From a bacterium (GTDB lineage Bacteria; Campylobacterota; Campylobacteria; Campylobacterales; Arcobacteraceae): a stretch of DNA of 64,000 nucleotides. The DNA lies in contig JAHIWE010000113.1 of the NCBI GenBank assembly GCA_018816105.1, forward strand, positions 13,340 to 77,339, written 5' to 3'. The first letter of the stretch is position 1. Each line of letters starts with the position of its first letter. The notes beneath the pieces were generated by a model, which was given only the letters and a program-made list of their open reading frames with translations, was not told the origin of the DNA and did not search any database. Shown one piece after another: positions 1 to 64,000 of this stretch. The position numbers and the translations under genes are program-made.

Positions 1-645
1 AACCCTGACTTAAAACCAGAAAAAAGTAAAAGTTATGAATATAATATTGACTATTTATTAAGTAAAAATGATTTAATATCTTTTGCTATTTATTATTCAA
101 CTATTGAAGATTTGATTTTAATAGAAGAAAAAATGCCTCAACAAACAAATTTTCTTCCTAATACTACAATTATTGATCCAAGAGGCTCAAGAAATGCTGC
201 TAATTCATATATTTATGGAAGTGATATTTCGTATAGTGGCCACTCGTATTTTTCAGGATATGATTTAAATTATTGGTTTAATTATAGTTTTATAGATGGA
301 AAAATAGATTATGAATATGATTATGATTTACCTTTTTTAGCTCAAAATATTTTCAAAGCAGGAACAACTTTTAAACATAAAAACTTAACAATTTCACCAT
401 CAATAAAATGGATTAGTCCAATTACTGCTTCATATTATAAAGATGGTGAATTAGCAAAAGTTGATAGTTATATAACATCTAACATATATAGTAGTTATGC
501 AATTAATAAAAAACAAAAAATATCATTAAAAATTGATAATTTATTTGATAAACACTATTATAGCGTTAGGTATAATACTTCATCAAAGTATGTAAGCCCA
601 CAAAATACAAGAATGGTATTTTTATCATATACCATTAATTTTTAG
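1..645 (+). CDS. TonB-dependent outer-membrane receptor, C-terminal part (5' truncated by window)
   Basis: Frame is open from position 1 (NPDLKPEKSKSYEY..., a typical TBDR motif), has the 'IDNLFDKHY' TBDR C-terminal motif and ends in Phe (YTINF), as outer-membrane beta-barrels do. The track start at 112 is internal. Confidence 0.85.
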   Translation, partial: NPDLKPEKSKSYEYNIDYLLSKNDLISFAIYYSTIEDLILIEEKMPQQTNFLPNTTIIDPRGSRNAANSYIYGSDISYSGHSYFSGYDLNYWFNYSFIDGKIDYEYDYDLPFLAQNIFKAGTTFKHKNLTISPSIKWISPITASYYKDGELAKVDSYITSNIYSSYAINKKQKISLKIDNLFDKHYYSVRYNTSSKYVSPQNTRMVFLSYTINF

Positions 646-651
646 GAAAAA

Positions 652-2199
652 ATGAAAATATTTACTCATTTAATTATTATATTTTTTATTGTTACAACTC
701 TTTATTCAAATGAAACAAACGAAGATCAAGTAAAAGTTGCATATGTTTATAATTTTTTAAAAAATATATCATGGAAAAATGAAGATAAAATAAAAAAATA
801 TCGTTTACTAGTAGCCTCTGAAAACAAAACTTTAAAAAATATGTTCTTAATGCTTGGTTCAAGAAAGCAATTAAAAAATAAAAATTTAGAAATTTTAATT
901 TATGACGATAAAAAAACCTATGAAAATATTCAAGCTATTTATATTGATGACTCTTACGTAGAGATATATGAAAAACTATTTTTTGAATTTGAAAAAAAGA
1001 ATACCTTGTTTATTAGTAATGAATATAAAGATAAAAAACATGTTATGATTAATTTATTAAAAGATGAAACCCAAATTACTTTTGAAATAAATAAAGCAAA
1101 TATATTAAATCGTTCATTGGAAATTTCAGCAAATCTTATACTTTTAGGTGGAACACAAATTGATGTTGCAAAACTTTACAAAAGTTCGCAAGATGCATTA
1201 AAAATACAAAAAGAAACTATCAACTCTTTAAATCAAAGAATTAAAGATAAAAACTTAGAATTAATATCAAAAATAAATTCAATAGAAGAACAAAAATTAG
1301 TTATCACAGCTCAAACAAAAAATATTAAAAACTATGAAGAAAAATTGAATGCACAAACAAAACTTCTTCAAAAACAAACTATTCAACTAGAAGAAGAGAA
1401 AAGACAATTAAAAGAAATTTATAAAAATATAGAATCTCAAAAAGAGAAACTTTTAAATGCTGTTTTAAATGTAAAAGAAAAAGAAGGAGTTGTTACATCA
1501 CTTGTAAATTTACAAAAAGAGAAACAAGAAGAATTTGAAAAAGCAAAAAAAGATTTAGAGTTTTTAAATTCACAGATTCAAGAACAAAAAAATAACTTAT
1601 TAATTAAAGAAAATATTATTTCTGAACAAAAAAATGCAATGGCTGTTTTAGCAGTACTTTTTATTATTATTTTAATATTAGGGATAAATGGAATAAGACA
1701 AAATAAACTTTTAAAGAAATTATCTCAAATTGACTCGTTAAGTGGTTTATATAATCGTCGATTTATAAATCAAAAACTTGAAGAAGAAATTTTAAAATTT
1801 AAAAGATATAAAACTCTATTTTCTATACTCTTGATTGATGTTGATTATTTTAAAAAAATCAATGATAACTATGGACATGATAAAGGTGATTTTGTAATCA
1901 AAAAAATATCTTCATTAATTCAACAAAATACAAGAAATACAGATATAAATGCAAGATGGGGAGGAGAAGAGTTTTTAATTTTAGCTCCAAATAGTGATTC
2001 AATTGGTGCCTTAAAACTTGCAAACAATTTAAAAGAACTTATCGAAACTTATCAATTTGGTGTAGACTACAAAGTAACTATTAGTATTGGAGTTTCTACT
2101 TTTGATGAAAATTCAAATCTAGAAAAACTACTAAAACTTGCGGATGATGCTCTTTATAAAGCAAAAAAAAATGGTCGAAATAGAGTTGAGATGGCTTAA
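652..2199 (+). CDS. Diguanylate cyclase with N-terminal YfiR-like periplasmic domain, long coiled coil, TM helix and GGDEF domain
   Basis: N-terminal hydrophobic segment; 'EDQVKVAYVYNFLKNISW' resembles the YfiR/DUF4154 signature; Q/K/E-rich heptad region; TM AMAVLAVLFIIILILGI; 'DSLSGLYNRR', 'DVDYFKKINDNYGHDKGD', RNTD I-site, 'RWGGEEF'. Confidence 0.85.
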   Translation: MKIFTHLIIIFFIVTTLYSNETNEDQVKVAYVYNFLKNISWKNEDKIKKYRLLVASENKTLKNMFLMLGSRKQLKNKNLEILIYDDKKTYENIQAIYIDDSYVEIYEKLFFEFEKKNTLFISNEYKDKKHVMINLLKDETQITFEINKANILNRSLEISANLILLGGTQIDVAKLYKSSQDALKIQKETINSLNQRIKDKNLELISKINSIEEQKLVITAQTKNIKNYEEKLNAQTKLLQKQTIQLEEEKRQLKEIYKNIESQKEKLLNAVLNVKEKEGVVTSLVNLQKEKQEEFEKAKKDLEFLNSQIQEQKNNLLIKENIISEQKNAMAVLAVLFIIILILGINGIRQNKLLKKLSQIDSLSGLYNRRFINQKLEEEILKFKRYKTLFSILLIDVDYFKKINDNYGHDKGDFVIKKISSLIQQNTRNTDINARWGGEEFLILAPNSDSIGALKLANNLKELIETYQFGVDYKVTISIGVSTFDENSNLEKLLKLADDALYKAKKNGRNRVEMA

Positions 2200-2265
2200 A
2201 TTTATTTATAGTAAAGATTAGTTAGAATAACACCTTTAAAAATAATGTAACCATAGGATAAATTT

Positions 2266-3507
2266 ATGAATAAAAAAGATATTAAAAAAGTAGTTTTAGC
2301 ATATAGTGGAGGTCTTGACACTTCTATTATTTTAAAATGGCTTCAAGATGAGTACAATGCTGAAGTTATTACTTTCACAGCTGATTTAGGTCAAGGTGAA
2401 GAAGTAGAGCCTGCACGAACAAAAGCTATAGCTTGTGGGATTAAACCTGAAAATGTTTTCATTTTAGATATTAAAGAAGAGTTCGTAAAAGATTATGTTT
2501 TCCCTATGTTTAGAGCAAATGCTATTTACGAAGGTGAATATTTATTAGGAACTTCAATTGCTCGTCCTTTAATTGCTAAAAAATTAATTGATATTGCAAA
2601 TCAAACGGGAGCAGAAGCTGTTTCACATGGTGCAACTGGAAAAGGAAATGACCAAGTTAGATTTGAGTTAGGTGCACTTGCACTTAGACCTGATATCAAA
2701 GTTATTGCTCCTTGGAGAGAATGGGATTTAAATTCAAGAGAAAGCTTACTTGACTATGCTAGAAAACATGGTATTGAAATTGCTCAAAAACATCTTGATA
2801 AAGATGGTAATCCTGCTATTAGTCCTTATTCTATGGATGCAAACTTATTACATATTTCTTATGAAGGTTTACATTTAGAAAACCCAAATAATGAGCCAGA
2901 AGAGTCAATGTGGTTATGGACAACATCTCCAGAAAATGCACCTGATGAAGCTGAATATTTAACATTAACATACAAAAATGGTGATCCAATTGCTATTGAT
3001 GGTATTGAAATGTCACCAGCAACATTACTTACTAAATTAAATGAGTATGGAAATAAACATGGTATTGGTAGAGCTGATATTGTTGAAAACAGATATGTTG
3101 GAATGAAGGCTCGTGGTTGTTATGAAACTCCAGGTGGAACTATCATGTTAAAAGCTCATAGAGCAATTGAATCTATTTGTTTAGATAGAGAAGCTGCTCA
3201 CTTAAAAGATGAGTTAATGCCAAGATATGCTAAGTTAATTTACCAAGGATATTGGTTCTCACCTGAGCGAGAAATGTTACAAGCTGCAATTGATGCAACT
3301 CAAAAACATGTTGAAGGAACTGTTAAAGTTAAACTTTATAAAGGTAATGTAACTGTTGTTGGAAGAGATTCTACTAAATCTTTATATAACGATGCTTACT
3401 CTACTTTTGAAAAAGATGAAGTTTATAATCAAAAAGATGCAGAAGGATTTATTAGACTTAATGCATTAAGATTTATCATCGCTGGTAAAAACCAAAACAG
3501 AAACTAA
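2266..3507 (+). CDS. argG: Argininosuccinate synthase
   Basis: '[11 protein letters not shown]', '[14 protein letters not shown]', '[14 protein letters not shown]', 'YETPGGT' motifs. Confidence 0.98.
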
Positions 3508-3510
3508 TAT

Positions 3511-3532
3511 TAAGGTGGATTTTTCCACCTTA
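3511..3532 (+). terminator. Hairpin after argG
   Basis: taaggtgga-tttt-tccacctta, a perfect 9-bp stem just after the argG stop, followed by a T-rich tract. Confidence 0.75.
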
Positions 3533-3575
3533 TATTAAAACTTTTTTCACTTACTTATTTTTTTTCTTTCATTTT

Positions 3576-3613
3576 TAATTGTAACTTAACTGTAATTGTA
3601 ACTTAACTGTAAT
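3576..3613 (+). repeat. Perfect 17-bp tandem duplication (taattgtaacttaactg x2 + taat)
   Basis: Units read directly at 3576-3592 and 3593-3609, plus a partial unit at 3610-3613. Confidence 0.95.
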
Positions 3614-3629
3614 CCTTAATAAATAGAAT
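3579..3629 (+). promoter_or_regulatory. Pho-box-like (OmpR/PhoB-family) direct repeats plus -10 element
   Basis: TTGTAAC-TTAA-CTGTAAT at 3579-3596 and 3596-3613 (11-bp half-site period), then exactly 10 nt, then TAGAAT (3624-3629). The same geometry occurs upstream of phnF. Confidence 0.7.
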
Positions 3630-3654
3630 TGTTCACCTTACTAATGGAACAATC

Positions 3655-4746
3655 ATGTATTTAAACGATTTAGAAAAAATCATTAACATAAACTCATATA
3701 CAAAAAACAAAAAAGGTGTAGATGAAGTTGGTACTATAATGTCTAAATGGATAGAAGAGTTAGGCTTTAAGTTAAAAACTTATAATAAAGAACATATTGG
3801 TAATCATCTCTTATTCTCCTCCTCTAAAAAATCTGGAAAAAAAATCTTACTTTTAGGTCACAATGACACTGTTTTCCCACCAAATAGTTTTGAAGGATTT
3901 TCCCAAGATGAAAAATGGGTTTATGGACCTGGTGTTTGTGATATGAAAGGTGGGAATATTGTTGCACTTCAAGCTCTTAGAAACATTTTCAATCAAAATA
4001 GTGAAATATATAATATAGACTTTTTACTAGTTTCTGATGAAGAAACAGGAAGTGACGACTCAAAAGAGATAACAGCTTTACTTGCACCAAATTATGACTA
4101 CTGTTTTGTATTTGAAGCAGCAGGAATTAATATGGAAGTTGTAACCCAAAGAAAAGGGGTTGGAACTTTTATAATTACAATAGAAGGACTTGCAAGTCAC
4201 GCGGGAAATCATTATGATAAGGGAATTGATGCTAATTTAGAAGCTTCTTATAAACTTCAAGAGTTGGTAAAACTTACAAATCTAAAACTTCAAACAACTG
4301 TTAATGTTGGAAAAATAAATGGGGGAATTGGTGCAAATACAATCTCTCCAAAATGTGAACTACTTTTAGAAATCAGATATACCACTAATGATGAAAAAAT
4401 AAGAGTTCTAACTGCATTAAATAGAATTACAAATACTTCTTACATTACAGGAACTATTTCAACACTTAGTGGCTCAATCCAAAGAGATGTAATGCAAGAA
4501 AATTCAAAACAACTAATACTAATAAAAGAGTTAGAAACTATCACTAACTCTAAAATCTTAAGTGAAAAAAGAGGTGGAGTTAGTGATGCAAATATAGTTG
4601 CAAGTTGTGGAGTAACTACACTTGATGGTTTTGGGCCTTTTGGTGATGGAGATCATACAATAAAAGAGAGAGCCTTAAAAAGTAGTTTTAACTCAAGAAT
4701 AGAGTTAATGACAAAAATCTTAAATCATTTTCAAACAAATTTATAA
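3655..4746 (+). CDS. M20 family metallopeptidase (glutamate carboxypeptidase-like)
   Basis: 'GHNDTVF', 'GPGVCDMKGG', 'DEETGS', 'FEAAG', 'SHAG', 'GGVSDAN', 'DGFGPFGDGDHT'; no signal peptide. Confidence 0.9.
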   Translation: MYLNDLEKIININSYTKNKKGVDEVGTIMSKWIEELGFKLKTYNKEHIGNHLLFSSSKKSGKKILLLGHNDTVFPPNSFEGFSQDEKWVYGPGVCDMKGGNIVALQALRNIFNQNSEIYNIDFLLVSDEETGSDDSKEITALLAPNYDYCFVFEAAGINMEVVTQRKGVGTFIITIEGLASHAGNHYDKGIDANLEASYKLQELVKLTNLKLQTTVNVGKINGGIGANTISPKCELLLEIRYTTNDEKIRVLTALNRITNTSYITGTISTLSGSIQRDVMQENSKQLILIKELETITNSKILSEKRGGVSDANIVASCGVTTLDGFGPFGDGDHTIKERALKSSFNSRIELMTKILNHFQTNL

Positions 4747-4758
4747 AAAGGGGACAAA

Positions 4759-5688
4759 GTGGCAAAAAGAAATATTGGTATGTGGTTATATCAAAATAGT
4801 GGTGGAGAACAAATCCAAAAGAAAATGATTAAGTTGTTAAAAGATAGGGAAATTGATGTTCTTGCAAATGTAAATTTAAAAAATGCTATTGCAAAAAATG
4901 GTCATATTATTTATGAGATGAAAGACAAAAAAGTAAAACTTGATAAATTAGATTTATTCTTCTCTTATAATGCAGGGGAACAAACTCCGTATCAAGTCTA
5001 TTTATATAAAGCCTTAAATAGAATCATTCCAATGATAAACTCTTATGAAGCATTTGAATTAAGTGAAGATAAATTTCATACCTCATTTTATTTACGTAAA
5101 CATGGAATAAGAACAGCTGATTATAAACTTTGTCATAGTGATGACTCTCATAGATTAAATACTATTATGAAACAATGGGAGAAAATGGTTTACAAACCAA
5201 CTGATGGTTGGGGAGGAATGGGAGTTACAAAAATAGACAGTGTTGAAGCTTTAAATATGTTAATTCCTTTTTTAAGTCAAATAAATCTTAAATATTTTTA
5301 TGTGGAAAAATATGTAGATTATGATAACACAGATTATAGAGTAGACATTGTTGATGGACAATATGTTGCTTGTTATGGAAGAAAAGCAGCAACAGGACAT
5401 TGGAAAACAAATGTTACAAGTGGTGGAAGTGTATTTTTAAGAGAAGCAAATGATGAGATAGTTAATCTTGCAATTAAAGCTAGTAAAACTTTAGGATTAG
5501 ATATTGCTGGTGTTGATATTATTTTTGATAGAAAAAAAGAAGAATATATAGTTTTAGAAGTAAATGGAATTCCTGCTTTTGCAACTCCAGATCAAGAAAA
5601 AATGGGCTTAAATTTTAACGATAAGAAAATAGATTTAATCGTTGATTTAATAGATAGAAAAACTATTAAAAAGGAAAATGAAAAATGA
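4759..5688 (+). CDS. RimK/LysX-like ATP-grasp amide ligase
   Basis: GTG start with GGGGA SD; 'EDKFHTSFYL', 'VYKPTDGWGGMGV', 'DYRVDIVDG', 'WKTNVTSGG', 'GVDII', 'LEVNGIPAF'. Confidence 0.88.
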   Translation: MAKRNIGMWLYQNSGGEQIQKKMIKLLKDREIDVLANVNLKNAIAKNGHIIYEMKDKKVKLDKLDLFFSYNAGEQTPYQVYLYKALNRIIPMINSYEAFELSEDKFHTSFYLRKHGIRTADYKLCHSDDSHRLNTIMKQWEKMVYKPTDGWGGMGVTKIDSVEALNMLIPFLSQINLKYFYVEKYVDYDNTDYRVDIVDGQYVACYGRKAATGHWKTNVTSGGSVFLREANDEIVNLAIKASKTLGLDIAGVDIIFDRKKEEYIVLEVNGIPAFATPDQEKMGLNFNDKKIDLIVDLIDRKTIKKENEK

Positions 5689-7181
5689 AAAAATTACCAA
5701 AAATAGGATTCTTATATTTAGATTTTGTATTACAATTCTTTAATAAATCAAACTTCAAAGCTTGGCCTGACAAAATAGAGTCTGTTACATATCATTGGAA
5801 AAATGATAAAGATAGATTCATAAAAGAGGTAAAAAGAAAAAAAATTGAAATTCTAGTTGGAAATATTCCAGCAACTGCCTATGAAACCTTTGTTGAAATA
5901 TCAAAAGAGTTGCCAAATGTAAGATTTGTTCCATCTATTGAAACACAATTTTCAAATAAATCAAAGGAAAATGTAACGCTTTTTTGTAAAAAATTTGATT
6001 TAGCAATTCCAAAAACAAAAATTTTTTATGATAAAGAAAAAGGTTATAAATATTTAAAAGAAAAAGCCTCTTATCCTCAAATCATCAAAAGATCTTATGG
6101 ACCATCAAATTATGGTGGATATTTTGTACATAAAGCTAATAATTTCAAAGAAGCAAAAAAACTTCTTGATGAGAAAAAATATAATCCAATTTATACTCAA
6201 AATGCTATTGATTTAAAAGATTCTGGGGATATTAGAGTAATGTTAATTGGTCATAAACCAATTTGTGCATTTTGGAGATATTCAGGTAAAAACCAATGGA
6301 TTACAAACACTTCACAAGGAGGTTCAATGTCATATGAAAATGTTCCTATGAATGCGTTAGAACTTGCCGTTAAAGCCTCAAAAGCTGCAAAAGCTGAATA
6401 TTGGGCTTGTGATATTGCAATTTGTGCAAAAACTGGAAAAGCTTATATTTTAGAGTGTGCGACTGCCTTTGCTGCATTTCCATATATACGAGATTGGATT
6501 TGTCAATATTTAATGTGGGATTTTTCAAAAGGAAGATTTAGCAAACCTCATATTCCCCTATTCTCTTGGGAAGAGTTAGGAAAAATTGATTCAAATTTAT
6601 TAAGAACTTTAAGACATATTGGCTTTAGTAAATACACAGCTAGTTATGATGGAGAATATTTTATCAATGATAAAAAAGATACCTATGAAATGGAACTAGC
6701 ACTTTTATCAGATGAATCTGATGTTCCTCAAAAACCAGAAGATTGTATCCAATTAGAGGCTAACAAAAATTATACAAAAGAGAAAATATTTGAAATAAAC
6801 AAGATAAATTTAAATACTGCAACACTAACTGATTTAATGTCACTTTATGCAATGGAAGAGGATTTAGCTTTACAAATACAAGAGTATCTTCAAGACAATA
6901 TCATTACAGATAGTTCTGATTTATTAGAACTTGAAGCAATAGATGAACAAATGCTTAAATCTTGGGATAGAAATATTGATGATATGAGAGTAGATATAAA
7001 TAGAATTGATAAAGATAATTTGAGAAAAATAAAAGGTATTGGTAAAAAATTAGCAAAAATAATCTCTGAACACAGAGATGCCAATGGATATTTTAAAAAT
7101 CTAGATGAATTAAAAGATATTGAAGGAATTGGCAAAAATAAATTTGCCCAATTAAAATCCCGATTAAAAATAGGAGAATAA
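5685..7181 (+). CDS. ATP-grasp domain protein fused to two C-terminal ComEA-type helix-hairpin-helix repeats
   Basis: ATGA overlap with the upstream gene; 'IIKRSYGPSNYGG', 'DIRVMLIG', 'WITNTSQGG', 'ACDIA', 'ILECA'; C-terminal 'INLNTAT...' and 'VDINRIDKDNLRKIKGIGKKLAKII...LKDIEGIGKNKF'. Confidence 0.85.
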   Translation: MKKLPKIGFLYLDFVLQFFNKSNFKAWPDKIESVTYHWKNDKDRFIKEVKRKKIEILVGNIPATAYETFVEISKELPNVRFVPSIETQFSNKSKENVTLFCKKFDLAIPKTKIFYDKEKGYKYLKEKASYPQIIKRSYGPSNYGGYFVHKANNFKEAKKLLDEKKYNPIYTQNAIDLKDSGDIRVMLIGHKPICAFWRYSGKNQWITNTSQGGSMSYENVPMNALELAVKASKAAKAEYWACDIAICAKTGKAYILECATAFAAFPYIRDWICQYLMWDFSKGRFSKPHIPLFSWEELGKIDSNLLRTLRHIGFSKYTASYDGEYFINDKKDTYEMELALLSDESDVPQKPEDCIQLEANKNYTKEKIFEINKINLNTATLTDLMSLYAMEEDLALQIQEYLQDNIITDSSDLLELEAIDEQMLKSWDRNIDDMRVDINRIDKDNLRKIKGIGKKLAKIISEHRDANGYFKNLDELKDIEGIGKNKFAQLKSRLKIGE

Positions 7182-7185
7182 GTTC

Positions 7186-9771
7186 TTGAAAAGGTTATAT
7201 AGGTCATATAGTGAATCAACAAACATTTTTAAAGAATTGGAAGCTAAATATCCTAATTATTTCAAAATTGAATCAATAGGTAATACTTGGGAAAATAGAG
7301 AGATAAATTTAATTACAATTTCAAAAGATATTAAAACAGCCGATTCAAGACCAGCTCTATTTTATACAGGAACTATTCATGCAAGAGAGTGGATTGGTCA
7401 TGAATTAGCTATAGAGTTTGCAATATATGTACTAAAAAATCTTGAAACTGACCCTACTTTACAAACTTACTTAAATGAAAGTACAGTTTATATGGTTCCT
7501 TGTGCCAATCCTGATGGTTATGAGTATTCAAGAAAACACTTCTCTTTTTGGAGAAAGAATAGAAGACAAAATGCTGATGGAACTTATGGAGTTGATTTAA
7601 ATAGAAACTTTCCTATAGGTTTTGTAAAATCAACTGCTACTACTTCAAATGTTTATGGAGGACCTGAACCATTTTCTGAACCTGAAACACAAGCTCTTAG
7701 GGATTTTGTTTTAAGTCATTCTAATATTACAATAGCTTTAGATTATCATAGTCAAGGAAATGTATTTTTTCCTGCCCACGATTTTAGACATGAAGATACT
7801 ATTGATACAACTGATATGAACACTTTATGTGCAAATATGACTGAAGAGATTAGAAAAATATCAGGTCGAGAGTATGGAATACATCAAGGTAAACCACCAG
7901 CAAAATTAATAGGAGGAAGTGGAAGAGAATTTTATTATTCAAATAAAATTATCTCATCTGTTGTAGAAGTTGGAACTAGAAATATAAGTGATTATATGGA
8001 AGATATGAACGAAAATATTAGAGAACATATTCCAGCACTTATTTATGCCCTTAAAGAAGCTGATAATTACGCTAAAGACAATATTATGAAAAGGGTTAAC
8101 TCTTTTAATGTTACAGAAATTGGCTCAAACCACGTAAATCTAAAATGGGATTATGAATTAAACGAAAATACATATTTTGAAATTTTTAGAAGTACAAAAG
8201 ATAAACAATTTTGCAATAGTTCAAATTTAATCTCAAAAACTCAAAGTTTAGAGTTTAATGATATTAATCTAGGTTCAAATAAAGATTATTACTACAATAT
8301 AAGAGCTGTAAATAAAAAAACAAACCAAAAATCACCCTTTTATCCACAAATAAAAATACGTACATTAATAGAATATGATGAATATAGTAGAACCTACTAT
8401 GCAAATGCAAAAGGTACTGGATATGTGGCAGAAAATCTAAATAATAATCCTAGTCATTTTGGAGTGAACTCATTGTTTGTAGGAGTTGATGAAAATAAGG
8501 GAATTTCATATGCAGTTATTTCTATTAATGTAAAATCACTTCCATCAAATGCTTTAATAAAATTAGCTTCAATTAATCTATACCCAATAAATAGAGTTTC
8601 AACAACTATTGAAAAATATGGTGAGTGGAATATAGGACTTGTAAATCAAGAAACTATGGGAGATATTACAAACTTTGATGATGTAGCTAATATGCAAATA
8701 ATAAGATATGTTGGACGTCCTACAGAATCACACCAATTAACCCAAGGAATTTGGAGGACTTGGAGTCTGTCTGGTTTGGAATGTAATGATTTAAAAAAAT
8801 CAATTAAAAATGAAGCTATTGTTTTAAGAGTTGAAGGTCCAAAAGAGCTAAGAATTGGAAGAACAAAACAGATGATGCAATGGGATATTGGTTATGGCTC
8901 ATTTGGTTTTGGATTGGCTTATAGACCAAGATTAGAACTAACCTATACAATTGAACCAACCACAACTGCTCTTTATGCTAAATCAATTAAAACAGTTAGT
9001 AAAGCTGAGCTTATAGATGATGTGATTACAGCTGGTTTTGATGTAAAGGGAAATAAGATATATTCAACTTTTCAATTTAATTTATCTTCTCTTCCTCCAT
9101 ACAATGACACCATGATTACTAAAGCCTATTTTGAATTAAACTCTACAAAGATTTATATAAAAGATGATATTAGGTTTCATTTAGAATTTGTGGATGAAAA
9201 TATTGATAAAAACTATGAAGATATTACAAATAGAGAAATAATTCAAAATATCGGTTATGATGTAAGTGCAACAGAATTAAAAAATAATCAAACCCAATAT
9301 TTTATGTTTGATTCTTTTTCTGAAATAATTTTAAATGAAAAACTAAAAAGCAAATCTGATATTTCATTTGTGTTAGAACCCACTTCTGCATTAAAAATTA
9401 TAAAAAATAAAACTGTTTCATGGGAAGTATCAAATAAATCTTTATGTCCAAAACTTATTCTTGAACATATACCAAAAAGAAGATTTCCTATTGAAAAAAT
9501 TACAAATGCAAAATTATCCTTAGAAAATGGGAAAATAAAAATCTCTTGGACAAATCCTAAAAATCCAGATTTTGTAGGAGTAAAAGTAATAAAAAATCCA
9601 TTTAGAAAACCTATTTCAGCACAAGATGGACAAAAACTTTATGCAGGAGTTGATGAGTATACTTTAGATGATTTTGGAGCAAGTGATATAAATAAATACT
9701 ATGCAATATTTACCTACGATGATGTTCCAAATTATTCAAAACCTATAATTTTAGAGTATATTGCTAAATAG
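7186..9771 (+). CDS. M14 zinc carboxypeptidase with FN3-like and beta-sandwich accessory domains
   Basis: TTG start with AGGAG SD; 'HAREW', 'NPDG', 'WRKNR', 'GVDLNRNF', 'DYHSQG', 'VEVG'; FN3-like 'VNLKWDY...YYYNIRAVN'; two 'S(L)P...I..A...' segments resembling DNRLRE/CBM96-type domains; no signal peptide. Confidence 0.85.
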   Translation: MKRLYRSYSESTNIFKELEAKYPNYFKIESIGNTWENREINLITISKDIKTADSRPALFYTGTIHAREWIGHELAIEFAIYVLKNLETDPTLQTYLNESTVYMVPCANPDGYEYSRKHFSFWRKNRRQNADGTYGVDLNRNFPIGFVKSTATTSNVYGGPEPFSEPETQALRDFVLSHSNITIALDYHSQGNVFFPAHDFRHEDTIDTTDMNTLCANMTEEIRKISGREYGIHQGKPPAKLIGGSGREFYYSNKIISSVVEVGTRNISDYMEDMNENIREHIPALIYALKEADNYAKDNIMKRVNSFNVTEIGSNHVNLKWDYELNENTYFEIFRSTKDKQFCNSSNLISKTQSLEFNDINLGSNKDYYYNIRAVNKKTNQKSPFYPQIKIRTLIEYDEYSRTYYANAKGTGYVAENLNNNPSHFGVNSLFVGVDENKGISYAVISINVKSLPSNALIKLASINLYPINRVSTTIEKYGEWNIGLVNQETMGDITNFDDVANMQIIRYVGRPTESHQLTQGIWRTWSLSGLECNDLKKSIKNEAIVLRVEGPKELRIGRTKQMMQWDIGYGSFGFGLAYRPRLELTYTIEPTTTALYAKSIKTVSKAELIDDVITAGFDVKGNKIYSTFQFNLSSLPPYNDTMITKAYFELNSTKIYIKDDIRFHLEFVDENIDKNYEDITNREIIQNIGYDVSATELKNNQTQYFMFDSFSEIILNEKLKSKSDISFVLEPTSALKIIKNKTVSWEVSNKSLCPKLILEHIPKRRFPIEKITNAKLSLENGKIKISWTNPKNPDFVGVKVIKNPFRKPISAQDGQKLYAGVDEYTLDDFGASDINKYYAIFTYDDVPNYSKPIILEYIAK

Positions 9772-9794
9772 ATTTTCGCTATTTAGCAGTTTTT
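9762..9794 (+). terminator. Intrinsic terminator closing the peptidase/ATP-grasp operon
   Basis: tgctaaatag-attttcg-ctatttagca, a 10-bp stem overlapping the stop codon, followed by gttttt. Confidence 0.75.
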
Positions 9795-9841
9795 AAAGCT
9801 CAAAAGCTATAATATTTTAAAAAACTTTACAGGATTAAAAT

Positions 9842-10342
9842 ATGATATTAAAATTTAAAGAGTTTTACCCTCAAATTCACCAAACAGCTTGGATTGCTCC
9901 AAGTGCTGATTTAATTGGAAATATTACTATTGGTGAGGATTCATCTGTTTGGTTCCAATGTGTAATAAGAGCTGATGTAAATAAAATAACAATTGGTAAA
10001 AATACGAATATTCAAGATTTATCTATGATTCATACAGATCATAATACACAAACAATAATAGGTGATAATGTAACTATTGGTCATAAAGTAATGCTTCATG
10101 GCTGTAAAATTGAAGATAATTGTCTAATTGGAATGAGTGCTACTATTTTAGATAATGCTGTAATTGGTGAAGGAAGTATAGTAGGAGCAAATTCTCTTGT
10201 AACATCAGGAAAAGTATTTCCTCCAAGATCTTTAATTATGGGAAGCCCTGCTAAAGTTGTGAAAGAATTAACACAAGAAGATGTGGATAAGTTAATAATT
10301 CATGCAAGCCATTATGTGGATTATAAAAATGATTATAGATAA
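9842..10342 (+). CDS. Gamma carbonic anhydrase family protein (YrdA-like)
   Basis: Hexapeptide repeats, 'IRADVN', 'NIQD', 'IGHKVMLHGC', 'IMGSPAKV'. Confidence 0.92.
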   Translation: MILKFKEFYPQIHQTAWIAPSADLIGNITIGEDSSVWFQCVIRADVNKITIGKNTNIQDLSMIHTDHNTQTIIGDNVTIGHKVMLHGCKIEDNCLIGMSATILDNAVIGEGSIVGANSLVTSGKVFPPRSLIMGSPAKVVKELTQEDVDKLIIHASHYVDYKNDYR

Positions 10343-10356
10343 GAAATATTGTAAAT

Positions 10357-10378
10357 AATAGGTTTAAAAAAACCTATT
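10357..10378. terminator. Bidirectional hairpin between convergent genes
   Basis: aataggttt-aaaa-aaacctatt. Confidence 0.6.
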
Positions 10379-11303
10379 ATTTACATTTACTATATGCTTC
10401 TTGAAGTTTTGAGTATAAGTCATCAAAACCTACATCATCCATTTTTTCAAGTAAATCAACCATTACTACATTGTCTTCATTACCATTCCAAACTTTGATG
10501 TAAGAACCTTCTTTATATCCATTATCTTGTCTAAATTGATTTAAACAGTTTTTACCAATATAAAGTTTTTGTAACCACATAAAAGATAATCCAGAGATTT
10601 TACAACATCTAAAGAATTGATCAATAAATCTTTCAATTCCACTAAATGAAGGCATATTCCCAGTATCAATTGCAAGTGAAATATATGATAGTTTTTCAGC
10701 TTCTTTTACCATTAATTTAACATCTACTTCTTGAAATACTTCATAAATACAGTGTGTATTTACAAGTGAAACTGCTTTTGGTACATTTGTTTCTTGTAAA
10801 ATATAAGACATTAAAAAATGCCAAATATCAACAAGCTCAACGTGGATATTATTCATATCAGGATCTGAGTTAATATTTTTCCAATGTTTCCATGGAGTTG
10901 ATTCAATTAACTCAGCAACTTCCATATGAATACATCTTAACCAGTTTATCTCTTTTCCAAATTTGTTTGAACCTAGTTCCCAATTTTTACCATTTGTAGA
11001 GTCATTTAATTTCTTTTGTAATAAAAACATCTCTTCTAGCTTGTGGGGAAATGATGATACCTCTTCAAGAAGTGAAGCTAAAGGTAAACACTCTTCAATA
11101 ACATTATCTAAAGATGAATTCATAGGTAATAACTCTTTTTCACCTTTTAATAAATGTAAAAGTAATGATACCATATAAGGAACATCATTTTTCTCTTCCC
11201 AATTTAAAACATCATTAGATGTAACACCTGCATAATGCATAAAATCTTCAATACTTAAAAAACCTAGTGATTTAATACTCTCTTTAAAATCTTTATATAA
11301 CAA
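10377..11303 (-). CDS. dut: Dimeric (all-alpha) dUTPase with ~85-aa N-terminal HTH-like extension
   Basis: 'LQKKLNDSTNG', 'MEVAELIESTPWKHWK', 'VELVDIWHF', 'YIGKNCLNQFRQDNGYKEG', 'EDN' are Campylobacter-type dUTPase motifs. Confidence 0.88.
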   Translation of the reverse strand: MLYKDFKESIKSLGFLSIEDFMHYAGVTSNDVLNWEEKNDVPYMVSLLLHLLKGEKELLPMNSSLDNVIEECLPLASLLEEVSSFPHKLEEMFLLQKKLNDSTNGKNWELGSNKFGKEINWLRCIHMEVAELIESTPWKHWKNINSDPDMNNIHVELVDIWHFLMSYILQETNVPKAVSLVNTHCIYEVFQEVDVKLMVKEAEKLSYISLAIDTGNMPSFSGIERFIDQFFRCCKISGLSFMWLQKLYIGKNCLNQFRQDNGYKEGSYIKVWNGNEDNVVMVDLLEKMDDVGFDDLYSKLQEAYSKCK

Positions 11304-11305
11304 AT

Positions 11306-12793
11306 TTAACTCCTATTTAATGGTAATTGAATAACGAACTTTGTACCAGTATTGGTATTATATACATCAATTTTTCCCAAACTATGTTGTTCTATAATTG
11401 TCTTACTCATATATAATCCCAAACCTGTTCCATTTTTGTTTGTTTTTGTTGAGAAATATGGATCAAAAATCTTTTCAATAACCTTATCCTTTATTCCACC
11501 TGCATTATCTTCAAATTCAACAAATAATCTATCATTTTTTTCATATGAAAAAATATTTATTTGTCTATCTTGTGTATTTCTTTCTATCATAGCATCACAA
11601 GAATTTTTTGCTAGATTAATAAAAACTTGAACTATCTCGTTTAAGTAAATCTCTATTTGTGAAGTAGAATCATTTTTGTATTTTACACTTATAGAATTTA
11701 GTTTAAATAAATATGATAAGAAATCTATAGATTTATCTATAACATTTTTAATATAGACCTCTTCTTTTTTCTTATTTGGTTTAAAATAATCTCTAAAATC
11801 ATCAATTGTCTTTGACATATAATCCAATTGTTTTCTAACTTCAAAAACTACATCATCAAGCATTTCATCTGAAACTTCACCTTTTATCATTTTTAATAAA
11901 GGTAATTTTTGAATTAGTATTGACACAGCTTGTAATGGTTGTCTCCATTGATGAGCTATCATTGAAATCATTTCACCTAAAGCTGCTGATTTTGACTGTT
12001 CAACTAGTAAATTTTGTTGACTTACTAACTCTTTTTGTGAAGTAATATCTTCTCTAATAGCATCATATCCAGTGATATTTCCAGCATTATCAAAAGTTGG
12101 ATGGATTGTAGTTTTAACCCAGTAAAACTCATTATTTTTTTTAAGATTTTTAATTTCACCTTGCCACATATTTCCTGATTTTATAGTTTTCCATAAATTC
12201 TCAAATAACTCTTTTGGCATATCTTTATGTCTAATTATATTATGAGATTTTCCGATTAATTCATATGCTTCATAGCCTGAAATTTTACAAAAAGCACTTG
12301 ATACACTAGTAATAATTCCTTTTATATCAGTTCTTGACATAATTACATATTTATCAACAATATCAATAGATTTATTTAAAGCATTTTCAACTTGAACTAT
12401 AGACTTTGCATAAATATCTAAAACACTTGAAAAAATCTTTTCAAAATAGAAATTAATTTTTTCAAATAACTCAAGACTTTGAAGCTCAGTTTTAAAAGCA
12501 AAATCAATTAATGATTCTTTAAAAGCAGAAAAAAGTGTAAAAAGCTCATTTACACGTAAGTTTTGTTTTTTTAAATATTTTAAAAAATCGATAATTACGG
12601 GACAATTTTGAGTTTTTTCATCAACTCTTATAAGTAAGATATAATGTTCAAGAAAACCAAAAGAGTATCTTTTGACAAGCAAATCTTCATTTATTGAGTA
12701 ATTACGTATTATTTTTATAACTCTAGGAGAACTAATCCAAGTTCTAATAATAGCTATTTTATTTTTTTCAATCTTCTCAATAAATTTATCCAA
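11306..12793 (-). CDS. Cytoplasmic sensor histidine kinase (helical N-domain + PAS/PAC + HisKA + HATPase)
   Basis: Aer/NifL-like PAS 'FCKISGYEAYELIGKSHNIIRHKDMP', H-box 'IAHQWRQPL', 'DNAGG', 'GTGLGLY'; no TM segment. Confidence 0.92.
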   Translation of the reverse strand: MDKFIEKIEKNKIAIIRTWISSPRVIKIIRNYSINEDLLVKRYSFGFLEHYILLIRVDEKTQNCPVIIDFLKYLKKQNLRVNELFTLFSAFKESLIDFAFKTELQSLELFEKINFYFEKIFSSVLDIYAKSIVQVENALNKSIDIVDKYVIMSRTDIKGIITSVSSAFCKISGYEAYELIGKSHNIIRHKDMPKELFENLWKTIKSGNMWQGEIKNLKKNNEFYWVKTTIHPTFDNAGNITGYDAIREDITSQKELVSQQNLLVEQSKSAALGEMISMIAHQWRQPLQAVSILIQKLPLLKMIKGEVSDEMLDDVVFEVRKQLDYMSKTIDDFRDYFKPNKKKEEVYIKNVIDKSIDFLSYLFKLNSISVKYKNDSTSQIEIYLNEIVQVFINLAKNSCDAMIERNTQDRQINIFSYEKNDRLFVEFEDNAGGIKDKVIEKIFDPYFSTKTNKNGTGLGLYMSKTIIEQHSLGKIDVYNTNTGTKFVIQLPLNRS

Positions 12794-12809
12794 TTAGATA
12801 TATCCTATA

Positions 12810-12983
12810 CTACTTAAAGTTTTTTAGTGTAAAAAAATTACAATCATCACCACTTGATCTTTTTACTGCAATTGAAGGAATCAATTGAGATTTAAAACCA
12901 TAAGCCTTACAACCATGTGGTTTTCCGGCTTCCCAAGTAACGAAATAGTAAACACACTTTTGACAAATTATTCTTTTTTCCAT
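12810..12983 (-). CDS. Small four-cysteine protein (57 aa), missed by the ORF track
   Basis: Manual translation MEKRIICQKCVYYFVTWEAGKPHGCKAYGFKSQLIPSIAVKRSSGDDCNFFTLKNFK*; fills the gap between recR and the kinase on the same strand. Confidence 0.8.
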   Translation of the reverse strand: MEKRIICQKCVYYFVTWEAGKPHGCKAYGFKSQLIPSIAVKRSSGDDCNFFTLKNFK

Positions 12984-12998
12984 CTTCTTACTTCTATT

Positions 12999-13571
12999 TT
13001 ATATTTCAACTTTACTTTGTATAGCTTTTGAAAGAGATAAAATATCTACATTTTCTAAACTAACACCTGTTGGAACACCTTGTGCTATTTTTGTAAATCT
13101 AATTTGGTGATTTTTTAGTTTATCTTCAATAAATAAAATAAATGCGTCATTAGCAATAGAAGGAGTAATTGCAAATAAAACATTGCTTACTTCATTGTCT
13201 ACTACAAATTTATTTAAAGCATCAATAACTTCTTGATCTAACTCTTCAATAACAAAATATTTCCCATCAAATTGATTTGAATCTTCTATTACAAAAATAT
13301 CTTTTGCACTTTGAACAATACAAAGCTTTGTATTATCCCTTGATTCATCCAAACAAAATTCGCAAATCTCATGCTCACTCATAGAGCCACATCTTGAACA
13401 TTTTGTGATATTTTTTAGGGCATTTTCAATACTATGAGCTATTTTGATTCCGCAATAATTGTCGTTCATAACAATATGATAAGCTAGACGAAGAGCAGAT
13501 TTTTTTCCAATAGTAGGCAACGATTCAAACGCTTCAACAAGTTCGTAAAATTTTTCTAATCCTTTATTCAT
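12999..13571 (-). CDS. recR: Recombination protein RecR
   Basis: 'LPTIGKKSALRLAYH', Cys4 zinc finger 'CSRC...CEFC', Toprim-like C-domain, 'IAQGVPTG'. Start moved to the second Met (13571). Confidence 0.95.
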   Translation of the reverse strand: MNKGLEKFYELVEAFESLPTIGKKSALRLAYHIVMNDNYCGIKIAHSIENALKNITKCSRCGSMSEHEICEFCLDESRDNTKLCIVQSAKDIFVIEDSNQFDGKYFVIEELDQEVIDALNKFVVDNEVSNVLFAITPSIANDAFILFIEDKLKNHQIRFTKIAQGVPTGVSLENVDILSLSKAIQSKVEI

Positions 13572-13829
13572 GTTGGGATTATATCTAAGATTTATCAATT
13601 TTTGCATAAATCTTTTTAAAAGTCTATTAGATAGTTTATTTCAGATTATTATTAATAATATGACAATTTTTCGCGTCAAAACATTAAATTAACTATCAAA
13701 TAAAAGATATAAAAATATTAGTAAAAATTATTAAGTGAATTTAAAAAGAGTTGAATGAGTACAATATCTATAAATATTCACATTTTTATGTACTAAAAAG
13801 TGTTTATATTTAGACTAAATTACTTCAAA

Positions 13830-13847
13830 TGTTGATTGCAATCAACA
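13830..13847. promoter_or_regulatory. FNR/CRP-family box TTGAT-N4-ATCAA
   Basis: Perfect 18-bp palindrome tgTTGATtgcaATCAAca in the recR / LOV-gene intergenic region. Confidence 0.65.
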
Positions 13848-13917
13848 AATCATCTTATTATTCTAAAAAATTAGAATATAATTTTTTAGAATAATTATAT
13901 TTTAATAAACAAAAGGA

Positions 13918-16287
13918 ATGTTTTTGCAGATAATAGAACAATTAAAAATAATGGTCCCATATTTGCCACAAATTATGCAACAAGCTAAATTTGGAATTAC
14001 AATAACAGACCCAAATAAAAAAGACAATCCTTTGGTCTATGTTAATAAATATTTTTGCGAAATGTTTGGTTATGAATATGAAGAAGTTATTGGAATAAAT
14101 TGCAGATTCCTTCACGGTAGTGATAAAAATCAAGATTCTATAAAAGATATTAAAAATGCAATAGATAAAAGAATACCTATTACTAGAATTTTAAGAAATT
14201 ATAAGAAAGATGGTACCTTAATTTATGCAGAACTTAATATTACACCTATAATGGAGAATAATAAATTAAAATTCTTTTTAGGTATTCAAAAAGATTTATC
14301 TTTTGAAAAAAATTTATCAGAAAAGATTAGAAATGCACAAGAGTTATCTAATATTGGATATTGGGAATTAGATTTAATAAAAAATAACCTTTATTGGTCA
14401 GATCAAATATTTGATATTTTTGAAATTAATAAAAATCAATTTGCAGCTTCATATGATTCTTTTTTAGAACTAATACATCCAGATGATAGAGATTTAGTAA
14501 ATGATGCTTATTTAAACTCTTTAAAGACTAAAGAAAAATATTCAATACAACATCGTTTATTAATGGCAGAGGGTAGAATAAAATATGTAGAGGAAAGATG
14601 TGTTACTCATTTTGATAAAGATGAAATAGCAATTAAATCTATTGGAACAGTTCAAGATATTACAAAAATAAAAGAAATTGAGATAGAACTTAAAAAAGCA
14701 TTATCTTTAATGGACTCATACAAATTGGCTATGGATAAATCAAGTATAGTGTCTAAATCTGATTTGAAAGGCATAATAACTTATGTAAATGACAATTTCT
14801 GTGCTATATCAAAATATACAGAAGATGAACTCATTGGAAAACCTCATAGCATAATTAGACATCCAGATAATAAAAAAGAGATCTATGAAGATCTATGGGA
14901 AACTATACAGTCAAAAAAAATATGGAAAAAAATATTAAGAAATATTAATAAATATGGAGAAGAGTATTGGGTTAATACAACTATTTTACCAATTACTGAT
15001 CAAAATGATACTATCATTGAGTATATAGCAATTAGACATGATATTACAAATACTATTGAACAAAAAAACAGATTAGATAATATTGCTAATATAGACTCTC
15101 TAACAGGATTATACAATAGGAACAAGTTATACGATGATATAAATAAAAGTATTGCTCCTGCATTAGCTATAGTTAATATTGACAGATTCTCTGAAATTAA
15201 TGATTTTTATGGACATTCTTTAGGAGATCATTTTATTAAAGAATTTTCTCAGCAATTATCTAATTGTAAAAATTGCAATCATTTAAATATATATCGTCTT
15301 CAAGGTGATGAATTTGTAATATTTAATGATAATGCAAATAGAGATAAATTTCTAGATAAAATTTATGAAATAGATAAAAAACTTAGAAAAGAAAAAATAG
15401 AAATAGATAATGATTATATTTATTTAGATTTTTCAATTGCAATTTCATATGAGTCCAAGGAAGTATTATTAAGAACTGCAGATATGGCTCTAAAAGCAGT
15501 GAAAAAAGATAATAAAAATATTTTAGTTTATAATGATAATATATCTAGAAGTGATGAATATAAAAACAATATTAAATGGTCAAATATTGTAAGAGAAGCT
15601 TTAAGAGAGGATAGAATAGTTTCTTTGTATCAACCTATTATAAATAATAACACAATGAAGTATGAAAAATATGAATCATTAGTAAGAATTAAAGAAAATG
15701 GTAAATATATATCTCCATTTTATTTTTTAAGTATTGCAAAAAAAACAAGACACTATGTTGAAATCACTAAAACAATGATTGAAAAAAGCTTTAAATTATT
15801 TGAAAATAAAAAAGAAGAATTTTCAATAAATTTAACAATTGAAGATATCTTGAATGAAGATACAAAAGAATTCATAATTAACATGCTTAATAAATATAAA
15901 ATAGGAGATAGAGTTGTATTTGAAATTGTTGAGTCTGAATCTATAGAAAACTTTGAAAATATATCTAAATTTATAGTTTTAGTAAAAGCACTAGGTTGCA
16001 AAATTGCAATAGATGATTTTGGAACAGGATACAGTAATTTTGAATATCTTGTAAAATTAAAAGCTGATTATATAAAAATAGATGGTTCTTTAATCAAAGA
16101 TATAGATAAAAATCATATTAGTGAAATTGTTTGTAAGAATATTGTAAATTTTGCAAAAGATCTAAATATGAAAACTATTGCGGAATTTGTAGAAAATGAA
16201 TCAATTTTCAATAAAGTAAAAGAGTTAGGAATAGACTATTCTCAAGGTTATTATTTTGATAAGCCATTAGAAATAAGTAAAGAATAA
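13918..16287 (+). CDS. LOV-PAS-PAS-GGDEF-EAL protein (probable c-di-GMP phosphodiesterase)
   Basis: LOV-type PAS 'ITDPNKKDNPLVYVN...GINCRFLHG...NYKKDG...FLGIQKD'; two further PAS domains; degenerate 'QGDEF'; EAL 'YESLVR', 'EIVES', 'IDDFGTGYS', 'IKIDG', 'SQGYYF'. Confidence 0.9.
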   Translation: MFLQIIEQLKIMVPYLPQIMQQAKFGITITDPNKKDNPLVYVNKYFCEMFGYEYEEVIGINCRFLHGSDKNQDSIKDIKNAIDKRIPITRILRNYKKDGTLIYAELNITPIMENNKLKFFLGIQKDLSFEKNLSEKIRNAQELSNIGYWELDLIKNNLYWSDQIFDIFEINKNQFAASYDSFLELIHPDDRDLVNDAYLNSLKTKEKYSIQHRLLMAEGRIKYVEERCVTHFDKDEIAIKSIGTVQDITKIKEIEIELKKALSLMDSYKLAMDKSSIVSKSDLKGIITYVNDNFCAISKYTEDELIGKPHSIIRHPDNKKEIYEDLWETIQSKKIWKKILRNINKYGEEYWVNTTILPITDQNDTIIEYIAIRHDITNTIEQKNRLDNIANIDSLTGLYNRNKLYDDINKSIAPALAIVNIDRFSEINDFYGHSLGDHFIKEFSQQLSNCKNCNHLNIYRLQGDEFVIFNDNANRDKFLDKIYEIDKKLRKEKIEIDNDYIYLDFSIAISYESKEVLLRTADMALKAVKKDNKNILVYNDNISRSDEYKNNIKWSNIVREALREDRIVSLYQPIINNNTMKYEKYESLVRIKENGKYISPFYFLSIAKKTRHYVEITKTMIEKSFKLFENKKEEFSINLTIEDILNEDTKEFIINMLNKYKIGDRVVFEIVESESIENFENISKFIVLVKALGCKIAIDDFGTGYSNFEYLVKLKADYIKIDGSLIKDIDKNHISEIVCKNIVNFAKDLNMKTIAEFVENESIFNKVKELGIDYSQGYYFDKPLEISKE

Positions 16288-16433
16288 AGTATATGAAAAG
16301 AATACCAAACAATCTAATAAAAGATGAAATATACCTTTGATTTATTGGTATTTCTTGATTCATTTAAGATTTATCAATTTTTAGATAAAATCGCGCCTTA
16401 CAATAATTCAAATATTTTTTAAGGGGATATAAA

Positions 16434-17555
16434 TTGACTGAGATAGATTATTATGAATTACTAGAAGTTAGTAAAAGTTCAGACAAAAGTACAATTAAAA
16501 AAGCTTATAGACAAATGGCTATGAAGTATCATCCTGATAAAAATCCAGGGGATAACGAGGCTGAAGAGAGATTTAAAGCTATAAATGAAGCTTATCAAGT
16601 ATTAAGTGATGAACAAAAAAGAGCTATTTATGATAGACATGGAAAAGCAGGTCTTGAAGGTCATGGTCAAAGAGGTGGTGGATTCTCTGGTGGTTTTGAT
16701 GATTTAAGTTCTGTTTTTGAAGAGATGTTTGGTTTTGCAGGTGGTGGATCACGTGGAAGAAGACAACAAAAAACATATAACTACAATCTTGATGTAACAG
16801 TAGATGTTAAATTAGAATTCAATGAAGCTGTATTTGGTTGTAAAAAAGAGATTAATTACAAATACAAAACAGCTTGTAAACCTTGTAAGGGTACAGGGGC
16901 AAAAGATGGAAAACTTTCTACTTGTACAACATGTAATGGTCAAGGTCAAGTTCATGCAAGACAAGGGTTTATGACTTTTGCACAAACTTGTCCAAAATGT
17001 GGAGGTTCTGGTCAAGCTGCTAGTGCATCATGTAAAACATGTAGTGGAACAGGTTATGATGAAGTTAAAGATAATTTTAAAGTAGATATTCCAGAAGGTG
17101 TAAATGATGGAATGAGAATTAGAGTTTCACACAAAGGAAATATTGCCCCTGATGGAAGTCGTGGTGATTTATACTTACAAGTAAGAGTAAAAGAAGATGC
17201 CCACTTTGTAAGACATGATGATGATATTTACTTTGAAGCTCCAATATTCTTTACACAAGTAGCACTTGGTGGTAAAATAACAGTTCCAGGACTAAGAGGT
17301 AAATTAGAGTTAGAAATTCCAAAAAATGCAAAAGACAAACAACAATTTACTTTCAAAGGTGAAGGTGTAAAATCTGTTCAAGGTTATGGAAAAGGAGATT
17401 TAGTTGTACAAATTAAAATCGAATATCCAAAAGCATTAAATGATGAACAAACAAAACTATTAGAAAAACTTCAAGAGAGTTTTGGAATAGAAAGCAAACC
17501 TCACGAAAAAAACTTTGAAAACATGTTTGACAAAGTTAAGAAATGGTTTAACTAA
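16434..17555 (+). CDS. dnaJ: Chaperone DnaJ
   Basis: J domain with HPD, G/F-rich region, four CxxCxGxG repeats, C-terminal domain. Confidence 0.98.
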   Translation: MTEIDYYELLEVSKSSDKSTIKKAYRQMAMKYHPDKNPGDNEAEERFKAINEAYQVLSDEQKRAIYDRHGKAGLEGHGQRGGGFSGGFDDLSSVFEEMFGFAGGGSRGRRQQKTYNYNLDVTVDVKLEFNEAVFGCKKEINYKYKTACKPCKGTGAKDGKLSTCTTCNGQGQVHARQGFMTFAQTCPKCGGSGQAASASCKTCSGTGYDEVKDNFKVDIPEGVNDGMRIRVSHKGNIAPDGSRGDLYLQVRVKEDAHFVRHDDDIYFEAPIFFTQVALGGKITVPGLRGKLELEIPKNAKDKQQFTFKGEGVKSVQGYGKGDLVVQIKIEYPKALNDEQTKLLEKLQESFGIESKPHEKNFENMFDKVKKWFN

Positions 17556-17616
17556 ATACTTTATAATACTTATCTCAGTATAATCAATAAGAAAATACTG
17601 AGGTAAGGACTCCAAG

Positions 17617-20319
17617 ATGTATAAATTACTCTTATTGCTTTTTTTCTTATCTATATATCTTTTCTCTGATACTACAAATCAAAATATAAATAATAATTTT
17701 ACAATAGAAGAACAAGAATTTATTAATACTCACAAAAAATTAAATTTAGCAAATGAAAATGATTGGATACCTTTAGATTATAATGAAAATAATGAAGCGA
17801 AAGGATATGCTATTGATTATATAAAACTTATTTTCTCAAAAATTGGAATAGAACCTATATTTATCAATGATAATTGGGATAATCTCATATCTAGACTTAA
17901 AAACGGAGAAATTGATGTTTTCCCAATATTAGGATATAGCAAAAAAAGAGAAGAAATTCTTAATTTTACAAACTCTTTTTATACTCAAGAATACTCTATT
18001 GTTACAAAAAAGAATAAATTTGATTTTATAAATATCGATGATTTAGCAGGAAAAAGAGTGGCCATGCCCAAAAATTGGAACACTACTAAACTTTTAAAAG
18101 AAAATTATAAAAAAATAAATATAGTTGAGTTTGATAGCCTTGACGAAATTTTTGAATCTGTTAAAAATAATGAATGTGATGCGACCATACAAAGTTCTTT
18201 AGTTGCTAACTATTACATAAATAAAAAATATAGTGATTCACTAAAAATATTAACTAAAATAAATATTAATAATATTGATAATAAATTATATATTGGTGTA
18301 AAAAAAGAGTTCCCAATTCTTGTTTCTATTATAAATAAAACTATTTATAATCTTTCAGCATCTGAACTTGAAATATTAAATAATAAATGGTTAAAAGATA
18401 AGCAAAATATATCTTTTTCACAAGAAGAGTTAGATTTTATAGAAAATAAGATTGTAAATATAGCTTTTACTGATAATTGGGCTCCCATAAATTTTGTTGA
18501 AAATAATAAAGCCTATGGTTTAGGTTATGATTTTTGGCAATATATTGCAGATAAAGCAAATTTGAAAACAAATATAGTGACAAAAAAATCTTTTGCAGAT
18601 GCTCTTGATAGTTTAAAGGATAAAAGTAGTGATATAATTATAGCAACTTCAAAAACTTCTGATAGGGAAGAATATGCTTTATTTTCAGATATATATTATA
18701 AAGCACCTATTGGAATTGCAACACTACAAGATAAAAACTATATTCCTGAACCTTCTTATCTTCTTGGGAAAAAAATTGGTGTAGGGAAAAACTACACAGC
18801 TTATAAAATATTACAAAAAGAGTATCCTAGTATGGATTTTGTTTTTGTAAATAATATTGAAGAAGGTTTATCTTTATTATCTAATAATGAAATATATGCA
18901 CTTATTGATAATTTGCCTGTTTTAACCCATAATATTCAGAAATATGCATATAGTAATATTAAAATTTCTGGAAGTACAGGAATTGATTTTAATTTACAAA
19001 TGATGATTAGAAATGATTATAAAGTTTTGCAATCAATTGTTAATAAAGTTTTAGAAAGAATGAGTCCAAATGATAAAAGTCTAATTTATAATAAATGGCT
19101 AAAACTTGAATATTCACAAGGCTTTGATTATTCATTATTATGGAAATATATTTTACCTTTAATTTTAATAATATTTTTAGTTCTTTATAAAAACAGACAA
19201 CTCTTAAGCTATCAGAAAAAATTGAAAAATACAAAAGATGAGTTGGAAAATACTCTTAAAACTTTTAGAAGTTTAGTTAATTTAACAATTGAGGGAATAA
19301 TAATAGTAAGTGATAATAAAATTATATATTACAATGATGAAATTTTAAAGATTTTTGATATTGATGAAAAAAAACTTCTAAACAACTCTTTTTATAATCT
19401 ATTTGAAATAAATAATCTTATTTGTATTCCAGATATAATTAAAAACTCAGATTCACAAACTTATGAAACAATTGGATTAAAGAATTTTGAAACAAAATTC
19501 CCAATTCTTATAAAATCAAAAGAAGTAATATTTGAAAATAAACTATCAACAATTTTATTAATAATAGATATAAGTGAAATAAAAAATAAGGAAAATTTAC
19601 TTATTCAACAATCTAAGATGGCAAGTATGGGAGAAATGATAGGCAATATTGCACATCAATGGAGACAACCACTTAGTTTAATATCAACTGCTGCTTCTGG
19701 AATGAAAATACAAAAAGAGTTTAATCAACTTGATGACAACACTTTTAATGATACCCTTACTAGTATTACAAATACTACAATGTTTCTTTCACAAACTATC
19801 GATGACTTTCAAAATTATCTAAAAGAAGATAAAGAAAAAAAAGAGTTTGATATTAATACAAGTATAAATAAAATACTTACCATTATAAAAGGCTCATTTA
19901 TAAATCATTCTATAAATGTAATATTAGATTTAGAAAAAGATTTATTTATAAATAGCTATGAAAATGAGTTAAACCAAGCATTACTTAATATTTTAAACAA
20001 TGCTAAAGATGCATTACAAGAAATAGATAAAGACAACAGATATATTCATATTAAATCATATAAAAATAAATCGGAAATAATTATTGAAATAACCGATAAT
20101 GCAGGTGGGATAAAAGAAACAAATATAAATAAAATATTTGAGCCTTACTTTACTACAAAACATAAAAGTCAAGGGACAGGACTTGGTTTATATATGACTC
20201 ATAAAATTATTACTTTTAGTATGAATGGTGATATAAAAATCACAAATATAAAGCATACATTTAAAGATAAAACATTTGACAAATGTGCTAATGTTAAAAT
20301 AACTTTTCCCCTTTCATAA
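17617..20319 (+). CDS. Sensor histidine kinase with two periplasmic substrate-binding (PBPb) domains, PAS and HK
   Basis: Signal/TM, 'DWIPLDY' and 'NWAPINF' PBPb starts, TM at about aa 510-525, 'IAHQWRQPL', 'DNAGG', 'GTGLGLY'. Confidence 0.92.
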   Translation: MYKLLLLLFFLSIYLFSDTTNQNINNNFTIEEQEFINTHKKLNLANENDWIPLDYNENNEAKGYAIDYIKLIFSKIGIEPIFINDNWDNLISRLKNGEIDVFPILGYSKKREEILNFTNSFYTQEYSIVTKKNKFDFINIDDLAGKRVAMPKNWNTTKLLKENYKKINIVEFDSLDEIFESVKNNECDATIQSSLVANYYINKKYSDSLKILTKININNIDNKLYIGVKKEFPILVSIINKTIYNLSASELEILNNKWLKDKQNISFSQEELDFIENKIVNIAFTDNWAPINFVENNKAYGLGYDFWQYIADKANLKTNIVTKKSFADALDSLKDKSSDIIIATSKTSDREEYALFSDIYYKAPIGIATLQDKNYIPEPSYLLGKKIGVGKNYTAYKILQKEYPSMDFVFVNNIEEGLSLLSNNEIYALIDNLPVLTHNIQKYAYSNIKISGSTGIDFNLQMMIRNDYKVLQSIVNKVLERMSPNDKSLIYNKWLKLEYSQGFDYSLLWKYILPLILIIFLVLYKNRQLLSYQKKLKNTKDELENTLKTFRSLVNLTIEGIIIVSDNKIIYYNDEILKIFDIDEKKLLNNSFYNLFEINNLICIPDIIKNSDSQTYETIGLKNFETKFPILIKSKEVIFENKLSTILLIIDISEIKNKENLLIQQSKMASMGEMIGNIAHQWRQPLSLISTAASGMKIQKEFNQLDDNTFNDTLTSITNTTMFLSQTIDDFQNYLKEDKEKKEFDINTSINKILTIIKGSFINHSINVILDLEKDLFINSYENELNQALLNILNNAKDALQEIDKDNRYIHIKSYKNKSEIIIEITDNAGGIKETNINKIFEPYFTTKHKSQGTGLGLYMTHKIITFSMNGDIKITNIKHTFKDKTFDKCANVKITFPLS

Positions 20320-20395
20320 TAGATTAAAAATCTATTGATTATAATGCTTGATAATTTTAAACTGTAATTTATTATTTTAAACAAGGAAGCAATTT

Positions 20396-21613
20396 ATGAT
20401 AAAGTCTTATTTAGAATCTCATCCTGATGTTAATGGATATTTTGGAAAATTTGGAGGTTCATTTATTCCTCCTGTATTAGAAAGACCATTTGCTGATATT
20501 ACAAAAGCCTATCTTGAATTAAAAAACTCTCCTAAGTTTGTTGAAGAGTTGAAATATGTTAGAAAACATTATCAAGGACGACCTACTCCTATCTCATTTG
20601 CAAAAAATTTGACTGAATTTTGTGGTGGTGCAAAAATCTACTTAAAAAGAGAAGATCTAAATCACACAGGTGCACATAAATTAAATCACTGTATGGCTGA
20701 GGTAATTCTTGCAAAATATCTTGGAAAGAAAAAAGTAATTGCTGAAACTGGAGCTGGTCAACATGGTGTTGCTCTTGCAACTGCTGCAGCGTACTTTGGA
20801 TTAGAGTGCGAGATTCACATGGGTGAAGTTGATATTGCTAAAGAGCATCCAAATGTTGTTAGAATGAAAATCCTTGGAGCAAAAGTTGTTCCTGCAACTC
20901 ATGGTCTTAAAACTTTAAAAGAAGCTGTAGATTCTGCTTTTGAAGCTTATTTAGCAGATACGCAAAATTCTATTTATTGTATTGGTTCTGTTGTTGGTCC
21001 TCATCCATTTCCTATGATGGTAAGAGATTTCCAAAGTATAATTGGACTTGAAGCTCGTGAACAATTTTTAGAGCATGAAAACAAACTTCCTGATGTTGTA
21101 ACTGCATGTGTTGGTGGTGGATCTAATGCTATGGGTATTTTTGCTGGATTCATAGATGAAAAACAAGTTGAACTTTATGGAGTTGAGCCTATGGGGAAAG
21201 GTGATAAAATTGGTGAACATTCTGCTAGTTTAACATATGGAGAAGAAGGAATCATGCATGGCTTTAACTCTATAATGCTAAAAGATAAAAATGGTGAACC
21301 AGCTCCTGTGTATTCTATTGGAAGTGGGATTGACTATCCAAGTGTGGGACCAGAGCATGCATTTTTAAAAGAAAGCGGTAGAACAAAAGTTGGACTTTGT
21401 AATGATATTGAAGCTGTTGATGCTTTTTATAAATTATCACAATTAGAAGGAATTATTCCAGCTTTGGAATCTGCTCATGCAGTTGGATTTGCTATGAAAC
21501 TAGCAAAAACCCTTCCAAAAGACAAAACTATCTTAGTAAATTTAAGTGGTCGTGGTGATAAAGATATTGATTTTGTAATAGAGAATTACCCAATTCCTAA
21601 CGCTAAATTTTAA
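20396..21613 (+). CDS. trpB: Tryptophan synthase beta subunit
   Basis: '[14 protein letters not shown]' (PLP Lys), 'AETGAGQHG', 'CVGGGSNA', '[11 protein letters not shown]', 'NLSGRGDKD'. Confidence 0.96.
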
Positions 21614-21631
21614 ATAAAAAAGGAATTATGT

Positions 21632-22225
21632 ATGAAACTAGAATACTCAGGATTAAAACCAGTTATTAGTGAACACGGAATATCTTTTAAAGATGGGAAA
21701 GAGGATAAATTTATTTATCTAAAATTTGCAATTGATATTTTAAATGCCATAGATCATACCTATGAACAAAAAAGAAAATACTCTCATCAAGTAAATACAA
21801 AACCTTTAACTCCAAATGAGATTATTGATATTTTATTAAAATATCATCCTAATTTGGAACTTAATATGAATAAAGAGATTGAATCTTATTTGCATCATTT
21901 AAATGAAGAAGAAAGAATGGTTGAAAATAGGACTCACTTATTGGACCTTGAGAAAAAAACTTATATTTCAAATTTACAAATTATGAGAAATTACAAAATA
22001 CAAAGAGCTAAAAATAAAATATTTTATTTTCATTGTATTGAAACTATTGTAGAAACTATTTTAAAATATAAAATAAAAGAGCTAGATACTCCTTTTAATG
22101 AAAGATTTTGGCATATTTTACAAACAATAGAAGGAAATTTATCAGAACATAAAATCTCTTCAAATTTAAAAATAATAAATGAAGAAAACTCTTTAAAAGC
22201 TATGCTTACAATTAATATTTTTTAA
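21632..22225 (+). CDS. Hypothetical protein
   Basis: 197-aa ORF with AAGGA SD and normal composition; no motif recognised. Confidence 0.75.
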   Translation: MKLEYSGLKPVISEHGISFKDGKEDKFIYLKFAIDILNAIDHTYEQKRKYSHQVNTKPLTPNEIIDILLKYHPNLELNMNKEIESYLHHLNEEERMVENRTHLLDLEKKTYISNLQIMRNYKIQRAKNKIFYFHCIETIVETILKYKIKELDTPFNERFWHILQTIEGNLSEHKISSNLKIINEENSLKAMLTINIF

Positions 22226-22229
22226 AATA

Positions 22230-22895
22230 TTAAAATTGTTTTATCAAAGTTTTGTTTATATTTTCTAGTTCTTGATACTTATAAACTAACTCTTGATATT
22301 TTAAATTATAATCATTGTATAAAAAAGAGTAATCATTTTTCTCATCTTTATATTTATCATAACCTTTTTTAGAGCTATTTGATAAGGCACTAACAAAATT
22401 AAAAGAGTTAATAGCTGTTAATATTTCATCTAATCTATCTTTGGATATTACATCAGTTGAATTTTCACTTGGGTTATTTATTTTATTTGTAAAAGAACTA
22501 TGTAATAAATCAGCTAATGAGTTGTTCTTTGAAGAGGATAAAAACATATTTTTATCCTCATATCTATCAGTTAAATATGAAAAACCTAAATTAAAAGGTT
22601 GACCTAAAACTGTGTTAAATAAAGCCTTAGATAAATAGTCATCATTTGAAAAAAGAGTTGCAAGTCTTAAATTTTTTGCCATATTTTTATCATCTTCATT
22701 TTTAAATAATGTATCAATCTCTTCTAAGGAAATACCTTTTATATTTTCGTATGTTAAAGCATCAGTTTTAGGTGTAGTTGAGGCTTCTTTGCTTGTTACT
22801 AAATTACTTATAAATGACATTGAGTTATTATTTTGTATATTACTTGCAGAGTTTTGTAAAGCTGCTATTGTTGCATTTATGTTTGAAGTTATCAT
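22230..22895 (-). CDS. Hypothetical protein
   Basis: 221-aa ORF with low-complexity N/S-rich N-terminus; starts 12 nt after the phnP stop. Confidence 0.7.
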   Translation of the reverse strand: MITSNINATIAALQNSASNIQNNNSMSFISNLVTSKEASTTPKTDALTYENIKGISLEEIDTLFKNEDDKNMAKNLRLATLFSNDDYLSKALFNTVLGQPFNLGFSYLTDRYEDKNMFLSSSKNNSLADLLHSSFTNKINNPSENSTDVISKDRLDEILTAINSFNFVSALSNSSKKGYDKYKDEKNDYSFLYNDYNLKYQELVYKYQELENINKTLIKQF

Positions 22896-22907
22896 AATAA
22901 AACCTTT

Positions 22908-23645
22908 TTATAAAGTAAAAGAAAAATCTCCTTTTACATAAGGATATTTTAGTTCTATATTGTTTTGCAAAATATACTCTTGTGTTGTATGAGATATATG
23001 CATCAAATAAGCTTTTTCTACTTTCATTTTATCCAAAATTTCACTTGCTTGTAAATAATTTAGATGATTTCCTAGACTTTTTCTCTCATCATAACAAGCA
23101 TCAATAAAAGCATAATCTATTTTCTTAGTTAATAAAAAATCTAAACTCTCTTTTGAAATTCCACTACAATCAGTTAAATAAGCAATTGTTCTATCTTTAT
23201 ATTCTATTAAATATCCAAAAGTATTTTTTGAGTGTTTTAAAGGAATTGAAGTAAATGAAATATTTTTAATTTTAATAGTTTCAAATTGTTTTATTTCTTT
23301 ATAACATATTGAATGATTATATTTAAATAAATCAGAAAAACCATTTTCATCCTTTGGATGAAAGCAGTTTATTTCATCATTTGAATGTCTAAGTTTCAAA
23401 AGTCCTAAACAATGATCAGCATGGAAATGAGTAAGTAGAACTGTTTCTATTTTATTTCCATCAAATCGTGATGAAATATCTTCTATTCCTGCATCTAATA
23501 GGATTATAGTGTCATCAATTTTTATATATGCACAAGTTGAAAGATTTTGTTTTTTTTCTTCCCTATGATTTTCACAAACTATACAAGGGCAGTTATGAAC
23601 AGGAATTCCTGCACTATCACTGCTACCTAAAAAACTAAATTTCAT
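22908..23645 (-). CDS. phnP: Phosphoribosyl 1,2-cyclic phosphate phosphodiesterase (MBL fold)
   Basis: 'GIPVHNCPCIVC', 'LDAG', 'THFHADH', 'YLTD', 'NHLN', 'HISH'; terminal position in the phn operon. Confidence 0.9.
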   Translation of the reverse strand: MKFSFLGSSDSAGIPVHNCPCIVCENHREEKKQNLSTCAYIKIDDTIILLDAGIEDISSRFDGNKIETVLLTHFHADHCLGLLKLRHSNDEINCFHPKDENGFSDLFKYNHSICYKEIKQFETIKIKNISFTSIPLKHSKNTFGYLIEYKDRTIAYLTDCSGISKESLDFLLTKKIDYAFIDACYDERKSLGNHLNYLQASEILDKMKVEKAYLMHISHTTQEYILQNNIELKYPYVKGDFSFTL

Positions 23646-24165
23646 CTATTTCCTTTAATATATCAATAAAAGCTTTTATACTATCATCAAATGATTTATC
23701 ATTTTGAAATACTATAAGATTTCTAGCATAAATCTTATCATATTTTCTCTCTAATCTTTTTTCAATCTCTTTAATATTTTCTCTTCCTCTTTTGATAAGT
23801 CTTCGTTTTAATTCAACATCATTTAAAGTAATATTTATTACATAAACCTTATCAAAATGCTTTTCAAAATCAGCTATTTTTGATCTTGAAATAGAAATAA
23901 TATTTGTTTTATTTTTTATTGAATCTTTTGAAATTCCATATAAATTATTATGTGCTTCCCAAGAAGAGATAAAAAACTCATTCTCTTTCAAAAGTTTAAA
24001 AGCAGAGTTTTCTAAGAAAAAGTTTTTTTCATTTTTATCTGGTTTTCTTGTAATATAACGTCTTATAAAATTAAACTCTTTCTTTAACTCTTTTTTGGCT
24101 TCTTTTATTAATGTATCTTTTCCAACACCACTTGCACCAACAATTAAAATTATTTTTGTTTGCAT
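23635..24165 (-). CDS. phnN: Ribose 1,5-bisphosphate phosphokinase
   Basis: P-loop 'GASGVGKDT', 'RRYITR', 'WEAHNNLYG', 'RGRE'. Confidence 0.92.
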   Translation of the reverse strand: MQTKIILIVGASGVGKDTLIKEAKKELKKEFNFIRRYITRKPDKNEKNFFLENSAFKLLKENEFFISSWEAHNNLYGISKDSIKNKTNIISISRSKIADFEKHFDKVYVINITLNDVELKRRLIKRGRENIKEIEKRLERKYDKIYARNLIVFQNDKSFDDSIKAFIDILKEIDEI

Positions 24166-24167
24166 TT

Positions 24168-24812
24168 CTACTCTTTTTTTGAATATTTATAAATAAATTC
24201 TCTAATATCTTTTAAATCAGCCAATCTATCTTTGATTTCATTATGGCTCCAATCCCACCAAGCTATTTTTTCAATTGATAGGATAATATCACTTGGAAAT
24301 CTATATTTTAAGATTTTAGCTCCAACACCAGCAACTATAGCAAAAGCTGGTACATTTTTAGTTACGACTGCATTTGAACCTATTATTGCACCATTACCTA
24401 TTTTAATTCCAGGCATAATTACAGCACCATGACCTATCCAAGTATCATGACCAATTAGAACTTGTTGAGTTTTTCTATAATTAAAAAAAGCTTCATCATT
24501 TTCTCCAAATCCATACATTTCACGTCTATAAAGTAAGTGATGTTGACAAGGCATTTCGTAAGGGTGAAATCCTGGGTTTATTCGAACATTACTTGCAATA
24601 TTTGCAAACTTACCTATTTGTGTATTTGCAATTTGTGTGTATTCGCTCACATATGAATAATCACCCAATGAAGAATCACTAATATTTGCATAATTTGCAA
24701 TTTCAGTATACTTTCCGAAATATGAGTTTTTTATAATTGCATTAGGGAAAATGTATGGTTTTTCCCCTAATACTACTTTGGCTTCACTATTAAGACTCTC
24801 TATTTTTGTCAT
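24168..24812 (-). CDS. Phosphonate-metabolism hexapeptide-repeat acetyltransferase
   Basis: 'GDYSYV', 'IGKFANIASNVRINPGFHP', 'IGHDTWIGHGAVIMPG', 'AWWDW'; located within the phn operon. Confidence 0.88.
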   Translation of the reverse strand: MTKIESLNSEAKVVLGEKPYIFPNAIIKNSYFGKYTEIANYANISDSSLGDYSYVSEYTQIANTQIGKFANIASNVRINPGFHPYEMPCQHHLLYRREMYGFGENDEAFFNYRKTQQVLIGHDTWIGHGAVIMPGIKIGNGAIIGSNAVVTKNVPAFAIVAGVGAKILKYRFPSDIILSIEKIAWWDWSHNEIKDRLADLKDIREFIYKYSKKE

Positions 24813-24868
24813 TATATTTTACCTCTATATGCAATATACTTCTAAAAATCGTAACCATATTATTTCCT

Positions 24869-26008
24869 TTATAATTTAAAGCCTCTAATTCCATTATAAA
24901 TTGATTCACCATCTTTGATAGTAAGAACAACTTTTGGAATATTACTATCATCAATTACTATAATATCAGCTCTTTTACCTTCAGCTATCACACCCCTATC
25001 ATCTAAATTTGCATAAGCTGCAGGTGTTGATGTAACCATTGAAAATCCTTTTTCTAAAGGTAAATTTGCATCTTCTTTCATTCTATATACTGCTTGAAGC
25101 ATTGAAGTTGGATGATAATCTGAACACAAGTATTTACAAACTCCTTCACGTACTAACTCAATTGCTGCAATGTTACCACTTTGGCTTCCACCTCTTACAA
25201 TATTTGGAGCTCCCATTCCAGTTGCAATTCCTTTTGAAACTGCAAATTTTGCAACTTCTAAATCTAGTGGAAACTCTGAAATCTTAACTCCAATATCTAA
25301 AAGCCCTTGAAGTTTTTGTATACAATCATCATCATGACTTAAAAGAGTAAGATTATGTTTCTTTGCATGATTGATTAAATCATTTATCTTATCTTCATCT
25401 TTATTTAATTTTTTATTTACTACATCTTGAACTTCATCATCATCTAAACCATAATAATTAGAGTAATAAGTTTTAAATTTTTCAAGTGTTTTAAATTGTC
25501 CTTGACCAGGTGAATGATCCATCAAAGATAATAGTCTAATCATTCCCAAATCAATTAACTCTTTTATTGGTTCAACTGCATCTGTTGCGCTTAATTCAAA
25601 TCTTGCATGAATAAAGTTATCAACTCCTAAATGATTCTTATTTGCTTTATAAATCTCTTCTATTTGATGTTGAGCTAGATATAAACTTCTTTTTTTCTTT
25701 GGATTTTCTTCAAAACCAATAGCGTGAAACATTGTAGTAACTCCTGCCATTGAAAGTTTTTTATCAAGTTCTGCAACTGCTAATTCAACTGGAAATGTAG
25801 CACCATGTCTAGGTTCTATCTCTTTTTCAATAGCATCTGAGTGTAAATCCACAATTCCAGCAACTACTTTTTTATCACCTAAATCAACAGCAATTTCATT
25901 TTTCCCATACTCATCAATTCTTTGAATAAATTCACCTTTGATTACAAGATCTGCACTTATAAACTTTTCATTTATTAAAACATTTTTACTTCTTAAAATT
26001 GTTTCCAT
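24869..26008 (-). CDS. phnM: Alpha-D-ribose 1-methylphosphonate 5-triphosphate diphosphatase
   Basis: 'GIVDLHSDAIEKEIEPR', 'AGVTTMFHA', 'MDHSPGQGQ', 'SHDD', 'MGAPNIVRGGSQSGN', 'LCSDY'. Confidence 0.96.
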   Translation of the reverse strand: METILRSKNVLINEKFISADLVIKGEFIQRIDEYGKNEIAVDLGDKKVVAGIVDLHSDAIEKEIEPRHGATFPVELAVAELDKKLSMAGVTTMFHAIGFEENPKKKRSLYLAQHQIEEIYKANKNHLGVDNFIHARFELSATDAVEPIKELIDLGMIRLLSLMDHSPGQGQFKTLEKFKTYYSNYYGLDDDEVQDVVNKKLNKDEDKINDLINHAKKHNLTLLSHDDDCIQKLQGLLDIGVKISEFPLDLEVAKFAVSKGIATGMGAPNIVRGGSQSGNIAAIELVREGVCKYLCSDYHPTSMLQAVYRMKEDANLPLEKGFSMVTSTPAAYANLDDRGVIAEGKRADIIVIDDSNIPKVVLTIKDGESIYNGIRGFKL

Positions 26009-26010
26009 TT

Positions 26011-26715
26011 TTATTTAACTCTCTGTAATTTATATATTTTATCACTTATAATTTCCATTGCTTCAAGGTCATGAAAAATCCCAACCATTGCAACACCTTG
26101 AGTCTTTAGCTCTTTTAATTTCTCAACAACTTTCATAGTATTTGTTTTATCAAGTGAAGCTGTTGGTTCATCAAGTAAAAGTAAAGATTTTGGAGCAATT
26201 ATTCCTTTTGCAATATTTACTCTTTGTTGCTCCCCACCAGAAAAAGTTAAAGGAGATAAATCAAATAATTCTTCTCTAATTGATAAATAATCTAACATCT
26301 CTTTTGCTTTTTGTCTTGCGACTTCTTGGCTTTCACCTTTGAAAATCAACTGCTCACTTACAACATCAACAGCACTAACTCTTGGAAGAATTTGTAAAAA
26401 CTGTGATACATAACCAATTTCACTCTTTCTAAGATTTAGTATTTCACTCTCACTAGCATTTGCAATATCAATAGTGCTACCATTATCTTTATGAAAGATT
26501 ATATTTCCACTTGTTGTTGTATATGTTCTAAAAAGAGTTTTTAGAATCGATGATTTTCCAGCACCACTTGGTCCATAAAGAGATAAAAACTCCCCTTGTT
26601 TTACACTTAGATTTATATTTTCAAAACCTTTTACTTCAATACTTCCACGAGTATGAATTTTAAAAGTTTTATTCAGGTTTTTAACTTCTAATCTAATTAT
26701 ATTTTTCATAATCAT
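26011..26715 (-). CDS. phnL: C-P lyase system ABC-ATPase subunit PhnL
   Basis: 'GPSGAGKSS', 'IGYVSQFLQILPRV', 'PLTFSGGEQQRVNIA', 'LLLDEPTASLD'. Confidence 0.95.
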   Translation of the reverse strand: MIMKNIIRLEVKNLNKTFKIHTRGSIEVKGFENINLSVKQGEFLSLYGPSGAGKSSILKTLFRTYTTTSGNIIFHKDNGSTIDIANASESEILNLRKSEIGYVSQFLQILPRVSAVDVVSEQLIFKGESQEVARQKAKEMLDYLSIREELFDLSPLTFSGGEQQRVNIAKGIIAPKSLLLLDEPTASLDKTNTMKVVEKLKELKTQGVAMVGIFHDLEAMEIISDKIYKLQRVK

Positions 26716-26720
26716 GCTCC

Positions 26721-27557
26721 TTATAAAATCGATGACACAAGAAGTTGTGTATATGGATGTTGTGGATCTTCTAAAATTTGATCTGTTAGTCCACTTTCTA
26801 CTATTTGACCATTTTTCATAACAACCGTAATATCTGTTAGGTGTTTAATAACGCCTAAATCATGGCTTACAACAACCATTGCAAAACCAATTTCATGCTG
26901 TAACTCTTTTATTAAATCAAGTATTTTTGCCTGAACTGATAAATCAAGTCCAGTTGTAGGCTCATCTAAAAGTAAAATCTTTGGATTAGAAGACAATGCT
27001 TTTGAAATTTGAATTCTTTGTTGTTGTCCACCTGAAAAATACTCAGGATAATCATCAATTCTACTTGTTGGAATCTCCGTTTTATCTAAGAAATACAAAG
27101 CTCTATTTCTAATCTCTTCATACTTTTTATTTCCACTTCCAATAACTTTTTGTGCAATATTTCCGCCTGCTGAAAAATTATAATTAAGTCCTAGTCTTGG
27201 ATTTTGGTAAATCATAGACATCAAAGAGTTTCTCAAAAAAGATAACTCATTTAGGTTTGCATCTAAGATGTTTTTTTTCTCACCTTTTGAATCAATAAAA
27301 TCTTTTACAAAAATCTCTCCAAGACTTGCTTTTTGGTCTTGATAAATAAGCTGTAAAAGTGTTGATTTTCCACTTCCACTCTCACCTACGATTCCTAAAA
27401 CTTCACCTTGATTTAAAGATAAATTTACATTATTCACACCAACTACGCTTTTACAAGTAGGACAAATTGAACTATTAAATGAAGCTCCGGTATGCTCTAG
27501 GCATTTAGGACAAAACTTTCCAAAAACCTTTGATAAATTTTTTATATCTAATATCAT
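26721..27557 (-). CDS. phnK: C-P lyase system ABC-ATPase subunit PhnK
   Basis: 'GIVGESGSGKST', 'FSGGQQQRIQI', 'DEPTTGLDLSVQA', 'EDPQHPYTQLLVSS'. Confidence 0.95.
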   Translation of the reverse strand: MILDIKNLSKVFGKFCPKCLEHTGASFNSSICPTCKSVVGVNNVNLSLNQGEVLGIVGESGSGKSTLLQLIYQDQKASLGEIFVKDFIDSKGEKKNILDANLNELSFLRNSLMSMIYQNPRLGLNYNFSAGGNIAQKVIGSGNKKYEEIRNRALYFLDKTEIPTSRIDDYPEYFSGGQQQRIQISKALSSNPKILLLDEPTTGLDLSVQAKILDLIKELQHEIGFAMVVVSHDLGVIKHLTDITVVMKNGQIVESGLTDQILEDPQHPYTQLLVSSIL

Positions 27558-28378
27558 TTTTTATCCCCACTTTGTTCATCACAATAATCTGTATCATTAC
27601 AATAATATTTTAACTCACCATTATCATCATACACTTCATCTAAAAATGAGTTTGAACTCCCACATCTTTGACAAACTTGCCCTTCGAAGTTTTCAACTTT
27701 AAACTCTCTATCTTCAAATTTAAGTGGTTCAACATTTGTATAAGGTGGAATTGCATAAATCTTCTTTTCACGTCCTGCACCAAAAAGCTGTAAAGCTTTG
27801 TTGTTATTTAGTTTTGGTGTATCATATTTTGGAATGGGACTTGGATCCATGGCATATCTGTTATGTACCATTACTGGATATCTATTTGAAATCCTACTAT
27901 CACCAAACATTGAAGTATCCTCATATAATAAAACCCATAGTTTTGAATAATCAGCATTTGCGTGCATAATTTTTTGTTTTGCTGTATTTGGCTCAACTGT
28001 TTCTAAAATATCAGGCATTGGAACTTGATACACAAGTGTTTGTCCCTCTTCTAACTCAATTTCAGGAATTCTATGTCTTGTTTGAATAATCGAAGCTTCA
28101 GTTGTTTTTGTTGTAGTTTTTACATTTGTAACTGAACTTATAAAATTTCTAATATTTACAGCATTTACACTTCCATCACAACCTTGGTCTATTACTTTTA
28201 AAGTATCACTTTCGTTTATAATTGCAAGTGTTATTTGCAATCCTCCAGTTCCCCAACCACGTGCTACTGGCATCTCTCTACTTGCAAAAGAGACAATATA
28301 TCCAGGAATTGCAATAGCTTTTAAAATAGATCTTCTAATCTCTTTTTTAGCTTCTTCATCTAAAAATGCATATCTCAT
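27554..28378 (-). CDS. phnJ: Alpha-D-ribose 1-methylphosphonate 5-phosphate C-P lyase (radical SAM)
   Basis: 'GWGTGGLQ', 'KVIDQG', 'IQTRHRIPE', 'GAGREKKIYAIPPYT', and the C-terminal Cx2C...Cx5C cluster motif. Confidence 0.97.
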   Translation of the reverse strand: MRYAFLDEEAKKEIRRSILKAIAIPGYIVSFASREMPVARGWGTGGLQITLAIINESDTLKVIDQGCDGSVNAVNIRNFISSVTNVKTTTKTTEASIIQTRHRIPEIELEEGQTLVYQVPMPDILETVEPNTAKQKIMHANADYSKLWVLLYEDTSMFGDSRISNRYPVMVHNRYAMDPSPIPKYDTPKLNNNKALQLFGAGREKKIYAIPPYTNVEPLKFEDREFKVENFEGQVCQRCGSSNSFLDEVYDDNGELKYYCNDTDYCDEQSGDKK

Positions 28379-29445
28379 TTTTTAGCTCCTTTTATATCTT
28401 CTTCTTTTACATATTTACTTGCACTTTTAAATACTTGATAATCAGTTTGAAATGTCACATAGTGTGGTAATTTATAGTGATTTGCAAAACCAAATGACTC
28501 TATTCCATCCACATGGTGCATCATCATTTCAAAATCACTAGCAACTATTTGTTCAGTTCCAACAGTATATGAGTCGTTGTATAAAGTTAAATCAATAATT
28601 GATATTGAAATAGCTTTTGTTTCATTTTTTCCAAAACAAAATCCAAAACCAGTTGTAAGTCTAGTTTGTCCATCACTATCTTTATTAAAAGTTCCAGCAC
28701 TCTCAACTGCTGTTGCTTCAATTGAACCTATTTTTACTTTATTTTTAGTAAAGGGATGGGTAAATACAATATCCAACTCCCCTATTCTTAAATCCCCAAT
28801 TGTAGGGTGAACATCACCATAACCTCTCATAGAGGTATATGCAAATCCAAGTAAACTTCCACTTTCACCTCTGCTCATAACTTGAAGTAAGGCACTTCGT
28901 GGATATGGAGCATTTGGGAATACCCTTGTAATATCCCACGGTTCTTGCTCTTTTGGTAATATTTTTATTAAATTATCTTCTCTTAATGGAGTTAGTGCTG
29001 ATTTAATTACATTATCTTTTGTTGAGTATTCTTCAATATCTACTTTTTCATTTTTTAGATCAACTAAAAGTTTTATTTCATAATCATTTGAAGCTCCTAA
29101 AAGTTGACCACCTTCAATATCTTTAAAAGCTGATGAAATTCTTCTTGTTAATCTCATATCATTTACATCTAACTCTTTACAAATTCCAATTCTTTGACAA
29201 GATGACCTATGCGCTCTTAAAAAAAATGAAGCATTTAATAAATCCCCTGCACTTCTTTTAATAGCACGAGCTGCGAGTTTTTTACTATATAAAGCACCCT
29301 CACTAAGAACTTTATCAATTGAAAAAGTAAAGGCATCTATTAAATCTTCATCATCAATTTTGCTAGATTTTGAAGTAATATCATTATAAAAATTCAAAGA
29401 GTTTCTAATAGCTTCTTCCCCACCTTTTATTGCATAATATGCCAT
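28375..29445 (-). CDS. phnI: C-P lyase complex subunit PhnI
   Basis: 'IKGGEEAI', 'RRISSAFKDIEGGQLLG', 'RGYGDVHP', 'NETKAIS', 'HVDGIESFGFANHYKLPHYVTFQ'. Confidence 0.96.
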   Translation of the reverse strand: MAYYAIKGGEEAIRNSLNFYNDITSKSSKIDDEDLIDAFTFSIDKVLSEGALYSKKLAARAIKRSAGDLLNASFFLRAHRSSCQRIGICKELDVNDMRLTRRISSAFKDIEGGQLLGASNDYEIKLLVDLKNEKVDIEEYSTKDNVIKSALTPLREDNLIKILPKEQEPWDITRVFPNAPYPRSALLQVMSRGESGSLLGFAYTSMRGYGDVHPTIGDLRIGELDIVFTHPFTKNKVKIGSIEATAVESAGTFNKDSDGQTRLTTGFGFCFGKNETKAISISIIDLTLYNDSYTVGTEQIVASDFEMMMHHVDGIESFGFANHYKLPHYVTFQTDYQVFKSASKYVKEEDIKGAKK

Positions 29446-29982
29446 TTAGATAACCTCCACTTTTGTAGTTCTTGATAGTGCAACTATTTGAGCATTTTCA
29501 TCTAAGAAGAAAACTTCATTTCCTAAAGGAAAATATGAATTTTTTTCATTAAAAAACTCGATAAACGACTTATCAACGGGAAGATTTACAATCTTTTCTT
29601 TATTAATTCCAGGACCACTTAGTTTTACTTTTAAACCATTAAAATCCTTACATTTAAAAATCAAAGTTCCTGAAAATTCAGGGTCCTTTGAAGTTCCTAT
29701 TTTTCCTTTAGTAAGTAAATATTCATTTATTTCATCACAAAAAATATAATCAGCTTCACACTCTTTAGTTTTTGATGCATTTGTAATTGCATCAAGTAAA
29801 TCAAACTCTTCAATACCTTCATAAAAATAACTCACTTCTGAATAAAGTAAACAATTTGCAATTGCCAAAAGATTTGATTCAAAAAGTGGTTTTATTTTTT
29901 CTATATTTCCTGGCATTGATAAGGCATTCATTATTGATTTAAAATTTTCTCTATTTAATTTTTCTATATCAACTATATTCAT
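29446..29982 (-). CDS. phnH: C-P lyase subunit PhnH
   Basis: 'MNALSMPG', 'GTSKDPEFSGTL', 'LSGPGI', 'FPLG', 'LSRTT'. Confidence 0.93.
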   Translation of the reverse strand: MNIVDIEKLNRENFKSIMNALSMPGNIEKIKPLFESNLLAIANCLLYSEVSYFYEGIEEFDLLDAITNASKTKECEADYIFCDEINEYLLTKGKIGTSKDPEFSGTLIFKCKDFNGLKVKLSGPGINKEKIVNLPVDKSFIEFFNEKNSYFPLGNEVFFLDENAQIVALSRTTKVEVI

Positions 29983-29994
29983 TTTTTATCCAAT

Positions 29995-30408
29995 TTAAAG
30001 TAAATCAAAAGAAACACGAGTTGAGTTTACTTTTTGATTTATTTTTCTATTTTTTTCTTCATTATCATTTTTTGCATTTTCTAAAATATTTGTTATTTCA
30101 TCTGTATAAATATTTGCCTCAAAACAAGCATCTAGTGATGCTATGTAAAGAGATAATTCTTCGTTACTATCCATTACCATTGCCCAACCTTTTGTATTTT
30201 CAACCTGAACAATAGTTGAAGTTACAAGAACTTCACCTGCATAAAAACTCCCATTTGAAATGGGATCTTTTACAGGAACAAGTAAAGTTTGTTCAGTTGG
30301 TGCTGTTAAAACTTTTACACCATAATTTTCATCAATTTTTTCATATAATTTTTTTAATTCTTCAATTTTTACTAATTGAGCAAAATTGTTAATATCTTCT
30401 CTTTTCAT
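29995..30408 (-). CDS. phnG: C-P lyase subunit PhnG
   Basis: 'FYAGEVLVT', 'VNSTRVSF', position upstream of phnH. Confidence 0.9.
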   Translation of the reverse strand: MKREDINNFAQLVKIEELKKLYEKIDENYGVKVLTAPTEQTLLVPVKDPISNGSFYAGEVLVTSTIVQVENTKGWAMVMDSNEELSLYIASLDACFEANIYTDEITNILENAKNDNEEKNRKINQKVNSTRVSFDLL

Positions 30409-31266
30409 TTATATAAACCTTTTTCTAATTACTGAACTTAACTTATCTAAAGCCCAAACGGTAATCACAATAATTATAATAATCGTACAAACGTCATTGT
30501 TTTCAAATGCTCTCATTTTGTCAAACAGATAAAATCCAATCCCACCAGCTCCTACAAATCCTAAAATAGAGGCACTTCTAACATCTGATTCAAATCTATA
30601 TAAAGCCATTGAAATAAAATGTGGCATAGTTTGAGGAATAACAGCAAATACTAAAACTTTTATAAATCCAGCACCTGTTGTTGTTAAAGCTTCAACAGGA
30701 CCTGGATCAATTGCTTCATTTCCTTCACTAAGTAGCTTACACAATACTCCTGATGTATGAATCCCCAAAGCTAAAATTCCAGCCATTGGTCCAAGACCAA
30801 CTGCACTTACAAAAATTAAGGCCCAAATAATTTCATTAATTGATCTAAAAATATTTGCAACTAAAGTTGCACTTGCATATATTGTTTTTTTAATAAATTC
30901 ATGAAAAGGAGTTTTTCCAGGAATTAAAATATTTAATATATTTCTTGAACACATATATGACAATGGAACTGCGATAATTATAGAAATCACCAAAGCAATT
31001 ATTGCCATTTGAATAGTTTCAAGCATAGCTAGAGAATAATCCATTAAATCACTACTATTTAGATTTGGAGGAAAGAATCCACTATCTTCAATTTCAGGAT
31101 TTCCCATAATATATTCATGCATATATCTTCCACCATCAATTAAAAATGATATATCCATTTGAGTATCGTTCCAACTTTTTACAACTATTAGAACAAGTAT
31201 AAGTATTATCAGTGTCTTATAAAAAGAAAAAGGATTACTCTCTTTTCTTAATTCATTTACATTCAT
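30409..31266 (-). CDS. phnE: Phosphonate ABC transporter permease
   Basis: 'RSINEIIWALIF', 'GLGPMAGILAL', 'YRFESDVRSASILGFVGAGGIG'. Confidence 0.95.
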   Translation of the reverse strand: MNVNELRKESNPFSFYKTLIILILVLIVVKSWNDTQMDISFLIDGGRYMHEYIMGNPEIEDSGFFPPNLNSSDLMDYSLAMLETIQMAIIALVISIIIAVPLSYMCSRNILNILIPGKTPFHEFIKKTIYASATLVANIFRSINEIIWALIFVSAVGLGPMAGILALGIHTSGVLCKLLSEGNEAIDPGPVEALTTTGAGFIKVLVFAVIPQTMPHFISMALYRFESDVRSASILGFVGAGGIGFYLFDKMRAFENNDVCTIIIIIVITVWALDKLSSVIRKRFI

Positions 31267-31281
31267 CTATTTTCCTTGAAA

Positions 31282-31307
31282 TAAAAGAGAAGAAATCTTC
31301 TCTTTTA
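31282..31307 (-). terminator. Stem-loop between phnD and phnE
   Basis: taaaagagaaga-aa-tcttctctttta inverted repeat (about 11-bp stem); on the minus strand it is followed by a T-rich stretch. Confidence 0.7.
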
Positions 31308-31313
31308 AAATAT

Positions 31314-32180
31314 TTATTTTTTAGCTTCTAACTGTTTTTTTACTTCAATTAAATCTCTAACAGGGTTATACATAGAATCATTTGCTTCTACATAACCTTT
31401 AATTTTTAATTTCTCTAAACCATCTTTATCCCTATAAGAAAGAAATGCTTCTTTTAATGCCATTTTTAAAGATACTGGTAAATCACCACGTGCTGCCATT
31501 GGAGAACCAGGAATTAAATCAGAAGTCCAAATAATGTTAAAATCATTTTCATTCCATGCTTTTCCCAATCCTCTGTTATAATCTAAAGTATTTGTTGAAG
31601 CAGCATCAACTTTTCCTGCTTTAATTGATAATATTGAAGCCTCATGCCCACCTGAATATAAAACTTTTGAAAAATATTGTTGAGGATCAATTCCTGATTT
31701 TGAAAACATTACCATTGGAACTAAAGTTCCTGAAGTTGATTGAGATGATGTAAATGCCCAAGTTTTACCTTTGATAGAATCTAAAGTATTTAAACCACTA
31801 TCTTTTTTAGTAATAATAATCCCTTTATAACCTGGTAATCCAGATTCTGCATCAACTTCAACAACTAAAGCTTCTGCATTTGCTCTTTTTTGTGCTTCAA
31901 CATAAGATTTTGGGCCAAAATAAGCCACATCAATATGTTTATGTTGCATACCTGTAATTACACCTGTGTAATCACCTGCAAGTTGTAATTCAACTTTAAT
32001 ACCTAATTTTTTTGCTAAATGATCTGTTAAAGCTGAAAAATTCTCTTTCATTGATGTTGAACCAGCAACTGGAATTACTCCAAAATTGATTTTTTCTGGC
32101 CATTTTTCTTCAGCCATTGTTGTAGTTACACTAAGACCTAATGCAAGAGTTGCAAGTGCGATTTTTTTGATTAGTTTCAT
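31314..32180 (-). CDS. phnD: Phosphonate ABC transporter substrate-binding protein
   Basis: Signal peptide, 'YFGPKSYV', 'STSGTLVP', 'SGGHEASI'. Confidence 0.95.
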   Translation of the reverse strand: MKLIKKIALATLALGLSVTTTMAEEKWPEKINFGVIPVAGSTSMKENFSALTDHLAKKLGIKVELQLAGDYTGVITGMQHKHIDVAYFGPKSYVEAQKRANAEALVVEVDAESGLPGYKGIIITKKDSGLNTLDSIKGKTWAFTSSQSTSGTLVPMVMFSKSGIDPQQYFSKVLYSGGHEASILSIKAGKVDAASTNTLDYNRGLGKAWNENDFNIIWTSDLIPGSPMAARGDLPVSLKMALKEAFLSYRDKDGLEKLKIKGYVEANDSMYNPVRDLIEVKKQLEAKK

Positions 32181-32215
32181 TTTTATTTCCTATTTATAGA
32201 TAATTTATTACACTA

Positions 32216-32947
32216 TTAATTAGCATAAATTTTTTCAACTAACTTTTCAGTTAAGTTTTCACTGTTGTCGTCAAAAACTACTGTTCCATTATTAACTCCG
32301 ATTATTCTGTCACAGTACTCTTTGGCATACTCCAAATGATGAAGGTTTGCAATTACGGTTACCCCATAAGTTTCATTAACCTTCTTCAAAATCTCCATAA
32401 CTTTTCTGGCACTTTTAGGATCAAGTGCAGATACAGGCTCATCAGCTAAGATAATCTTTGGTTCAGCGGCCAAAGCACGCGCAATTGCAACTCGCTGTCT
32501 TTGGCCTCCCGAAAGTTCATCACATCTTTTCATTGAATGTTTAGTAATATCAACAATATCCATATACTCTTTTGCTTTTTTTAGCTCCTTATCTTTATAA
32601 AGTTTAATAATTGCTCTACTTAATGGGATATCTTTTAACATGCCACTAATCACATTGTCTAAAACAGAAAGTCTATCAACAAGATTATAACCTTGAAAAA
32701 TCACACCAATTTGCTCTCTTAATTTAATTAGATTTTTCTTTTTAATATTATGTAAATCAAAATCTAAAACCTCAAATTTTCCATTAAATACTTTTATTCC
32801 ACCAGTAATTGACATCAATAAAGTAGATTTACCAGCACCACTTGGGCCAATGATTCCTATAAACTCACCTTTTTTTACTTTTAAATCTATATCTTTTAAA
32901 ATAATTTCTTTTTTATAACCTAAGGTTAAATTTTTCATTTTTATCAC
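32216..32947 (-). CDS. phnC: Phosphonate ABC transporter ATP-binding protein
   Basis: 'GPSGAGKST', 'IFQGYNLVDRL', 'LSGGQRQRVAIAR', 'ADEPVSALDP', 'NLHH'. Confidence 0.95.
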   Translation of the reverse strand: MIKMKNLTLGYKKEIILKDIDLKVKKGEFIGIIGPSGAGKSTLLMSITGGIKVFNGKFEVLDFDLHNIKKKNLIKLREQIGVIFQGYNLVDRLSVLDNVISGMLKDIPLSRAIIKLYKDKELKKAKEYMDIVDITKHSMKRCDELSGGQRQRVAIARALAAEPKIILADEPVSALDPKSARKVMEILKKVNETYGVTVIANLHHLEYAKEYCDRIIGVNNGTVVFDDNSENLTEKLVEKIYAN

Positions 32948-32960
32948 TATAAACTCCTGT

Positions 32961-33686
32961 TTAAATTAAATCTACTTTTATCTTGCAAATATCACCTCTA
33001 AAATAACTTGTTCCATATTCAACAAAATTTCCATTTTGGTCTTTTGAAATAGTACAAGCTGCTAATAAAGGAGAATTACTTGGCATCATCAAAAGTGTAC
33101 TTTGTTCTTTTGTTGCCATTACAGATTCAAAAATCGTCGAGATTTTTGTAACTTCTAAATTGGGATATGATTTTTCTAAGATTTTGTATAAAGAAAATGG
33201 TTTGCAATCGAGATTATTGATAAGTTCTCTATAAAGATAAGCATCAAAGTATGAATATGAAATAGAAATAGGTAAATCATTTGCAAATCTTAAAAGTCTA
33301 AATTCAATAACTTTTAATTTTGTATTAATACCAAGATTTTTAGCAACATCTTCACTAGCTTCAATAATATCAACACCTAAAAGAGTTGTTTTAGGTTCAT
33401 AACCTAAATCAAGTATTTTAGAGCTATAAGAACTTTTATCACTAATAGAATATGGAACTTTTATATTTGATATATAGGTTCCCTTTCCTAAAATTGTATA
33501 AATAAAACCTTCACTTTTTAATAACTCCAAAGCTTGTCTTATAGTATGTCTATTTACACAAAACTCTTTTGCAAATTCATTTTCAGAAGGTAATTTATCA
33601 TAGTTGTTATATTTTTTATTTTCAATATTATTTAAAATCTTTTCATACAATTTTAAATACATTGGTTTATCAGATTTTTTAAGCAA
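32961..33686 (-). CDS. phnF: GntR/HutC-family phosphonate regulator
   Basis: wHTH 'LPSENEFAKEFCVNRHTIRQAL...GKGTY' plus UTRA domain; first gene of the phn operon. Confidence 0.9.
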   Translation of the reverse strand: MLKKSDKPMYLKLYEKILNNIENKKYNNYDKLPSENEFAKEFCVNRHTIRQALELLKSEGFIYTILGKGTYISNIKVPYSISDKSSYSSKILDLGYEPKTTLLGVDIIEASEDVAKNLGINTKLKVIEFRLLRFANDLPISISYSYFDAYLYRELINNLDCKPFSLYKILEKSYPNLEVTKISTIFESVMATKEQSTLLMMPSNSPLLAACTISKDQNGNFVEYGTSYFRGDICKIKVDLI

Positions 33687-33698
33687 TTTGTTCCTTTA

Positions 33699-33716
33699 TA
33701 CATGTCTATACAAGTT
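33699..33716. promoter_or_regulatory. Putative PhnF operator 2
   Basis: tacatGTCTATACaagtt, 15/18 identical to operator 1; lies between the -10 and the phnF SD. Confidence 0.65.
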
Positions 33717-33727
33717 AAACTCATGAA

Positions 33728-33761
33728 AGTATAAGAAAGGTGAATTACAGATAGATTACAA
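33728..33761 (-). promoter_or_regulatory. Pho-box-like site plus -10 of the phn operon
   Basis: Minus strand: TTGTAAT-CTAT-CTGTAAT (33761-33744), 10 nt, TATACT (33733-33728). Confidence 0.75.
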
Positions 33762-33777
33762 CTTGTATATACAAGTT
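33760..33777. promoter_or_regulatory. Putative PhnF operator 1
   Basis: Perfect 18-bp palindrome aacttGTATATACaagtt with the GTnTAnAC core typical of HutC-subfamily GntR operators. Confidence 0.75.
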
Positions 33778-33800
33778 AAAGCCCTTGTATAGGGCTTTTA
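33778..33800 (-). terminator. Terminator of the DUF455 gene
   Basis: aaagccct-tgtat-agggcttt, an 8-bp stem downstream of the minus-strand gene ending at 33855. Confidence 0.65.
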
Positions 33801-33854
33801 ATAATTAATTTTATAAAGATAAGGTTTGTGGGTATTTATAGTAATTATTTAAGA

Positions 33855-34673
33855 CTAATTACAATCTTCTTTTTTAGATAATTTTTTTAGTTCGTTACAA
33901 GAAAAACCAGCTAATTTTCTAGCATCAAAGTTTAAATCCATTTTTCTACTTGTACTTCCTGGGAAAACTTCTTCAATAATTTGTAAATATGTAGATTCAG
34001 GTTCTAAGTTTAATCTTTCACATTCATATTTAAACCAAGTATCACCTTTTTTTACATGATCAACTTCTTCTTCAAGAATAATTGCTAAAACATCTAATAG
34101 TTTTAAATTAAAAGCATCCCTATTAGATTTTAACTTTTCCATAATTTTTGGATTTTGATCAAGTCCGTTTGCTTCTAAATATCTTGGAACTGCTGCCATT
34201 CTTCGTAAAAACTCAGGAGTTTGCTCCATTGCCTCAAATAAATTCTTATGAACAGCAAAATCACCATACTTACCATCAAGCTCAAATAACAACTCTTCTA
34301 GCATTAAAAAATGTCTAATTTCATCATCTGCTACTTCTAACCAATCTTTATAATATTCAATTGGCATATTTTTATACCTAAGTGCTGCATCTAAAGCTAA
34401 ATCAATAGCTGAATACTCAATATGAAGTATTGTATGTACTAAATATTTTTTACCTTCAATTGTATTAAAATTTTTAATAGGAGGTAAAGCTGTTGGTTTT
34501 ACAATTTGTAAAAATGGAAAATACGAAGGCTTATCTAAAACATAAGGTTCGTAGGAATCATTAAACATAAAATTATTATTTAAAAAATTCTTATAAAAAA
34601 TTTTGAATTTTTGAATTTTATCTTTTGGCTCACTTGTTAGTAAAATTTCCTCAAGTGCATTAAAATAATCCAT
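33855..34673 (-). CDS. Ferritin-like di-iron protein (DUF455 family)
   Basis: 'HIEYSAIDLA', 'DDEIRHF', 'LEANGLD', 'EEEVDHV' carboxylate/His motifs. Confidence 0.85.
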   Translation of the reverse strand: MDYFNALEEILLTSEPKDKIQKFKIFYKNFLNNNFMFNDSYEPYVLDKPSYFPFLQIVKPTALPPIKNFNTIEGKKYLVHTILHIEYSAIDLALDAALRYKNMPIEYYKDWLEVADDEIRHFLMLEELLFELDGKYGDFAVHKNLFEAMEQTPEFLRRMAAVPRYLEANGLDQNPKIMEKLKSNRDAFNLKLLDVLAIILEEEVDHVKKGDTWFKYECERLNLEPESTYLQIIEEVFPGSTSRKMDLNFDARKLAGFSCNELKKLSKKEDCN

Positions 34674-34726
34674 AAATAACCTCTTTTTTGATATAATCTA
34701 GTAATTTTAGCAAAGTAAGGTTTAAA

Positions 34727-35320
34727 ATGGATATAAAAGTACAAGCAATGGGTGATTATCAAACAAATTGTTATATATTTACAATTGATGGTAAAGATAT
34801 TATCATAGATCCAGGGGTAAATGCTCTTAGGTGGATTGATTCAAAAGTAACTAATCCAATTGCAATATTGAATACCCATGGACATTTTGATCATGTATGG
34901 TCAAATCAAGAAGTAAAAGATAAGTATAATCTAAAAATATACACTCCAAAAGATGATAACTTTATGTTAAAAAAAGATCCTTATGGATTAGGGATGCCTC
35001 CTTCAACTGCCGATGTATTAATACAACCAGATGAAGAAATTGAATTAGAAGGAATAAAAATAAAATTCCATCATTTCCCAGGTCATACACCTGGCTGTTC
35101 TGCAATACAGATAAATGAGCATTTATTTACAGGTGATTTTATTTTCAAAGGTACTATTGGAAGATTTGATTTTCCAAACTCAGATGCTATGCTTATGAAA
35201 AAAAGTATAAATAAGATTCTAAAATGGGATCAAGATTTTCATATTTATCCAGGTCATGGTGATAAAACTACACTAAAAAGTGAAATCCAAACACTTAAAC
35301 AATGGGAAAGACATATTTAA
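34727..35320 (+). CDS. MBL-fold metallo-hydrolase (glyoxalase II-like)
   Basis: 'QTNCY', 'IDPG', 'THGHFDH', 'PGHTPG', 'FTGD', 'PGHG'. Confidence 0.92.
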   Translation: MDIKVQAMGDYQTNCYIFTIDGKDIIIDPGVNALRWIDSKVTNPIAILNTHGHFDHVWSNQEVKDKYNLKIYTPKDDNFMLKKDPYGLGMPPSTADVLIQPDEEIELEGIKIKFHHFPGHTPGCSAIQINEHLFTGDFIFKGTIGRFDFPNSDAMLMKKSINKILKWDQDFHIYPGHGDKTTLKSEIQTLKQWERHI

Positions 35321-35335
35321 TAAAGGTTTTGTGAA

Positions 35336-36238
35336 ATGAATTTATCTTTTGAAACGATAATAAAAGAAAATGAAAAACTAAAATTAACAGATTTAGAAAA
35401 AAGTAGCCTTAATGTATATGAATATTTAAAACTACATCATCATATTAATTTTTTAGTTATTGATATTAAAAAAAACAATTTATTAGAAAATATCTTTACA
35501 TATGATGATGGGGATTTTGATTATTTTACAAATACTTTATCTTTTCAACAAAATAGAAATACTGATATAATTTTTAAATTTTTATCAAAAGATGAAAAAG
35601 AGTATGAAATAATTAAAAATGATTTAGCAAATATAAATATGTCTTTACAAATTTTTTCCCAATCATTATTTAACAAATATATGGAAAAAATCCTAAATGA
35701 GATCTCATTAATAGATCAAGTTACAGGCTCATATAATCGTTCATATTTGGATAACTATGTTTCAAATTTACTTAGTTTATCAAATAGAGAACAGAAAAAA
35801 ATTGCATTTATTAAAGTTGGAATAGATCAATTTAAAGCAGTAATTGATGAGTTTGATTATGAAGTTGGAGATAAAGTTTTAAAAACTCTTGCTTCTAGCT
35901 TAAAAGATAGTGTAAGAGAATCAGATATTATTATTAAAATTTCAAGTGATGAATTTTTAGTTATTTTATTAAATATTATTAATGAAAATAATGCCATAAT
36001 AATATCAGAAAAATTAATTAATAATTTCAGTAAACAAAAAGTTGTTGTAAATGAAAATACTAATCAAACTCTTATGAAAACTATTTGTAGTGGTATTTCA
36101 ATATACCCAGATAATGCATCAAGTATAGATGAAATAATAAAAAAATCTGACATAGCTCTATATGAAGCTAGAAACAGAGGTCGAAATCAGATTTTCTTAT
36201 TTAATGAAGAAGATACAAACAAAATAGATTTTTTTTAG
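35336..36238 (+). CDS. Degenerate GGDEF-domain protein (SSDEF, RxxD I-site retained)
   Basis: 'DQVTGSYNR', 'GIDQFKAVIDEFDY', 'RESD-IIIKI-SSDEF', 'ADIAL'-like 'SDIALYEARNRGRN'. Confidence 0.85.
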   Translation: MNLSFETIIKENEKLKLTDLEKSSLNVYEYLKLHHHINFLVIDIKKNNLLENIFTYDDGDFDYFTNTLSFQQNRNTDIIFKFLSKDEKEYEIIKNDLANINMSLQIFSQSLFNKYMEKILNEISLIDQVTGSYNRSYLDNYVSNLLSLSNREQKKIAFIKVGIDQFKAVIDEFDYEVGDKVLKTLASSLKDSVRESDIIIKISSDEFLVILLNIINENNAIIISEKLINNFSKQKVVVNENTNQTLMKTICSGISIYPDNASSIDEIIKKSDIALYEARNRGRNQIFLFNEEDTNKIDFF

Positions 36239-36247
36239 GTAGGTAAT

Positions 36248-37222
36248 ATGAAAAATAAAATTCTTGAATTAATAAAATCATCAGCAACATCAAGCGATGA
36301 TTATGAATCTTTAGTTAGTATTTTTAATTTACATGATCAACTTCAATATGCTACAAATATTAAACAAGCAGCTGAAGATATATATACGTGGCTAAATAAA
36401 GAGTTTAAAGTAGATAATCTAACTTTTTCATTATTTGATGTAAATAAAAATGATAAAGAAGAAATTTTGTCTAAGGGAAAAGAGTTTTATTTAGATGATG
36501 ACTTATCTCATTTTTTTATTATTAATACACATACAAGTTTAAATGCTATTGTATCTTTTTGTGCAACTTCAAAAGTTCATTTTAAAATTATAGAAGAAAA
36601 ATACAATATTATTGAAGCTGCTTTTTTTCAAGTATCACAAATGATTCAAAGCTGTATTTTAAAGAAAAATTTTATTGAATCTTCATCATTGGATTCTGTT
36701 ACGAATGTTTATAATAGAAACTATCTAATTGAAAACTTAACTACACACCTTAGACTTTCTAATAATAAACAAAATGAGATTTATTTTTTAATGATTGGTA
36801 TTGATCATTTTAAAGCTGTTATTGATGAGTTTGATTATGATATTGCTGATAAAGTATTAATTGAACTTGCTAAAGTAATTCACTCAAATATAAATGAATT
36901 TGATATGGTTGGAAGATTAAATGGTGATGAATTTTTAGTTTCGATTCTAAATAATGTTAGTGAATATCAAGTATGTGAACTTGCTAAAAAAATCATCTCT
37001 GATTTTGCTGAAGTTAATATACTAGTTAACAATGAAACAAAACAAACACTCAAAAAAACCATATGTATTGGCTTTGAAGTGTATAAGTTAAATAGTAGTC
37101 ATACAATTACAGATTGTATAAAAAATGCAGATATAGCATTATACGAAGCTAAAAATAAAGGAAGAAGTCAACTTTTTAAATTTAGTGATTTAGAAGAGGA
37201 AGATACTATAGAATTATTCTAA
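36248..37222 (+). CDS. Degenerate GGDEF-domain protein (NGDEF)
   Basis: 'DSVTNVYNR', 'GIDHFKAVIDEFDY', 'RLNGDEF', 'ADIALYEAKNKGRS'; paralogue of the upstream gene. Confidence 0.85.
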   Translation: MKNKILELIKSSATSSDDYESLVSIFNLHDQLQYATNIKQAAEDIYTWLNKEFKVDNLTFSLFDVNKNDKEEILSKGKEFYLDDDLSHFFIINTHTSLNAIVSFCATSKVHFKIIEEKYNIIEAAFFQVSQMIQSCILKKNFIESSSLDSVTNVYNRNYLIENLTTHLRLSNNKQNEIYFLMIGIDHFKAVIDEFDYDIADKVLIELAKVIHSNINEFDMVGRLNGDEFLVSILNNVSEYQVCELAKKIISDFAEVNILVNNETKQTLKKTICIGFEVYKLNSSHTITDCIKNADIALYEAKNKGRSQLFKFSDLEEEDTIELF

Positions 37223-37240
37223 ATTCTATAGTATGTTTTT

Positions 37241-38155
37241 TTATAAAATTTTTCTAGCTTTTACATAAACTCTTTTAGGAGCTGGGTAACCTTCTACTGT
37301 TTTTGTTTTATCGTTTTCATCTAAAAAATCTTCCAAACTTTGATCAAATGACCATGGAGTTTTTCTTTGCTCTTCACTTGTTGTAATAGTAGTAGCTAAA
37401 ACTTCAATATTTTCAAACCCTGCTCTCTCACACCAATTATTAAGAGCTGAAATTGTAGGAATAAAATATATATTTGGAATTTTAGAATATCTTTTATTTG
37501 GTGTTAAACAAATTTCCTCATCTCCATCTATCATAAAAGTATCTATTAAAATTTCACCTTTACTATTAAGTCCACGAGCAAGTGATTTTAAAGTCCCAAC
37601 AGGATCTGCTCTATGATATAAAACACCTAACATAAAAATAAAATCAAATTTATGATTGTAAAATTCTAAATGCTCAACACCTAACATTTCATACACAATA
37701 TCTGATTTAACAAAGTGATTTACAAACTCAAATTGATGTAATGTTAAAGGACTGGGATCAAAACCTACTAATCTTTTTGGTTTATCTTCAAGCATTCTAA
37801 ACATATAATAACCATTATTACAACCAATATCTGCAACTATTTTATCTTTTAGATTAAAATGTGGACGTATTAAATTATATTTAATATTACTTTGCCATTC
37901 ACTATCTATTTCTAAACCAAATATATTAAAAGGCCCTTTTCTCCAAGGAATCAATTTTTTTGCAGCATCTGTAATTAAATCAAACTCTTCTTGAGTTAAA
38001 TCTTCTTTTTTACCTACTGTAAACCAATCACCATAATCAATATCTAAATTTGATTTATCTATTTGTGATAACTTTTGGATTTGCTCATACCAAGGTTGAA
38101 CATTTTTCCATTCTCGGCATTCATTTTTTTTATTTTGTAAGGTTTCTAAATTCAT
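37241..38155 (-). CDS. cmoB: tRNA U34 carboxymethyltransferase
   Basis: 'PWRKGPF', 'IDSEWQS', 'DIGCNNGYY', 'GVLYHR', 'YSKIPNIYFIP', 'EGYPAPKR'. Confidence 0.95.
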   Translation of the reverse strand: MNLETLQNKKNECREWKNVQPWYEQIQKLSQIDKSNLDIDYGDWFTVGKKEDLTQEEFDLITDAAKKLIPWRKGPFNIFGLEIDSEWQSNIKYNLIRPHFNLKDKIVADIGCNNGYYMFRMLEDKPKRLVGFDPSPLTLHQFEFVNHFVKSDIVYEMLGVEHLEFYNHKFDFIFMLGVLYHRADPVGTLKSLARGLNSKGEILIDTFMIDGDEEICLTPNKRYSKIPNIYFIPTISALNNWCERAGFENIEVLATTITTSEEQRKTPWSFDQSLEDFLDENDKTKTVEGYPAPKRVYVKARKIL

Positions 38156-38332
38156 GGCGTAATTATAGATGTTTTAGATAAAATTTTGTCTTAAATCAAT
38201 AAAAAACAAACTTATCTTTAGTTATACTTGCTAAATAAAAAAGAAAATGAACATAAATTAATATTTCGTTAACGTGTTATTAACCTCATATTAATATAAT
38301 TCATTTTAAATTATTAATAAAAAGGATTTTTT

Positions 38333-41074
38333 TTGAAATTTTCAAATGTCTTATTCTCTTTTAAGACAACATTAATTTTACTTGCTATTTTAGCAATTGG
38401 AGCTGGATGCGCCACATTTATTGAAAATGATTTTGGTACATCATCAGCTAGAGTTTTAGTTTATAATACTATTTGGTATGAAAGTGCTCTTGTATTAACA
38501 ACTGTAAACTTAATTGGAATAATTATTAGATTTAAGATGTGGAAAAGTAGAGCTAAATTTATTTTCCATTCTTCTTTTGTAATTATTCTAATTGGTGCAG
38601 GAGTTACTAGATATGTTGGATATGAAGGTATTATGCAAATACCTGAAGGTGCAACTGAAAATAAAATGATTTCAGGAGAGCCATATTTACAAGTAACAAT
38701 TCAAGACGGAGACAAAGTATATTATCAAGAATATCAAAAAGAATTTACTTCTTTTATTACAAATGTAAATGATTTTTCTCATAAGATATTATTTGGTAAT
38801 AAATCAGTAGATATTAACTATAAAAATTTTATTTTTGCAAAAAAAGATACAGCAAAAATGGGTCTTTTAGTTGTTGATGTTACACTTGATGGAAAAACGC
38901 AAGAAATAAAACTTCCAGGACTAAGAGGTCAAAAAGGAGTTGAAAGAGATTTAATATTTGATAATGTTATCGTAAAATTAGAGTATGGTTCAAAAATCGT
39001 TTCTCTTCCTTTTTCTATTAAATTAAATGACTTCCAATTAGATAGATATCCAGGAAGTATGTCACCTTCTTCATATGCATCTGAAGTTACAGTAATAAAA
39101 GAAAATGGACAATCATATGATTATAGAATTTTTATGAACAGAACATTAAGTGAAGGAAACTTTTTGTTTTTCCAAAGTTCATATTTTCCTGATGAAACAG
39201 GAACAGTTTTATCTGTAAATAATGATCCAGGGAAATGGCCTACATATTTAGGATATTTCTTATTAACGTTAGGTTTATTATTAAATTTCTTTGATAAAAA
39301 ATCAAGATTTAGAAAATTAAGTAATTTTGTTGCTAGTAAAAATATAGCTTCAATTGCTTTGGTTTTATCATTAGCATTTGCTTCAACTTCATTACAAGCA
39401 GCTGATGAAAAAGCTATTGAAGATAATTCAAAGCAAACAGTTGAATACTTAAATAAGTTAAAAAATGAATCATTACAAACTGCACATAATTTTGGGAAAT
39501 TAGTTGTTCAAAGTAATGGTGGAAGAATGAAACCACTTTCTACTTTAAATAGAGAAATCGTTCAAAAATTAAGTGGTAAAGCTTCAATGTTAGGAATGAC
39601 TTCTGATCAATTAGTTCTAGGAATGCTAACTACTCCTGATGTTTGGAAAGATGTTAAGATGATTAAAATCCAAACTCCTAAATTAAAACAATTTTTAGGA
39701 ATTAATGAAAAAGAAAAATATATTGCTTTTTCTGAAGTTTTTAAAGATGGTGAATATTTACTTGCAGGTGAAGCTGAAAAAGCACTTCAGACAAAACCAA
39801 TTGAAAGAGGAACTTACGAAAGAGATATTATTAAAATTGATGAAAGATTAAATATTATGTATTCTGTATTTAATGGATCATTATTGAATATCTATCCAAA
39901 AGTAAAAGAAGCAGGAAGTCCAGATGATAATAGTAAATGGTTTTCTCCACTTGATGCAATACAAAACTTTACAGGACAAAATAAAACAGCTATTGAAACA
40001 ATAACAAGAGGTTTTATCAATGCTATTGTTGAAAATAAATGGGAAGATGCAAATAACTTTATTAGCATGATTTCAGTTTATCAACAAAGAGTTGGTGCTG
40101 ATGTAATGTTATCACCTTCAAAAATTGAAGCAGAGATATTTTTTAATGATTTAGATATTTTCTTTAAATTAACACTTGCATATATGTTACTTGGATTAGT
40201 TATGCTAATTGTTGCATTTGTAGTGATATTTAAACCTGATTTCAAACCAAAAAAAATAACAACACTATTTTTTATAATATTAGCTACACTATTTTCTATA
40301 CACACATTTGGTATGGGATATAGATGGTTTTTATCAGGACATGCTCCATGGTCAAATATTTATGAAACATTATTATATATCTCATGGTCAGCTGTATTTG
40401 CAGGTGTTATTTTCTTTAGAAGATCATTACTTGCTTTAAGTGCTGCTGTTATTATTGCTGGGATTTTTATGTTTACAGCCCACTTAACAGATGTTGATCC
40501 TCAAATCACAAACTTAGTACCTGTACTTAAATCATATTGGTTAACTATCCACGTTTCTATTCTAACAGCATCTTATGGATTCTTTGGACTTGGAGCAATA
40601 TTAGGTTATCTAACACTAATTATGTTTATTTTTAGAAAAAATAGACCACATGTTGATGAGATTATCAAACATGTGAGTGCTATTACTGAAATTACATTAA
40701 TTATTGGTTTATCTGCTGTTACTGTTGGAAATTTCCTTGGTGGAGTTTGGGCAAATGAATCATGGGGAAGATACTGGGGTTGGGATCCAAAAGAGACTTG
40801 GGCTTATGTATCAATCGTAATTTATGCAATTGTTATTCATTTAAGATTTATAAAATCTTTTAATAATCCATTTGTTTTTGCAACTGCTGCTTTATTAGCA
40901 TTCTCTTCAATTTTAATGACATATTTAGGAGTAAACTTCTACTTATCAGGAATGCATTCATATGCAACAGGAGATCCTGTTCCAATTCCTACATGGGCAT
41001 ATGTAACTTTTAGTATTGTAATCATTACAATTTTACTTGCCATTAGAAACAGAAATTTAAAAGAAACATTATAA
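38333..41074 (+). CDS. ccsBA: System II cytochrome c biogenesis protein, CcsB-CcsA fusion
   Basis: ResB-like N-region plus CcsA 'GHAPWS', 'LKSYWLTIHV', WWD domain 'WANESWGRYWGWDPKETW', 'GMHSYA'; TTG start. Confidence 0.93.
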   Translation: MKFSNVLFSFKTTLILLAILAIGAGCATFIENDFGTSSARVLVYNTIWYESALVLTTVNLIGIIIRFKMWKSRAKFIFHSSFVIILIGAGVTRYVGYEGIMQIPEGATENKMISGEPYLQVTIQDGDKVYYQEYQKEFTSFITNVNDFSHKILFGNKSVDINYKNFIFAKKDTAKMGLLVVDVTLDGKTQEIKLPGLRGQKGVERDLIFDNVIVKLEYGSKIVSLPFSIKLNDFQLDRYPGSMSPSSYASEVTVIKENGQSYDYRIFMNRTLSEGNFLFFQSSYFPDETGTVLSVNNDPGKWPTYLGYFLLTLGLLLNFFDKKSRFRKLSNFVASKNIASIALVLSLAFASTSLQAADEKAIEDNSKQTVEYLNKLKNESLQTAHNFGKLVVQSNGGRMKPLSTLNREIVQKLSGKASMLGMTSDQLVLGMLTTPDVWKDVKMIKIQTPKLKQFLGINEKEKYIAFSEVFKDGEYLLAGEAEKALQTKPIERGTYERDIIKIDERLNIMYSVFNGSLLNIYPKVKEAGSPDDNSKWFSPLDAIQNFTGQNKTAIETITRGFINAIVENKWEDANNFISMISVYQQRVGADVMLSPSKIEAEIFFNDLDIFFKLTLAYMLLGLVMLIVAFVVIFKPDFKPKKITTLFFIILATLFSIHTFGMGYRWFLSGHAPWSNIYETLLYISWSAVFAGVIFFRRSLLALSAAVIIAGIFMFTAHLTDVDPQITNLVPVLKSYWLTIHVSILTASYGFFGLGAILGYLTLIMFIFRKNRPHVDEIIKHVSAITEITLIIGLSAVTVGNFLGGVWANESWGRYWGWDPKETWAYVSIVIYAIVIHLRFIKSFNNPFVFATAALLAFSSILMTYLGVNFYLSGMHSYATGDPVPIPTWAYVTFSIVIITILLAIRNRNLKETL

Positions 41075-41078
41075 AACT

Positions 41079-41108
41079 TTAGAAGAACTAATTATTTAGT
41101 TCTTCTAA
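41079..41108 (+). terminator. Terminator after ccsBA
   Basis: ttagaagaactaa-ttat-ttagttcttctaa, a perfect 13-bp stem with downstream T-rich tract. Confidence 0.8.
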
Positions 41109-41205
41109 CAGTTATTTTTTCCTCTTTCTTCCTTAATTTAAATTTATTTTAAAACTTTTATGACTATTATACATATGTAAGAATTTTTATTGGTAGGATT
41201 GGCAT

Positions 41206-41925
41206 ATGACACCTGGTAAATTAGAACATGTTATTAAATGTACAAAAAACCTAAATGTGTTGTATATTGAAGATAATATATTCGTACAAAAACAAACAAC
41301 TAAAATGTTAGAATCATTTTTTAACAAAATCTATCTTGCAAATAATGGTAAAGAAGCCTTAGAATTATTTGAAAAAGAAAACCTATACAACTTAGTTATT
41401 ACAGATATTGAAATGCCTCTACTTGATGGAATTTCATTTATTGAAACAATAAGAGAATATAATAAAAAAATACCAATTATAATTTTATCAGCTCATGATA
41501 ATAAAAGTTATTTTCTAAAAACTATAAATGCAGGAATAGATGGATATATTTTAAAACCATATACCCTTGAACAAATAGTAGAAACCCTTGAATATATCAT
41601 TGAAAAGTATGACTTACAAAAAACATTTGACAATATGATAAAACTAGAGTTTAACTTTATTTGGGATAAAGATAAACGTTTGTTATATAAAGATGATTTT
41701 CAAATAAAACTATCAAAAAATGAAACAAAACTTTTTGAACTATTTATAGAAACTAATAGCATGATAAAAACTTATGAAGAGATTGAGTATTATTTATTTG
41801 ATGATTGTGATGATAATACAAAAAAAATACGAAATCTTATTAGAAGATTGAAAATTAAACTTCAATATGATTTATTTGATACTATTTATTCATATGGATA
41901 TTCACTAAAATATAGACAGGTTTAA
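41206..41925 (+). CDS. OmpR-family response regulator
   Basis: 'YIEDN', 'ITDIEMP', 'LSAH', 'ILKP', C-terminal wHTH 'TIYSYGY'. Confidence 0.92.
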   Translation: MTPGKLEHVIKCTKNLNVLYIEDNIFVQKQTTKMLESFFNKIYLANNGKEALELFEKENLYNLVITDIEMPLLDGISFIETIREYNKKIPIIILSAHDNKSYFLKTINAGIDGYILKPYTLEQIVETLEYIIEKYDLQKTFDNMIKLEFNFIWDKDKRLLYKDDFQIKLSKNETKLFELFIETNSMIKTYEEIEYYLFDDCDDNTKKIRNLIRRLKIKLQYDLFDTIYSYGYSLKYRQV

Positions 41926-44738
41926 TGAAATTTATTTTTATACTCATTTTTTTACTATTAAACATTTCTCTCTTAAATGCAAAAGATTCAAATATTAAAC
42001 TAACATCAGAAGAATTAATCTTTTTACAAAATAATCAGCCATTAAAGCTACATAACGAGGAATATTGGCCACCTTACAACTTCAATGAAAAAGGTGTTCC
42101 CAAAGGCTTTGTAATTGATTATATGAACTTACTTGCAAGTAAACTTGGAATCCAAGTTGAGTATGTTTCAGGTTATAGTTGGAATCAATTTATGGAAATG
42201 CTAAAAATAGATAAAATTGATGCAATTATAAATATTTCTAAAAATAAAAAAAGAGAAGAATTTTTTGATTTTACAAATGTTTACCATACAGCTGCAAATG
42301 CTATTTATGTAAAAAAAGGTAATGAATATATAGACTCACTGGAAAAACTAGAGGGAAAAACTATTGTAATGCCAAAAGGTTTTTTTGCTCAACAATTAAT
42401 AGAAGAACACTATCCTAAAATTAAACAAATCCTTGTAAATGACTCTCTTGAAGCATTAAGATTATTATCACTTGGAAAAGCAGATGCCACAATTGATAAA
42501 AAAAATGTTTTAGACTATTTAATATCAACAAAAAATATTTCTGAAGTTGTTCCTACTAACTATGTAGATGATGATAGATTAATAAGTTATGTAAGTATCG
42601 CTGTTTCAAAAAATAAACCTATTTTAAAAACTATTTTAAATAAAGCTCAAGATTCAGTATCAGATGAAGAATTATTAAATTTAAAAAGAAAATGGTTTGG
42701 AACAAATGAAATATTAAATAAAAAGAACTATCTAACAAAAGAAGAAAAAAGATATATATCAAATAAAAATACCATTAAAATGTGTAATATTATAAATCTA
42801 AAACCTATTGAATTTTATGAAGAAAATAAAACTCAAGGAATTAATATTGACTTATTAAATCTTATGGCAAAAAAACTTGAAATAAGATTTGAGAATATAA
42901 GAGTTAACAATTATGAAATAGCAAAACAATATTTAAAAGATGGTCTTTGTGATATATTACCAACTATAGACGAGCAGGATTTAAAAGATAATGTAATTTT
43001 CACAAATCCTATTTTAAGTTATAAATTAGCTATTATTACTCAAAAAAATAAAACTGTAGTTCAAGATATAAATGAAGTTTTAAATAAAACAATGGCTAAA
43101 AAAACAACATCTGAAAGCTTGAGTTTATTAAAAAACAAATATCCAAATATAAATATTTTTGAAACAAAAGATGATTATGAAACCTTTGAAGCGGTAAATA
43201 ACAATAGAGTATACTATGCAATTGAGCCACTTCCTGTGGTTGCTTATTATACTTCTAAGTATGCTTTTAATAATATTTTTATATCAAGATATACAGATAT
43301 TATACTAACTTCAAAAATAGCTATTTCAAAAGAAAATACTTTACTTCAAATAATTTTAAATAAAACAATAGAACAAATTAATGAAAATGAACATAGAGAG
43401 ATTTTTAATAAATGGACAAATTTTTCCATAAAAATGCCATTTGATTATAATACTCTATGGAAAATCTTAATAATGATTTTCTTAATAATAGGTATTGTTG
43501 CATATAGACAAATTATTTTAAATAAACATAATAAAAAATTAAAACTTGCTAATAATGAAATTGAGAAAAAAAATAGGCAAATAGCAAAACAAAAAGAGCT
43601 TTTTGAAAAACTTTATAATAAATCAGCAGATGGTGTTTTATTATTAAAAGATAAAAAAATTATTGATTGTAATGAAGCCGCATCTTTAATACTTAAATAT
43701 CCAAAGGAAGAGTTATTAGATAAATATTTTTATGAAATTGCACCTAAATTACAAGCTGATGGAGAAAGTTCAAATTTAAAATCAATAAAAAAAATAGATG
43801 AAGCTTTAAAAAATGGAGTTTGTAGTTTTGAATGGATGCATAAAAATAAAGATCATGAAAAATTATGGATTGAAGTTCTTTTAACATCTATTGAAATAAA
43901 TAATAACCTTGTGATTCATACTGTAATTAGAGATATAAACAAAAGAAAACAAATGGAAAAAGAGCTTGAGATTTTAACATTTTCTTTAGAAGAAAAAATC
44001 AAAGAAGAAGTTAAAAAAAATGAAGAGAAAACAGCTCAATTAATACAACAATCAAGATATGTTCAAATGGGTGAAATGATTTCAATGATAGCTCACCAAT
44101 GGAGACAACCACTAACTGCAATTACAGCAACTGCTAATAATTTATTATTAAAAAATATTTTAAATCAAGAAATTAGAAAAGAAAATCTATCTGAAGAACT
44201 AACATTAATCATAGATTATACCCAACACTTATCTTTTACAATTGATGATTTTAGAAACTTTTTTAAAACAGATAAAAAGAAAATTGAAGTAAATCTAGAA
44301 GAGACAATACAAAAAGCTATAAGTATAATAAAAACATCTTTTGAATCAAAAGAGATAGATTTAATTACAAATTACAAATACAAGGGTACAATTATTACTT
44401 ATCCTACTGAAATACAACAAGTAATTTTAGTTATGCTAAAAAATGCAGAAGAAGCATTAATAGAAAATAATTATTCATATAAAAGAATAGAAATCACAAC
44501 CTATAAAGAGGATGATTTTATAGTAATTGAAATTGAAGATAATGCTGGAGGAATTTCAGCTGATATTATCTATAAAATCTTCAATCCATATTTTTCTACA
44601 AAGAAATCAAAAGAAGGAACAGGGATTGGTCTTTATATGAGTAAAATAATAATAAATGAGCATTGTAAGGGTAAAATAACTGTTTCAAATAGCAATAATG
44701 GTGCAATTTTTAAAATAAAATTACCAATCTGCTTATAA
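41925..44738 (+). CDS. Sensor histidine kinase with two PBPb domains, PAS and HK (likely partner of 41206-41925)
   Basis: 1-nt overlap with the regulator; 'YWPPYNF', TM near aa 515-530, 'IAHQWRQPL', 'DNAGG', 'GTGIGLY'. Confidence 0.92.
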   Translation: MKFIFILIFLLLNISLLNAKDSNIKLTSEELIFLQNNQPLKLHNEEYWPPYNFNEKGVPKGFVIDYMNLLASKLGIQVEYVSGYSWNQFMEMLKIDKIDAIINISKNKKREEFFDFTNVYHTAANAIYVKKGNEYIDSLEKLEGKTIVMPKGFFAQQLIEEHYPKIKQILVNDSLEALRLLSLGKADATIDKKNVLDYLISTKNISEVVPTNYVDDDRLISYVSIAVSKNKPILKTILNKAQDSVSDEELLNLKRKWFGTNEILNKKNYLTKEEKRYISNKNTIKMCNIINLKPIEFYEENKTQGINIDLLNLMAKKLEIRFENIRVNNYEIAKQYLKDGLCDILPTIDEQDLKDNVIFTNPILSYKLAIITQKNKTVVQDINEVLNKTMAKKTTSESLSLLKNKYPNINIFETKDDYETFEAVNNNRVYYAIEPLPVVAYYTSKYAFNNIFISRYTDIILTSKIAISKENTLLQIILNKTIEQINENEHREIFNKWTNFSIKMPFDYNTLWKILIMIFLIIGIVAYRQIILNKHNKKLKLANNEIEKKNRQIAKQKELFEKLYNKSADGVLLLKDKKIIDCNEAASLILKYPKEELLDKYFYEIAPKLQADGESSNLKSIKKIDEALKNGVCSFEWMHKNKDHEKLWIEVLLTSIEINNNLVIHTVIRDINKRKQMEKELEILTFSLEEKIKEEVKKNEEKTAQLIQQSRYVQMGEMISMIAHQWRQPLTAITATANNLLLKNILNQEIRKENLSEELTLIIDYTQHLSFTIDDFRNFFKTDKKKIEVNLEETIQKAISIIKTSFESKEIDLITNYKYKGTIITYPTEIQQVILVMLKNAEEALIENNYSYKRIEITTYKEDDFIVIEIEDNAGGISADIIYKIFNPYFSTKKSKEGTGIGLYMSKIIINEHCKGKITVSNSNNGAIFKIKLPICL

Positions 44739-44771
44739 AAAGGTATAATGCAGAAAAATAAAAGGATTTTA

Positions 44772-46067
44772 ATGGAAAATAATATAATAGAAATTTTTAA
44801 AGAAATTACTTCCATTCCAAGATGCTCAAATACACATCAACCATTTATTCACTATATGAAGCAACTAGCACAAGAACTTAATTATTTATGTTTAGTAGAT
44901 GAATACAATAATATTTTATGTAAAAAAGTAAACTCAAAAGCTAAAATAGCTTTCCAATCTCATTATGATATTGTTTGTTTAAGTGATGATTGCGTACCTG
45001 AAATTGTTCAAAATGAAGATATTTTAACAGCTCTTGATTCTACACTTGGAAGTGACAATGGAATTGGCTGTTCATATATGATTGCTTTAATGTGTGAAAA
45101 ATATGATGGAGAATTTTTATTTACATCAGATGAAGAGATTGGATTAATTGGAGCAAATAATCTTGATTTACCACTAAATGCTACATATATGCTAAATCTT
45201 GATAGTGAAGAAGAAGGTGAAATTTGTATAGGTTGTGCAGGTGGAGTTGATATATTTGCAACAAATACAAATAAAAAAATTATTCCAAATGTTGATAATC
45301 TTGATTTATATGAAATTTCAATATCAAAACTTCAAGGTGGACACAGTGGTGTTGATATTGATAAAGATATTCCAAATGCAATAAAACTAATAGCAAAAAC
45401 TATTAAAGAGTGTAATGGAAAATTACTAGATATAAACGGTGGGGAAAGAATTAACTCAATTCCAGTAAATGTAAAAGCAATAATAGCAAGTGCAATAACA
45501 CCAATTGCAAGTCATGAAAATATGCTAATAGAAAAAATAGAAGCTAAAAGTGAACATTTAAATGTATTTGATGATAAAGTAATTGATTGTATTTGTGATT
45601 TCCAAAATGGTGTGAGAGCTATGAATGAAGAGTTAAAAGTAGTTCAAACTTCAATAAATATTGCAATTATCAAAACAGACATAAATGGGATAAAAATAGA
45701 ATTAAGTGCGAGATCTATGGATAATGAAGATTTAAAAGATCTAAAATTTGAAACAATAAAAGAACTTAGAAATTATAATTTTGATGTTACAACAAAAGGA
45801 AAATATCCAGCATGGAAACCTGATATTAATGAATTTACTTCAAAAATATTAGAAGTTTATAAAGAATTTAATCCAAATGCATCACTTGAAGCAATTCATG
45901 CAGGACTTGAATGTGCAATTTTCAAAGACAAATATCCACATATAAAAATAGCCTCAATTGGCCCAACAATTAAATTCCCACACTCTAGAAAAGAGCAAGT
46001 ATCTATAACTTCAGTTAAAAATGTATACAAAGTAATAAAACAAATACTTGTAGAAATGGAAAAATAA
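44772..46067 (+). CDS. pepD: Aminoacyl-histidine dipeptidase (M20C)
   Basis: 'QSHYDIV', 'LGSDNGIG', 'DEEIGL', 'NLDSEE', 'GGHSGVDI', 'IHAGLEC', 'HSRKE'. Start set at the Met after the AAAGGA SD. Confidence 0.85.
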   Translation: MENNIIEIFKEITSIPRCSNTHQPFIHYMKQLAQELNYLCLVDEYNNILCKKVNSKAKIAFQSHYDIVCLSDDCVPEIVQNEDILTALDSTLGSDNGIGCSYMIALMCEKYDGEFLFTSDEEIGLIGANNLDLPLNATYMLNLDSEEEGEICIGCAGGVDIFATNTNKKIIPNVDNLDLYEISISKLQGGHSGVDIDKDIPNAIKLIAKTIKECNGKLLDINGGERINSIPVNVKAIIASAITPIASHENMLIEKIEAKSEHLNVFDDKVIDCICDFQNGVRAMNEELKVVQTSINIAIIKTDINGIKIELSARSMDNEDLKDLKFETIKELRNYNFDVTTKGKYPAWKPDINEFTSKILEVYKEFNPNASLEAIHAGLECAIFKDKYPHIKIASIGPTIKFPHSRKEQVSITSVKNVYKVIKQILVEMEK

Positions 46068-46092
46068 AAAGATAAAAAAGAGCTTTTCTTTT

Positions 46093-46443
46093 TTATCTTG
46101 AAGTGCTACTTTTAGCCTTTTGAATATCCGAACTATATTTAAAAACCATATAATCAAACATCTTAGCTTCTTTGTTTTTTTGGAAGAAAAAAAACATTTC
46201 TACTAATCTAAAACTCATTCTAAAAAATGCTGTAAAAGGTATCATATATGTAATAAGTGTAGTGATTGTTCTATTTGGATAATACTGTTCTAGTTCTTCT
46301 TTTAACTCTTTTAAAACCAAACTCTCTTCTTGAAGTTTACTTCTATCTTGTGTTGAAATCACTCTAATTGCAATTAAAAAATTAACAACAAACATTAAAG
46401 CATTTAAATTCCAACCAATAATACAAATATCTAAATAACTCAT
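46093..46443 (-). CDS. Hypothetical membrane protein
   Basis: 116-aa ORF with two hydrophobic segments. Confidence 0.7.
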   Translation of the reverse strand: MSYLDICIIGWNLNALMFVVNFLIAIRVISTQDRSKLQEESLVLKELKEELEQYYPNRTITTLITYMIPFTAFFRMSFRLVEMFFFFQKNKEAKMFDYMVFKYSSDIQKAKSSTSR

Positions 46444-46545
46444 TAACGCTCTTTATCTTAAAATTTAAAAAAATGATTATAACCTATTTATCTTTTATAC
46501 TAAATCTATTGAGTATAATTTCATCTAAAAAAACTTTATTAATGA

Positions 46546-48498
<1,953 letters not shown>

Positions 48499-48511
48499 AT
48501 TTAAAATTTAA

Positions 48512-48543
48512 AGTACTTAGACAGAAATCTCTAAGTATTTTTA
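48512..48543 (+). terminator. Terminator after ligA
   Basis: agtacttaga-cagaaatc-tctaagtatt followed by a T-run. Confidence 0.6.
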
Positions 48544-48653
48544 TATAAATAATTATATTTAAACTAAAATTATATAAATAAAGCTAATATGCTTTTAAAA
48601 TAAAAATAATTTTGCTATTATTTCAAAAGTTAAAATATTGGAAAAAATTATTT

Positions 48654-50837
48654 ATGTTGAAAATCCTTGCCTTACTCTTTTTTTTAAGTTTATATTCCCT
48701 CTTAGCAAAAGAACAAAATTTATCTAAAGTATCTTTACAGTTACACTGGAAATATCAATTTGAATTTGCAGGATTCATAGCAGCAAAAGAAAAAGGTTAT
48801 TATAGAGATGTTGGCTTAGATGTTGAGTTAAAAGAGTATGATTTTGGTCAAAATATTATAAAAGATGTAAGTAGCGGAAAAGTTAATTATGGAATTTATA
48901 ACTCCAATATTTTAGTTGAATATATAAAAGATGAACCTTTAAAACTAATATCTTCTTATTTCAAAAGATCAGCACTTGTATTAATAACAAAACCTGAAAT
49001 AAAATATCCGAAAGATTTAATTAACAAAAAAATCATGGCTGCTGGTATTGAGGATTTTGATTTAAATTTTAACTATCTTTTTTCTTTAGAAAAACTACAA
49101 ATTAAAGATTTAAATTTTGTTCCCCATACTTTTGATGTACAAGATTTTGCAGATAATAAAGTTGATGCAATGACAGCTTTTATTTCAGATCAACCATTTA
49201 AACTAGATAAATTAAATGTGAAATATAATATCATTGATCCTAGTAATTTTGGAGTATTTAACTTACAATTAGAACTTTTCACTTCAAACAATGAAGCCCA
49301 AAATAACACAGCTAGAACTGAAGCTTTTAGAAATGCAAGTTTAAAAGGTTGGGAATATGCTTTGAATAATCCAGCAGAGATTATTGAAATCATTTTAGAA
49401 AAGTACAATACTCAAAATCTAACAAAAGATTTTTTAGAAAATGAAGCTTTACATACAGATCGATTAATACTTCCAAAAATGTATCAAATAGGTTCTATTG
49501 ATAAAATGTTTTTATTTAGACAAATAGATATTTTATATAATCAATCAAAATTTACTTTTGAAAAAAAAGAAGAACTAATTGATAATTTTATTTTCTATAC
49601 ACAAAAAGAGTTAGAAGATAAAAGAGTAGATTTAAATTATACCTTACTTAAAAAATCTATTCCTTTTTTGATAATTATACTTTTAATTATTTTTTATAGA
49701 CAATGGCTTTTAAATAAATATAATAAAAATCTAAAAATTGAAGTTGAAGAAAAAACAGAAGAATATAAAAAGAAAAATGAAGAACTTTTAATCTCAAATC
49801 AAAACTTTAGTGATTTATTAGATACTGCAATTGAGGCAATAGCAATATTTGATGAAAAAAACAACCTAGTAAAATTAAATAACTCTGGTGAAATAATGTT
49901 TAATTACTATTTCAAAGAAAATCTGGATGTTAAAAAAGTTTATGATTTTATCCCTAAAAGCTCAATAGCACAAATTAAAGAAAAACTCAAATATGATATT
50001 ATAGAACCTTTTGAAATAGATTTATTAAGAAGTGATAAAAGCGTATTTCCAGCTTTAATTTCAGGAAAAATCATAAAAAAAGAGAATAGATTTTTCAATA
50101 TTATTACTGTTGTTGATTTAACTCAAATTAAACTAAGAGATGAATTTATTCAACAACAAGCAAAACTTGCCCAAATGGGGGAACTTCTAAGTATGATTGC
50201 CCATCAATGGAGACAACCACTAACAGCAATTAGTGCTGCTAGTGAATCTTTGAAATTAAAAGCTCTTTTAAATGATCTAAATAATGAAACAGTACAAATA
50301 GCAGCTGATGATATCTATAAATATGTGAATCACTTAAGTTGCACCATCAATGATTTTAAAAACTTTTACAAAACTAATAAATCTATTGAAACAACAACTT
50401 TAAATGATTTAGTTAAAAAATCCCTAAACATTATCGAAGATTCTATTTATTTTCATAATATTCAAATTATTAAAAATCTAGATTCTACAAGTGAAATAAA
50501 AACTTATATAAATGAAGTTACACAAGTTATTTTAAGTCTTTTACAAAATGCAGAAGATGCACACTTAGATAAAGAGATTAAAAATGCATATATTAAAATC
50601 AAAACATATGAAAATGACACATCTTTATATCTTGAAATAATTGATAATGCAGGAGGTATTGATGCTGGTATTATTGATAAAATATTTGAGCCCTACTTCT
50701 CAACTAAACTTGAAAAAAATGGAACAGGATTAGGTTTATATTTTGCAAAAAGAATTATTGATAATAATTGTGATGGATTACTAACTGTAGAAAATAATGA
50801 AAATGAAACTATTTTTAGAATCACTTTTTATAAATAA
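48654..50837 (+). CDS. Sensor histidine kinase with NMT1/THI5-like periplasmic binding domain, PAS and HK
   Basis: 'VSLQLHWKYQFEFAGFIAAKEKGYY' (NMT1/THI5-type), TM, PAS, 'IAHQWRQPL', 'GTGLGLY'. Start set at ATG 48654 (MLKILALL). Confidence 0.9.
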   Translation: MLKILALLFFLSLYSLLAKEQNLSKVSLQLHWKYQFEFAGFIAAKEKGYYRDVGLDVELKEYDFGQNIIKDVSSGKVNYGIYNSNILVEYIKDEPLKLISSYFKRSALVLITKPEIKYPKDLINKKIMAAGIEDFDLNFNYLFSLEKLQIKDLNFVPHTFDVQDFADNKVDAMTAFISDQPFKLDKLNVKYNIIDPSNFGVFNLQLELFTSNNEAQNNTARTEAFRNASLKGWEYALNNPAEIIEIILEKYNTQNLTKDFLENEALHTDRLILPKMYQIGSIDKMFLFRQIDILYNQSKFTFEKKEELIDNFIFYTQKELEDKRVDLNYTLLKKSIPFLIIILLIIFYRQWLLNKYNKNLKIEVEEKTEEYKKKNEELLISNQNFSDLLDTAIEAIAIFDEKNNLVKLNNSGEIMFNYYFKENLDVKKVYDFIPKSSIAQIKEKLKYDIIEPFEIDLLRSDKSVFPALISGKIIKKENRFFNIITVVDLTQIKLRDEFIQQQAKLAQMGELLSMIAHQWRQPLTAISAASESLKLKALLNDLNNETVQIAADDIYKYVNHLSCTINDFKNFYKTNKSIETTTLNDLVKKSLNIIEDSIYFHNIQIIKNLDSTSEIKTYINEVTQVILSLLQNAEDAHLDKEIKNAYIKIKTYENDTSLYLEIIDNAGGIDAGIIDKIFEPYFSTKLEKNGTGLGLYFAKRIIDNNCDGLLTVENNENETIFRITFYK

Positions 50838-50852
50838 GAGGTAAAAAAATCT

Positions 50853-51117
50853 AGCTTATTTGATTTCTTTGTTGTGGCTAGTTTATTGTTTCCAACTAGT
50901 TCAGGTTTTAAGATATTAAGACCTTTGATTTAAGTATACCCTTATGTAAGGTACCATTGTTATAATGATAAATCTAGTTGTAGCAATAATTATCAATGCA
51001 CTGGCAATTTTAAATCAAAAAGAAGAAGAGCATATTTTAAAAGAAGCTCATCCAAATGAAATACATATAAATGAAAAGATAAATAAACTATTGTTTTATT
51101 TAATCTATTTTCTTTAA
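50853..51117 (+). pseudogene. Deleted relic of a NavAb-like bacterial voltage-gated sodium channel gene
   Basis: Frame A (50853-50951) reads [31 protein letters not shown]; frame B (50965-51117) reads [42 protein letters not shown]. These match, from memory of NavAb, [33 protein letters not shown] and [42 protein letters not shown]. Confidence 0.85.
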
Positions 51118-51151
51118 TGGACAAGTTTTTTTATTTTGGATAAAATCTCTT

Positions 51152-51760
51152 ATGAAAAAAATTATCCTAATCTTATTTTTAATTAATCTACAAATTTTAA
51201 ATGCAAGTACAAATACTAACACTATTCTTTTCTTAGGAGATTCCCTAACAGAAGGACTAGGTGTTAGTAAAGAAGAAGCATTCCCTAATCTAGTACAATC
51301 TTATATTCAAAATGAACTCAAAAAAGATATTACAGTTATAAATGGTGGCGTTAGTGGCTCAACTACAAGTGATGCTCTAGCTAGACTTAAATGGTATATG
51401 AAGAAAAAACCATATATAGTTTTTGTAGCTCTAGGTGCTAATGATGGATTAAGAGGTCTTAATCTTGAAGAGAGTCAAAAAAACTTAGAAGAGATTATCA
51501 AATATGCTCAAGAATCCAATGCAAAAGTTTTATTAGCAGGAATGCTAATACCACCAAACTATGGACCTGAATACTCAAATCGTTTCAAAGAGATGTATGA
51601 GCAAATAAAAAACAAATATAATCTAAAAAGTATGCCTTTTTTACTAGATGGAGTTGCTGGCGAAAAAGAACTCAATCAAAATGATGGAATTCATCCAAAT
51701 GTTGAAGGTCATAAATATATTGCAAAAAAAGTTTTTGAATTTATAAAGGAAGATTTATAA
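51152..51760 (+). CDS. tesA: Periplasmic SGNH/GDSL arylesterase (TesA-like)
   Basis: Signal peptide; blocks 'GDSLT', 'NGGVSG', 'LGAND', 'DGIHP'. Confidence 0.88.
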   Translation: MKKIILILFLINLQILNASTNTNTILFLGDSLTEGLGVSKEEAFPNLVQSYIQNELKKDITVINGGVSGSTTSDALARLKWYMKKKPYIVFVALGANDGLRGLNLEESQKNLEEIIKYAQESNAKVLLAGMLIPPNYGPEYSNRFKEMYEQIKNKYNLKSMPFLLDGVAGEKELNQNDGIHPNVEGHKYIAKKVFEFIKEDL

Positions 51761-52422
51761 TGTTACAATTAAAATCACTAAAAAAAGCCTATTTACAAGG
51801 TTCACAAAAAATTGAAATATTTGAAGATTTGAATTTTCATATAGAAAAAGGCCAAACAGTTGCAATAATGGGAAAATCAGGAAGCGGTAAATCTACCCTA
51901 CTTTCACTAATTTCAGGAATTATAAAACCAGATTTGGGTGATATATCTTTAGATTCAATTTTTTACAAAGATTTAAAAGAGAGTGAATTAAATGATTTTA
52001 GAGCTACAAACATAGGCTTTATTTTTCAAAATTTTCATTTGGTTTCTTATTTAAATGCCCTTGAAAATGTAATGCTTCCTGCAAAAGTTTGTAATATTTC
52101 AAATCCTAAAGAAAAAGCCATAGAGCTTCTAAAAAGTGTAGGTTTATCACATAGATTAGATCATCTTCCATCACAATTAAGTGGTGGTGAAAAACAGCGT
52201 GTTGCAATAGCAAGAGCACTAATTCATAATCCTAAAATAATATTAGCTGATGAACCAAGTGGAAATTTAGATGAAGAAACAGGCATAGCAGTTATGGATA
52301 TACTTTTTGAGCTAATAAAAGCAAATAACACTACTTTGATACTTGTAACTCACTCAAAAGACGTTGCTATGCGTTGCGAAAAAACCTATGAACTAATCTT
52401 AGGAAAATTAACTCAATGTTAG
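51760..52422 (+). CDS. ABC transporter ATP-binding protein (YbbA-like)
   Basis: 'GKSGSGKST', 'LSGGEKQRVAIAR', 'ADEPSGNLD'; tesA-ybbA-ybbP arrangement. Confidence 0.9.
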   Translation: MLQLKSLKKAYLQGSQKIEIFEDLNFHIEKGQTVAIMGKSGSGKSTLLSLISGIIKPDLGDISLDSIFYKDLKESELNDFRATNIGFIFQNFHLVSYLNALENVMLPAKVCNISNPKEKAIELLKSVGLSHRLDHLPSQLSGGEKQRVAIARALIHNPKIILADEPSGNLDEETGIAVMDILFELIKANNTTLILVTHSKDVAMRCEKTYELILGKLTQC

Positions 52423-54920
52423 TTTTAGAACTTGTTTACAAGGCATTAGCTCGATCAAAATCTTTTAGTTTAATATTCATACTAAATTTTTGTTTAGCAA
52501 TTGCCTCACTTTCTTATTTACAATTTTTTAAAGGTAGTATGGAAAGCTCCCTTGATTCAAAAGCAAAGATTCTTCTTGGCTCTGACTTAAGTATAAGCTC
52601 TAGATTTCCCATAAATCAAGAGCAAATTGAAGAGATTAAAAATAAACTTCCTAAAATAAAAGATTTTTCCCAAGGTGTTTCAACTATTAGTATGATAGCT
52701 AGCCAAAAAAGAGCAAGACTAATGGAAGTAGTTAAAATAAATAAAGGATATCCTTATTATGGTGGATTAATTTTTAATGACAAAACAATCTATCCAAAAG
52801 GTGAAGCCTTACCTTTAGCAAATGAAGTTTGGGTTTATAAAGAAGTTTTAGATTTGCTTGATTTGAAAATAGAAAGCCAAATAAAAATTGGGAAAGCAAA
52901 CTTTATTATTAAAAAAATAATTGAAGATGACACACTAAAAACTATTAGTTTCAGCGGTTTCATGCCTAAAATTTATATAAGTGAAGAGGGTTTAACAAAG
53001 ACCGAATTATTGCAGTTTGGATCAACTGCTTCTTATAAATTAAACTATCTCTTTGAAGAAAATCTAGACAATGATAAATTAGAAAAAATTGAAAATGACT
53101 TAGAAAAAAGTATCGATCAAGATATGAGAGTTCTTTCTCCAAATGATGGAAGAGATAGATTACTAAGGGTTTTAAACTTTGTTACAAACTTCTTATCTTT
53201 AGTTTCACTTATTTCATTTTTCTTAGGTTTAGTAGGACTCATTTATTTATATTCAGGATTTTTACTAAAACATCAAAAAGATATCACAGTTTTAAGTGAC
53301 CTTGGTTTGAGTAAAAAAACTTTAGGAATTACATATATTTTACACCTATTTGTACTTATTTCTATTTCAACTATTATTGTTTTTTCACTTATGACAATAT
53401 CAGCACAATTTATAACACCAATAATTGAAAAGCTTATTGATTTTAATTTTGATTTAGCTTTAGATTATAGTTTTTTCTTTAAATCAGCACTTGTATTATT
53501 GCTTCTGAGTTTAAGTATTGGAATTCCTTTGATATTGCCTTTACTTCAAAGAGAAAAACGACCATTTTATAAGGTGATTTTAGGATTTATTCCTTTTATT
53601 GTTCTTTTGTTACTTATATCTCATTTTGTTACACCAAATAAAAATGTAGGGCTTTTCTTTGCAAGTGCTGTGTTGATATTAATCATTTTATTTTTTACAA
53701 TAGGTTCTATAATTTTAAAGAAACTTGATTTTGCAGGACATTTAGAAAATCTATCTTTATCTTTGGCTTTTAAAAATATAATTAGACAAAAGAAAACCTC
53801 TCTTACTTTATTTACAGCCATTGTTTTATGTACGACTTTCTTTAGTCTTATTCCACAAGTTGGCTCATCACTAGGGGCTTCATTAACTCAAAGTATTGAA
53901 AATAGACCAAGATTTTTTGTAGTTGATGCTAAAGAAGAACAACTAAAAGATATACAAACTCAAGTTAATAGTATGGGTGCACAATTAGAAAATATAGCTC
54001 CAATGATTCGAGGACGAATAATAAAAGTAAATGATATTGATTTTACAACACACTCAATAAAAAATGCAGATGAAGAGCTAAAAGCTGAAAAAAATGAACT
54101 AAAAAACAGAGCAGTTAATCTCTCATATAGAAGTAAATTAAAGCAAAGTGAAGAGATAATCCAAGGACGAGAGTTCAGCGGTGTGTATGACTCAAAAGAC
54201 TTTTCAAAGCCTATTGAAGTTAGTGTTGAAAAAAGATTTGCTAGCCAAAGAGGAATAAAACTAAATGATACCCTTGTATTTGATATTTTAGGTTTAGAAC
54301 TAAAAGCAATTGTTGTAAATATAAGAGCAGTAAAATGGACTGAGTTTGTACCAAATTTCTTTTTAATCTTACAAGAAGGCGCTTTAAATGATGCACCAAA
54401 AACTATTTTAGCAACCATTTCTTCAGGAAATTATGATGCAACTTCAATGCTTATAAAATTATCAGAACTTTTTCCTACATTAACAGTAATTGATGTTAAA
54501 AATCTATTTGAATCTTTTGCTAAATTAGTAGAAAGTGTAACTAATATAACTGATAAAATGAGCATCTACTCGATAGTTATTGGACTTTTGATGAGTTTTA
54601 TTATTATTCAATATCAAATGAACTTACAAAAAAACAACATCCTAAGATTGAAAATGATTGGTATAAAAAATAAAACAATCAGAAACTCTTTTTTAATAGA
54701 GTTTGGATTAATATCATTTACAGCAAGTAGTTTTGGAATAGCTTTTGGAAGTATTGGTTCATATATTATAAGTGGCATACTTTTTGATTCGTATTGGGAT
54801 TTTAGACCTGATGTTCTTTTAGCTTATCTTTTTTTTATACCAATATTAACTATCTTGATTGTGAGTTTATTTACTTCTAAAATGATTCACCAAAAAGAGA
54901 ATGTTCTTTTTGGTGAGTAG
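52416..54920 (+). CDS. ABC transporter permease (YbbP/FtsX-like)
   Basis: Two periplasmic plus TM-cluster halves, 'YPYYG', 'GRII', 'VKWTEFVPNFF'. Confidence 0.88.
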   Translation: MLVLELVYKALARSKSFSLIFILNFCLAIASLSYLQFFKGSMESSLDSKAKILLGSDLSISSRFPINQEQIEEIKNKLPKIKDFSQGVSTISMIASQKRARLMEVVKINKGYPYYGGLIFNDKTIYPKGEALPLANEVWVYKEVLDLLDLKIESQIKIGKANFIIKKIIEDDTLKTISFSGFMPKIYISEEGLTKTELLQFGSTASYKLNYLFEENLDNDKLEKIENDLEKSIDQDMRVLSPNDGRDRLLRVLNFVTNFLSLVSLISFFLGLVGLIYLYSGFLLKHQKDITVLSDLGLSKKTLGITYILHLFVLISISTIIVFSLMTISAQFITPIIEKLIDFNFDLALDYSFFFKSALVLLLLSLSIGIPLILPLLQREKRPFYKVILGFIPFIVLLLLISHFVTPNKNVGLFFASAVLILIILFFTIGSIILKKLDFAGHLENLSLSLAFKNIIRQKKTSLTLFTAIVLCTTFFSLIPQVGSSLGASLTQSIENRPRFFVVDAKEEQLKDIQTQVNSMGAQLENIAPMIRGRIIKVNDIDFTTHSIKNADEELKAEKNELKNRAVNLSYRSKLKQSEEIIQGREFSGVYDSKDFSKPIEVSVEKRFASQRGIKLNDTLVFDILGLELKAIVVNIRAVKWTEFVPNFFLILQEGALNDAPKTILATISSGNYDATSMLIKLSELFPTLTVIDVKNLFESFAKLVESVTNITDKMSIYSIVIGLLMSFIIIQYQMNLQKNNILRLKMIGIKNKTIRNSFLIEFGLISFTASSFGIAFGSIGSYIISGILFDSYWDFRPDVLLAYLFFIPILTILIVSLFTSKMIHQKENVLFGE

Positions 54921-54944
54921 GATAAATAAACTATTGCAAAGAAA

Positions 54945-54962
54945 AATAGTCTTTTGACTATT
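54945..54962. terminator. Hairpin between convergent genes
   Basis: aatagtc-tttt-gactatt. Confidence 0.5.
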
Positions 54963-56049
54963 AATTCTTTGAATCCAAAATAAATTCTTTGTTTTTATAT
55001 ATAGAATGAATAAAAGCCAATATTATTGGAACTAATGCAAAGGTAGTAATTAGCATCGCAGGTAAATGATAAAATATTTGGATTAACATTGAAAATGATA
55101 AAAGTCCAATAGACCACATAGCACCATGTTCAAGGTATATATATTTTGAAATCACTTCTCTTTCAACCATAAAAATAGTAAGTGATCTAACAGCCATTGC
55201 TCCAATTCCAAGTCCAAGCATAATGATAACTATATTTTGAGTAACAGCAAATGCACCCAAAACCCCATCTAAAGAGAAAGACATATCAATCATTTCAAGA
55301 TATAAAAATGACACAAATCCACCACTTAATTGAGTTATTTTTGTATCTGTTTGTTCACTATCTGCTTCACTTATAATGCTTTTAGTTTCAATAAAACCTT
55401 TAAAAAATTCAATTAAATAAAATGCAATTACACCAATCAACATAGGTGCTAATATTTCTATTTTATTGATTTTTACCATTTCATCTCCCATAACAACGTA
55501 ATCTGGAGCTAAATATGTGATTCCTATCATAGAAGAAAGAATAAATAAAATCTTTATATCGCCTATTTTAGATAATTTAACAGCAAAATCTTCTATCATT
55601 CTAATCCAATGTAAATCTTTGTTTTCATCAAAAATAAACTTTAAAAATAGCATAAGTAAAAACATTCCACCAAAAGACATAATTATATGATGTGAGCCTT
55701 CAATTACTCTTTCATATTCATCTGGATTTGTAATAGCTAAATTGAAAGAGTCAATAAAGCCCATTGATGTTGAAAAATACACAATTAATATAGGAAAAAT
55801 AAATCTCACTCCAAATACCGCTATCATCATTCCCCAAAGTAGAAATCTTTTTCTCCATACAATTCCCATTGTTGCCAGTATTGTTGCATTTACAATAGCA
55901 TTGTCAAATGATAATGATAGTTCTAAAACAGAAAGAATTGTTCCTTGATAAACAGCAAAGAAACCACCATAGAGGAATAACAAAATAGTTGCAACAAACC
56001 AAACACCAAAAAAGCCATAAAAATACGTAATAATTGACTTTTGTTTCAA
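54961..56049 (-). CDS. DUF475 family (TerC-like) membrane protein
   Basis: 'LELSLSFDNAIVNA', 'WGMMIAVFGVRF', 'YLEMIDMSFSLDGVLGAFA', 'YLEHGAMWSI'. Start moved to TTG 56049 behind an AAGGG SD. Confidence 0.85.
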   Translation of the reverse strand: MKQKSIITYFYGFFGVWFVATILLFLYGGFFAVYQGTILSVLELSLSFDNAIVNATILATMGIVWRKRFLLWGMMIAVFGVRFIFPILIVYFSTSMGFIDSFNLAITNPDEYERVIEGSHHIIMSFGGMFLLMLFLKFIFDENKDLHWIRMIEDFAVKLSKIGDIKILFILSSMIGITYLAPDYVVMGDEMVKINKIEILAPMLIGVIAFYLIEFFKGFIETKSIISEADSEQTDTKITQLSGGFVSFLYLEMIDMSFSLDGVLGAFAVTQNIVIIMLGLGIGAMAVRSLTIFMVEREVISKYIYLEHGAMWSIGLLSFSMLIQIFYHLPAMLITTFALVPIILAFIHSIYKNKEFILDSKN

Positions 56050-56118
56050 ATTAAACCCTTTTAATAAATTTTCGCGATTATATCTAAACAACTGAACATT
56101 TGGCATTTTTTGATTTAA

Positions 56119-57003
56119 TTAAAACTCAAATACATCTATATAAATATCTAATTTATGTTGGTAAAAAGTTTTTTGAATTTTATTTTTTAATTCTTTTATA
56201 TCTTGTTCTATTTCATGACCTGTCTTATCATCTTTAACATTCATAGAGATAATTAATAAAACTTCATCTGAACCTATAAACATACTTCTAATTGAGTTGA
56301 TATGTACTAATACATTAGACTCTTCTTTTACTAAATTTCTAATTTTTTTTATAGTTTCTCTATCTAAACTTTCACCAATAATTAATTTTTTTAATTCTAC
56401 AAATAAAACTGTAGATAAAGAAAGAAGTAATAATCCTATCATTAAAGCTGCAATTCCATCAAAAATAGGATGTACAAATATAGATACTAGACCAATTGCT
56501 AGAATAAATAGACCTACTAATGCACCTGAGTCTTCTATTAGAACTACTAAAATATGAGAAGAAGAACTCTTTTCAATAGTTTTAAATATATCTTTTAATT
56601 TAGAGTTACTCTCTTTTAAAGCAACACGCAAGGCTCCACCTTCTAAAATAATTGCAAAAACTATAATTCCTACAATAAGCCAAGGATACTGAACTTCTTG
56701 AGGATTCATTATTTTATGAATTCCTTCATTAATAGAAAATAATCCTCCTAATAAAAATAACACAACGGCAACAACAAAAGACCAAAAAAAGTTTGCTTTT
56801 CCTTGTCCAAATGCATGAGCTTCAGATTTTCCTCTTTTTGATTGATGTTGACCTATTAAAACTAAAACTTGATTTCCACAATCTGCTGTACTATGAATTG
56901 CTTCTGCCATCATAGATGCAGATCCTGTAAAAAAGGCTGCAATACCTTTTGCTATAGCGATAAGACCATTTGCAACTAATGCAGCTTTAACGCTTTTTGA
57001 CAT
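56119..57003 (-). CDS. Cation diffusion facilitator (CDF) family transporter
   Basis: 'SASMMAEAIHSTADCGNQ', 'HAFGQGK', 'EGIHK', 'EDSGAL', 'FDG', cytoplasmic dimerisation domain. Confidence 0.92.
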   Translation of the reverse strand: MSKSVKAALVANGLIAIAKGIAAFFTGSASMMAEAIHSTADCGNQVLVLIGQHQSKRGKSEAHAFGQGKANFFWSFVVAVVLFLLGGLFSINEGIHKIMNPQEVQYPWLIVGIIVFAIILEGGALRVALKESNSKLKDIFKTIEKSSSSHILVVLIEDSGALVGLFILAIGLVSIFVHPIFDGIAALMIGLLLLSLSTVLFVELKKLIIGESLDRETIKKIRNLVKEESNVLVHINSIRSMFIGSDEVLLIISMNVKDDKTGHEIEQDIKELKNKIQKTFYQHKLDIYIDVFEF

Positions 57004-57024
57004 TTATTACCTTTAATTAAATTA

Positions 57025-57246
57025 TTAACTGATTTTTTCATTTGATATTTTAACTTCATTATTAATAGGATTTTGAATATTCTCAGATTTAGCTGTTTCT
57101 TCTTCAGCACCCTCGTTTAAAGCCTTTTTAAAATTCTTAATACCACTTCCTAATTCCTTTGCAAGTTCAGGGATTTTTTTACCAAAAAGTAAAAGTATTA
57201 CTATAAAAATCACTGCTAATTCCATACCACTTGGTGCACTAAACAT
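57025..57246 (-). CDS. tatA: TatA/TatE-family twin-arginine translocase subunit
   Basis: MFSAPSGMELAVIFIVILLLFGKKIPELAKELGSGIKNFKKAL; AGGAG SD before ATG 57246. Confidence 0.85.
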   Translation of the reverse strand: MFSAPSGMELAVIFIVILLLFGKKIPELAKELGSGIKNFKKALNEGAEEETAKSENIQNPINNEVKISNEKIS

Positions 57247-57415
57247 TTCTATACTCCTATTGAGTTTTTGAAAGTATAACTTTTTTCTTGAACAATTGAT
57301 CAATTGTGTCAATAAATAGCTTTTTTTATTTTTTTAAAGTATTTTTTAACAAAATATTTAATAGCATGCCACTTAATATACTACCTAAGAAGTATTAATT
57401 TATACAGTGGAAATA

Positions 57416-57780
57416 ATGAGCTCATATAAAAATTCTTCAGCTATAATTTTTTTAATTATAACGCTCTTCTCAATACACTGGGTCACAACTAAAGATACAA
57501 ATAAAAAATTTGTATTTAAAGAAATATCAAACAATAAACAAACTTATTATTCAAAAAATACAAAAATTGATTTATTATTCGAACAAATCAATAATTCCAC
57601 CACTGTTAAAATAAAAAAAGAAAATTTATTATTACAGATGTTATAAACTCAAAAAATTATTTATTAATACAAAATAATATATTTAAAGAAAAAGTTACAT
57701 CTAGTTTGTACTTTTTATTTAATACTCATTTATCAAGCTCTTTAAATACAAGAGCTCCTCCTTCATCTTTATCCATATAA
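57416..57780 (+). other. Leader-like ORF split by one frameshift; N-terminal hydrophobic segment and C-terminal RAPP motif
   Basis: Frame 1 (57416-57646) ends ...VKIKKENLLLQML*. The -1 frame is open from 57610 to 57780 and ends ...SLNTRAPPSSLSI*. The frames overlap at an A7 run (57613-57619). Confidence 0.5.
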
Positions 57781-57897
57781 CTTTTATTTATTAAAAATAC
57801 TTCAATACTAGAAATAGCTAAAATTAAATCTATATATTTTTAAAATATTATTTAAATTTAATAGCTATTTAAAATAACAAATTAACAAAGGTTTATA

Positions 57898-58056
57898 ATG
57901 CCCTTTTCAAACTCGATAATATTAGGATTCATAGAATTCTTAGCAATATCTTTAAGCGGATATTTTGTACTTATAAATAAGTTTTTAAGACTTGAACAAA
58001 CAAACTTAAATAAAAGAATTTCAATGTTTTATTATAAAAATATAAATTCAAAATGA
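57898..58056 (+). CDS. Small single-TM membrane protein (52 aa), missed by the ORF track
   Basis: MPFSNSIILGFIEFLAISLSGYFVLINKFLRLEQTNLNKRISMFYYKNINSK*; AAAGG SD; the stop overlaps the next ATG (ATGA). Confidence 0.55.
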   Translation: MPFSNSIILGFIEFLAISLSGYFVLINKFLRLEQTNLNKRISMFYYKNINSK

Positions 58057-59933
58057 AAAAAATATTTTTAATTTTTTTTTCTATAATTATTACTATATTA
58101 ATTATAGTTTATAGTGTTTTATTTACAAACATTGGGAATAAAATATTAAGTAGCTATATTGAAAAAGTAATTAATCATAAACAAGATGAACTTCATTTTA
58201 AAATTGAAGAATTTAATTTAACAACAAAATATTTGAATTTGATTGCATATACAAATGATGGTTCAGAAATTAAAATATCAGGAAAATTTTCAATATGGAA
58301 AAGAGATTTTAATTTAAATTATTCTATGAATATATTCGATTTATCTATAATAAAAAATTTATTACACTTCGAGCCTAAAGGTTCATTATGCATTAATGGT
58401 ATTTTTGCTGGAAATTACCAGAATGCAACTATTAAAGGCGTTTCAAATATTGTAAAAAGTCAAACAAAATATAATATCAGTTTAAAAGATTTTGAACTTG
58501 AAAGTTTAAATATTCAAATTAAAGAAGCAAAAATAAATGAACTATTAATGCTAATGGATAAACCTGCTTATTTAAATGGTAAGTTAAATGTGATTGCTGA
58601 TATTAAAAACATTAATAACTTAAATTTAGAAGGAATAATAAAGTCAAACATAATCAATGGAAAAGTTGATAATGATATAATCAATGAAGAATTAGAATTA
58701 GGAATAACAAATTTAATTAATTTCAAATCTGATTTTAACGCTTTAATCTCACATAATAATATAAAAATAAAAACTATTTTTGATAGTTCAATAGGAGATT
58801 TATTAATAGATAAAATGATTATTGATTTATCTACAAGAAAAGTTAATTCTGATTATACCATTAATGTTTCAAATATGAATGCATTATCAGGATTTATTGA
58901 TAGAAAATTAGTTGGCAATTTTACAACAAAAGGCGAGTTGAAAAAATTAAAAGATACTATTAAAATAGAAGGAGTTTCTGATATATTTGAAAGTGAAACA
59001 AAATATAAAGCATATTTTAACAACTTTAATTTATCTTCTATTTTATTTTCTATAGAAAAGGCTAAAATAGAAAATTTATTAAAAATGATAAGTGAACCTA
59101 TATATGCAACTGGCGATTTACATATAAATGGTGATGTAAAAAATGCTGACATTAATAAACTAGATGGCTTTATAAATTCTGATTTTTCCAATATTTCAAT
59201 AGTAAATGAAGTTGCAAACACTGTATTTGATCAAAATATAAAAGATGATATAACAGCTGATTTAACAATAAATAGTATTTTAGTTCCAAATCAAGTAGTT
59301 TCTAAAATTGATCTTGAAACAAATATTGCAGATCTAAAAACAGAAAATAGTATATATTATATTGAAGAAAAATTCTTTTCAAGTGATTATTTATTAAATA
59401 TTTCTTCTTTAGAAAAAATAGATAATTTTATTCCAATTAAACTGCTAGGTAAAATTGATATATCAGGTAATATAAATATAGAAGATAATATGTTTTTATT
59501 ATATGGAAAATCTAATTTTTCCAATGAAATCTTTGATTTTAATTTAATAAATAACAATCTAGAATTAAATCTATCTGATACAAATACAAAAAACTTATCA
59601 ACCATCTTAAGATATCCTCAAATATTTGATGCTTCAAATACTAATTTAAATATTACTTATGATTTAAATACAAAAAAAGGTGAATTAATTGGTAGTTTAA
59701 AAAATGGTCATTTTTTACCTAACTCTTTTAGCCCTTTTCTTAATCCTATATTGAAAAGAGATTCAACAAAAGAATTTTATGAAACAGTAAATATAAATGG
59801 CAAAATAAAAGATCAATTTCTAATTTCTAATATAACCTTTAAAAATAAAAATACTAATTTTGAAATAAATAATTTAATTTTAGATTATGAAAAAAATTTA
59901 ATAAATAGCAAAATTGATATTAAAATGGAATAA
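58053..59933 (+). CDS. N-anchored beta-rich repeat protein (AsmA-like)
   Basis: N-terminal TM anchor, alternating hydrophobic beta pattern, internal repeat of about 178 aa. Confidence 0.7.
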   Translation: MKKIFLIFFSIIITILIIVYSVLFTNIGNKILSSYIEKVINHKQDELHFKIEEFNLTTKYLNLIAYTNDGSEIKISGKFSIWKRDFNLNYSMNIFDLSIIKNLLHFEPKGSLCINGIFAGNYQNATIKGVSNIVKSQTKYNISLKDFELESLNIQIKEAKINELLMLMDKPAYLNGKLNVIADIKNINNLNLEGIIKSNIINGKVDNDIINEELELGITNLINFKSDFNALISHNNIKIKTIFDSSIGDLLIDKMIIDLSTRKVNSDYTINVSNMNALSGFIDRKLVGNFTTKGELKKLKDTIKIEGVSDIFESETKYKAYFNNFNLSSILFSIEKAKIENLLKMISEPIYATGDLHINGDVKNADINKLDGFINSDFSNISIVNEVANTVFDQNIKDDITADLTINSILVPNQVVSKIDLETNIADLKTENSIYYIEEKFFSSDYLLNISSLEKIDNFIPIKLLGKIDISGNINIEDNMFLLYGKSNFSNEIFDFNLINNNLELNLSDTNTKNLSTILRYPQIFDASNTNLNITYDLNTKKGELIGSLKNGHFLPNSFSPFLNPILKRDSTKEFYETVNINGKIKDQFLISNITFKNKNTNFEINNLILDYEKNLINSKIDIKME

Positions 59934-59966
59934 GAGTTAAATTGTATAATTTTGTGAGTATTTTAG

Positions 59967-60290
59967 TTAGGTAAACCAATAAGCCGCGTTTTGTTTTTAA
60001 GACAATAATTTATCTAGCTACTAAATTACTTTAGTAGTCTTGCGAAGACCAATTTCGTGAAGTAAATACCTAGTCTTCTTGCTGCAGGTTGGGTTTACAA
60101 AGCACTTAAGATTACTCAAAAGTCTGGTAGGCTCTTACCCCACCGTTTCACCATCACCGAAAAATCGGCTGTCTATTCTCTGTTGCACTATCCCTTAGGT
60201 TACCCCAGCCATCATTTAGATGGAACCTTACTTCACAGCAGCCCGGACTTTCCTCTTGATTTTACTCAAGCTATTGTCTGGTTTACCTAA
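59967..60290 (-). ncRNA. rnpB: RNase P RNA
   Basis: Minus strand has GAGGAAAGUCCGGGC near the 5' end and ACAAAACGCGGCUUAU near the 3' end; the termini pair (ttaggtaaacca / tggtttacctaa) as P1. Confidence 0.96.
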
Positions 60291-60320
60291 ATGGAATTAT
60301 AGCTTTTAATTCTTAAAAAT

Positions 60321-60854
60321 CTATTTTCTTATAATATCGTAGTAATCAGGAATAGTGAATTTAAAAATATCATCTGATATTTCACCATTTTGGACTACAT
60401 TTGAGAATTTTATTTCTACTTTATTTTCAAGTTTATCTTTATAATTTATAAACTCAATTTTATCATCTGATTTTGATGTTTTGATCATATAATCAGTATC
60501 TTCAATATTTGTTGTATAACTATTATTATCTATTTTTTTTGAGCTATTTAGAAGTTTAATAATATTTATTTCACTTTCAAGTTGAGTAAATATTGCTTGT
60601 TCTAACTCTGGTTCATCAACCACTGCAAAGTTATCATTTATATATACATTTTTAACTACTGGAGTTTTGTACTTCCATAGAATTTTTCCACTTTTTTTAA
60701 TGAAAACTTCACCTTTATATTCAATTACATTATCAGAACCTGATGTAATTACTTGTAAAAAACTTGCTTTAAAAGAGTCTAAATTTTTAATATCATTTGA
60801 TGCAAAACAAGAGATACAAAATAGTGTTGTAGAGATTATTAGTTTATAAAACAT
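60321..60854 (-). CDS. lolA: Outer-membrane lipoprotein chaperone LolA
   Basis: Signal peptide, 'FKASFLQ', 'YKGEVFIKK', 'WKYKTP', 'EPELEQ', 'IFKFTIP'; divergent from secA. Confidence 0.9.
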   Translation of the reverse strand: MFYKLIISTTLFCISCFASNDIKNLDSFKASFLQVITSGSDNVIEYKGEVFIKKSGKILWKYKTPVVKNVYINDNFAVVDEPELEQAIFTQLESEINIIKLLNSSKKIDNNSYTTNIEDTDYMIKTSKSDDKIEFINYKDKLENKVEIKFSNVVQNGEISDDIFKFTIPDYYDIIRK

Positions 60855-60911
60855 ACTTTAACCTTTTTTTTTATATAATCTTCGGGATTATAACGAAAAG
60901 GAACTAATTTT

Positions 60912-63530
60912 ATGTTAAATGTTTTTTCAAAAATTTTTGGTACAAGAAACGATAGAGAAGTAAAGCAATATAGAAAAAGAGCGCAAGAGATTACGGCTCT
61001 TGAGAGTAAATATGAGAATTTGAGTGATGAAGAGTTACAAAGTGAATTTAATAAGCTAAGAGAGCTTGTACAAAAAGAAGAAAAATCATTAAATGATATT
61101 TTAAATGAATCTTTTGCAATAACTAGAGAAGCTAGTAAGAGAGCTCTAAATATGAGACCTTATGATGTACAGTTAGTTGGTGCTATGGTTTTACATGATG
61201 GAAGAATTGCTGAGATGAAAACAGGTGAAGGTAAAACTTTAGTTGGATCTTTAGCAGTTGCTTTAAATGCTCTTACAGGTAATGGAGTTCATGTTGTAAC
61301 TGTAAATGACTATCTAGCAAGTAGAGATGCAAATGAATTAAGACCTTTATACAACTTTTTAGGATTTAGTGTTGGAGCTGTTGTTGGTGGATTAAGAAAT
61401 GATGAAGAAAGACGAGAGCAATATGCTTGCGATATTACTTATGGAACTAACAATGAATTTGGATTTGATTATTTAAGAGATAATATGAATTATGATATTA
61501 GTGAAAAAGTTCAAAGAGCTCATAACTTTGTTATTGTTGATGAAGTTGACTCTATTTTAATTGATGAAGCTAGAACTCCTTTAATTATTTCTGGACCTAC
61601 AAATAAAAAAAGTTCTGATTATGCAAGAGCAAATCAAATTGCACTTAAATTAGAAAAAGGTGAATTAATTGAGCCTAAAAACTCTTCTGAAAAACCAACT
61701 ACAACTGGTGACTTTATAGTTGATGAAAAAAATAAATCAGTTATGCTAACAGAGCAAGGCCATGAAAATGCTGAAAAATTATTTGATGTAGATAATTTAT
61801 ATTCTATTGAAAATGCTATGTTATCGCACAGTTTAGATCAAGCATTAAAAGCAAATTATATTTTTGAAAAAGATGTTGATTATGTTGTAAAAGATAGCTC
61901 AGTTATTATAGTAGATGAATTTACAGGAAGATTAAGTGAAGGTAGAAGATTTTCTGAAGGTTTACACCAAGCTTTAGAAGCTAAAGAAGGTGTTTCTATT
62001 CAAGATGAATCACAAACATTAGCAGATATTACTTTCCAAAATTACTTTAGAATGTATAACAAACTAGCTGGTATGACAGGAACTGCTCAAACAGAAGCTA
62101 CTGAATTTGCAGAAATTTATAAACTAGATGTTGTTTCAATTCCTACAAATGTACCTGTTCAAAGAAATGATAAAAACGATTTAATTTATAAAAGTGAAAA
62201 AGAAAAATTCGAAGCTGTTTGTAATAAAATCAAAGAGCTACATGAAAAAGGGCAACCTGTTTTAGTAGGAACTGCTTCAATTGAGAAATCTGAAAAATTA
62301 CATGAAATATTAGTTAAGAAAAAAATTCCTCATACAGTTTTAAATGCAAAACAACATGAAAAAGAGGGGAAAATTATTGCTGATGCTGGTCAAAAAGGCG
62401 CAGTTACAATTGCTACAAATATGGCTGGACGTGGAGTTGATATTAAATTAACACCTGAAATTTTAGAGCTTGGTGGATTAGCAATCATTGGAACAGAAAG
62501 ACATGAGTCTAGAAGAATTGATAATCAGTTAAGAGGAAGAGCTGGACGTCAAGGGGATAAAGGTGAATCTCAATTTTATCTATCTTTAGAAGATAATCTT
62601 TTAAGAATTTTTGGAAGTGATAAAATCAAAGGTATTATGGAAAGATTAGGAATAGAAGAAGGCGAACATATCGAATCAAGAATGGTTACACGTGCTGTTG
62701 AAAATGCTCAGAAAAAAGTTGAAGCAATGCACTTTGAAAGTAGAAAACATTTACTTGAATATGATGATGTTGCAAATCAACAAAGAAAAGTAATTTATTC
62801 ATTTAGAAATGACTTGTTAAAACCTGATTATAATATTGATTCAAAACTTGAAGAAAATAGATTTGAATATGTTCAAAATTTATTATCAAACGCTCATATT
62901 ATAAAAGGTATGCCTTCTGAAGATTTCGATTTAGCTTTAATAAAAACAAAACTAGAAGAAGAGTTAAGATTAGTTGTTACTATTGAAGATTTAAAAACTG
63001 ATTCTTATGAAGATTTAGAAGAGAAATTAGTAACTATGCTAAGAGAAGTTTATAACTCAAAAATGGCAATGGCAGCAAGTGAACAAAAAAGTGAAATTGA
63101 AAGAATTTTATATTTACAAATTTTAGATACTGCATGGAGAGAGCATTTATACTCAATGGACACACTAAAAGCTGGAATTGGACTTAGAGGTTATAACCAA
63201 AAAGATCCACTAGTTGAGTATAAAAAAGAGTCTTATAATATGTTTATAGAATTAATTTCAAATATCAAACATGAAATTATAAAAATTCTATTTACTATTC
63301 AACTTCAATCAAATGAAGATAGAGAAAAAGAGCAAGCAGCAATTGCTAGAATGAAAGAACAAATGGAACAATCAACAGAAAATATCACTACAAATGTAGC
63401 TCAAGAAGCTGTAAAAAATAGTGATAGAAAAATTGCTAGAAATGAAGATTGTCCTTGTGGCAGTGGTTTAAAATATAAACACTGTTGTGGAAAAAGTGGT
63501 CCAAAAATTGGTTTAGCTGCAGGAAACTAA
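60912..63530 (+). CDS. secA: Preprotein translocase ATPase SecA
   Basis: 'MKTGEGKT', '[20 protein letters not shown]', 'GMTGTA', 'ATNMAGRG', SEC-C '[13 protein letters not shown]'. Confidence 0.99.
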
Positions 63531-63531
63531 T

Positions 63532-64000
63532 TTGAATAAAAAATTAGTTAATTTTATCGTAAAGAAATATTTACGATTTGACAAAAAAAATCCTTTTATA
63601 TCTATAAGTGCTATTTTAGCATTTGTAGGTGTTTCTATTGGTGTTATGGTTTTGATTTTATCTATGTCTATTATGAATGGGACAGCCAAAGAGTTTGAAA
63701 GAAAACTTTTCACTATGAATTATCCACTAACTATTTATCCAAAAATGGATAACTCTTTAAACGAAGATTTATTAGTAAAATTACAAAACGAATACCCAAA
63801 ATTAAAGTTTTCTCCATTTATCTCATCTCAAGCTATTATACAAAGTGGTGATGCTATGAGTGGAGGTATGATTTTTGGTGTAATCCCCCAAAAAGAAGCT
63901 TTAATAAACCCTATTTATAAAGAAGCTTTAGGTGATTTAAAACCTGAGAAATATGACATTATTACAGGTTCTGGAATCACTGATAAACTTCTTTTAAATG
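63532..64000 (+). CDS. Lipoprotein-releasing ABC transporter permease LolC/E (3' truncated by window)
   Basis: Manual translation from TTG 63532: MNKKLVNFIVKKYLRFDKKNPFISISAILAFVGVSIGVMVLILSMSIMNG...; follows secA. Confidence 0.88.
   Translation, partial: MNKKLVNFIVKKYLRFDKKNPFISISAILAFVGVSIGVMVLILSMSIMNGTAKEFERKLFTMNYPLTIYPKMDNSLNEDLLVKLQNEYPKLKFSPFISSQAIIQSGDAMSGGMIFGVIPQKEALINPIYKEALGDLKPEKYDIITGSGITDKLLLN

Follow-up and report, generated by a model that had tools for sequence, protein, structure and literature searches.

A pseudogene of a NavAb-type sodium channel beside a sensor kinase gene in the Arcobacteraceae

The kinase-tesA gap and its flanking genes

The stretch of DNA analyzed here, hereafter called the window, is 64 kb long and comes from an Arcobacteraceae bacterium of marine or groundwater origin. 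Judged by the genes that flank the locus, its nearest named relatives are Poseidonibacter ostreae (83% amino acid identity for the TesA-like protein) and Arcobacter sp. s6 (70% for the kinase). The locus is a gap of 314 bases on the + strand. It opens after the stop codon that ends a sensor histidine kinase gene and closes at the start of a tesA-like gene at 51152. The kinase gene (48654..50837, + strand) is intact in the ORF list, and Pfam analysis of identical contigs assigns an NMT1-type periplasmic binding domain, HisKA and HATPase_c to its product. Read from the ATG at 48654 it encodes 727 amino acids, and its homologues are 70–90% identical. The start is ambiguous, as the longest ORF begins with a TTG at 48612 (741 amino acids), but gene callers and all homologues use the ATG. 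The C-terminus (...ETIFRITFYK) is native, the homologue P0127 ending with ...ETIFRITFNK. On the other side of the gap, also on the + strand, the tesA-like gene (51152..51760; GDSL lipase/thioesterase, Pfam PF13472 and PF00657) is followed by genes for a YbbA-like ABC ATPase (51760-52422) and a YbbP-like FtsX permease (52416-54920). The best NCBIfam matches of these three proteins are TesA, YbbA/LolD and YbbP, all under the curated cut-offs. A terminator scan gave no terminator-like site after the kinase gene. A promoter scan returned a single promoter-like site on the + strand, TGGACA-17-TAAAAT at 51118-51146. Elsewhere in the window lies a full-length bacterial class A RNase P RNA (59964-60289, - strand, 250.8 bits); no other Rfam family reached the gathering threshold in the window.

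Channel-derived pieces and the intact orthologue

A preliminary description of this gap, made by reading the DNA, had recognized in it three collinear pieces of a NavAb-type sodium channel gene, and all three are present at the coordinates and in the frames it gave. They lie on the + strand within 50853-51085 and correspond to codons 77-99, 186-195 and 207-249. The first piece (50853..50921) covers S3, the S3-S4 loop and the start of S4 up to the gating charge R1, and its translated string spans 50850-50921. The second piece (50922..50950) covers the end of the P2 helix and the turn into S6. It reads RPLI*VYPY at 50919-50945, where a TAA at 50931-50933 replaces Glu189, the substitution of Glu by a stop that had been proposed. 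The third piece (50958..51085), reached after a change of frame, covers the C-terminal half of S6, the neck and the start of the coiled coil; its translated string spans 50962-51090.

The homology is directly observed. When each half of the fossil was compared with all PDB chains using phmmer, the top 50 or so matches were NavAb entries (E about 1e-8 and 1e-9), with names such as 'Ion transport protein', NavAb fusions and chimeras. A tBLASTn search of the whole 64-kb window with NavAb, the check that the preliminary description had proposed, gave collinear matches for NavAb 77-101 (E = 3e-7) and for NavAb 185-193 together with 208-250 (joint E = 7e-12). The query was identical to residues 5-271 of PDB 5yua. 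These matches are unique: all others in the window had E > 0.1, and thus no second channel copy was found there. The outcome named beforehand as a refutation, an absence of significant collinear matches to bacterial Nav channels, therefore did not occur. The first tBLASTn match could be extended into the kinase C-terminus (RITFYK versus RISFFK in NavAb). This extension was rejected as chance, because kinase orthologues without a downstream channel gene end likewise. Pfam recognized no family in the conceptual read-through, and the fossil is thus findable only via close homologues. A search of a large protein collection with the read-through alone returned 4 short proteins, versus thousands of homologues for full-length NavAb.

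NavAb of Aliarcobacter butzleri RM4018 (PDB 3RVY, 5YUA) aligns with the fossil over residues 77-99, 185-193 and 208-250. The first piece is near-identical to NavAb, and the last block of the fossil shares 63% identity with it. The parts listed as missing in the preliminary description, namely S1-S2, the S4 charges R2-R4, S5, the P helix and the TLESWS selectivity filter, are indeed absent, and the codon for R1 (R99) survives. A complete six-helix Ion_trans domain (S1-S6) in one started ORF is not present: codons 1-76, 100-185, about 196-206 and 250-269 are gone. As for the S4 voltage sensor, the R99 codon (50919-50921) alone is left, and R102-R108 fall inside a 258-base deletion. Unlike NavAb, the fossil also has no start codon and carries a stop and a frameshift, so it cannot form a channel. 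Given the missing pore, no voltage-gated sodium current would be expected from the remnant on expression.

An intact counterpart is found on L014, a single 3.1-kb JGI metagenome contig whose sample number belongs to the same series as those of several fossil-bearing contigs. Compared with the window, its ligA gene is 94.1% identical over 1228 bases and its tesA-like gene 95.6% over 684 bases. The gene order on L014 is ligA, kinase remnants, an intact 269-codon channel gene and tesA, so that the synteny comparison suggested earlier, with a relative that has an intact channel gene upstream of the tesA-like gene, could be made. The channel protein (P0045) shows 85% identity with NavAb along its whole length, matches Pfam Ion_trans (PF00520) with E = 6.7e-40 and has all four S4 arginines. 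The TLESWS filter, deleted in the window, is present in P0045 and in the outgroups used below. In a ranking of homologues against the fossil pieces, P0045 came second after P0044, and P0045 is the one encoded at the same genomic position. At the nucleotide level, the first piece is identical to L014 1885-1953 at 58 of 69 bases (84%) and the third to L014 2274-2401 at 112 of 128 (87.5%). The 39-base stretch 50912-50950, which includes a TAAGA junction discussed below, matches L014 2202-2240 at 31 positions (79.5%). Since the pieces match the L014 channel gene in order and orientation, we consider it settled, as far as sequence comparison can tell, that the window holds the orthologous channel locus in a decayed state. 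The one part of L014 with independent support is the joint of its kinase deletion, which was seen in the sequencing run X4. Downstream of the fossil, a block of 107 bases that extends into tesA (51094-51200) shares 99% identity with L014 2482-2588, compared with 83-88% for the fossil. Its first part (51094..51151, + strand) is the native upstream region of the tesA-like gene and is not channel-derived.

Among GTDB genomes, P. ostreae is the sole meaningful relative for the TesA-like protein, the other two matches having 42% and 26% identity. Upstream of tesA, P. ostreae carries a tRNA gene and an ATPase gene, and neither a kinase nor a channel gene, so that it is uninformative on synteny. In metagenomes one locus was found, L016 (80% amino acid identity), with a different upstream gene. 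The neighborhood of NavAb-type genes is not conserved: at the L012 locus a MerR-family regulator gene and DnaJ lie upstream, and at L015 a hybrid histidine kinase gene is directly upstream of the channel gene. Sensor kinases recur near Arcobacteraceae channel genes, considering the L012 and L015 loci, but they belong to different families.

Lesions and loss of constraint

The lesions were mapped base by base against the L014 channel gene, using global alignment blocks and inspection, and are directly visible in this alignment. Of 810 channel bases, 233 (about 29%) are left. At the 5' end, at least 228 coding bases (through codon 76) are lost together with the expression signals. A spacer of 15 bases (50838..50852, + strand) separates the kinase stop from the point where channel-derived sequence begins, and its origin could be either the native 3' flank of the kinase gene or a relic of the channel ribosome-binding region, with about equal fit. 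For the former, window 50838-50861 matches the 3' flank of the L017 kinase gene (CTAGGCAAAAAGCCTAGATTATTT), and the blastn alignment runs 24 bases past the stop. For the latter, window 50804-50852 was aligned with the L014 channel ribosome-binding region (GGAGAAAAATATG), with a score that was reached by 50 of 500 shuffles and is therefore not significant. On L017, a perfect hairpin (CTAGGC-AAAAA-GCCTAG, L017:2449-2472) follows the kinase stop and lies between the convergent kinase and chemoreceptor genes. Window 50838-50861 resembles a degraded copy of this hairpin, which may be the ancestral kinase terminator.

The largest internal lesion is an in-frame deletion of 258 bases with its junction at 50917..50921 (+ strand). 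L014 1949-2206, i.e. codons 100-185, is absent, which takes out the S4 charges R2-R4, the S4-S5 linker, S5, the P helix, the TLESWS filter and most of P2. The preliminary description had suggested loss through microhomology where 'ILR' joins 'I(V)R-PL'. At this junction we find an exact overlap of 5 bases, TAAGA, within ATATTAAGAACTTTAA and ATTGTAAGACCTTTAA, an imperfect repeat with 14 of 19 bases matching. An overlap of at least 5 bases has a probability of 0.013 for random junctions in the channel gene. The earlier suggestion is thus borne out at the nucleotide level, and we infer that the deletion was microhomology-mediated. The nonsense mutation in codon 189 changes GAA to TAA, with a G to T at 50931 that both outgroups place on the fossil lineage. 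The N-terminal half of S6 has collapsed to 7 bases (50951..50957, + strand) versus 33 in L014. This net loss of 26 bases (about 10 + 16) shifts the reading frame and accounts for the frameshift reported earlier. At the 3' junction (51083..51093, + strand), with AGAT(T)AAA-like repeats, 80 bases of L014 (2402-2481) are represented by 8 window bases; the net loss is 72 bases and takes away codons 250-269 along with the original stop codon. There are thus at least five separate lesions relative to the L014 orthologue, four deletions or deletion clusters and one nonsense mutation, in agreement with the stepwise deletions that had been proposed.

The 3' deletion also removed the stop, so that the frame of the third piece runs on to 51117 and forms a 50-codon ORF (MINLVV...FYLIYFL; 50965..51117, + strand) made of the third piece and former 3' untranslated sequence. 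This ORF, present in the ORF list, is annotated as a 50-amino-acid hypothetical gene on JGI and Logan contigs and forms a protein cluster of its own, P0001, with members on 23 contigs. It is most likely a spurious annotation and not a real gene.

Changes within the channel gene were polarized with two outgroups, the channel genes of L012 and L015, in an alignment that is ungapped over 267 codons. The fossil and L014 differ at 33 of 226 aligned bases. Of these differences, 25 fall on the fossil lineage (14, 4 and 7 at the three codon positions; 20 nonsynonymous, including the stop, to 5 synonymous). Only 4 fall on the L014 lineage (0, 0 and 4; 1 nonsynonymous to 3 synonymous), and 4 ambiguous ones (1, 1 and 2) were not assigned to a lineage. 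Constraint is thus visibly relaxed on the fossil side. The counts indicate that the fossil decays neutrally, about 11% of the remaining bases having changed regardless of codon position. For the flanks, the comparison between window and L014 gave a dS of 0.28 for ligA and 0.146 for tesA, with dN about 0.012. The pooled flank dS of about 0.23 corresponds to a neutral divergence of about 0.12 substitutions per site along each lineage. The fossil lineage matches this with 0.11 changes per site, which suggests that the channel was inactivated at or soon after the split of the window and L014 lineages.

The fossil is fixed in the population. An identical fossil structure was found in 8 independent contigs (ENA, JGI, Logan), with 3 SNPs over 421 bases, and the public runs that carry the sequence come from groundwater, marine/seawater, estuary, plastic-biofilm and root metagenomes. 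In four runs (groundwater, marine, plastic, estuary), SNPs were the only variation in the fossil (50854 G>A, 50884 T>C), and no indels or alternative joints were found. The preliminary description had proposed to correlate the channel loss with habitat. This looks unpromising, since the fossil lineage occurs in groundwater, seawater, estuary and plastic samples and the intact lineage has been seen alongside it, in at least one sample of marine origin and within the same JGI metagenome number series.

Origin of the fossil and reciprocal decay of the kinase

On L014, unexpectedly, it is the kinase gene that is degraded. The 2.2-kb gene is reduced there to about 400 bases (L014:1212-1656, corresponding to window 48612-50837), left as three collinear pieces equivalent to window 48625-48741, 49266-49495 and 50756-50803. 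One deletion removed 527 bases, with a joint from 48739 to 49267 and ATA inserted; the L014-type joint was seen independently in the marine run X4 at a depth of 27, versus about 350 for the window type. With the L017 kinase gene (90% identical) as outgroup and 390 bases compared, 38 changes fall on the L014 lineage (20, 10 and 8 at the three codon positions) and 9 on the window lineage, where the kinase is intact (1, 0 and 8). Neighboring genes have thus become pseudogenes reciprocally: the window lineage lost the channel and the L014 lineage the kinase. The reciprocal fossils imply that the ancestor had kinase and channel genes side by side on one strand, where they perhaps formed one transcription unit. 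No outgroup with both genes intact was found among the closest kinase orthologues, which have different neighbors and no channel gene: L017 (90% amino acid identity) has a convergent chemoreceptor gene as kinase neighbor, and L018-L020 (74%) also differ.

Taken together, 50853-51085 is with high confidence the dead remnant of a gene for a NavAb-type homotetrameric voltage-gated sodium channel, decayed neutrally since about the time the lineages split. In the course of events that we propose, the common ancestor would have carried ligA, the sensor kinase gene, the channel gene and the tesA-like gene in this order on one strand. The channel gene would have been inactivated in the window lineage soon after the split, followed by several separate neutral events. 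The 5' end with its expression signals would have been lost, and a microhomology-mediated in-frame deletion of 258 bases probably removed the voltage-sensor charges and the entire pore module. The nonsense mutation at Glu189, the small deletions in S6 that shift the frame and the removal of some 70 bases from the 3' end, of which the 50-codon ORF is an accidental product, would be further steps. The first two pieces are without a start codon, and there is neither a pore nor a voltage sensor, so that, going by what the DNA retains, nothing functional is left.

Other explanations of the remnant can be considered. The 50-codon ORF could be a live small membrane protein, half S6 plus neck, co-opted as a membrane peptide or modulator. 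Its frame is open and begins with an ATG, gene callers report it on several contigs, an AAGG motif precedes the ATG by 13 bases, and the lack of a terminator-like site after the kinase gene would allow read-through transcription into it. A low-depth wastewater library labelled as RNA-Seq also covers the ORF (50939-51381), with DNA carry-over being possible. However, the fossil-lineage changes inside it, 8 nonsynonymous and 1 synonymous, are as expected without constraint, its last 10 or so codons derive from former untranslated sequence, the motif resembling a Shine-Dalgarno sequence is weak and at an unfavorable distance, and Pfam recognizes no family in the 50 amino acids. Its identity in all sampled contigs reflects the low population diversity of the whole locus and not selection. 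We regard a living protein here as very unlikely. Engineered pore-only constructs of bacterial Nav channels (S5-P-S6; for example those of NavMs and NavSp1) share part of S6 and the neck with this ORF, and PDB pore chains of 149 amino acids were among the phmmer matches. Such constructs depend on S5, the P loop and an entire S6, whereas the ORF has the C-terminal half of S6 only. It is also without the coiled coil, so that, unlike them, it cannot form a pore.

That a remnant region was retained for so long rather than fully deleted could in principle hint at a residual role, although the substitution pattern does not support this. Such a role might be that of regulatory DNA for the tesA-ybbAP-like genes (promoter, leader or transcript-stabilizing element), since the remnant has stayed undeleted over about 0.12 neutral substitutions per site and is directly upstream of tesA. 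Against this, the sole promoter-like site of the + strand comes after the fossil. The segment that holds it is conserved to 99% in L014, where it likewise precedes tesA and the channel gene is intact. The fossil itself evolves at the neutral rate, and RNase P is the only Rfam match in the window. A regulatory function thus appears highly improbable. Chance similarity or low complexity in AT-rich intergenic DNA, or a gap that is an assembly artefact, has a practically negligible probability. The genome is AT-rich, Pfam is blind to the conceptual translation and the fossil-only protein search gave just the 4 matches, but E values from 1e-7 to 1e-12 against a 64-kb target and the 83-88% nucleotide identity to a syntenic intact gene, in the correct order and orientation, argue against chance. 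The recurrence of this structure, in no fewer than 8 contigs and no fewer than 5 runs of separate studies, argues against an artefact.

The locus is therefore a pseudogene, putatively unitary and decayed in place, by descent from a NavAb-type bacterial Nav channel gene and a case of ordinary gene decay. It shares with other decaying bacterial genes, in which a deletional bias and microhomology-mediated deletions are common, the multiple deletions, the nonsense mutation, the near-neutral ratio of nonsynonymous to synonymous changes and the shrinkage, here to 29%. The fossil itself shows nothing unusual; what differs from ordinary decay is that the sister lineage degraded the adjacent kinase instead. 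This reciprocal loss is most likely a coincidental decay in a variable neighborhood, a reading favored by the different gene neighbors that both the kinase and tesA have in the next relatives. Alternatively, the reciprocal loss could mark an ecotype split, with kinase and channel as alternative or mutually interfering inputs to one physiological circuit, which we consider unlikely. If it were true, the two lineages would provide paired natural knockouts for probing the role of a NavAb-type channel in its native host.

For the gating and pharmacology of sodium channels, those of the NavAb type serve as the main structural model. To our knowledge, next to nothing has been established about what they do in the bacteria that carry them. 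NaChBac and NavBP, of alkaliphilic Bacillus, for which a physiological role has been described, come from the family to which NavAb belongs, that of tetrameric bacterial Nav channels with a single domain of six helices, and are tied to motility, chemotaxis and pH homeostasis in alkaliphiles. For the part on pH homeostasis, PMC4225499 gives a summary. The host of the fossil, in contrast to these Bacillus species, belongs to the Arcobacteraceae, and its channel gene is dead. The term natural knockout used in the preliminary description holds for this locus only, its scope being the 64-kb window, in which there is no second copy. We thus have a free-living, widespread member of the Arcobacteraceae that would have been without this channel copy for roughly 0.1 neutral substitutions per site, while a co-habiting sister keeps it. 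If isolates exist, the lineage pair would be natural near-isogenic material for physiology. In the literature that was searched, we found no account of a bacterial Nav gene in decay. What merits following here is confined to the paired fossils of channel and kinase and to the intact lineage that occurs alongside. The 258-base junction offers a well-resolved example of a deletion that was apparently microhomology-mediated, and in public metagenome annotations the tail of the fossil stands mis-annotated as a hypothetical gene of 50 amino acids.
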